Below, one piece after another: positions 1 to 64,000 of a stretch of DNA of 64,000 bases. How positions within the stretch are numbered: position 1 is the stretch's first letter; every line of letters begins with the position of its first letter. The stretch lies in the NCBI RefSeq assembly GCF_001677475.2, contig NZ_CP015229.1; one strand, written 5' to 3'. The notes beneath the pieces were generated by a model. That model did no database searches. It saw only the letters and a list, made by a program, of their open reading frames with translations, and was not told where the DNA came from. The translations under genes were made by a program, and so were the position numbers. This DNA comes from Escherichia coli. Lineage in GTDB: Bacteria; Pseudomonadota; Gammaproteobacteria; Enterobacterales; Enterobacteriaceae.

Positions 1-880
1 CGAAGGAGAAGACCACATTCACCATCCACAGACCGAGGACCATGGTGATCACAGACTCGGTTTCGTACATCCAGGCATCGCCACTGCCATAGCGCTGGTT
101 GAGTAAGTAAGCGACAAATGCCAATGCTGCTGCAAGGGTACAGCCACGAGACGGCGTGGTAAACAAGGCTTTAAGATGAGGGAAAATGAAAGCCAGTGCG
201 CCGAGGATAAAGAACGGCAAATAAAATAGCGTTTGCATGACAATAAAATTGAACATGCCGTTACTCAGAATGGGCGGATACACAATAAAAATCGTTCTTC
301 TTATTACCGCATAGCCGATGCCGAGGCACAAAAAAATCACCGATAGTTTTACCATCGAGAATTTTTTATTCGTTTTATCAGAATTTTCTAAATTATTTCT
401 GATGCGTTTGAATATCCAGACGCACAGCGTCGTCATGACCACTAACACCAATAAAAACCACAGGTGCGATATTAATTCCCAGGCCAACGTATTATATTTG
501 TCATACAATGACAGTCCAGGCCAACTTTCCGCTTTCCCTTTGACGTATTGCAGCATAATAAATTGCGGCAATGTCAGTAGGGGGATGGCTGTTAACATCG
601 GGATCCCTACACGTTCGACACGTACTTTCCACCATTTTTTCAAGGGATAGCGTAAAAAAAGCATGTAGGAAAAGTACCCGGATATAACGAAAAATACCTG
701 CATGCGGAACGAGTGGATGAAGTCATTAAAAAGGGTCAGCCATAATGACGGTTCGGCGCTATTCACATGCCATGTATGGCTTGAATAGATTAAAGAAATA
801 TGAAAAGGGATCCCTAACAACATCAGCCAGGCGCGGATGGAGTCGAGGAAATATTCACGTTGCGCGGGTACTGGGTTCAT
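1..880 (-). CDS. opgC: Glucans biosynthesis protein OpgC (MdoC), partial; C-terminus runs off the window start
   Basis: Open minus-strand frame from ATG at 880 ([11 protein letters not shown]..., hand-translated) with no stop before position 1; absent from ORF track because truncated; divergent from opgGH as in E. coli. Confidence 0.75.
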
Positions 881-1162
881 ATATGGTTAACTAATCTCGG
901 ATTTTTCGTCTTATCCCTGTCGGGTTATGCCTTTAGGCTTGTTGCCATAGCGACACCGATCTGACCACGCCAGGCGCAGGCTTCAAGGTTTTTATGCATA
1001 GCATCATCGCTACCACTAACCAGAATGGAAGCGTCTGTAAGACGGTTGATAAATAAATTTGCTGGCAAACCCTACACGAAGTCGATGCTTCTGTCTTTAG
1101 GAGAAGCACGGAAAGTGAAAACGGTTGCAATCAGGTGCTTAATCCATGAGCCAGCGTGCTGA

Positions 1163-5345
<4,183 letters not shown>

Positions 5346-5351
5346 AAACGT

Positions 5352-5456
<105 letters not shown>

Positions 5457-5474
5457 AAAACGAGCCAATAAAAA

Positions 5475-5500
5475 TACCGGCGTTATGCCGGTATTTTTTT
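5475..5500 (+). terminator. Rho-independent terminator downstream of opgGH
   Basis: Stem taccggc/gccggta followed by a T7 run. Confidence 0.75.
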
Positions 5501-5516
5501 ACGGAAGAGGTATCAA

Positions 5517-5744
5517 ATGCGTTTAATTGTGGTGAGCATCATGGTGACCTTGCTGAGTGGCTGTGGCAGCATTATTAGTCGCACTATACCGGGGCAGGGG
5601 CATGGCAACCAATATTATCCCGGTGTGCAATGGGATGTGCGTGACTCCGCCTGGCGTTATGTCACGATCCTTGATCTGCCATTCTCCCTGGTTTTTGATA
5701 CTTTACTGCTGCCGATCGACATTCATCATGGCCCGTATGAGTGA
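5517..5744 (+). CDS. yceK: Outer membrane lipoprotein YceK
   Basis: 75 aa; lipobox LLSGCGS; matches recalled YceK. Confidence 0.85.
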   Translation: MRLIVVSIMVTLLSGCGSIISRTIPGQGHGNQYYPGVQWDVRDSAWRYVTILDLPFSLVFDTLLLPIDIHHGPYE

Positions 5745-6119
5745 TTAACGTTCATCCCACTCATCAGCTGCTGCGCGTCCTTCCTCGGTATCCAGCGGTG
5801 GCTCAAGCTGAAATTCCCCCTCGTCCCATTCATGTAATGTATTCTCTTCTTGCCACTCCTGGCGGATCTCTATCTCATCATAGTCGCCGTCAAAGACACT
5901 TTGCGCGGCTTCACCGCTAAGCATAGGTAAACATTCACCTTCTTCCCCTTCGTCGGCAAAAAACTCAACTTGCCACATGATGTCGCCGTCCTGCAAAACG
6001 TATTTTTGGGCATTGAACTGTTGCACATTCGCGTCTTCGGCGTCGATGCCGGGGTTGTCTGCAAGAAATTCTTCGCGTGCAGCGTCAATGGCTTCTTCAA
6101 GCGTTGCGTACATGGTCAT
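5745..6119 (-). CDS. msyB: Acidic protein MsyB
   Basis: Highly acidic 124 aa product MTMYATLEEAIDAAREEF...; start at second Met of ORF. Confidence 0.88.
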   Translation of the reverse strand: MTMYATLEEAIDAAREEFLADNPGIDAEDANVQQFNAQKYVLQDGDIMWQVEFFADEGEEGECLPMLSGEAAQSVFDGDYDEIEIRQEWQEENTLHEWDEGEFQLEPPLDTEEGRAAADEWDER

Positions 6120-6201
6120 CACGATTCTCCCTTTGAGTTGATGAGGTTTCAGGGAAAAGGATAGCTGATTCTCCGCTTTTGCAAGTATGAAAGGCGAAAA
6201 A

Positions 6202-7428
6202 TCAGTTCGATACCTGGGGTATTCGACGACGACGTAGACTGTTCCATGAATAGATTGCGTTGAATAACACTACGCCAGCGGTGACGAGAAATACCGCTCT
6301 GAAACCGTAGTTCGCTGAAATCGCTGCTCCCATCAATGGTCCGGTAACGTTGCCAATATCACGAAACGATTGGTTATAGCTGAAGATACGCCCGGCGATC
6401 TGGTTGCTCGAGTTATAAACTAACAGTGTCTGTACGGCGGGGAGTAGTGCACCATCGGCGGCACCGAGCAAAAAACGTAAAATCCCAAGTTGTAATGGCG
6501 TCTGAACGTAAGACATTGGGATCAACAGCAGTACAGAAAAGATCAGCGCCGTAATCAGGATCTTTTCGGGTCCGATTCGATCGCCAAGTTTGCCGAGTCG
6601 TGGTGCACTTAGCAGAGCCGCCACGCCTGGCACCGAGGCGATCATGCCACTGATAAAGGCGACGTTACTGACGTTACCCGCCAGTTCGCGGACATACAGC
6701 GTCAGAATGGGGGCAATTGAGCCCGTCGCCACCTGGATGATTAACGTGGTGACAAACAGGCTGAGTACCAGTTTCGGGTTTTTAAGTGATGTCACCACTT
6801 CCCGCATGTGCAGCATCTCTTTTTTGCTGACCGGCTGGAATTTTTCTCTGATGCAGAACAGGGTGACGAAAAAGCAGAGTATGAGCACACTGGCGGTAAT
6901 AAAGAATACCGGACGTAAGCCGTAGCTATCGGCGAGCAAACCGCCAGCCATTGGGCCGAGCAACGCGCCGCTAACGCCGCCTGTGGAGAGCGTACCCAGC
7001 GCCCAGCCGCTTTTATTACGCGGTACTTGTGTGGCGATAAGAGCATTAGCGTTGGGGACAAATCCGCCAAGTAAACCAAGAAGCGCCCGCAGGATCAAAA
7101 ACTGCCAGATATTTTGTGCCAGTCCCATCAACACCATCACGATGCCCATGCCGAGAGCAGAGCGTAATAGCATGAGTTTTCGGCCTTTACGGTCGGCGAG
7201 TCCACCCCAAAACGGTGAGGCGATGGCCGAAAATAAAAATGTAATGCTGAAGACAATACCGGACCACATATTCAGGGCGGAGTGGCCGGTAACGCCAAGC
7301 TGCTCAACGTAGAGGGGTAAGAAGGGCATTACCAGACTGAAGGCGGCACCGGTAAGAAAACAGCCTAGCCAGGCGACGATCAGGTTTCGTTTCCAGTTTA
7401 TAGGGGTGTCATTTTCACAGGGTGACAT
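6202..7428 (-). CDS. mdtG: MFS multidrug efflux transporter MdtG (YceE)
   Basis: 408 aa, about 12 predicted TM segments, MFS motif [10 protein letters not shown]. Confidence 0.92.
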
Positions 7429-7599
7429 AGCAATCCGCTGTTGGTGCGCCAGGCGCGGTGAACATAAGAAGAAAAGATAAGCACACTAATTATGCGCCCG
7501 ACTTCCAGGGGGCGCAATCCAGAGAGCTTTTATCGCTAAATCAGGGGGATTTGCTGTGGTAATGCCGGATGCCATTCTGAAGCATCCGGCATGGAAGAT

Positions 7600-8520
7600 T
7601 TAATAGCGTGAAGGAACGCCTTCCGGGCGTGTTTTAAAGCGACGGTGTAACCACATATACTGCTCTGGTGCCATCATGATGCATTTTTCGACCACTTTGT
7701 TCATCCACGCGGCGGTAGTTTCGGCATCATCCAGCGGCGGAGAACACTCTGGCGGCAGCATAATCAACTGATACCCTTTGCCATCTGGCTTACGGCGTGG
7801 AACAAAGGGCACCAGACATGCGCCGGACATCCGTGCCAGCATCCAGGTTCCGGTCGTGGTTGCAGCCTGCTCAACGGCAAACAACGGGACGAAAACGCTT
7901 GAGCGCGGGCCGTAATCATGATCCGGTGCGTACCAGACCACTTCGCCTTTTTTCAGGGCTTTAATCATGCCTTTTAAATCTTTGCGGTCGAGCATCGATT
8001 TATTTGAGCGCAAACGGCCCCAGGTTTGTAGCCAGTCAATCAGTGGATTATCGTTCGGGCGGTAAACGCCAATGCCCGGCTCCTGCATACCAAACTGCCG
8101 CGCACCCAGCTCCAGGGTCAGAAAATGGATGCCAACTAACAGGATGCCGCGTTTTTGCGCCTGCACGTCACGAATGTGTTCCATGCCGATCACTTCCGTC
8201 CAGCGGGCGATTCGGCGGTCCGGCCAGAACCACGCCATGCCGGTTTCCATCAGGCCCATGCCAACGGATTCGAAATTCTTCACCACCATTTTACGGCGTT
8301 CTTGTTCGCTCATTTCCGGGAAGCACAGTTCCAGGTTGCGATGCACAATTTTTGCGCGTCGTTTCATAAAACGTAACGCCAGTTTTCCTAATCCACAACC
8401 GAGGCGGTAGATAACCGGGTAGGGCAATTGCACGACCAACCAAAGTACGCCAATACCCAACCAGGTTAACCAATAACGCGGATGAAGCAGTGCGGTGGAG
8501 AACTTGGGTAGATTCGTCAT
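7600..8520 (-). CDS. lpxL: Lipid A biosynthesis lauroyl acyltransferase LpxL (HtrB)
   Basis: ORF 7600..8583; start set at [17 protein letters not shown] (306 aa) by recalled protein. Confidence 0.9.
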
Positions 8521-8744
8521 ATCAATCCTGTTTTTCAACCTATACGGGCAATTGTATGTATTGTCGCATTTTTTCGTCCGCAACCAAAATTTGTGACTGA
8601 AGACTGGGCGAAATTGCCGCGCTTGTAAATAACAAATAATTTTTAATGCGCAAATGTAGCGTAAAATGTGTGGATGTTAATTATCGATAATTGCTATATC
8701 ATGCCGCGGATTTTTACTTTCCCATCTCGCAGGAACCGTACACC

Positions 8745-9797
8745 ATGCCAGTGTTACACAACCGCATTTCCAACGACGCGTTAAAAGCCAAAATGTTGGC
8801 TGAGAGCGAACCGCGAACCACCATTTCGTTTTATAAGTATTTCCACATTGCCGATCCTAAGGTGACCCGTGACGCTTTATATCAGCTGTTTACCGCGCTG
8901 AATGTTTTTGGGCGAGTGTATCTGGCGCATGAGGGCATTAACGCGCAAATCAGCGTACCTGCGAGCAATGTTGAAACATTTCGCGCGCAGCTCTATGTCT
9001 TCGACCCGGCGTTAGAGGGCTTACGCCTGAATATCGCGTTGGATGATGACGGGAAATCCTTCTGGGTACTGCGCATGAAGGTACGCGATCGCATTGTTGC
9101 CGACGGTATTGACGATCCTCACTTTGATGCCAGCAATGTTGGTGAGTATCTGCAAGCGGCGGAAGTGAACGCCATGCTTGACGATCCCGATGCACTATTT
9201 ATCGACATGCGTAACCACTATGAGTATGAAGTGGGGCACTTTGAAAACGCGCTGGAAATTCCGGCAGATACCTTCCGTGAGCAGCTGCCAAAAGCAGTCG
9301 AGATGATGCAGGCACATAAAGATAAAAAAATTGTGATGTACTGCACCGGCGGCATTCGTTGTGAAAAGGCCAGTGCCTGGATGAAACATAACGGATTCAA
9401 CAAAGTCTGGCATATCGAGGGCGGAATTATTGAATACGCCCGTAAGGCGCGCGAGCAGGGCTTGCCGGTGCGTTTTATTGGCAAAAATTTTGTTTTTGAC
9501 GAGCGGATGGGCGAACGTATATCTGATGAGATTATCGCGCATTGCCACCAGTGCGGTGCGCCGTGCGACAGCCATACCAACTGTAAAAATGATGGCTGCC
9601 ACCTGCTGTTTATTCAGTGTCCAGTATGCGCGGAAAAATACAAAGGTTGTTGTAGTGAAATTTGCTGCGAAGAAAGCGCGTTACCGCCAGAAGAACAGCG
9701 ACGCCGTCGGGCAGGACGTGAAAATGGCAATAAGATCTTTAATAAGTCTCGTGGACGTCTGAATACAACACTGGGCATTCCTGATCCAACAGAATAA
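8745..9797 (+). CDS. trhO: Rhodanese-domain tRNA uridine(34) hydroxylase TrhO (YceA)
   Basis: ORF 8691..9797; start set at [16 protein letters not shown]; rhodanese CTGGIRCE active-site motif and Cys-rich C-terminus. Confidence 0.88.
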
Positions 9798-9803
9798 ATA
9801 TCA

Positions 9804-9828
9804 TTGCCGGATGCGTGCCATCCGGCAA
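9804..9828. terminator. Hairpin between convergent trhO and yceI, possible bidirectional terminator
   Basis: Inverted repeat ttgccggatg...catccggcaa in the 41-bp convergent intergenic gap. Confidence 0.45.
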
Positions 9829-9838
9829 CATTTCACTC

Positions 9839-10414
9839 TTACTTCTGCTGTACGCCTTCCACTGAAATAATCAGATCCACTTCCTGAGAAGCTGGACCTA
9901 AATCTGTCTTGATATTGAAGTCTTTGAGCTTAATTTTGCCTTCGGCCTCAAAGCCTGCACGTTTACCGCCCCACGGGTCGTCGCCCTGACCAATTAATTT
10001 CGCTTCCAGCGTGACGGGTTTGGTTACGCCATTCAGCGTCAGATCGCCGGTAATATCCAGTTCGTCACCGTCTTTCTTCACGCTGGTGGAGGTGAATGTT
10101 GCCTGTGGATATTTTGCGGTATTGAGAAAATCCGCACTGCGAAGATGTTTATCGCGTTCGGCGTGGTTAGTATCGACGCTGGTGGTGTTAATTGTCACAT
10201 TCACTTTATCGGCAGCTGGATTTTTTTCATCAAAGGTAAAAGTACCGTCGAAATCTTTAAAGGTGCCATATAACCAGCTATAGCCAAGATGCTGGATGCG
10301 GAAGTTAACAAAGGCGTGCTGACCTTCTTTGTCAATTTTGTAATCGGCGGCAACCGCTGAACCGGCAGAGAACATCAGGGACGCGAAGGTTAAACTAAGC
10401 AGGCTTTTTTTCAT
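9839..10414 (-). CDS. yceI: Periplasmic YceI-family polyisoprenoid-binding protein
   Basis: 191 aa with signal peptide; matches recalled YceI. Confidence 0.9.
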
Positions 10415-10417
10415 TTT

Positions 10418-10984
10418 TTATACTCCATAGTCAGATGACGACTTTCCCAGCATGCGCTTCAGAGTGTCGTCTTTATCGATGAAATGATGCTTCAGGGCCA
10501 TAAATCCGTGCATAACAGACAGTACTACGACGCTCCACGCGAGCCAAAAATGCATGGCACCGGCAAAGTCTGCCTGTGCGCCAGCGTCGGCAAGGGTCGC
10601 GGGGACGTCAAACCAGCCAAAAACGCTGATCGGTTTACCATCGGCAGTTGAGATCAGATAGCCGCTGATGCCGATGGCGAACAGCAATAGGTACAATGCG
10701 AGATGTCCAGCTTTCGCGGCAAGACGAGTCATGGGCGAATAACTCGGCAGCGGACCCGGCGGTGGAGATATGACATGCCACAGAACGCGAATAACCAGCC
10801 CCATCATTAACAAAATACCGATGCTTTTATGCAGTTCGGGTGCTTTGTGATACCAGCCATCGTAATAACTGAGAGTGACCATCCACAGACCTAAAGCAAA
10901 CATGCCGTAGACAATAATTGCGCTTAGCCAATGGAAGGCCGCAGATATAACACCATAGCGTTCAGGGGTATTTGTGAATGACAT
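10418..10984 (-). CDS. yceJ: Cytochrome b561 family protein YceJ
   Basis: ORF 10418..11059; start set at MSFTNTPERYGVISAAFHW; 4 TM helices with conserved His. Confidence 0.85.
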   Translation of the reverse strand: MSFTNTPERYGVISAAFHWLSAIIVYGMFALGLWMVTLSYYDGWYHKAPELHKSIGILLMMGLVIRVLWHVISPPPGPLPSYSPMTRLAAKAGHLALYLLLFAIGISGYLISTADGKPISVFGWFDVPATLADAGAQADFAGAMHFWLAWSVVVLSVMHGFMALKHHFIDKDDTLKRMLGKSSSDYGV

Positions 10985-11245
10985 AAGTGCATCCAAAACG
11001 AATTTGCGAGAGAAAGAAAATGGCGTGTCGGAGAATGAATTGCAACACAAAAATAACAAATTGAATGATATTTATTTTTATTTCAATAATTTTGAATTAA
11101 TAATGAAAGAATCTTCATAAGTTTAGTGGGTTCAGCATCAGAGATGTCTGGTGAGTGCTGTAGAAGCAGGAAGAATCTCATTCAATTTTTCACGCTAAAT
11201 GAAAGGGAGATTAAATATTTGTCAGTTTATGTCAGTGCGGAAAGA

Positions 11246-11359
11246 CTAAAAATAAAACACGTAGATCAGGTCCATAATTGCCAATAGTCCCCAGAGAAAA
11301 AGATAAAGCATCAGATGCTCGCGAATATTATTGATGAGATAGTGCAACAGCCGACGCAT
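11246..11359 (-). CDS. yceO: Small membrane protein YceO (37 aa)
   Basis: Hand-translated minus-strand [40 protein letters not shown]; below ORF-track size cut-off; matches recalled YceO and its position between yceJ and solA. Confidence 0.6.
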
Positions 11360-11406
11360 TAAATACTCCTGTAAAAACGGCCTCATTCTGGAGGCCGTAA
11401 TGATGA

Positions 11407-12525
11407 TTATTGGAAGCGGGAAAGCCTGAATGGCGTTAAATCAAAATCGCTTTTTTTGTCTTGCGCAAAATCGGCAGCTATTTCCCCTAAAACTGACGCA
11501 AATTTAAAACCGTGCCCACTCAGGCCGGTAATGAGCAGTGTATTATCGTGGCCGGGTAGGGTATCGATAATAAAATCTTCGTCAGGCGAATTATCATAGG
11601 TGCAGGCAGCGCCGTACAGGCAGCAACCGATACCCGGCAATACATTGCGCAAGAACGGGAAGGCTTCTGACCCATCACTGGCCACTTCCGCAAACGGAAC
11701 ACGTTCATCCGCTGAATGGATAACCTGGCCTCCGTTATGTTTGCCAATCTTCAACGCGTCGTTTTCTGCCGGAAAACCATAATATTGATCGCCATTGGGC
11801 AGTTCACCGGTAAACGCCGGGAATTTATTCTTCACGCTATAGCGGCCATCGGCCTGATACCAGGCAAATACTTTACGTACGGGCTGGACAGGCAGCTCCG
11901 GGAGCAGGTCTTTTACCCATGTTCCCGCGCAGACAATCGCTTTTTTCGCCTGATACTCACCGTCAGCTGTTTCAATAGTTACGCCATCATCGCCATGACG
12001 AATTGCGGTGACCGGGCAGTTGAACAGTTGCGCACAGCCCGCTTCCTTCGCCAGTTGGATCCAGGTTTTAATCGCCAGTTCGCTGCGCAAAAAACCGGAA
12101 TCAGTCTCAAATAAGCCGATGTAGTTGTCCGGGACGCGTATTTCTGGCCAGCGGGCCATAATCCCTTGCGCATCGAGCTTTTCAACGTTGAGTTGCCACT
12201 GTTCGGCGCTGTGGGCGACGTTGGCGAGAAATGCGGAGTCAGCCGGGCCGAGGTTAATGACACCAGAGCGTACAAAAATGGGATCATCTTCGTTGTGGCG
12301 GGAGAGATCATCCCACAGTGTTTGCGCGCGGAGGACCAGCGGGACATACTTTTCGCCTTCACCATAAGCATGGCGAATTAATCGCGTATCGCCGTGGTGG
12401 CTGCCGTGTTGATGCGGTGGCATATGGGCGTCGGTCATTAGCACGTTTAAACCGGCGCGGGTTGCATAATACCCGGCGGCAGCGCCTACGGAACCGCTGC
12501 CAATAATGATGAGATCGTATTTCAT
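11407..12525 (-). CDS. solA: N-methyl-L-tryptophan oxidase SolA
   Basis: 372 aa; FAD-binding [14 protein letters not shown]-terminus. Confidence 0.93.
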
Positions 12526-12639
12526 TTTTTTCTCTCTGCTCTCATGGTTTAAGCAGAGTAATTAACTGAATGCAGATATACAACCCAGAAATGGTAAAGG
12601 CACCGGTGAGGTGCCTTTTGGGTGGATGGTCATGTCATG

Positions 12640-12894
12640 TTAATGACGCCGATACTCGTTTACCTGGAAATCACCGGATTCAATTTTGGCGATTCCTGCT
12701 TCTAATATCGAAATAAATTGTCTGGCAACATCAGTGGTTAACCAGAGCGTTTGACCAACTTCAGTCCCTTCCTGCTCGGACTTATTTGGGGTCTGGTAGT
12801 GCAAACGCAACATCAGCGCATCATAGCTATCAACGGTGCTGATGTCCCACCCTACGAGCGGATGAGTCTGAATGACTTCATTATTTTTTTCCAT
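12640..12894 (-). CDS. bssS: Biofilm regulator BssS (YceP)
   Basis: 84 aa MEKNNEVIQTHPLVGWDI...; matches recalled BssS. Confidence 0.88.
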   Translation of the reverse strand: MEKNNEVIQTHPLVGWDISTVDSYDALMLRLHYQTPNKSEQEGTEVGQTLWLTTDVARQFISILEAGIAKIESGDFQVNEYRRH

Positions 12895-13183
12895 CATGGC
12901 CCCCTAATTCGTGTTACTAGACAACGTTATTCGAGGTTCAATGCGTTTTTATCTGAAGCAACTTCAGTATACCAATAAGTAAGGGTATTCACCGAATTTT
13001 TAAAGGGGGAAACAGATAAATTTTTGCTTTTAAGATTTATATGAACAATAAAACAGCATGTCATTCATATTTTTTTAGCATATTGTGCAATTATTTTGAG
13101 GAAGTGTAGAAATTTTGTGCTCGAAATTTGTAAGTAAAATAAAAAAGCCGGGGCGACCCGGCAAAAACAAAAATCACTGCGTA

Positions 13184-13429
13184 TTATTCGCTGACAAACC
13201 AGTCATCGGCGCTTTCCCACGTTTCCTGGAGAATTTCGCTAATGCGCTGTTTATCTTCTTTTGTCGCGCCAATAACCGATAAATTATTCGCTGCGGCATA
13301 ACGTACCGATACGTGGCCTTCATTGTCAGGAAACGCATACTGAATACGGCGGGAAAGTTCGCCAGCCAGGGCGTCAATAGCCCCAGCTGGCAATGGAGAA
13401 GTTTTCGCTATGGTGACTTCAATTCGCAT
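13184..13429 (-). CDS. dinI: DNA damage-inducible protein DinI
   Basis: ORF 13184..13561; true start MRIEVTIAKTSPLPAGAIDAL (81 aa). Confidence 0.9.
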   Translation of the reverse strand: MRIEVTIAKTSPLPAGAIDALAGELSRRIQYAFPDNEGHVSVRYAAANNLSVIGATKEDKQRISEILQETWESADDWFVSE

Positions 13430-13450
13430 AATAGCCCCCTGTTGAATATA

Positions 13451-13466
13451 CTGGTTATTTATACAG
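13451..13466 (-). promoter_or_regulatory. LexA (SOS) box upstream of dinI
   Basis: Minus-strand CTGTATAAATAACCAG fits CTG-N10-CAG consensus, about 22 nt upstream of dinI start. Confidence 0.8.
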
Positions 13467-13502
13467 GTAAAATAACCTAATGACAACAGGAAGCTACGAT
13501 TT

Positions 13503-14549
13503 TTATTGTTTAACGGACCAGCGTACCGTTTCCCCGGCGAGGAATGGCACCAGTGTGTCATCAGTCAGTGCGATGCTTTCAGCAACCTGTTGCTCTTCAC
13601 GTACCAGTTCGATGAATGTGTCGTTGACCGGCAACCCATAGAACTGCGGGCCGTTTACAGAACAGAATGCTTCAAAGTGCTGCAAAGCATTCATCTCTTC
13701 AAAGACGGTAGCGTAACTGCCCAGCGCGGTTGGGGCGTTGAAGCAGCCCGCGCAGCCGCAACTGCTCTCTTTGCGATGACGTGCATGTGGCGCAGAATCC
13801 GTACCGAGGAATACTCGATTAAAACCGCTGGCGACCAGTTCACGCAATGCCTGTTGGTGAATATTGCGTTTGAGGATGGGTAAACAATACAGGTGCGGAC
13901 GCACGCCACCAACCAGCATATGGTTGCGGTTAAACATCAGATGCTGCGGAGTGATGGTGGCAGCCAGCCGTTCATTTCCGTCACGGACATAGTCGGCAGC
14001 ATCTTTGGTGGTGATGTGCTCAAAAACGACTTTCAGCGCAGTCAGGCGCTGGCGCAGCGGTTCCATCACGCTTTCTATAAAACGCGCTTCACGATCAAAA
14101 ATGTCGATATCTGCATGTGTCACTTCACCATGCACCAGTAGCGGCATACCGATTTTTTCCATGCGCTCAAGTACCGGCATGATTGCGTCAATTGACGTCA
14201 CGCCGTGGCTGGAGTTAGTGGTTGCGTTTGCCGGGTAAAGTTTTGCAGCGGTGAACACGCCTTCGTTAAATCCGCGCTCCAGCTCATTAGGATCCAGCGA
14301 ATCTGTTAAATAACAGGTCATCAATGGGGTGAAATCGTGCCCGGCAGGTACGGCGTCAAGAATACGCTGGCGATACGCCACGGCAGCCTCAACAGTGGTC
14401 ACGGGCGGAGCCAGATTGGGCATTACGATAGCCCGTCCATAAATTTCGCTGGTATATGGCACGACAGTTTTTAACATGTCGCCATCGCGGAGGTGAAGGT
14501 GCCAGTCATCTGGGCGGCGGATCTTTAATACCTGGGATGGTGCAGTCAT
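13503..14549 (-). CDS. pyrC: Dihydroorotase PyrC
   Basis: 348 aa; metal-binding HLHLRDG motif. Confidence 0.95.
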
Positions 14550-14654
14550 TAATCTCTATGCTCCGGCTGAAGGGATGTTTTTGCCGGACACAAAGGATAA
14601 GCGGAAACGTTTTCCTTTGCACGAAAAATAAAGGGCGCGAATGCGCCCTCGTGA

Positions 14655-15215
14655 TTAATCAGTAAACGGAATGACAATTTCGCCTGGCTTCACTTCAATG
14701 CCTTTCGCCAGTTTCTTCGCCATTGCTTCGCCCTGGCTGCCATCTTCGCGCAGGACGTAAGCTGGTTGCTGGTTAAAGTAATTGCGTAATGCCTGGTTCA
14801 AATAGGGGAGCAACGTTTGCATCACCGTTTGCATTTTTTCCGGTTGTACCGTCGCATCGACCACTTCCATCTCTTTCAGGAAGATCGCACCTTTTTCTTT
14901 ATCAAACACGGGCAGCGCTTTCAGCTTCAGTTTCATGGTCGCTTTCTGGCTACCGAACAGGGAGTTCATGTCCAGATTGGCGTCTCCGGTTAGGGTAACC
15001 TTATTCGGCTCTTCGCGACCAATTTGGCTGGTCAGGTTTGTCAGAACAATATGGGCGTCAGCCACGCCGGGTAAACCGATATCTTTTGAGAAATTATTAT
15101 GTTTCGCAAGCGACTGGTTAATTTCTTGTTCGGTGATGGTGTATTGGGTGAGTTGATTACAGCCAACGAGCAGGCCACTGACGATCAATGCAGCGGCAAA
15201 TAAAAACTTGTTCAT
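14655..15215 (-). CDS. yceB: Lipoprotein YceB (DUF1439)
   Basis: ORF 14655..15416; start set at MNKFLFAAALIVSGLLVGCNQ (lipobox), 186 aa. Confidence 0.85.
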   Translation of the reverse strand: MNKFLFAAALIVSGLLVGCNQLTQYTITEQEINQSLAKHNNFSKDIGLPGVADAHIVLTNLTSQIGREEPNKVTLTGDANLDMNSLFGSQKATMKLKLKALPVFDKEKGAIFLKEMEVVDATVQPEKMQTVMQTLLPYLNQALRNYFNQQPAYVLREDGSQGEAMAKKLAKGIEVKPGEIVIPFTD

Positions 15216-15348
15216 GGTAGTCCTCGACATGAAATCTGCGTCAATATCCTGACACAACGCAGCATGTGTCACCAGCGATAAACGCGCCAGCAGAAAAAAC
15301 TGAAAACGGCGGCAACCCGCGAATACAGGCTGCCGCGGCGGGTCAGGA

Positions 15349-15996
15349 TTAAATCGCCATTGATGATAACAAATTGATTTGTGTCTGTTTCGCCATATTA
15401 TCGCGGTAATCAGCAACGCGGCTTGGCCAGTTGATTCCGGCTACCAGCGTCAGATTACGCAGCAGCGGAAATAGCTGAATATCATCTTCCGAAAGTTCGC
15501 CATTCACGGCGTTCGGTTTGACGATCAGTTTGTCCAGCGCACGTAAATCATCGCTGATATTCTTAATCAGACCGTCAGAGTGGGCCAGCAGGTCGGCAAA
15601 ATTACCCGCGCTGGCCTCTTTCTTGTCGACGAAATATTTGCGCGCGGCGGGAGTAGAAAACTCATCAAATGCCGATTTGGCAAAACGAGGCAACAGCAGT
15701 TTGTTGGCGTAGCCATTGACCTTGCGCAGCCACTCTTCAATGGCAGGGGAACGTTTGCCGGTCAGTAACGGTTTGCCGTCGAGTTTATCGACATAGTGAA
15801 CGATGTCCATGCTTTCTGGCATATAGCGGCTGTCATCTTTTTGCAGAATGGGAACCTGTTTTTGACCGACCATCCGGGTGGGTGTTTCTGCGTCGTCGTT
15901 GAGCAGAACATGTAATTCGACGGGGATATTTTTCAGGCCGAAAATCATGCGGGCTTTGAGGCAGTAAGGGCAGTGATCGTAAATGTATAGCTTCAC
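15349..15996 (-). CDS. grxB: Glutaredoxin 2 GrxB
   Basis: 215 aa; CPYC active site at N-terminus. Confidence 0.93.
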   Translation of the reverse strand: MKLYIYDHCPYCLKARMIFGLKNIPVELHVLLNDDAETPTRMVGQKQVPILQKDDSRYMPESMDIVHYVDKLDGKPLLTGKRSPAIEEWLRKVNGYANKLLLPRFAKSAFDEFSTPAARKYFVDKKEASAGNFADLLAHSDGLIKNISDDLRALDKLIVKPNAVNGELSEDDIQLFPLLRNLTLVAGINWPSRVADYRDNMAKQTQINLLSSMAI

Positions 15997-16059
15997 GTGA
16001 CTCCTCCATTTGGCTGTCAGTTCACTTTCAGTATGGAGGAGTCAGGGGGGAGTATCAAA

Positions 16060-17268
16060 TCAGGCGTCGCGTTCAAGCAAACGACGCGCGGCGCGTTTCT
16101 GGCTAAACTGCCAACCCAGCGCAAGGAAAGTGAAGATGCCAATAATGCCCAGCATCATCCACGGAAGCTCTGGCTGGTGCGCCGATTTGCCTAGGTCAAA
16201 CAGCCAGCCACCACCGATATAACCAATAGCGCCGCCAATCGCCAGACCCAGACGGCTAAACCCCATATAGCTGCCGCGAGCTCTTGCGTCCGCCAGCGAA
16301 GCACTTAAGGTTTCTCGCGCAGGCTCGGCAATGATCGACCCGATATAAAACAGACAAATTAGAGTGAAAAGTTGTTGCAGGCCGCTGACCATGCCCACCG
16401 GCATCATGCTTAATGACATTATCAACAGCCCAGCCATCAACCGGTGTTCCAGACGAAAATGCTTTTCACTCCAGCGGGCGATAGGGTAGAGCAACGTTAA
16501 CGACAGACACGCTTCAATGGCATACATCCATTTAACGGCAGAGGGCGCGCCAGCCACGTCGTTGACCATAATTGGCAGCATCAGCATCACTTGTACAGCC
16601 AGCATGTAGTAACCCGCCAGCGTCAGAACATAGGTGACAAAACGCTTGTCGCGCATCACGCGGGTCATGCCTTCGCGAACGGGCGTGCGTACGGTGGAGA
16701 GTTTCCATGCTGGTAACAACCACGCATTGAACGCTGCACACAGCACAAACAAAACGGCCCCTGTGGCGCAGACCAGGCGAAAGTCGTATTGCAACAGCCA
16801 GCTCCCCAACAATGCGCCAATGACCGCACCGGCACTGTCCTGCATCATCAACAGCGAGAAAAAACGACCACGCTGTTGTGGACGGATTAGTTTCACCACC
16901 AGCGCCGAACGTGGCGGATCAAACAACGTGCCGCCGAGTCCCGAAAGCAGGCATGAAAACCATAATAGCCACGGTTCGTGGGCGATACCCATTGTGGCGA
17001 ATCCGGCGGCACGCATCAGCATACCGGTAACAATCATCGGTTTGGCACCAAAGCGGTCGGCAATTGCGCCGCCGAAAATACCCAGACCTTGCTGAATAAA
17101 CTGGCGTAGACCGAGAGCAATACCGACCATGACGGCGGCCCAGCCCATTTGATCAACGAAGCGGATAGAGATCAGCGGGAAGACAACAAAGAACCCCAGC
17201 ACGACCAGCATATTATCGATGAGCAGGAAATATTTACCCAGGTTCCTCGCCTGCGACACGCGGGACAT
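16060..17268 (-). CDS. mdtH: MFS multidrug resistance transporter MdtH
   Basis: ORF 16060..17298; start set at [14 protein letters not shown] (402 aa). Confidence 0.9.
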
Positions 17269-17503
17269 TTCCCCTCCCGGGAAATAAAAGATGAGCACTT
17301 TCTATTCTGCATTGCCGCTAAGACTTTTCCCATCACTTCGGGGACAATATTTTTTTATCAAAACGTCGCTTTGATAGAGAGTTTTTATCAAATATGTGAA
17401 TAATGCAGAAAATGGCATTTTGGACTTTTCACAGGGTCTGGTTGCGCAGGTATAGTAATACTTACAGCGTATTAAAGACGTTACGGGAAGGAGTAGGTAT
17501 AGA

Positions 17504-18746
<1,243 letters not shown>

Positions 18747-18747
18747 A

Positions 18748-19671
18748 GTGAAAAAATTACGTATCGGCGTAGTGGGATTAGGCGGCATTGCGCAAAAAGC
18801 GTGGTTACCGGTGCTGGCGGCAGCGTCTGACTGGACGATACAAGGAGCCTGGTCGCCTACGCGCGCGAAAGCCCTGCCAATTTGTGACAGCTGGCGCATT
18901 CCTTATGCTGATTCGTTATCCAGCCTTGCCGTCAGTTGCGATGCGGTTTTTGTGCATTCCAGCACCGCCAGCCACTTTGACGTGGTCAGTACGTTACTCA
19001 ATGCGGGGGTACATGTCTGTGTCGATAAACCGCTGGCAGAAAATCTGCGCGATGCTGAACGGCTGGTGGAACTGGCGGCGCGGAAAAAACTGACGTTGAT
19101 GGTCGGTTTTAACCGTCGTTTCGCACCACTCTACGGTGAGTTAAAAACGCAACTCGCCACCGCAGCCTCGCTAAGAATGGATAAACATCGTAGCAATAGC
19201 GTCGGGCCACACGATCTTTATTTCACGTTGCTGGATGATTATCTGCATGTGGTGGATACCGCGCTGTGGTTGTCGGGTGGTAAAGCCTCTCTGGATGGCG
19301 GTACGCTACTGACTAACGACGCTGGCGAAATGCTGTTTGCCGAGCACCATTTTTCGGCTGGTCCTTTGCAGATCACCACCTGTATGCATCGCCGTGCCGG
19401 AAGTCAGCGTGAAACCGTGCAGGCCGTTACTGACGGTGCGCTCATCGACATTACGGATATGCGCGAATGGCGTGAGGAGCGTGGGCAGGGTGTAGTGAAT
19501 AAACCGATTCCTGGTTGGCAGAGCACTCTTGAGCAACGTGGATTTGTCGGCTGTGCGCGGCACTTCATTGAATGTGTGCAAAATCAGACAGTTCCGCAAA
19601 CCGCCGGCGAACAGGCAGTGCTGGCGCAACGTATCGTTGACAAGATCTGGCGCGATGCGATGAGTGAATAA
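18748..19671 (+). CDS. mviM: Gfo/Idh/MocA-family oxidoreductase MviM (YceM)
   Basis: ORF 18715..19671; GTG start at 18748 gives (M)KKLRIGVVGLGGIAQKA Rossmann N-terminus. Confidence 0.85.
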   Translation: MKKLRIGVVGLGGIAQKAWLPVLAAASDWTIQGAWSPTRAKALPICDSWRIPYADSLSSLAVSCDAVFVHSSTASHFDVVSTLLNAGVHVCVDKPLAENLRDAERLVELAARKKLTLMVGFNRRFAPLYGELKTQLATAASLRMDKHRSNSVGPHDLYFTLLDDYLHVVDTALWLSGGKASLDGGTLLTNDAGEMLFAEHHFSAGPLQITTCMHRRAGSQRETVQAVTDGALIDITDMREWREERGQGVVNKPIPGWQSTLEQRGFVGCARHFIECVQNQTVPQTAGEQAVLAQRIVDKIWRDAMSE

Positions 19672-19693
19672 ACCCTGTAACATCTGGCGGTAG

Positions 19694-21316
<1,623 letters not shown>

Positions 21317-21355
21317 CAATGCATTCCGGCCTGCAGTGCAGGCCGGAGATAATCT

Positions 21356-21772
21356 TCAGATCGAAATCTTTTTACTGCCGCGATGGGGGGTTGAGGTCTG
21401 ACCGTTCGCCCCATATAGCGTCGGTTCCTGATGCGGTTTCAACATTTCCAGCGCCTGTTGATTGCGCTCAATCTGTCCTTCCAGTAACCAGCCGTTATGT
21501 TGATTCATTTGGCGTAGTTGCTGCGTTTTCACAGTAATTTCCTGCCAGCGTTGACTAATATCAACGCTATTTGCTGTATTGGGTTCTTTCCTGCGTAACT
21601 GTTCGAGGTAATCCAGCGTCGCCAGCAGTGAGCTTTTTTGTTCTGTAATCCATTGCAACTGGCTGCCGTTGATCTGCCCCATAGAGAGATGTTGCTGCTC
21701 TTGATCCATTACCGTTTTGAGATCGTTAAGCACAGCGGACATCTGGTCGAGGATCTCTGCAAGACGCGTCAT
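21356..21772 (-). CDS. flgN: Flagellar export chaperone FlgN
   Basis: 138 aa; matches recalled FlgN. Confidence 0.92.
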   Translation of the reverse strand: MTRLAEILDQMSAVLNDLKTVMDQEQQHLSMGQINGSQLQWITEQKSSLLATLDYLEQLRRKEPNTANSVDISQRWQEITVKTQQLRQMNQHNGWLLEGQIERNQQALEMLKPHQEPTLYGANGQTSTPHRGSKKISI

Positions 21773-21776
21773 ACGA

Positions 21777-22070
21777 TCAGTTACTCTGCAAGTCTTGCTG
21801 AGCTTCGTTGATCAGCGCATCGGCAATTTTGCCGGTGTCCATTTTTAGTTCACCGTTACGAATCGCCAGTTTTAACGCTTCGACACGTTCAAGATTGATA
21901 TCACTGCTGCCGGGTTGCATCAGTTTTGCTTGCGCGTCGCTTAACGTCACACTGGTGCTGGTGGAGGCTGTTGTTTTTGCCGCCCGGGTGTTCGTTACCG
22001 GCGCGTCAGTGGTTTCGCGCGGTTGAACGGTGCTTACGGGCTTCAGAGGCGAAGTGCGATCAATACTCAT
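21777..22070 (-). CDS. flgM: Anti-sigma-28 factor FlgM
   Basis: 97 aa; matches recalled FlgM. Confidence 0.93.
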
Positions 22071-22113
22071 GGTTTATTCCTCATTGAGGGCGCTTTTATC
22101 ATGTGTTGCTTAT

Positions 22114-22140
22114 TTATCGGCAAGGGACGGGTAATCTTTA
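22114..22140 (-). promoter_or_regulatory. Sigma-28 (FliA) class 3 promoter for flgMN
   Basis: Minus strand reads TAAAGATT-N11-GCCGATAA, a near-perfect match to the sigma-28 consensus TAAAGTTT-N11-GCCGATAA. Confidence 0.75.
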
Positions 22141-22145
22141 ACAGC

Positions 22146-22805
22146 TTACAGGTTTATAAGAATATTCCCATCTGCATCAACAACGCCGCTGACCACCAGT
22201 CCCGATACCATGCGCACCCGCGCATTCTGTGCGACGGCTGCATTGTTTAGCGCCTGACCTTCTGCGTTGGCGCTAAACCCGTCACCGCTGGCGATCACGT
22301 TGACGCGTTGTCCCGCTTTTACCCGCCATGCCTGGCGAAACTGGGTTAACTGGATAGGTTGATCGGGTGATAGATCGCGCAGGCTAACGGCATCAACAAG
22401 TTGATTGATATCCAGCACCGTACGCGGTGGCAAGGTGTCCAGCCGTCCGCGTTTCAGTTTGACATTGCCAGCTTCCAGCTTTCCTCCCCGCACAATGGGC
22501 ATTGCGGCAACCACATAATTTCCTGTGGCCTGCACATTAACCTGTAAATATCGTTTGTCGTTACCGCAGCGTGCCAACACATTCACATTGCCCCACAGGC
22601 GGGAATTATTGCTCATCGAAAGCAATGGCTGCTCGCACGGCGGTAGTAGATTGGGCGCTGTACGAATAGAAACACGAACCTCATCACTTACCCCCGCGAG
22701 CTGGGCGCTAAAAAAGGTGTGCAATTGCGATGTGAGATTGCTCGCCGCACTTAACGGACTGAACAGTATCGCTATGATCGCCACGCTACGTTTTATTGCC
22801 AGCAT
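22146..22805 (-). CDS. flgA: Flagellar P-ring assembly chaperone FlgA
   Basis: ORF 22146..22868; start set at MLAIKRSVAIIAILFSPLSAAS (signal peptide). Confidence 0.88.
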   Translation of the reverse strand: MLAIKRSVAIIAILFSPLSAASNLTSQLHTFFSAQLAGVSDEVRVSIRTAPNLLPPCEQPLLSMSNNSRLWGNVNVLARCGNDKRYLQVNVQATGNYVVAAMPIVRGGKLEAGNVKLKRGRLDTLPPRTVLDINQLVDAVSLRDLSPDQPIQLTQFRQAWRVKAGQRVNVIASGDGFSANAEGQALNNAAVAQNARVRMVSGLVVSGVVDADGNILINL

Positions 22806-22960
22806 TTTCGCCCCCCAGCCATTTCTACAACGTGAATTGTACCTGTCCGCAATGACCATCAACGGCATAAATAGCGACCCATTTTGCGTTTATTCCGCCG
22901 ATAACGCGCGCGTAAAGGCATTTAAGCTGATGGCAGAATTTTGATACCTGCGGAGGAGAT
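22806..22960. promoter_or_regulatory. Divergent flgA / flgB class 2 (FlhDC-dependent) promoter region
   Basis: Intergenic region between divergent flgA and flgB operon starts; assignment rests on operon architecture, no motif verified. Confidence 0.5.
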
Positions 22961-23377
22961 ATGCTCGATAAGCTCGACGCCGCCTTACGTTTTCAACAAG
23001 AGGCGCTCAATCTGCGCGCCCAGCGTCAGGAAGTGCTGGCAGCAAACATCGCCAATGCCGATACCCCTGGTTATCAGGCTCGCGATATCGATTTTGCCAG
23101 TGAACTTAAAAAAGTCATGCAACGTGGACGGGATGCAACAAGCGTGGTTGCACTGACGATGACCTCAACGCAACACATTCCGGCGCAGGCGCTGACGCCT
23201 CCTACCGCAGAACTGCAATACCGTATTCCGGACCAGCCCTCGCTGGATGGTAATACCGTCGATATGGATCGCGAACGCACTCAGTTTGCCGATAACAGCC
23301 TGCAATACCAGATGAGCCTTAGCGCGTTGAGCGGGCAAATCAAAGGCATGATGAACGTTTTACAGAGCGGAAATTAA
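22961..23377 (+). CDS. flgB: Flagellar basal-body rod protein FlgB
   Basis: 138 aa; matches recalled FlgB. Confidence 0.95.
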
Positions 23378-23380
23378 CGG

Positions 23381-23785
23381 ATGGCACTGCTGAATATTTT
23401 TGATATCGCCGGGTCGGCGTTAACTGCCCAGTCCCAGCGCCTGAACGTGGCGGCCAGTAATCTGGCGAATGCTGATAGCGTGACCGGTCCCGATGGACAG
23501 CCATATCGGGCAAAACAGGTGGTATTTCAGGTTAACGCTGCGCCAGGTGCTGCGACAGGCGGCGTAAAGGTGGCCGATGTTATAGAAAGTCAGGCCCCGG
23601 ACAAACTAGTTTATGAACCGGGTAATCCGCTGGCGGATGCAAAGGGCTACGTGAAAATGCCAAACGTTGATGTCGTCGGGGAGATGGTTAACACCATGTC
23701 GGCGTCACGCAGCTATCAGGCCAATGTTGAAGTGCTCAACACGGTGAAAAGCATGATGCTGAAAACCCTTACGCTCGGTCAATAA
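23381..23785 (+). CDS. flgC: Flagellar basal-body rod protein FlgC
   Basis: 134 aa; matches recalled FlgC. Confidence 0.95.
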
Positions 23786-23796
23786 AGGAGAAAGCT

Positions 23797-24492
23797 ATGT
23801 CCATTGCGGTAACCACAACCGATCCGACAAATACCGGCGTCAGCACCACCAGCAGTAGTTCGCTCACGGGCAGCAACGCCGCAGATTTACAAAGCAGTTT
23901 TCTGACTTTGCTGGTGGCGCAGCTGAAAAACCAGGACCCGACCAATCCAATGGAAAACAACGAGCTGACGTCGCAATTGGCACAAATCAGCACGGTTAGC
24001 GGGATTGAAAAACTCAATACCACGCTCGGATCTATTTCCGGACAGATTGATAACAGCCAGTCGTTACAGGCCAGTAACCTGATCGGTCACGGCGTGATGA
24101 TCCCCGGCACCACTGTTCTTGCGGGAACCGGCAGTGAAGAAGGGGCTGTGACCACGACCACGCCGTTTGGTGTTGAGTTGCAACAGGCGGCAGACAAAGT
24201 TACGGCCACCATCACCGATAAAAATGGCGCGGTTGTGCGCACCATTGATATTGGTGAACTGACCGCCGGAGTCCACAGTTTCACCTGGGACGGTACGTTG
24301 ACTGACGGCAGCACTGCGCCGAACGGTTCTTACAACGTAGCGATTAGCGCCAGTAACGGTGGTACACAACTGGTTGCCCAGCCGCTGCAGTTTGCTCTGG
24401 TGCAGGGTGTGATCCGCGGCAACAACGGTAATACGCTGGATCTCGGCACTTACGGCACCACCACCCTCGACGAAGTACGGCAGATAATTTAA
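23797..24492 (+). CDS. flgD: Flagellar hook capping/assembly protein FlgD
   Basis: 231 aa; matches recalled FlgD. Confidence 0.93.
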   Translation: MSIAVTTTDPTNTGVSTTSSSSLTGSNAADLQSSFLTLLVAQLKNQDPTNPMENNELTSQLAQISTVSGIEKLNTTLGSISGQIDNSQSLQASNLIGHGVMIPGTTVLAGTGSEEGAVTTTTPFGVELQQAADKVTATITDKNGAVVRTIDIGELTAGVHSFTWDGTLTDGSTAPNGSYNVAISASNGGTQLVAQPLQFALVQGVIRGNNGNTLDLGTYGTTTLDEVRQII

Positions 24493-24516
24493 GCCTTCAC
24501 ATTTCAGGAGTCAGTC

Positions 24517-25722
24517 ATGGCCTTTTCTCAAGCGGTTAGCGGATTAAACGCTGCCGCCACCAACCTCGATGTTATTGGCAACAATATCGCCAACTCCGCC
24601 ACCTACGGCTTTAAATCAGGCACGGCCTCTTTTGCCGATATGTTTGCCGGTTCGAAAGTGGGACTGGGGGTAAAAGTTGCTGGTATCACTCAGGACTTTA
24701 CCGATGGCACGACCACCAACACCGGGCGTGGTCTGGACGTTGCTATCAGCCAGAACGGTTTTTTCCGTCTGGTAGACAGCAACGGTTCGGTGTTCTACAG
24801 CCGTAACGGACAATTTAAGCTGGATGAAAATCGTAACCTGGTGAATATGCAAGGTTTACAGCTGACGGGTTACCCGGCAACCGGTACGCCGCCGACTATT
24901 CAGCAAGGGGCGAATCCGACTAACATTTCGATCCCGAATACCCTGATGGCAGCGAAAACTACCACCACTGCGTCGATGCAGATCAACCTGAATTCCAGCG
25001 ATCCGCTTCCCTCTGTTAACGCATTTGATGCCAGCAATGAGGATAGCTATAACAAAAAAGGTTCGGTGACTGTTTTCGATAGTCAGGGTAATGCTCATGA
25101 CATGAGCGTCTACTTTGTGAAGACCGGGGATAATAACTGGGAGGTTTACACCCAGGATAGCAGTGATCCAACAGGCACAGCTGACCATGCAATGACGCTG
25201 GTGTTTAATGCCAATGGCGTTCTGACGTCAAATCCAACAGAGAATATTACAACTGGCGCAATTAACGGTGCAGAACCCGCCACGTTTAGCCTGAGCTTCC
25301 TCAACTCCATGCAGCAAAATACTGGCGCTAACAACATTGTGGCAACCACCCAAAATGGCTACAAACCGGGCGATCTGGTGAGTTATCAAATCAATGATGA
25401 CGGTACGGTTGTTGGCAACTATTCCAACGAACAAACCCAACTGCTGGGGCAGATTGTACTGGCGAACTTTGCCAACAACGAAGGTCTGGCATCCGAAGGC
25501 GACAACGTCTGGTCTGCGACGCAATCTTCTGGCGTGGCGCTGTTGGGGACAGCCGGGACGGGCAACTTTGGCACCCTGACCAACGGTGCGCTGGAAGCGT
25601 CCAACGTCGATCTCAGTAAAGAACTGGTCAATATGATCGTTGCCCAGCGTAACTATCAATCTAACGCCCAGACCATCAAAACCCAGGACCAGATCCTCAA
25701 CACGCTGGTTAACTTACGCTAA
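24517..25722 (+). CDS. flgE: Flagellar hook protein FlgE
   Basis: 401 aa; conserved axial N- and C-termini (MAFSQAVSGLNAA...; ...NYQSNAQTIKTQDQILNTLVNLR). Confidence 0.95.
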   Translation: MAFSQAVSGLNAAATNLDVIGNNIANSATYGFKSGTASFADMFAGSKVGLGVKVAGITQDFTDGTTTNTGRGLDVAISQNGFFRLVDSNGSVFYSRNGQFKLDENRNLVNMQGLQLTGYPATGTPPTIQQGANPTNISIPNTLMAAKTTTTASMQINLNSSDPLPSVNAFDASNEDSYNKKGSVTVFDSQGNAHDMSVYFVKTGDNNWEVYTQDSSDPTGTADHAMTLVFNANGVLTSNPTENITTGAINGAEPATFSLSFLNSMQQNTGANNIVATTQNGYKPGDLVSYQINDDGTVVGNYSNEQTQLLGQIVLANFANNEGLASEGDNVWSATQSSGVALLGTAGTGNFGTLTNGALEASNVDLSKELVNMIVAQRNYQSNAQTIKTQDQILNTLVNLR

Positions 25723-25741
25723 TCGCTGACGGGATAGCTCA

Positions 25742-26497
25742 ATGGATCACGCAATTTATACCGCGATGGGAGCAGCCAGTCAGACGCTGAATCAACAGGC
25801 GGTAACCGCCAGTAATCTGGCCAATGCCTCTACGCCCGGTTTTCGCGCGCAGTTAAACGCCTTGCGCGCAGTGCCGGTGGAAGGGCTTTCACTGCCCACG
25901 CGCACGCTGGTAACGGCGTCAACACCGGGTGCAGACATGACGCCCGGCAAGATGGATTACACCTCGCGCCCGCTGGACGTTGCGTTGCAGCAGGATGGCT
26001 GGCTGGCCGTGCAGACCGCTGACGGCAGCGAAGGGTATACGCGTAATGGCAGCATTCAGGTTGATCCCACCGGGCAACTGACAATTCAGGGGCATCAGGT
26101 GATAGGCGAGGCGGGGCCAATTGCTGTGCCGGAAGGGGCGGAAATCACTATTGCTGCCGATGGCACAATCTCGGCGCTCAATCCGGGCGATCCGGCAAAT
26201 ACGGTTGCGCCAGTAGGGCGTCTGAAACTGGTGAAAGCCACGGGCAGCGAAGTGCAGCGCGGTGACGACGGCATTTTTCGTTTAAGCGCAGAAACCCAGG
26301 CCACGCGTGGGCCTGTACTGCAGGCAGATCCAACCTTGCGTGTGATGTCGGGTGTTCTGGAAGGCAGTAACGTCAATGCCGTTGCGGCAATGAGCGACAT
26401 GATTGCCAGCGCGCGGCGTTTTGAAATGCAGATGAAGGTGATCAGCAGCGTCGATGATAACGCAGGCCGTGCCAACCAACTGCTGTCGATGAGTTAA
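25742..26497 (+). CDS. flgF: Flagellar proximal rod protein FlgF
   Basis: 251 aa; matches recalled FlgF. Confidence 0.95.
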   Translation: MDHAIYTAMGAASQTLNQQAVTASNLANASTPGFRAQLNALRAVPVEGLSLPTRTLVTASTPGADMTPGKMDYTSRPLDVALQQDGWLAVQTADGSEGYTRNGSIQVDPTGQLTIQGHQVIGEAGPIAVPEGAEITIAADGTISALNPGDPANTVAPVGRLKLVKATGSEVQRGDDGIFRLSAETQATRGPVLQADPTLRVMSGVLEGSNVNAVAAMSDMIASARRFEMQMKVISSVDDNAGRANQLLSMS

Positions 26498-26536
26498 TTG
26501 AACGATTGATGACATTGCAATAAAAGCGAGCGGACT

Positions 26537-27417
<881 letters not shown>

Positions 27418-27469
27418 GGCATAACCGGTGGCAGGTTCACCGGTTTACTGATTTTTGAAGATGATAGCC

Positions 27470-28168
27470 ATGCAAAAAAACGCTGCGCATACTTATGCCA
27501 TATCCAGTTTGTTGGTGCTTTCACTAACCGGCTGCGCCTGGATACCCTCCACGCCGCTGGTGCAGGGGGCGACCAGTGCACAACCGGTTCCCGGTCCGAC
27601 GCCCGTCGCCAACGGTTCTATTTTCCAGTCTGCTCAGCCGATTAACTATGGCTATCAACCGCTGTTTGAAGATCGTCGACCACGCAATATTGGCGATACG
27701 CTGACCATCGTGTTGCAGGAGAACGTCAGCGCCAGCAAAAGCTCCTCTGCAAATGCCAGCCGTGACGGTAAAACTAATTTTGGCTTTGATACTGTGCCGC
27801 GCTATTTGCAGGGGCTGTTTGGTAACGCTCGTGCCGATGTCGAAGCCTCCGGTGGTAACACGTTCAACGGAAAGGGCGGGGCCAATGCCAGCAATACCTT
27901 TAGCGGCACGTTGACGGTGACGGTTGACCAGGTACTGGTCAACGGCAACCTGCATGTGGTGGGTGAAAAACAGATTGCCATTAATCAGGGTACCGAATTT
28001 ATTCGCTTCTCTGGCGTGGTTAATCCACGCACTATCAGCGGCAGCAATACCGTACCGTCTACTCAGGTGGCGGATGCGCGTATTGAATACGTAGGCAATG
28101 GCTACATTAACGAAGCGCAAAATATGGGCTGGTTGCAGCGTTTCTTCCTTAACCTGTCGCCAATGTAA
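27470..28168 (+). CDS. flgH: Flagellar L-ring lipoprotein FlgH
   Basis: ORF 27455..28168; start set at [22 protein letters not shown] (lipobox). Confidence 0.93.
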
Positions 28169-28179
28169 GTGAGGCTGTG

Positions 28180-29277
28180 GTGATTAAATTTCTCTCTGCA
28201 TTAATTCTTCTACTGGTTACGACGGCGGCTCAGGCTGAGCGTATTCGCGATCTCACCAGTGTTCAGGGGGTAAGGCAAAACTCACTGATTGGCTATGGTC
28301 TGGTGGTGGGGCTGGATGGCACCGGTGACCAGACAACCCAGACGCCGTTTACCACACAAACGCTTAATAACATGCTCTCACAGCTGGGAATTACCGTTCC
28401 GACGGGCACCAATATGCAGCTAAAAAACGTCGCTGCGGTAATGGTGACAGCGTCACTTCCGCCGTTTGGACGTCAGGGGCAAACCATCGATGTGGTGGTT
28501 TCTTCCATGGGTAATGCCAAAAGCTTGCGTGGAGGTACGTTGTTGATGACACCGCTTAAGGGCGTTGACAGTCAGGTGTATGCGCTGGCACAGGGCAATA
28601 TTCTGGTTGGCGGCGCAGGGGCCTCCGCTGGCGGTAGCAGTGTTCAGGTGAACCAACTGAACGGTGGACGGATCACCAATGGTGCGGTTATTGAACGTGA
28701 ATTGCCCAGCCAGTTTGGCGTCGGGAATACCCTTAATTTGCAACTTAACGACGAAGATTTCAGCATGGCGCAGCAAATCGCTGACACCATCAACCGCGTG
28801 CGTGGATATGGCAGCGCCACCGCGTTAGATGCGCGGACTATTCAGGTGCGCGTACCGAGTGGCAACAGTTCCCAGGTCCGCTTCCTTGCCGATATCCAGA
28901 ATATGCAGGTTAATGTCACCCCGCAGGACGCTAAAGTAGTGATTAACTCGCGCACCGGTTCGGTGGTGATGAATCGCGAAGTGACCCTCGACAGCTGCGC
29001 GGTAGCGCAGGGGAATCTCTCGGTTACAGTCAATCGTCAGGCCAATGTCAGCCAGCCAGATACACCGTTTGGTGGTGGGCAGACTGTGGTTACTCCACAA
29101 ACGCAGATCGATTTACGCCAGAGCGGCGGTTCGTTGCAAAGCGTACGTTCCAGCGCCAGCCTCAATAACGTGGTGCGCGCGCTCAATGCGCTGGGCGCTA
29201 CGCCGATGGATCTGATGTCTATTTTGCAATCAATGCAAAGTGCGGGATGTCTGCGGGCAAAACTGGAAATCATCTGA
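28180..29277 (+). CDS. flgI: Flagellar P-ring protein FlgI
   Basis: ORF 28177..29277; GTG start at 28180 gives (M)[18 protein letters not shown] signal peptide. Confidence 0.93.
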
Positions 29278-30218
29278 TGATCAGCGACAGCAAACTACTG
29301 GCAAGTGCGGCCTGGGATGCGCAATCACTCAACGAACTAAAGGCGAAAGCGGGCGAAGATCCGGCGGCAAATATCCGTCCGGTGGCCCGCCAGGTGGAAG
29401 GGATGTTCGTGCAGATGATGTTGAAAAGCATGCGCGACGCTTTACCAAAAGATGGTCTGTTCAGCAGCGAGCACACTCGCCTGTATACCAGTATGTATGA
29501 CCAGCAAATTGCCCAACAGATGACGGCGGGCAAAGGTCTGGGGCTTGCTGAGATGATGGTTAAACAGATGACGCCAGAACAACCATTGCCAGAGGAGCCC
29601 ACGCCAGCAGCACCGATGAAATTCCCGCTCGAAACCGTGGTGCGTTATCAAAATCAGACGCTTTCGCAGCTGGTGCAAAAGGCCGTACCACGTAACTACG
29701 ATGATTCGCTGCCGGGTGACAGTAAAGCATTCCTCGCGCAACTCTCGCTGCCCGCCCAACTGGCAAGCCAGCAAAGCGGTGTGCCACATCATTTGATCCT
29801 CGCTCAGGCGGCGCTGGAATCTGGTTGGGGGCAACGGCAAATCCGCCGCGAAAACGGCGAGCCGAGCTATAACCTGTTTGGTGTCAAAGCCTCTGGCAAC
29901 TGGAAAGGGCCAGTCACTGAAATCACCACGACTGAATATGAAAATGGGGAAGCGAAGAAAGTAAAAGCGAAGTTTCGGGTCTACAGCTCGTATCTGGAAG
30001 CATTGTCGGATTACGTTGGGCTGTTAACGCGTAACCCGCGCTACGCCGCCGTGACGACCGCCACGAGTGCGGAGCAGGGGGCGCAGGCCCTACAGGACGC
30101 GGGCTATGCCACCGATCCTCACTATGCCCGCAAACTCACCAACATGATTCAGCAGATGAAATCGATAAGCGACAAGGTGAGCCAAACCTACAGCATGAAC
30201 ATTAATAATCTGTTCTGA
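29277..30218 (+). CDS. flgJ: Flagellar rod-assembly protein / peptidoglycan hydrolase FlgJ
   Basis: ORF 29247..30218; start at [17 protein letters not shown] overlapping flgI TGA (TGATG). Confidence 0.92.
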   Translation: MISDSKLLASAAWDAQSLNELKAKAGEDPAANIRPVARQVEGMFVQMMLKSMRDALPKDGLFSSEHTRLYTSMYDQQIAQQMTAGKGLGLAEMMVKQMTPEQPLPEEPTPAAPMKFPLETVVRYQNQTLSQLVQKAVPRNYDDSLPGDSKAFLAQLSLPAQLASQQSGVPHHLILAQAALESGWGQRQIRRENGEPSYNLFGVKASGNWKGPVTEITTTEYENGEAKKVKAKFRVYSSYLEALSDYVGLLTRNPRYAAVTTATSAEQGAQALQDAGYATDPHYARKLTNMIQQMKSISDKVSQTYSMNINNLF

Positions 30219-30223
30219 ATAAT

Positions 30224-30250
30224 TCAAGTCCGGCGGGTCGCTGCCGATAA
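30224..30250 (+). promoter_or_regulatory. Sigma-28 class 3 promoter for flgKL
   Basis: TCAAGTCC-N11-GCCGATAA; -10 element is an exact match to sigma-28 consensus, about 30 nt upstream of flgK start. Confidence 0.7.
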
Positions 30251-30283
30251 TACTCTGTAATTGAAGGCTTATAAGGAACCTCC

Positions 30284-64000: not shown

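Follow-up and report, generated by a model that had tools for sequence, protein, structure and literature searches.

The window, that is, the whole stretch of 64,000 nucleotides analysed here, comes from Escherichia coli and contains three genes that are absent from its program-made ORF list. yceO, rpmF and the start of opgC are real E. coli genes dropped by a 60-codon cut-off, and since all three were already known, we regard them as a gap in annotation and not as a discovery. The features to which the text refers are listed below.

1..880, minus strand: 5' portion of opgC/mdoC (codons 1-293 of about 385), the remainder lying beyond the window edge (from the ORF, profile matches and the RefSeq mdoC start at 880)
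11246..11359, minus strand: yceO coding sequence, 37 aa plus stop, a small predicted membrane protein of the DUF2770/YceO family (from translation, Pfam, RefSeq identity and conservation)
11366..11370, minus strand: AGGAG ribosome-binding site, preceding the 37-aa ATG by 6 nt (read from the sequence)
11373..11398, minus strand: stem-loop 3' of solA, ACGGCCUC-CAGAAU-GAGGCCGU and then a U run, terminator-like (RNA fold, 8 pairs)
11384..11386, minus strand: upstream in-frame ATG that starts a 46-aa model (ORF 11246..11386), within the loop and 3' arm of the hairpin
11407..12525, minus strand: solA (N-methyl-L-tryptophan oxidase), upstream of yceO (from the ORF, RefSeq, and solA- and yceO-anchored searches)
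39258..39263, plus strand: GAGGAG ribosome-binding site of rpmF, 8 nt before its ATG (read from the sequence)
39272..39445, plus strand: rpmF, 50S ribosomal protein bL32, 57 aa plus stop (from translation, and profile and PDB matches)

The first-pass annotation had translated yceO (11246..11359, minus strand, 37 aa) and rpmF (39272..39445, plus strand, 57 aa) by hand and had read 1..880 as an opgC fragment. Both translations hold: yceO has no internal stops, rpmF runs cleanly to its stop codon, and the in-frame stops that had been named as grounds for refutation were absent from both on re-check. The gene names it gave agree with the family, RefSeq and PDB matches. Its account of why the genes were missed, namely the size cut-off for the two small genes and truncation at the edge for opgC, was likewise borne out, as the default 60-aa list is empty at yceO and lacks rpmF, and the list for 1..900 lacks the edge-open opgC. 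Recalling ORFs at a minimum of 20 aa recovered the 37-aa yceO frame only in part as expected: the frame is present, but as the internal-ATG version of the longest mechanical ORF, which has 46 aa (11246..11386) and also starts with ATG. In the RefSeq annotation of the whole syntenic span of a K-12-lineage genome, yceO and rpmF are the only coding sequences below 60 aa, and the list of missing genes is therefore complete as well as correct.

At the left edge, the minus strand is open for 293 codons from the ATG at 880 (880..2), whereas translation of the plus strand of 1..880 gives many stops, which assigns the fragment to the minus strand. Against the MdoC equivalog NF003014 the peptide scores 479.3 bits (cut-off 338), covering profile positions 1-294 of 386, and it also matches PF01757 (Acyl_transf_3) at 3e-33; these tests cover the N-terminal three quarters of the protein, the C-terminal quarter lying outside the window. 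E. coli OpgC (MdoC) belongs to the same equivalog, has the same Acyl_transf_3 domain and is likewise divergent from mdoG-mdoH, the difference being that the window contains codons 1-293 of about 385 only. OpgC is an acyltransferase needed for the succinylation of osmoregulated periplasmic glucans.

The rpmF peptide scores 73.9 bits against PF01783 (Ribosomal_L32p; cut-off 21.3) and 65.2 bits against TIGR01031 (cut-off 22.6), and its residues 1-57 are matched by the 57-residue bL32 chain of 416 PDB entries (E 3.7e-34). Compared with E. coli RpmF/bL32, we found no difference in full length or in place between yceD and plsX. The gene encodes bL32 and is part of the yceD-rpmF-plsX-fab cluster. All that the 60-aa list offers at this position is three spurious minus-strand ORFs of 63-138 aa (38950..39366, 39078..39296 and 39206..39397), antisense to yceD/rpmF; selecting ORFs by length alone lets in such false positives.

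Except for one island, the window and the K-12-lineage chromosome are collinear, with 98.5-98.7% identity. A short non-collinear stretch was also seen in the flgF-flgG spacer (26514..26607), which has 93 nt here versus about 126 nt in the K-12-lineage genome. Four Rfam elements matched at their gathering scores: the SraB sRNA between yceF and yceD (38494..38662, plus strand), the RNase E 5' UTR element rne5 (36297..36633, minus strand), the PyrC leader (14550..14599, minus strand) and the ES036 sRNA (5377..5419, minus strand). All four are expected for such a region of E. coli.

The island (45077..51807, about 6.7 kb) lies between fabF and pabC and is missing from the K-12-lineage genome; it is low in GC (37-47%, with about 50-52% in the flanks), and the adjacent 5' end of pabC has also diverged. 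On the minus strand it has a chaperone-usher fimbrial operon of six genes (ORFs 45144..51129), whose products are a major subunit (177 aa), a PapD-type chaperone (225 aa), an usher (857 aa), a tip-like protein (346 aa) without a Pfam match, and two minor subunits (174 and 175 aa). The island was absent from the 5,426 complete RefSeq E. coli genomes searched, where matches cover the flanks only. The usher gene found 60-80% identity over at most 20% of its length. For the tip-like protein, named NCBI relatives are at most 55% identical, and the best match (93%) comes from Logan assembly SRR30814692, which has the same operon at 94% nucleotide identity.

Identity and conservation of yceO

The 114 nt at 11246..11359 are identical in sequence and length to the RefSeq coding sequence of WP_001253418.1 ('YceO family protein') in the K-12-lineage genome. 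The peptide matches Pfam DUF2770 (PF10968) at 79.1 bits (cut-off 25; 2.4e-22). A 601-bp probe around the gene found matches at 95-99% identity in 5,424 of the 5,426 complete E. coli genomes, and the matched segment is annotated with solA and 'YceO family protein'. YceO of E. coli K-12 (b1058) has the same 37 residues (100% identity) in the same gene order, bssS-solA-yceO-yceJ-yceI; the sole difference lies in the gene model, which is 37 aa in current RefSeq and in the first-pass annotation but 46 aa in older entries and in work of the Storz laboratory. NCBIfam release 20 returned no family for the peptide, so the RefSeq product name must come from another rule, and Pfam membership is unaffected.

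An exhaustive search of 1.84 billion representative proteins with YceO gave just 37 matches at E<=0.001, and no relatives were found in the PDB even at E<=10. Among the candidates, P0111, a 241-aa repeat protein, was rejected as a spurious low-complexity match, and longer 'homologues' (P0100, P0101, P0109, P0115 and others) were set aside as over-extended calls or read-through fusions with the 3' end of solA.

An open frame of 37 codons is insignificant alone: the 3 kb around this one are overlapped by 45 ORFs of 20 aa or more. The reality of the gene rests instead on conservation and family matches. We compared solA-anchored loci, taking one genome per species, and a DUF2770 frame follows solA by 50-140 nt in 52 of the 54 informative enterobacterial species loci; the two without it are Enterobacter sp. 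BIGb0383 (L034) and Shimwellia (L050). Among the 52 distinct nucleotide sequences, variable sites number 29, 18 and 36 at the first, second and third codon positions (each of 36), and the mean pairwise pN/pS is 0.28 in the annotated frame versus 0.82 and 2.08 in the shifted frames. N11, R13, H15 and D30 are invariant across about 20 genera, and the length stays at 37-39 aa. Taken together, these patterns of substitution indicate that yceO is a real gene under selection at the level of its protein.

Short ORFs are plentiful here, as the 45 counted above illustrate, and YceO has an extremely low abundance and no established function, all of which would suit a chance ORF in the solA-yceJ spacer that makes no functional protein. 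A chance frame would not be expected to show a low pN/pS in the annotated frame alone, four residues held invariant over some 20 genera, or conservation of both its length and its place after solA, and the tagged protein has been detected (PMC12529367). We consider the probability of such an origin to be negligible.

Three single loci deserve mention. In Salmonella enterica subsp. arizonae (L027:3660-3770) yceO has been lost through a premature stop at codon 23 (W23*). In Enterobacter sp. BIGb0383 (L034:3613-3945) there is no yceO frame, and the solA hairpin and yceJ-yceI are retained. A 492-nt contig of coverage 0.75 in a Terrisporobacter petrolearius assembly (L056, NZ_JAHZMO010000143.1) carries a solA fragment 98% identical to that of the window, and is most likely E. 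coli contamination of that assembly.

The solA hairpin and the start codon of yceO

In the window, the hairpin lies 9 nt after the solA stop codon and consists of an 8-bp stem followed by UUUU(U)A; a consensus terminator scan did not call it. A GC-rich hairpin lies between solA and yceO in nearly all 52 loci (L029 has no clean one), and its stems differ, for example GGCCUC/GAGGCC, GGCCCCG/CGGGGCC, GGCUCCGG/CCGGAGCC and AGGCACAU/AUGUGCCU, among others. Given this variation, it is the structure of the hairpin that is conserved and not its sequence. The U run is present in Escherichia, Citrobacter and Salmonella, and absent in several genera, including the Kluyvera-type loci. In the latter, a run of A flanks the hairpin 5', and no run of U follows it 3'; the hairpin thus looks oriented as a terminator of trhO, in which case yceO would be antisense to the 3' UTR of trhO.

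Two in-frame start codons have been used for yceO, nine codons apart, and the comparative evidence favours the downstream one. The codon at the 37-aa start is ATG in 46, GTG in 5 and ATA in 1 of the 52 distinct sequences, and in 23 of the 52 loci no in-frame start exists upstream of it, which leaves it as the sole possible start. A purine-rich, GGAG- or GAGA-like element stands at the position of the AGGAG in most related loci, as judged by eye. Further, all of the PF10968 profile (positions 1-36) falls on residues 10-45 of the 46-aa form, so that it starts at M10, i.e., the start methionine of the 37-aa form, and most of the alignments from the search of 1.84 billion proteins start between residues 9 and 11 of the query. 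From these comparisons, the native and conserved product is probably the 37-aa protein, and translation would most likely begin at the ATG at 11359, by way of the AGGAG 6 nt upstream. This is the start that the first-pass annotation had chosen, although it was silent on the 46-aa model of the databases.

It could be argued that the real E. coli product, or an additional one, is a 46-aa protein initiated at the ATG at 11386, the shorter form being a mere choice of the annotation pipeline. The 46-codon frame is open, many database entries have 46 aa (one cluster alone has 341 member sequences), and the sampled species of Escherichia all retain the upstream in-frame codon, as ATG or TTG. The 46-aa form is the one used by the Storz laboratory, and it can be expressed from a plasmid (PMC12529367). 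Outside Escherichia, however, the extension is absent or closed by stops; the in-frame start nine codons upstream occurs in Escherichia only, plus one Kluyvera locus, where it is a coincidence. The upstream AUG has no Shine-Dalgarno site before it in the sequence and falls within the 8-bp GC hairpin, in its loop and 3' arm, and the hairpin already explains the conservation of these 27 nt within Escherichia. The family profile and the distant homologues, as described above, begin at M10. As for direct evidence, the sole published peptide from the extension was obtained with the 46-aa ORF expressed from pBAD24 (PMC12529367), a construct with vector-driven initiation, and it does not report on native initiation. 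We therefore hold a 46-aa product to be unlikely, and the 37-aa form is used in what follows.

No promoter turned up near yceO on the minus strand in a consensus scan for promoters and terminators. Immunoblots detect the chromosomal YceO-SPA fusion, whose level is lower than that from plasmid expression by a factor of at least 10,000, and YceO is also on a list of proteins detected by top-down MS (PMC12529367). With no promoter-like site and a protein that is very scarce yet detectable, read-through of the solA hairpin would be the most economical account. Transcription of yceO is thus probably at a very low level, whether by such read-through or from an unmapped promoter. The supplement of a 3'-end mapping study has no entry for yceO, and it classifies one position as internal to solA (PMC7815308); YceO is not mentioned in PMC11429745.

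Gene neighbourhood of yceO

Downstream of yceO, the window and about 40 loci have yceJ-yceI. This arrangement, together with the prediction of YceO as a one-helix membrane protein, raises the idea that the neighbouring cytochrome b561-type protein YceJ (with YceI) is served by YceO as an accessory subunit or regulator, much as cytochrome bd is by CydX. Synteny weakened it. Thirteen loci (in Kluyvera, Pseudocitrobacter, Yokenella, Pluralibacter and E. albertii) keep yceO without yceJ-yceI beside it, and the reverse is seen in L034, which has solA and yceJ-yceI but no yceO. The two genes are also about 260 nt apart, with a conserved TGACA repeat of its own in the spacer, and the constant neighbour of yceO is solA and not yceJ. 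In this light a YceJ subunit appears highly improbable.

What these comparisons leave is a role linked to SolA, because the succession solA-hairpin-yceO is near-invariant across about 20 genera while the downstream neighbours change. Three distant YceO members that were found independently of solA also lie right after a DAO/solA gene, one of them being directly followed by trhO. YceO may be functionally coupled to SolA, either as a tail-anchored helix that would tether or modulate this flavoenzyme at the inner membrane, or through gating of yceO expression by read-through of the hairpin; we put this idea forward as speculative and improbable.

Several features of these spacers were also observed. 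The TGACA repeat is a direct one, TGACA-N5-TGACA, with a 10-bp period, located at 11220..11234 on the minus strand, 11 nt after the yceO stop codon. Of the 40 loci with yceJ-yceI, 30 have it exactly and 38 with at most one mismatch, versus none of the 13 loci without these genes, and it is also found in L034, where yceJ-yceI are present and yceO is absent. Judging from this distribution, the repeat probably serves yceJ-yceI as a promoter or regulator site. The loci without yceJ-yceI are L039-L045, L047, L048, L053-L055 and L061 (Kluyvera, Pseudocitrobacter, Yokenella and Pluralibacter). In L061, yceO and trhO are convergent and 2 nt apart (yceO ends at 2900 and trhO starts at 2903).

Predicted form and possible role of YceO

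AlphaFold2, run on a 34-sequence alignment, models YceO as one continuous helix over residues 2-36 (mean pLDDT 93.4). The best 19-residue Kyte-Doolittle window is 16-34, with a value of 2.15, and residues 1-15 have a net charge of +2 and a hydrophobic moment of 0.65. By these criteria, YceO is predicted to have a single transmembrane helix with its positive charges on the cytoplasmic side, and the simplest model predicted for it is a single-pass, tail-anchored helix of the inner membrane. Residues 1-15 would form a cationic amphipathic cytoplasmic segment with the motif N-N-I-R-E-H, bearing the invariant N11, R13 and H15, and residues 16-37 the tail-anchoring membrane helix, with the invariant Asp30 inside it.

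Two later papers list yceO as an acid-stress small protein (PMC12997748, PMC8765455). The phenotype reported for the deletion is sensitivity to acid stress. Elsewhere in the literature the gene appears only in passing (in a deletion list, a Tn-seq table and an expression table).

In its general features YceO resembles the E. coli inner-membrane regulators AcrZ, MgrB, MgtS and CydX, which are likewise shorter than 50 aa, consist of a single hydrophobic helix, occur at very low abundance and have stress-linked phenotypes. By analogy, YceO would work most plausibly like these small one-helix regulators, probably through binding to a larger protein in the membrane or close to it. In contrast to them, however, YceO has no known partner, has essentially no residues C-terminal of its membrane helix, and has a conserved Asp within that helix; it also shows no sequence relationship to them, with no PDB or family match beyond DUF2770.

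Overall, we consider it highly probable that the locus is best explained as a whole by three known genes, with the 37-aa YceO as a predicted membrane helix made at a low level. The importance of these results is one of quality control: a track of closed ORFs with a 60-codon minimum loses genuine genes, here a ribosomal protein gene, that of a conserved small membrane protein and a gene cut by the edge. For YceO itself, the choice of start codon affects the design of tags, synthetic peptides and MS targets.

Follow-up and report, generated by a model that had tools for sequence, protein, structure and literature searches.

The LexA operator of dinI in Escherichia coli and a candidate read-through hairpin at the pyrC-dinI junction

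The pyrC-dinI locus

The window analysed here is the whole 64-kb stretch of DNA, and the genes that surround the site under study all lie on its minus strand. The gene dinI (13184-13429, ATG at 13429..13427) encodes a protein of 81 amino acids followed by a stop codon, as indicated by its open reading frame, by Pfam and by the RefSeq annotation of matching E. coli genomes. Its product is DinI, recognized by Pfam family PF06183 with 102.1 bits against a cut-off of 24.2 (E 2.1e-29). The gene was reportedly first defined by Lewis et al. in 1994 through the high-affinity LexA site considered below, and the SOS box of E. coli K-12 dinI (b1061) is said to have been described by Fernandez de Henestrosa et al. 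in 2000. DinI itself reportedly modulates RecA filaments, according to Yasuda et al. in 1998 and Lusetti et al. in 2004. Directly upstream of dinI and co-directional with it we found pyrC, encoding dihydroorotase (13503-14549, minus strand), whose stop codon occupies 13505..13503. On the other side of dinI lie bssS (12640-12897, minus strand) and solA (11407-12525, minus strand). An Rfam search also identified the PyrC leader (RF02372, 68.7 bits) at 14550-14599 on the minus strand.

Read on the minus strand, the spacer from the pyrC stop codon to the dinI start codon is TAA-ACAATAAAAATCGTAGCTTCC-TG-TTGTCA-TTAGGTTATTTTACCTG-TATAAA-TAACCAGTATATTCAAC-AGGGGG-CTATT-ATG. The AGGGGG motif (13435..13440, minus strand), placed 5 nt before the ATG, is the dinI Shine-Dalgarno sequence, and this region (ACAGGGGG or GGAGG) is conserved among dinI orthologues. 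A terminator scan reported an intrinsic terminator for dinI, formed by the stem-loop GCCGGGTCGCCCCGGC followed by TTTTTT (13147..13162, minus strand), and found none on the minus strand between the pyrC stop and the dinI start (13430-13505). Transcripts of pyrC may therefore run into the dinI promoter, its operator and the LexA protein bound there.

The locus is very close to that of the reference strain MG1655. The 131 bp comprising the end of pyrC, the spacer and the start of dinI are 100% identical between the window and MG1655, and the 3.5 kb around the box show 98.9% identity. An 801-bp query taken from the locus matched 5425 of the 5426 complete E. coli genomes, none of them exceeding 99.0% identity. 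We also noticed a 3-nt indel relative to MG1655 at 13168-13181, just downstream of the dinI terminator in the spacer between bssS and dinI.

The LexA operator of dinI

The core of the LexA (SOS) box, CTGTATAAATAACCAG, is located at 13451..13466 on the minus strand, where the plus-strand letters are CTGGTTATTTATACAG, the reverse complement of which is CTGTATAAATAACCAG. The full 20-mer operator, ACCTGTATAAATAACCAGTA, covers 13449-13468 (minus strand, read from 13468 to 13449). Both triplets, CTG and CAG, are intact, and the spacer between them, TATAAATAAC, contains A or T at 9 of its 10 positions, considering the consensus TACTG(TA)5CAGTA. The assignment is supported by the sequence, by its heterology index (HI), by identity with MG1655, where the equivalent of the box core is 1121509-1121524, by the published table of LexA sites (PMC3009722 Table 4) and by conservation. 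The preliminary description had read these 16 letters as a canonical LexA box in front of dinI with the form CTG-N10-CAG, and the minus-strand core, its score, its identity with MG1655 and the DinI-encoding gene downstream all agree with that reading.

As the bare CTG-N10-CAG pattern is found 25 times in the window against 14.2 ± 4.2 times in shuffled sequences, most matches falling in G+C-rich coding sequence, it does not discriminate LexA sites, and scoring by heterology index was used instead. We built a Berg-von Hippel matrix from 17 other LexA sites (PMC3009722 Table 4), leaving dinI out. With this matrix the dinI 20-mer obtained an HI of 4.95, ranking sixth among the 18 known sites, between dinD and yebG, in a leave-one-out series that ranged from 0.6 to 12.8; the published value for dinI is 4.8 (PMC11228462 Table 1). 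Matrix scoring was one of the checks proposed in the preliminary description, which had named an unfavourable score as speaking against a LexA box, and no such score appeared. Across all 20-mers of the 64-kb window the mean HI was 36.5 (sd 5.7) and the best unrelated site scored 11.18. The two best unrelated candidates, at 53469-53488 and 869-888 (HI 11.2 and 11.4), lack an intact CTG or CAG triplet and were rejected as LexA sites.

We then considered the conservation of the box, using dinI homologues that were fetched without reference to it: genome contigs were scanned with a degenerate DNA pattern for the C-terminus of DinI (W-E-x-A-D-D/E-W-F), giving 120 loci, of which 106 had a DinI tblastn match and 103 had enough upstream sequence. 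Of these 103 homologues, 100 had a LexA box (HI < 7.5) in the 120 nt that precede the ATG, with a median HI of 2.75, while that threshold was reached by 1.25% of all 120-nt windows of the homologue loci, dinI sites included. The box was present in all 73 orthologues that have pyrC directly upstream, and prophage- or plasmid-like copies of dinI carry it as well. The distance from the 20-mer to the ATG was 18-22 nt in 87 loci, with a mode of 19 nt, which is the distance in the window. No box was found within the 120 nt upstream of the homologues of Yersinia thracica, Photorhabdus thracensis and Yersinia artesiana; these may be fused or differently organised genes, as their alignments start past the first residue of the protein. 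The spacing is larger in Trabulsiella odontotermitis (locus 6942-7073), where the LexA box, with ACAGGGGG after it, is 60 nt, and not about 19 nt, upstream of the aligned dinI ATG. This suggests either that DNA was inserted past the ribosome-binding site, ahead of the coding sequence, or that the gene has another start.

Within E. coli, the 73-bp spacer between pyrC and dinI is identical in 3740 of 5420 complete genomes. In two variant strains that were inspected, the spacer changes fall at positions 1-2 of the 20-mer (aligned to 13467-13468) and the CTG/CAG core is intact. The 20-mer begins with GCCTG in E. coli O157:H7 FRIK2533 and with AACTG, nearer to the LexA consensus, in E. coli strain 200177 (HI 2.75 with the matrix made here). 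A further complete genome, that of E. coli ST2747 (NZ_CP007394.1, locus 2500-2593), has no dinI; the deleted segment extends from precisely the 5' edge of the LexA box to a point upstream of bssS.

Published experiments also support SOS control of dinI. The 25-mer present at this site is tabulated as the LexA motif upstream of the UV-induced dinI (PMC3009722 Table 4), AZT induces dinI 49-fold with a 39-fold dependence on cleavable LexA (PMC11228462), binding of LexA to the dinI operator was observed by EMSA (PMC5999292), and dinI is counted among genes with a known SOS box (PMC6590174). In Salmonella the dinI box stands 19 bp from the ATG with an HI of 4.0 (PMC8072944). In Klebsiella pneumoniae the LexA box overlaps the mapped dinI transcription start site, and mitomycin C lowers the LexA occupancy seen in ChIP (PMC10907235).

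All these results bear on whether the box might have arisen by chance as a CTG-N10-CAG palindrome, or be no more than the A+T-rich -10 region of dinI, devoid of any role in repression. The excess of bare pattern matches in the window over the roughly 14 expected from shuffles, and the fact that the A+T-rich spacer of the box also serves as a -10 element, are in line with such an explanation. It is nonetheless exceedingly improbable, considering the gap between the score of the dinI box and the values of at least 11.2 for every unrelated site of the window, the persistence of the box in homologues that include prophage-like copies with unrelated upstream DNA, and the published EMSA, lexA dependence and ChIP. 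The site at 13451-13466 is thus almost certainly the already known LexA operator of chromosomal dinI, and the box itself is nothing new; its confirmation mainly validates the earlier recognition of the pattern and corrects two details of its position.

Both details concern the surroundings of the box. The only good sigma-70 promoter in front of dinI consists of a predicted -35 element, TTGTCA (13481..13486, minus strand, read from 13486 to 13481), supported by sequence and by conservation in orthologues, and a predicted -10 element, TATAAA (13458..13463, minus strand, read from 13463 to 13458), supported by sequence and by the 17-nt spacing; among 72 syntenic orthologues the TTG of the -35 at this spacing is nearly invariant. 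As the -10 element lies within the LexA box and the predicted transcription start, at about 13452/13451, falls in its CAG half, the box does not sit between the dinI promoter and the start codon, as previously described, but contains the -10 and the predicted start. Likewise, it does not overlap the 3' end of pyrC: it begins 36-37 nt past the pyrC stop when counted from the edge of the 16-mer at 13466, or 34 nt from the edge of the 20-mer, and at its other end 21 nt separate the 16-mer, and 19 nt the 20-mer, from the dinI ATG. The statement of an overlap may have come from a 125-aa open reading frame (13184-13561, minus strand), the only one that overlaps the box. This frame prolongs dinI upstream, in phase and through the spacer, as far as the 3' end of pyrC, and we rejected it as a gene because the ATG at 13429 is the start in every homologue.

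A simple promoter scan reported two weak matches on the plus strand, no more than in shuffles, and did not report TTGTCA/TATAAA because it demands T at position 6 of the -10, while this hexamer ends in A. The alternative -10 TATATT (13450..13445) was rejected, as it would have ATTTTA as its -35 (2 of 6 matches) and would leave no room for the Shine-Dalgarno sequence.

Given that the -10 and the predicted start site are inside the box, LexA most likely represses dinI by occluding this region, a mode of action that we infer, together with the start site in E. coli, from the position of these elements. A LexA dimer binds the 20-bp palindrome ACCTGTATAAATAACCAGTA over the -10 and the predicted start, and would exclude RNA polymerase so that dinI stays off. 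Upon DNA damage, RecA filaments trigger the self-cleavage of LexA, the vacated operator allows strong transcription of dinI, and the DinI made after damage in turn modulates RecA filaments.

This arrangement resembles that of known systems. The E. coli K-12 dinI SOS box (b1061) shows no difference: its 20-mer, the 131 bp around it and its spacing from the ATG are all the same. The chromosomal and Gifsy prophage dinI boxes of Salmonella Typhimurium are likewise 19 bp from the ATG (HI 4.0-5.3), and that of Klebsiella pneumoniae overlaps the transcription start site and shows LexA occupancy by ChIP; in the spacer and in the flanking sequence, the Salmonella and Klebsiella boxes depart from the window at a few bases. 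The operators of sulA, umuDC and recN likewise place CTG-(AT-rich N10)-CAG over the core promoter, with occlusion and early strong induction. While recN and lexA have several boxes, dinI has a single one. At the other end of the gene, the small RNA DinR of Klebsiella is released from a longer dinI 3' end, whereas the 3' untranslated region in the window is only about 45 nt long (stop codon at 13184, terminator at 13162-13147).

The hairpin predicted at the pyrC-dinI junction

We also looked at the RNA that would be made if transcription from pyrC continued into dinI. RNA folds, duplex energy and covariation point to a minus-strand hairpin (13497..13431) whose tip holds the LexA box. The predicted 5' arm, GUAGCUUCCUGUUG (13484..13497, minus strand, read from 13497 to 13484), combines an anti-Shine-Dalgarno sequence with the TTG of the -35, and the predicted 3' arm, CAACAGGGGGCUAU (13431..13444, minus strand, read from 13444 to 13431), covers the dinI Shine-Dalgarno. 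Between them (13453..13477, minus strand), the folds also gave an inner stem, in which the right half of the LexA box, AAAUAACC (13460..13453), is paired to GGUUAUUU (13477..13470). This inner stem is not claimed as conserved, as 45% of its cells were paired across 35 Enterobacteriaceae.

In the window, the junction fold of 91 nt has an energy of -26.7 kcal/mol, the 131-nt region has a z of -3.65, and the duplex between the two arms reaches -21.7 kcal/mol with a z of -6.6, none of 300 shuffles being as good. The predicted dinI start falls past the 5' arm, so that both arms would be present only in a transcript that comes in from pyrC. The predicted probability that the Shine-Dalgarno is unpaired was 0.001 in the read-through RNA and 0.575 in the RNA starting at the predicted dinI start site, compared to 0.24 when the 5' region was shuffled. 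The Rfam search returned no family covering the junction hairpin, the PyrC leader being the sole match nearby, and a literature search on pyrC-dinI read-through found no paper on it.

Comparison across genomes showed that arm complementarity follows the gene order. In the 73 loci with pyrC upstream the median duplex energy was -19.0 kcal/mol (-11.6 in shuffles) and the median z -2.78, whereas in 23 non-syntenic copies of dinI the corresponding values were -10.1 kcal/mol (-9.3 in shuffles) and 0.03, in statistics that ignore kinship between the genomes. At most 3 of 300 shuffles were as good in 35 of the 73 syntenic loci, against 1 of the 23 non-syntenic ones. Complementarity also varies with the length of the junction: where the gap between the pyrC stop and the dinI ATG is at most 95 nt it is strong (median z -3.12) and a separate terminator is seen in 2 of 57 loci, while at longer gaps it is weak (z -0.61) and a terminator-like hairpin is found in 6 of 16 (Mann-Whitney p 2e-5 for complementarity at short versus long gaps). 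The strong hairpin is thus confined to dinI genes that have pyrC directly upstream without a terminator of its own, and it is absent from prophage-like copies.

The position of the anti-Shine-Dalgarno sequence changes between families. In Enterobacteriaceae it is upstream of the TTG of the -35 (GCCCCCUGUUG / CAACAGGGGGC), whereas in Erwiniaceae and Serratia it is downstream of it (UUGCCUCCGG / CCGGAGGC and UUGCCCUCG / CGGGGGCAA). The A of GGAGG faces a U in 10 of 11 cases, and in Pluralibacter both arms carry a change (CGGCUCCCUG / CAGGGAGCCG). In an alignment of 70 junctions, which was fitted with a covariance model and thus leans towards the structure, and in which independent lineages are few, all 14 pairs were changed on both sides, and compensatory cells numbered 86, compared to 33 ± 4 in shuffles. 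For covariation, this fitted alignment scored 0.282 against 0.167 (0 of 500 shuffles as good), falling to 0.04-0.07 when the partners were slid. Within Enterobacteriaceae covariation was modest (0.121 against 0.105, 9 of 500 shuffles), because the 9 bp of the core, which are near-invariant, hardly vary, and RNAalifold on 35 Enterobacteriaceae gave a weak consensus of 6 pairs (-2.6 kcal/mol). Of the two strands, the sense strand gave the better fold in 47 loci and the antisense strand in 25 (p 3e-5), which points to an RNA and not to a DNA cruciform. These predictions suggest that the junction hairpin has probably been selected as an RNA structure, in connection with read-through from pyrC.

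Possible roles of the junction hairpin

Such a hairpin could act on translation, as an insulator, or serve pyrC as a weak terminator or 3'-end hairpin, or do both. The reading that we favour, although tentatively and at somewhat short of an even chance, is that pyrC read-through RNA would hide the dinI ribosome-binding site, so that DinI would be made only from LexA-controlled transcripts. Such read-through RNA, being untranslated, might also lie open to Rho. This reading agrees with the absence of a detected intrinsic terminator between the pyrC stop and dinI, with the contrast in predicted access to the Shine-Dalgarno between read-through RNA and RNA from the predicted own start, with the fold energies and the arm duplex in the window, and with the stronger complementarity of syntenic over non-syntenic loci and of short over long gaps. 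The shift of the anti-Shine-Dalgarno between families, the U that faces the A of GGAGG, the compensatory changes and covariation of the fitted alignment and the sense-strand bias in folding argue in the same direction. Against it stand the modest covariation within Enterobacteriaceae, where the core is near-invariant, the weak RNAalifold consensus, an alignment that was fitted to the structure and holds few independent lineages, statistics that ignore kinship, and the absence of the hairpin from Rfam and from the papers found in our literature search. In addition, both arms are constrained anyway, one as -35 and the other as Shine-Dalgarno. A serious, if somewhat doubtful, possibility is that the complementarity has no function and arises as a by-product from the C-rich surroundings of the -35 and the G-rich Shine-Dalgarno. 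Shuffled 5' regions indeed pair with the G-rich Shine-Dalgarno fairly well (mean probability of being unpaired 0.24-0.33), and the weak covariation within the family is what a by-product would give; on the other hand, non-syntenic dinI genes with a similar promoter and Shine-Dalgarno show no complementarity, the compensatory changes between families and in Pluralibacter would not be expected, and neither would the dependence on the length of the pyrC-dinI gap.

It is unlikely, by comparison, that the hairpin is a transcription terminator or 3'-end stabiliser of pyrC in which the dinI promoter and ribosome-binding site are packed by chance. Its base is G+C-rich and starts at 13497, 6 nt after the pyrC stop (13503), it occurs only where pyrC has no separate terminator, and the 3' arm is followed by UUUUAU in Pantoea and Erwinia and by AUUUAU in Enterobacter, all of which would suit a terminator. 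However, an intrinsic terminator combines a G+C-rich stem-loop with a U-tract, and in the window the stem is present but no U-tract comes after the 3' arm, the sequence there being UAUGCGAAUU. Moreover, the terminator scan reported nothing at the hairpin, and, at 66 nt and with large internal loops, the hairpin does not look like a typical intrinsic terminator. The favoured reading, in which the folded read-through RNA would shield the dinI ribosome-binding site, extends the explanation by a LexA operator and does not compete with it.

If this shielding were true, the junction would show how a tightly repressed SOS gene can be protected from the transcription of a metabolic gene that lacks a terminator. 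It would also offer a signature for searching other compact junctions, namely an anti-Shine-Dalgarno beside the -35 that precedes the point where the gene's own transcripts begin. Finally, it would be a chromosomal counterpart of the fold-back inhibition of IS10 and IS50, with a repressor operator at the tip of the hairpin.

In those elements, read-through transcripts reportedly fold and sequester the ribosome-binding site of the transposase, as described by Davis, Simons and Kleckner in 1985 and by Schulz and Reznikoff in 1991. The predicted logic at dinI is the same, as the gene's own start lies past the 5' arm and only read-through RNA would occlude the Shine-Dalgarno. The difference is that IS10 and IS50 encode a transposase, while the dinI hairpin concerns a chromosomal SOS gene, carries a repressor operator at its tip and has a role that is predicted. 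A second relative is found at the other end of pyrC. In the PyrC leader, a hairpin that depends on the start site frees or hides the pyrC Shine-Dalgarno, the choice of start site being sensitive to CTP. The leader (RF02372) is alike in being a start-site-dependent hairpin over a Shine-Dalgarno, but it acts on the 5' end of pyrC itself and its sequence is unrelated to that of the pyrC-dinI junction hairpin.

Follow-up and report, generated by a model that had tools for sequence, protein, structure and literature searches.

The window, by which we mean the whole 64-kb stretch of Escherichia coli DNA that was analyzed, carries flgA, flgM and flgN one after another on one strand, with murJ beyond flgN and with flgB reading away from flgA (table 1). 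The products FlgM, FlgN, FlgA, and FlgB all exceed the curated cut-offs of NCBIfam, and the genes from flgB to flgL have full-length reading frames. FlgM is an anti-sigma factor which inactivates FliA, and its export through the finished hook-basal body lifts this inhibition. The stop codon of flgA occupies 22146-22148 and the ATG of flgM begins at 22070, leaving a gap of 75 bp (22071-22145) between the two genes. Within this gap, the minus strand contains TAAAGATT-N11-GCCGATAA at 22114-22140, which reads TAAAGATT ACCCGTCCCTT GCCGATAA from 22140 to 22114.

Table 1. Genes and promoter features around the flgA-flgM gap (window coordinates)
Feature	Position	Strand	Remark
murJ	19742-21316	+	Named as in RefSeq for the best-matching genome
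flgN	21356-21772	-	FlgK/FlgL export chaperone, cotranscribed with flgM; NCBIfam
flgM	21777-22070	-	Anti-sigma-28 factor, 97 aa; NCBIfam
Remainder of flgM class 3 leader	22071-22105	-	Shine-Dalgarno GAGGA at 22078-22082
Inferred transcription start (A)	22106	-	8 nt past the last -10 base, 7 bases between
-10 element GCCGATAA	22114-22121	-	8/8 versus consensus
11-nt spacer	22122-22132	-	Sequence ACCCGTCCCTT
-35 element TAAAGATT	22133-22140	-	7/8 versus TAAAGTTT
flgA	22146-22805	-	NCBIfam
flgA-flgB divergent control region	22806-22960		Class 2 (FlhDC/sigma-70) source of flgAMN and flgAP2/flgBP2 sigma-28 promoters
Sigma-28-like boxes CCCATTTT-N11-GCCGATAAC	within 22858-22905	+	Towards flgB
Sigma-28-like boxes AAAATGGG-N11-GCCGTTGAT	within 22858-22905	-	Towards flgA
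flgB	22961 onward	+	NCBIfam

The enterobacterial consensus for class 3 flagellar promoters, which are recognized by sigma-28 (FliA), is TAAAGTTT-N11-GCCGATAA. The motif upstream of flgM agrees with it at 15 of 16 positions, with a single mismatch, whereas the runner-up matches in the 64-kb window have three mismatches each. The exact pattern TAAAGATT-N11-GCCGATAA occurs only once in the window and was absent from all 100 dinucleotide-preserving shuffles. We also scored both strands of the whole window with a FliA position weight matrix derived from 24 published FliA sites, from which the flgMN site had been excluded. The flgM site was the top match at 27.3 bits, about 8 bits over the maximum among 50 shuffled windows (19.0 bits), and the second match was the flgK promoter (20.0 bits). 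Additional matches at 62212, 52073, and 24195 (17.3-17.7 bits) scored no higher than shuffled sequence can, and none is on the published list of FliA sites; they were attributed to chance.

The -35 box begins 5 nt past the flgA stop codon. The -10 box has its final base at 22114, which precedes the A of the flgM start codon by 44 nt, with 43 nt between them. The motif has the orientation of flgM and is located a short distance upstream of it, as expected for a class 3 promoter. The original prediction had placed a near-consensus sigma-28 promoter here, about 45 nt upstream of flgM in a 75-bp gap after flgA; recomputing the coordinates gave the same geometry, and the consensus agreement, the top matrix score and the absence from shuffled sequence all support the motif itself.

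The flgA-flgM region was matched in 5425 of 5426 complete E. coli genomes. The best identity over 12 kb (20000-32000) among these 5426 genomes was 98.5%, indicating that the source strain is not K-12; it lies somewhat outside the sampled E. coli diversity. Compared with K-12 MG1655, which belongs to another E. coli lineage (97.3% identity in flgA and 98.6% in flgM), the coding sequences differ at 1.0-2.7% of positions (18 of 660 in flgA, 4 of 294 in flgM, and 4 of 417 in flgN). The 75-bp gap is 100% identical (0 of 75 positions differ), so that MG1655 has the same promoter 28-mer at the same position between the same flanking genes. A 101-bp stretch spanning the gap shows at least 99% identity in 5302 of the 5425 complete genomes, but the surrounding 1.6-kb region reaches this level in just 258. 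By these alignments, the gap is under tighter constraint than the neighboring genes.

Published data are available for the identical sequence. The 28-mer TAAAGATTACCCGTCCCTTGCCGATAAA is the FliA ChIP-seq site "flgMN" of motile MG1655, with a fold-above-threshold value of 48, compared with 47 for flgKL and 43 for fliDST (Fitzgerald 2014; PMC4183435 Table 2). The same authors described the overlapping flgAMN and flgMN operons as "previously described". Based on the flgM coordinates of Kim et al. (2012), a window coordinate plus 1107281 gives the coordinate in NC_000913.2; the center of the FliA peak (1129384; PMC4183435) then falls at window 22103, which is where a polymerase bound at the flgM promoter should center. 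When fliA was overexpressed in an flhD deletion, flgM expression was restored (PMC4183435). Genomic SELEX with the RpoF holoenzyme gave a peak between flgM and flgA (PMC5493296), and in ChIP-chip data sigma-28 is bound to the flgM-flgN transcription unit (PMC3923258). Reviews and modeling papers likewise give flgM one class 2 and one class 3 promoter, crediting Gillen and Hughes (1993). We consider it almost certain that the feature at 22114-22140 is flgMp, the class 3 promoter of the E. coli flgMN operon. This promoter is already known, and its dual class 2/class 3 reading is established knowledge.

The site was then compared across Enterobacterales. Loci were anchored on a degenerate coding pattern for a ten-residue peptide of FlgM, with one genome per species; because the anchor is coding sequence, the promoter was not selected for. 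This yielded 69 loci from at least 15 genera, 61 of which had enough upstream sequence. The loci include Yersinia, Citrobacter, Salmonella, Enterobacter, Pectobacterium, Brenneria, Cedecea, Leclercia, Mangrovibacter, Silvania, Dryocola, Buttiauxella, Samsonia, and others. Exactly one TAAAGnTT-N11-G(C/T)CGAT was found in the 400 nt before flgM in all 61 usable loci. The -10 core is GCCGAT in 60 of them and GTCGAT in one, and the spacer is 11 nt long throughout. A pattern-free matrix search returned the same sites, with scores of 18.5-27.9 bits. In all but one of the loci with a callable flgA stop codon, the -35 box starts 3-6 nt past it, the exception being Yersinia aleksiciae (L044), in which the distance is 62 nt.

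Among the 52 distinct sequences, mean column identity was 0.97 in the -35 box and 0.93 in the -10 box, columns which are partly fixed by the search pattern, compared with 0.61 in the spacer and 0.49-0.57 in the flanks. The real test of conservation is that every locus has a site. Retention of both boxes in 61 loci from at least 15 genera, while their surroundings drift, argues for selection on function. A chance match without function could draw solely on the general point that consensus matches can be random. We rejected this explanation, whose probability is practically negligible given the shuffles, the matrix score, the binding published for the identical sequence, and the conservation of the orthologous position in 61 of 61 loci.

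The position of the class 3 transcription start can be approached through a reporter construct. The passage of Romilly et al. (PMC7549644) that describes it refers to "+1 to 105 of flgM ... after the first 23 codons". Since 105 - 69 = 36, the leader would be 36 nt long and +1 would be the A at window 22106. On the other hand, the sole flgM 5' end in two E. coli start-site tables (Kim 2012; Cho 2014, PMC3923258) is 1129417 of NC_000913.2. This corresponds to window 22136 on the minus strand, the G of TAAAG inside the sigma-28 -35 box, and the end was supported by 14-21 reads and assigned to sigma-70. The expected sigma-28 start is in neither table; the cultures were not selected for motility, so its absence is weak evidence. 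The supplementary start sites of Cappable-seq contain no entry near the flgM site. The end at 22136 may mark a minor start by sigma-70 or result from processing of the read-through transcript, and does not exclude a sigma-28 start.

It might be argued from this 5' end, and from the sigma-70 ChIP signal at the locus, that the true internal promoter of flgM is an overlapping sigma-70 promoter at the 3' end of flgA and that the likeness to sigma-28 sites is secondary. A hexamer, TAAGCT, is indeed present at -12 to -7 from the 22136 end. However, it matches TATAAT at only 3 of 6 positions and has no good -35 element, the reads are few, and a sigma-70 consensus scan of the minus strand at this place found nothing. 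FliA occupancy, SELEX binding, and FliA-driven expression have all been demonstrated directly (PMC4183435; PMC5493296). A sigma-70 promoter would also leave the cross-genus invariance of TAAAGnTT-N11-GCCGAT unexplained, and we regard this explanation as very improbable.

Besides flgMp, the flgMN genes may be reached by transcription from upstream of flgA. A terminator between flgA and flgM would oppose such read-through, but this candidate was discarded: a consensus scan of the minus strand, the coding strand here, from 21200 to 23100, including the flgA-flgM gap, found no terminator-like site. RNA-seq in K-12 supports a read-through transcript across the flgA-flgM junction, according to the text that accompanies Figure 8C of PMC4183435. 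The control region between flgA and flgB differs from that of K-12 by a single C, in that the C5 tract adjoining the start of flgA is C6 here, and the center of the FlhDC ChIP peak (1130152 in NC_000913.2; PMC4183435) falls inside it, at window 22871. The near identity of this region, together with the position of the peak, makes the class 2 input transferable from K-12, and by this homology it can be assumed with good confidence to carry over to flgAMN of the window strain. The C6 tract, at 22811-22816 beside the start codon of flgA, is shared with E. coli strain N3.

The same control region contains two further sigma-28 promoters, flgAP2 and flgBP2, as reported by Klimova et al. (2026; PMC12781870). 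We found two divergent sigma-28-like promoters with a common -35 region at window 22858-22905, and their boxes would fit flgBP2 and flgAP2. A sigma-28 promoter upstream of flgA means that read-through from flgA is not purely a class 2 input, and transcripts running from flgA into flgMN need not all be class 2.

The dual control of flgMN that had been proposed from the sequence, by class 2 read-through from flgA and by a class 3 promoter, is thus the published architecture for the identical sequence (PMC4183435), with no terminator in between. The raw-sequence reading picked one of the best-characterized alternative-sigma promoters and inferred the right architecture; flgMp is biologically important, but its value here is that of a positive control only.

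The quantitative role of flgMp is more debatable. One possibility is that it binds the FliA holoenzyme but is functionally marginal: read-through from flgA would essentially determine how much flgMN is expressed, and flgMp would count only under special circumstances, for example when FlhDC is low, when flagella are repaired, or during swarming. In motile MG1655, flgMN RNA stood at 451 in the wild type and at 318 in the fliA deletion, a non-significant difference, and deletion of flhD or flhC abolished flgAMN expression (319 to 3; PMC4183435). The authors concluded that dual-regulated genes are mostly transcribed from FlhDC-dependent promoters, with very little FliA-dependent contribution under their conditions (PMC4183435). 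Nevertheless, the ChIP score of flgMN is comparable to those of flgKL and fliDST, two classical class 3 promoters, both boxes are kept across the genera sampled amid drifting surroundings, and modeling assigns a negative-feedback function to the class 3 promoter of flgM. We consider a marginal role rather unlikely. In laboratory-grown K-12, flgMp makes only a small contribution to the steady-state level of flgMN RNA (PMC4183435). Its quantitative contribution in the window strain is one that we infer.

Similar behavior was found for flgKL, fliDST, fliAZY, and fliLMNOPQR, each of which likewise has an internal or secondary FliA promoter on top of FlhDC-driven transcription and shows a small effect of fliA deletion (PMC4183435). 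Unlike the promoters of these operons, flgMp drives an inhibitor of its own sigma factor; it is also nearer to the consensus than the flgKL promoter, by 27.3 versus 20.0 bits. In the window, the flgKL promoter TCAAGTCC-N11-GCCGATAAT is located at 30224-30251 (plus strand), just upstream of flgK (ATG at 30284), and its 28-mer is identical to the FliA site published for flgKL.

The most likely mode of action of flgMp is as follows. FlhDC would switch on the sigma-70-dependent class 2 promoter that precedes flgA, and the flgAMN transcript would provide early FlgM, which would keep FliA inactive. Once the hook-basal body is finished and FlgM is exported, the freed FliA would use flgMp and other class 3 promoters. 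RNA polymerase containing FliA would recognize TAAAGATT as the -35 and GCCGATAA as the -10 element, 11 nt apart, and transcription would begin about 8 nt downstream, near window 22106, giving a short flgMN mRNA with a 36-nt leader. As the product of flgMp inhibits FliA, the promoter closes a negative feedback loop, one that sets a threshold for switching on class 3 genes.

The class 3 promoter of flgM in Salmonella enterica shares with flgMp the same boxes, the 11-nt spacing, the position a few nucleotides past the flgA stop codon, and the dual class 2/class 3 logic. The flgAMN/flgMN dual-promoter arrangement is said to have been first defined in Salmonella, by primer extension, by Gillen and Hughes in 1993. 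Both Salmonella enterica subspecies sampled have TAAAGATT-N11-GCCGATGA; the spacer sequence differs from that of E. coli, and the -10 box ends in GA instead of AA. Between the -10 box and the ATG there are 59 nt in Salmonella but 43 nt in E. coli; the Enterobacteriaceae sampled other than E. coli have 59-63 nt, and Yersinia, Pectobacterium, Brenneria, and Samsonia 96-119 nt.

Alignment of 25 Enterobacteriaceae leaders revealed that the shorter distance in E. coli, compared with Salmonella, arises because a GC-rich segment, about 17-20 nt in length, is missing between AAAGCG and CCCTC. This segment is found in Salmonella, Citrobacter, Enterobacter, Leclercia, Cedecea, and others, and folds into small hairpins which differ between genera. 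The shortening corresponds to window 22086-22095 (minus strand) when compared with loci L005-L063.

The block CCCTCAATGAGGA at 22078-22090 (minus strand) contains the ribosome binding site of flgM, and the pattern CCCTC(G/A)ATGAGGA is nearly invariant across the 25 leaders. RNAalifold predicted just a 4-bp CCUC/GAGG hairpin in these leaders, without compensatory change. Folds of single leader sequences were no better than those of shuffles (z-scores of -0.9 to +0.2), and Rfam gave nothing at flgM in the window and five related loci. Because Rfam, folding, and RNAalifold gave no support, we make no claim for a structured RNA element in the leader. If the predicted pairing forms, the CCUC and GAGG halves of the block could sequester the ribosome binding site. 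It is conceivable, but improbable, that the block acts as a cis element of the reported translational control specific to the class 3 flgM transcript and that the E. coli deletion has retuned it. A short upstream reading frame at a conserved ATGAT near +5, noticed by eye, was set aside, as it lacks a ribosome binding site and ends at different points in different genera.

The leaders of Yersinia (L002, L026, L059, and others), which are 96-119 nt long, contain repeated CCCGC and GCGGG segments that could pair alternatively. Elsewhere in the window, Rfam families scored above their gathering thresholds at four places: the RNase E 5' UTR element (rne5) at 36297-36633 (minus strand), the SraB sRNA at 38494-38662 (plus strand), the PyrC leader at 14550-14599 (minus strand), and the ES036 (CssrF) sRNA at 5377-5419 (minus strand).

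Follow-up and report, generated by a model that had tools for sequence, protein, structure and literature searches.

We identified positions 30224-30250 on the plus strand of the window (the whole 64,000-nucleotide stretch of DNA analysed here) as, almost certainly, the class 3 promoter of flgKL that depends on sigma-28 (FliA/RpoF). The site combines the features of a sigma-28 class 3 promoter, namely the -10 element, a -35 element that resembles the consensus, the 11-nt spacing, an orientation toward late flagellar genes and conservation at orthologous loci. A first-pass annotation had already proposed a sigma-28 promoter for flgKL at this place, and the proposal is borne out by a FliA ChIP-seq site and a SELEX peak on the identical K-12 sequence as well as by recovery of the motif in 80/80 species. 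The flgKL promoter is already documented in E. coli K-12 and adds no new biology; its value is one of annotation, as it would mark the point in this strain from which FliA drives transcription of the junction genes and the small RNA FlgO independently of FlhDC. The evidence for FliA occupancy, holoenzyme binding and FliA-dependent expression comes from the K-12 literature on the identical sequence, by extension of which the promoter should be active in the source strain.

Architecture of the flgJ-flgK gap

The promoter sits within the 65-bp gap between flgJ and flgK (30219-30283), where it had been placed before, and on the plus strand it points at flgK and then flgL, with the flgK ATG following 33 nt further on (Table 1). 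Its -10 element, described earlier as exact, does match the consensus throughout and consists of the extended -10 GC (30243-30244) and the core CGATAA (30245-30250), which includes the essential CGA. The -35-like element claimed at 11-nt spacing was found as described: TCAAGTCC agrees with the sigma-28 -35 consensus TAAAGTTT at 5/8 positions, with mismatches at positions 2, 7 and 8, and 5 nt separate it from the flgJ stop codon, a TGA at 30216-30218. While flgJ is the final gene of the class 2 flgBCDEFGHIJ operon, flgK is the first gene of the promoter described here (its product shares 99.1% identity with full-length K-12 FlgK) and flgL the second gene of the operon (99.4% identity to K-12 FlgL). 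The open reading frames flanking the gap were assigned by NCBIfam to FlgI, FlgJ, FlgK and FlgL, with a convergent RNase E gene downstream, a gene order that corresponds to the E. coli/Salmonella flagellar region I layout; the K-12 name of the promoter at 30224-30250 is flgKp. Ahead of the flgK ATG (30284), a Shine-Dalgarno sequence AAGGAA occupies 30273-30278, leaving 5 nt between the two. Upon folding the predicted leader together with the early coding sequence, we obtained no significant structure (z = -0.69), which speaks against a structured regulatory leader for flgK.

Table 1. Features of the window discussed in the text (+ and -, strand).
Feature	Position	Strand	Basis
flgJ coding sequence	29277..30218	+	NCBIfam TIGR02541, 8e-131; tblastn with K-12 FlgJ residues 1-313, 98.4% identity
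-35 element TCAAGTCC	30224..30231	+	sequence read
Spacer GGCGGGTCGCT, 11 nt	30232..30242	+	sequence read
-10 element GCCGATAA	30243..30250	+	sequence read; 8/8 to consensus
Predicted transcription start, likeliest G30257	30256..30259	+	inferred from aer and P. aeruginosa fliC geometry
Predicted 5' UTR, ~27 nt	30257..30283	+	sequence read
flgK, hook-filament junction protein 1 (HAP1), 547 aa	30284..31927	+	NCBIfam TIGR02492, 1.9e-100
flgL, hook-filament junction protein 2 (HAP3), 317 aa	31939..32892	+	NCBIfam TIGR02550, 1.1e-105
FlgO sRNA region, flgL 3' UTR	32892..32969	+	gap-free alignment to K-12 flgO (b4826; K-12 record 12987-13064)
flgMN class 3 promoter TAAAGATT-N11-GCCGATAA, inside flgA	22113..22140	-	1 mismatch to consensus
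Class 2 (FlhDC-dependent) flgB promoter region, flgA-flgB divergent spacer	22861..22904	+	FlhDC half-site-like match
Fimbrial major subunit	50596-51129	-
Fimbrial chaperone	49844-50521	-
Fimbrial usher	47241-49814	-
Two fimbrial minor subunits		-
346-aa open reading frame, possibly adhesin	46217-47257	-	no NCBIfam family
rne 5' UTR element	36297-36633	-	Rfam match
SraB sRNA	38494-38662	+	Rfam match
PyrC leader	14550-14599	-	Rfam match
ES036 (CssrF) sRNA	5377-5419	-	Rfam match

Motif statistics

The motif score on its own makes a weak case for the flgKL promoter. Exact copies of GCCGATAA are enriched in the 64-kb window, with 7 found against 2.1 expected and 0/100 shuffles reaching that number, and only 2/7 of them are preceded at 11 nt by a usable -35 element, those of flgMN (1 mismatch) and flgKL (3 mismatches). 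When the composite TAAAGTTT-N11-GCCGATAA was searched for with up to 3 mismatches, the window yielded 3 matches against an expectation of 0.65, among them the flgKL site and the flgMN promoter. Using a weight matrix built from 24 strong FliA ChIP-seq sites (Fitzgerald 2014, PMC4183435), from which flgKL was excluded, we obtained a score of 16.3 bits for the flgKL site, equal to that of the fliC promoter and fifth in the window, where the flgMN promoter scored highest (30.3 bits). Sites scoring like flgKL are expected at ~0.15 per simulated 64-kb window, and ~13% of random windows have one; scaled by our own arithmetic to the ~38 usable positions of the gap on one strand, the chance rate falls to ~5e-5. 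The flgKL motif is thus unremarkable window-wide, yet highly non-random for its position and orientation.

A site inside flgD, CAAAGTTACGGCCACCATCACCGATAAA at 24195-24222 (+), illustrates the limits of scoring: at 18.5 bits it lies above the flgK promoter and has the same sequence in K-12, yet it is absent from the 52 reported FliA ChIP-seq peaks (Fitzgerald 2014, PMC4183435), so that sequence alone is no proof of function. The -35 element of this site begins with C, and a position-1 change of that kind cut the activity of the aer promoter ~10-fold (Hollands 2010, PMC2859248). Other sigma-28-like sites that score about as high as the flgK site or higher were seen at 62212-62239 (+), 52073-52100 (-) and 49704-49731 (+). 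With a better-scoring site that has no reported FliA peak and a rank of only five, we rejected motif score as sole evidence, and the case for the flgKL promoter rests instead on position, conservation and published experiments.

Conservation across Enterobacteriaceae

We found the promoter to be conserved in every species in which its locus was recovered. Scanning species-representative genomes for FlgK gave 80 loci from 80 Enterobacteriaceae species in >20 genera, including Escherichia, Citrobacter, Salmonella, Enterobacter, Leclercia, Lelliottia, Kosakonia and Kluyvera as well as Buttiauxella, Cedecea, Atlantibacter, Trabulsiella, Yokenella and Franconibacter. An unconstrained best-match search for TAAAGTTT-N(10-12)-GCCGATAA in the 110 nt preceding flgK recovered TCAAGTnn-N11-nCCGATAn in 80/80 species, the spacing always being 11 nt. 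Across the 81 sequences that include the window, TCAAGT and CGATA are invariant, while -35 positions 7 and 8 vary; the regular expression behind this tally presupposed TCAAGT and CGATA, and the invariance itself rests on the unconstrained search. The full -10 octamer GCCGATAA is kept in 58/81 sequences, and the spacer, 11 nt long in 81/81, takes 69 distinct sequences. In the motif-anchored alignment, the information per column amounts to 1.71 bits in the -35 element and 1.82 bits in the -10 element, compared to 0.44 bits in the spacer, 0.77 bits in the upstream 25 nt and 0.59 bits in the downstream 50 nt.

Fixed elements and a fixed spacer length around a drifting spacer sequence are the signature expected of a two-block promoter under selection, of which the footprint across species offers a clean textbook case. 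Conservation in 80/80 other species settles the non-randomness of the site. We also entertain, as a speculative and rather improbable idea, that the invariant TCAAGT (whose C at position 2 replaces a consensus A), the free tail and the rigid 11 nt reflect a selected sub-consensus design as opposed to simple mismatch tolerance, or else a preference of sigma domain 4 for certain bases that is masked in the TAAAGTTT consensus. If true, the sub-consensus -35 element might tune how strongly or when flgKL (and FlgO) are expressed relative to fliC and the chemotaxis operons. As a separate observation, most genera other than Escherichia, Citrobacter and Salmonella (Enterobacter, Kosakonia, Leclercia and similar) have a flgK leader that is ~9-10 nt longer, in which the conserved block CAGGACTCGTGTCTGAAAGT follows the -10 element and precedes the Shine-Dalgarno sequence; the lineage of the window lacks this block.

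The Salmonella enterica flgKL locus exemplifies the pattern: TCAAGTCC-N11-GCCGATAA stands at the equivalent position, 32 nt before the ATG, whereas the spacer, ACGTCGTAGCT, is entirely unlike GGCGGGTCGCT of the window and the leader differs at several positions. The Salmonella operon shares the dual class 2/class 3 logic described below, according to the part of the literature (Kutsukake & Ide 1995; Wozniak 2010) that is cited in PMC4183435.

Published experiments on the identical K-12 sequence

No base differs between the window and K-12 over the stretch that begins with the -35 element and ends with the flgK ATG, so that the 28-mer, the start codon and the leader with its Shine-Dalgarno sequence are all those of K-12 flgKp; the 65-bp gap and the flanking flgJ, flgK, flgL, FlgO and rne are likewise shared. 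The nearest difference is T30223 (C in K-12), and a few differences of synonymous scale occur in the flanking coding sequence. The 28-mer TCAAGTCCGGCGGGTCGCTGCCGATAAT is the FliA ChIP-seq site reported for flgKL in K-12, with a FAT of 47 (Fitzgerald 2014, PMC4183435, Table 2). RNA-seq values at this site were 318 in the motile strain and 138 in the fliA deletion, a drop that was not flagged as significant in the table of that study, and fliA overexpression in an flhD deletion strain brought flgK back to the wild-type level or above (Fitzgerald 2014, PMC4183435). In genomic SELEX with the reconstituted sigma-28 holoenzyme, a strong peak in the flgJ>flgK spacer reached an intensity of 27.2, the highest peak, 46-fold, being that of rpoF itself (Shimada 2017, PMC5493296); transcription of flgK in vitro by the sigma-28 holoenzyme was reported by Kundu 1997, as cited in Shimada 2017 (PMC5493296). 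Microarray measurements gave a decrease of 5.5-fold for flgK and 4.9-fold for flgL upon fliA deletion, and an increase of 2.2-fold and 1.8-fold, respectively, upon sigma-28 induction (Zhao 2007, PMC1935009).

The flgKL promoter has been counted among eight well-characterised sigma-28 promoters, and no binding of CRP to the flgKL fragment was observed (Hollands 2010, PMC2859248). In the same study, mutations of T1, A3 and G5 in the -35 element of the aer sigma-28 promoter cut activity 4- to 10-fold; all three bases are retained in TCAAGTCC. Several validated FliA sites, such as those of modABC and fliL, also start with TCAA (Fitzgerald 2014, PMC4183435). Kim 2012 and Ettwiller 2016 list no transcription start site for flgK or at the predicted start coordinates, Cho 2014 gives expression values only, and the cross-species FliA papers do not discuss flgK specifically.

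Class 2 read-through and alternative explanations

The first-pass annotation had assigned the hook-associated proteins to class 3 expression. The FliA-driven input stands for K-12, but flgKL is not purely class 3, as transcripts of the class 2 flgB operon extend into its genes as well, and in K-12 this route accounted for much of the flgKL mRNA under the published conditions (PMC4183435). RT-PCR in K-12 showed FlhD-dependent transcription of flgKL within the FlhDC-dependent flgB operon, across the flgJ-flgK boundary, and FliA contributed little to dual-regulated transcripts under the conditions of Fitzgerald 2014 (PMC4183435); deletion of fliA lowers K-12 flgK just 2-5-fold (PMC4183435, PMC1935009). 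A terminator scan of 29900-30500 found none between flgJ and flgK, which fits the read-through or dual-class model. The read-through transcripts originate at the class 2 promoter region of flgB, located in the flgA-flgB spacer. This region contains the best FlhDC-half-site-like match of the window (AACGGCATAAATAGCG, 1 mismatch, 22861-22876) and, as a sigma-28-like -10, a copy of GCCGATAA at 22897-22904 that has no sigma-28-type -35 element and lies 57 nt ahead of the flgB ATG. Control of flgKL is therefore dual-class, with class 2 read-through during first assembly and an FlhDC-independent sigma-28 input, and the latter has been linked to swarming and rapid filament repair in Salmonella work cited in Fitzgerald 2014 (PMC4183435).

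Under laboratory conditions, the promoter is likely quantitatively auxiliary to this read-through. We consider it somewhat probable that a fuller version of the same account holds, in which the promoter is real, most flgKL mRNA of growing cells comes from class 2 read-through, and sigma-28 is mainly of use for FlgO output and whenever FlhDC input is low, as in swarming, in the repair of filaments or late in assembly; such an account refines the identification of a class 3 promoter and is compatible with it. The FlhD-dependent RT-PCR product across the flgJ-flgK boundary (PMC4183435), a gap without a terminator-like site and the sigma-28 dependence of FlgO (PMC10578931) all point this way. Against an auxiliary role, the FAT of 47 and the SELEX intensity of 27.2 mark an intrinsically good promoter, the microarray drop in the fliA deletion (PMC1935009) is as large as 5.5-fold, and the strict conservation over 80 species argues for a substantial contribution to fitness.

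Accounts that deny the motif its role fare far worse. That it is a chance match, with flgKL transcribed solely by read-through from the class 2 promoter of flgB, could draw on the moderate score, on comparable or better matches elsewhere in the window at non-reported FliA sites and on the ~13% of random 64-kb windows that hold an equally good site. We give this idea practically no credence and regard it as effectively refuted by conservation and published binding data, as both elements and the 11-nt spacing are kept in 80/80 species while the spacer drifts, the identical K-12 sequence is bound by FliA in vivo and in vitro, and FliA alone expresses flgK in an flhD deletion strain. Scarcely more credible is a sigma-70 or FlhDC-dependent promoter that would lie in the gap or at the 3' end of flgJ, drive flgKL and leave the sigma-28-like motif incidental. 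A scan of 29900-30500 did return TGAACA-16-AATAAT at 30196-30223, matching 9/12 positions, but 0.8 such matches are expected by chance for the 1 found, and no FlhDC box of the class 2 type (AAYGC...AAATAGCG-like repeats, <=3 mismatches) occurs in 28143-35126, the best match of the window being in the flgA-flgB spacer. Together with the lack of CRP binding to the flgKL fragment (PMC2859248) and the need for FliA in flgK expression in the flhD deletion (PMC4183435), the chance-level hexamers and the missing FlhDC box led us to reject this promoter. We also deem it improbable, if less so, that the promoter is intact but silent in the source organism through a break elsewhere in the regulon, for instance in flhDC or fliA, as in non-motile Escherichia/Shigella lineages. 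Both loci lie outside the window, and the lineage reaches at most 98.5-98.7% identity to any complete E. coli genome; however, 14/14 flg genes from flgN through flgL are full length and encode proteins 94.5-100% identical to those of K-12, the FlgO region is intact, as is the sigma-28 promoter of flgMN, and exact FlgK copies exist in many independent assemblies, which together argue for ongoing purifying selection. We accordingly retain the class 3, sigma-28-dependent promoter of flgKL as our reading of the site, and the late-flagellar circuitry held in the window appears intact in a divergent E. coli-like lineage.

Proposed mechanism

Upon completion of the hook-basal body, the anti-sigma factor FlgM would be exported and FliA freed. 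FliA-RNA polymerase would then bind the promoter with sigma domain 4 on TCAAGTCC, domain 3 on the extended -10 GC and domain 2 on CGATAA, where domain 2 would flip out the A at -11, the register being set by the 11-nt spacer. These contacts follow the sigma-28 open-complex structures, where domain 4 engages the -35 element, the extended -10 GC is recognised by an arginine of domain 3, and the base flipped by domain 2 is the non-template A at -11, the A of CGATAA (PMC12784957). In the aer promoter, +1 falls 6 nt beyond the octamer (Hollands 2010, PMC2859248), and in P. aeruginosa fliC, with the octamer (-15)GCCGATAA(-8), +1 lies 8 nt beyond it (PMC12784957); these two geometries would place the start of flgKL at 30256-30258, within the range given in Table 1. 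With +1 ~6-8 nt past the octamer and most likely at G30257, the mRNA would have a ~27-nt leader and encode FlgK and FlgL. The transcript would end at the terminator past flgL, and the Hfq-binding sRNA FlgO would be processed from its 3' end, in line with the report that FlgO is sigma-28-dependent and processed from a parental mRNA (Melamed 2023, PMC10578931).

The FlgO region of the window ends in the operon terminator, GCCCGC...GCGGGC followed by T7. In this terminator (32935-32969, +), GCCCGC replaces the GCCTGC of K-12, which forms a G-U wobble in RNA, and the stem is perfect here; three more substitutions relative to K-12 occur in or adjoining the FlgO region. At the gathering threshold, an Rfam scan of the whole window gave nothing in or near the flgJ-flgK gap and matched no family to the FlgO region. 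Its four matches (Table 1) are all expected for this chromosomal region.

Related FliA sites and the lineage of the window

The flgMN promoter is a sister site of the flgKL promoter within the window, and its sequence is identical to the entry in Table 2 of Fitzgerald 2014 (PMC4183435). Like flgKL, it has an exact -10 element and an 11-nt spacer and serves a dual-regulated operon behind a class 2 promoter; unlike flgKL, its -35 element has 1 mismatch rather than 3, it lies within the flgA coding sequence rather than between genes, and it scores 30.3 rather than 16.3 bits. Intragenic FliA promoters (Fitzgerald 2014, 2018; Plitnick 2020) share with flgKL the sigma factor and the reliance on the -10 element. 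Those intragenic sites are reported to be mostly unconserved between species, and their authors suggested an origin by drift, whereas the flgKL site is intergenic, drives structural genes and recurs in 80/80 species. In the flgF-flgG spacer (26498-26634), we observed 137 bp where K-12 has 171 bp, alignable only over the last ~35 bp; the spacer here contains a G/C-rich segment with the look of an inverted repeat, CCCTCGCCCCTTTGGGGAGAGGG..., while K-12 has the REP-like-looking GCCGGATAAGGCGTTTACGCCGCATCCGGC. The K-12 flgF>flgG spacer gave a weaker SELEX peak with the sigma-28 holoenzyme, of intensity 6.7 (Shimada 2017, PMC5493296).

The flg cluster of the window is 98.0% identical to that of K-12 and 87-91% identical to those of other Escherichia species, and among ~5,425 complete E. 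coli genomes the best identity is 98.5-98.7%, with none at >=99% for the segments compared (29700-30800, 30190-30300 and 43844-45200), that is, no complete E. coli genome reaches 99% for flgJ-flgK or fabF. Exact FlgK copies and an identical 72-bp promoter and leader were nonetheless found in independent draft assemblies, for example GCA_016125675.1. The source is a genuine, though under-sampled and divergent, E. coli-like lineage missing from the complete-genome set.

The interval between fabF and pabC (45090-51480, -) holds a chaperone-usher fimbrial operon of six genes, which looks like a lineage-specific acquired fimbrial island. A megablast comparison of the operon with 5,426 complete E. 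coli genomes gave no match; it aligns with other ushers over just 14-16% of its length, at 69-71% identity, and has a GC content of 42-47% against 50-54% in the flanks. Several NCBI draft assemblies contain the exact usher in the same setting. The four E. coli genomes U12A-U15A match 29700-30800 in two pieces, with ~776 bp of extra sequence and an annotated IS1 transposase. Their flgJ is apparently broken, with a fragment annotated as 'glucosaminidase domain-containing protein', which points to an IS1 element inserted into flgJ a short way ahead of the flgK promoter.
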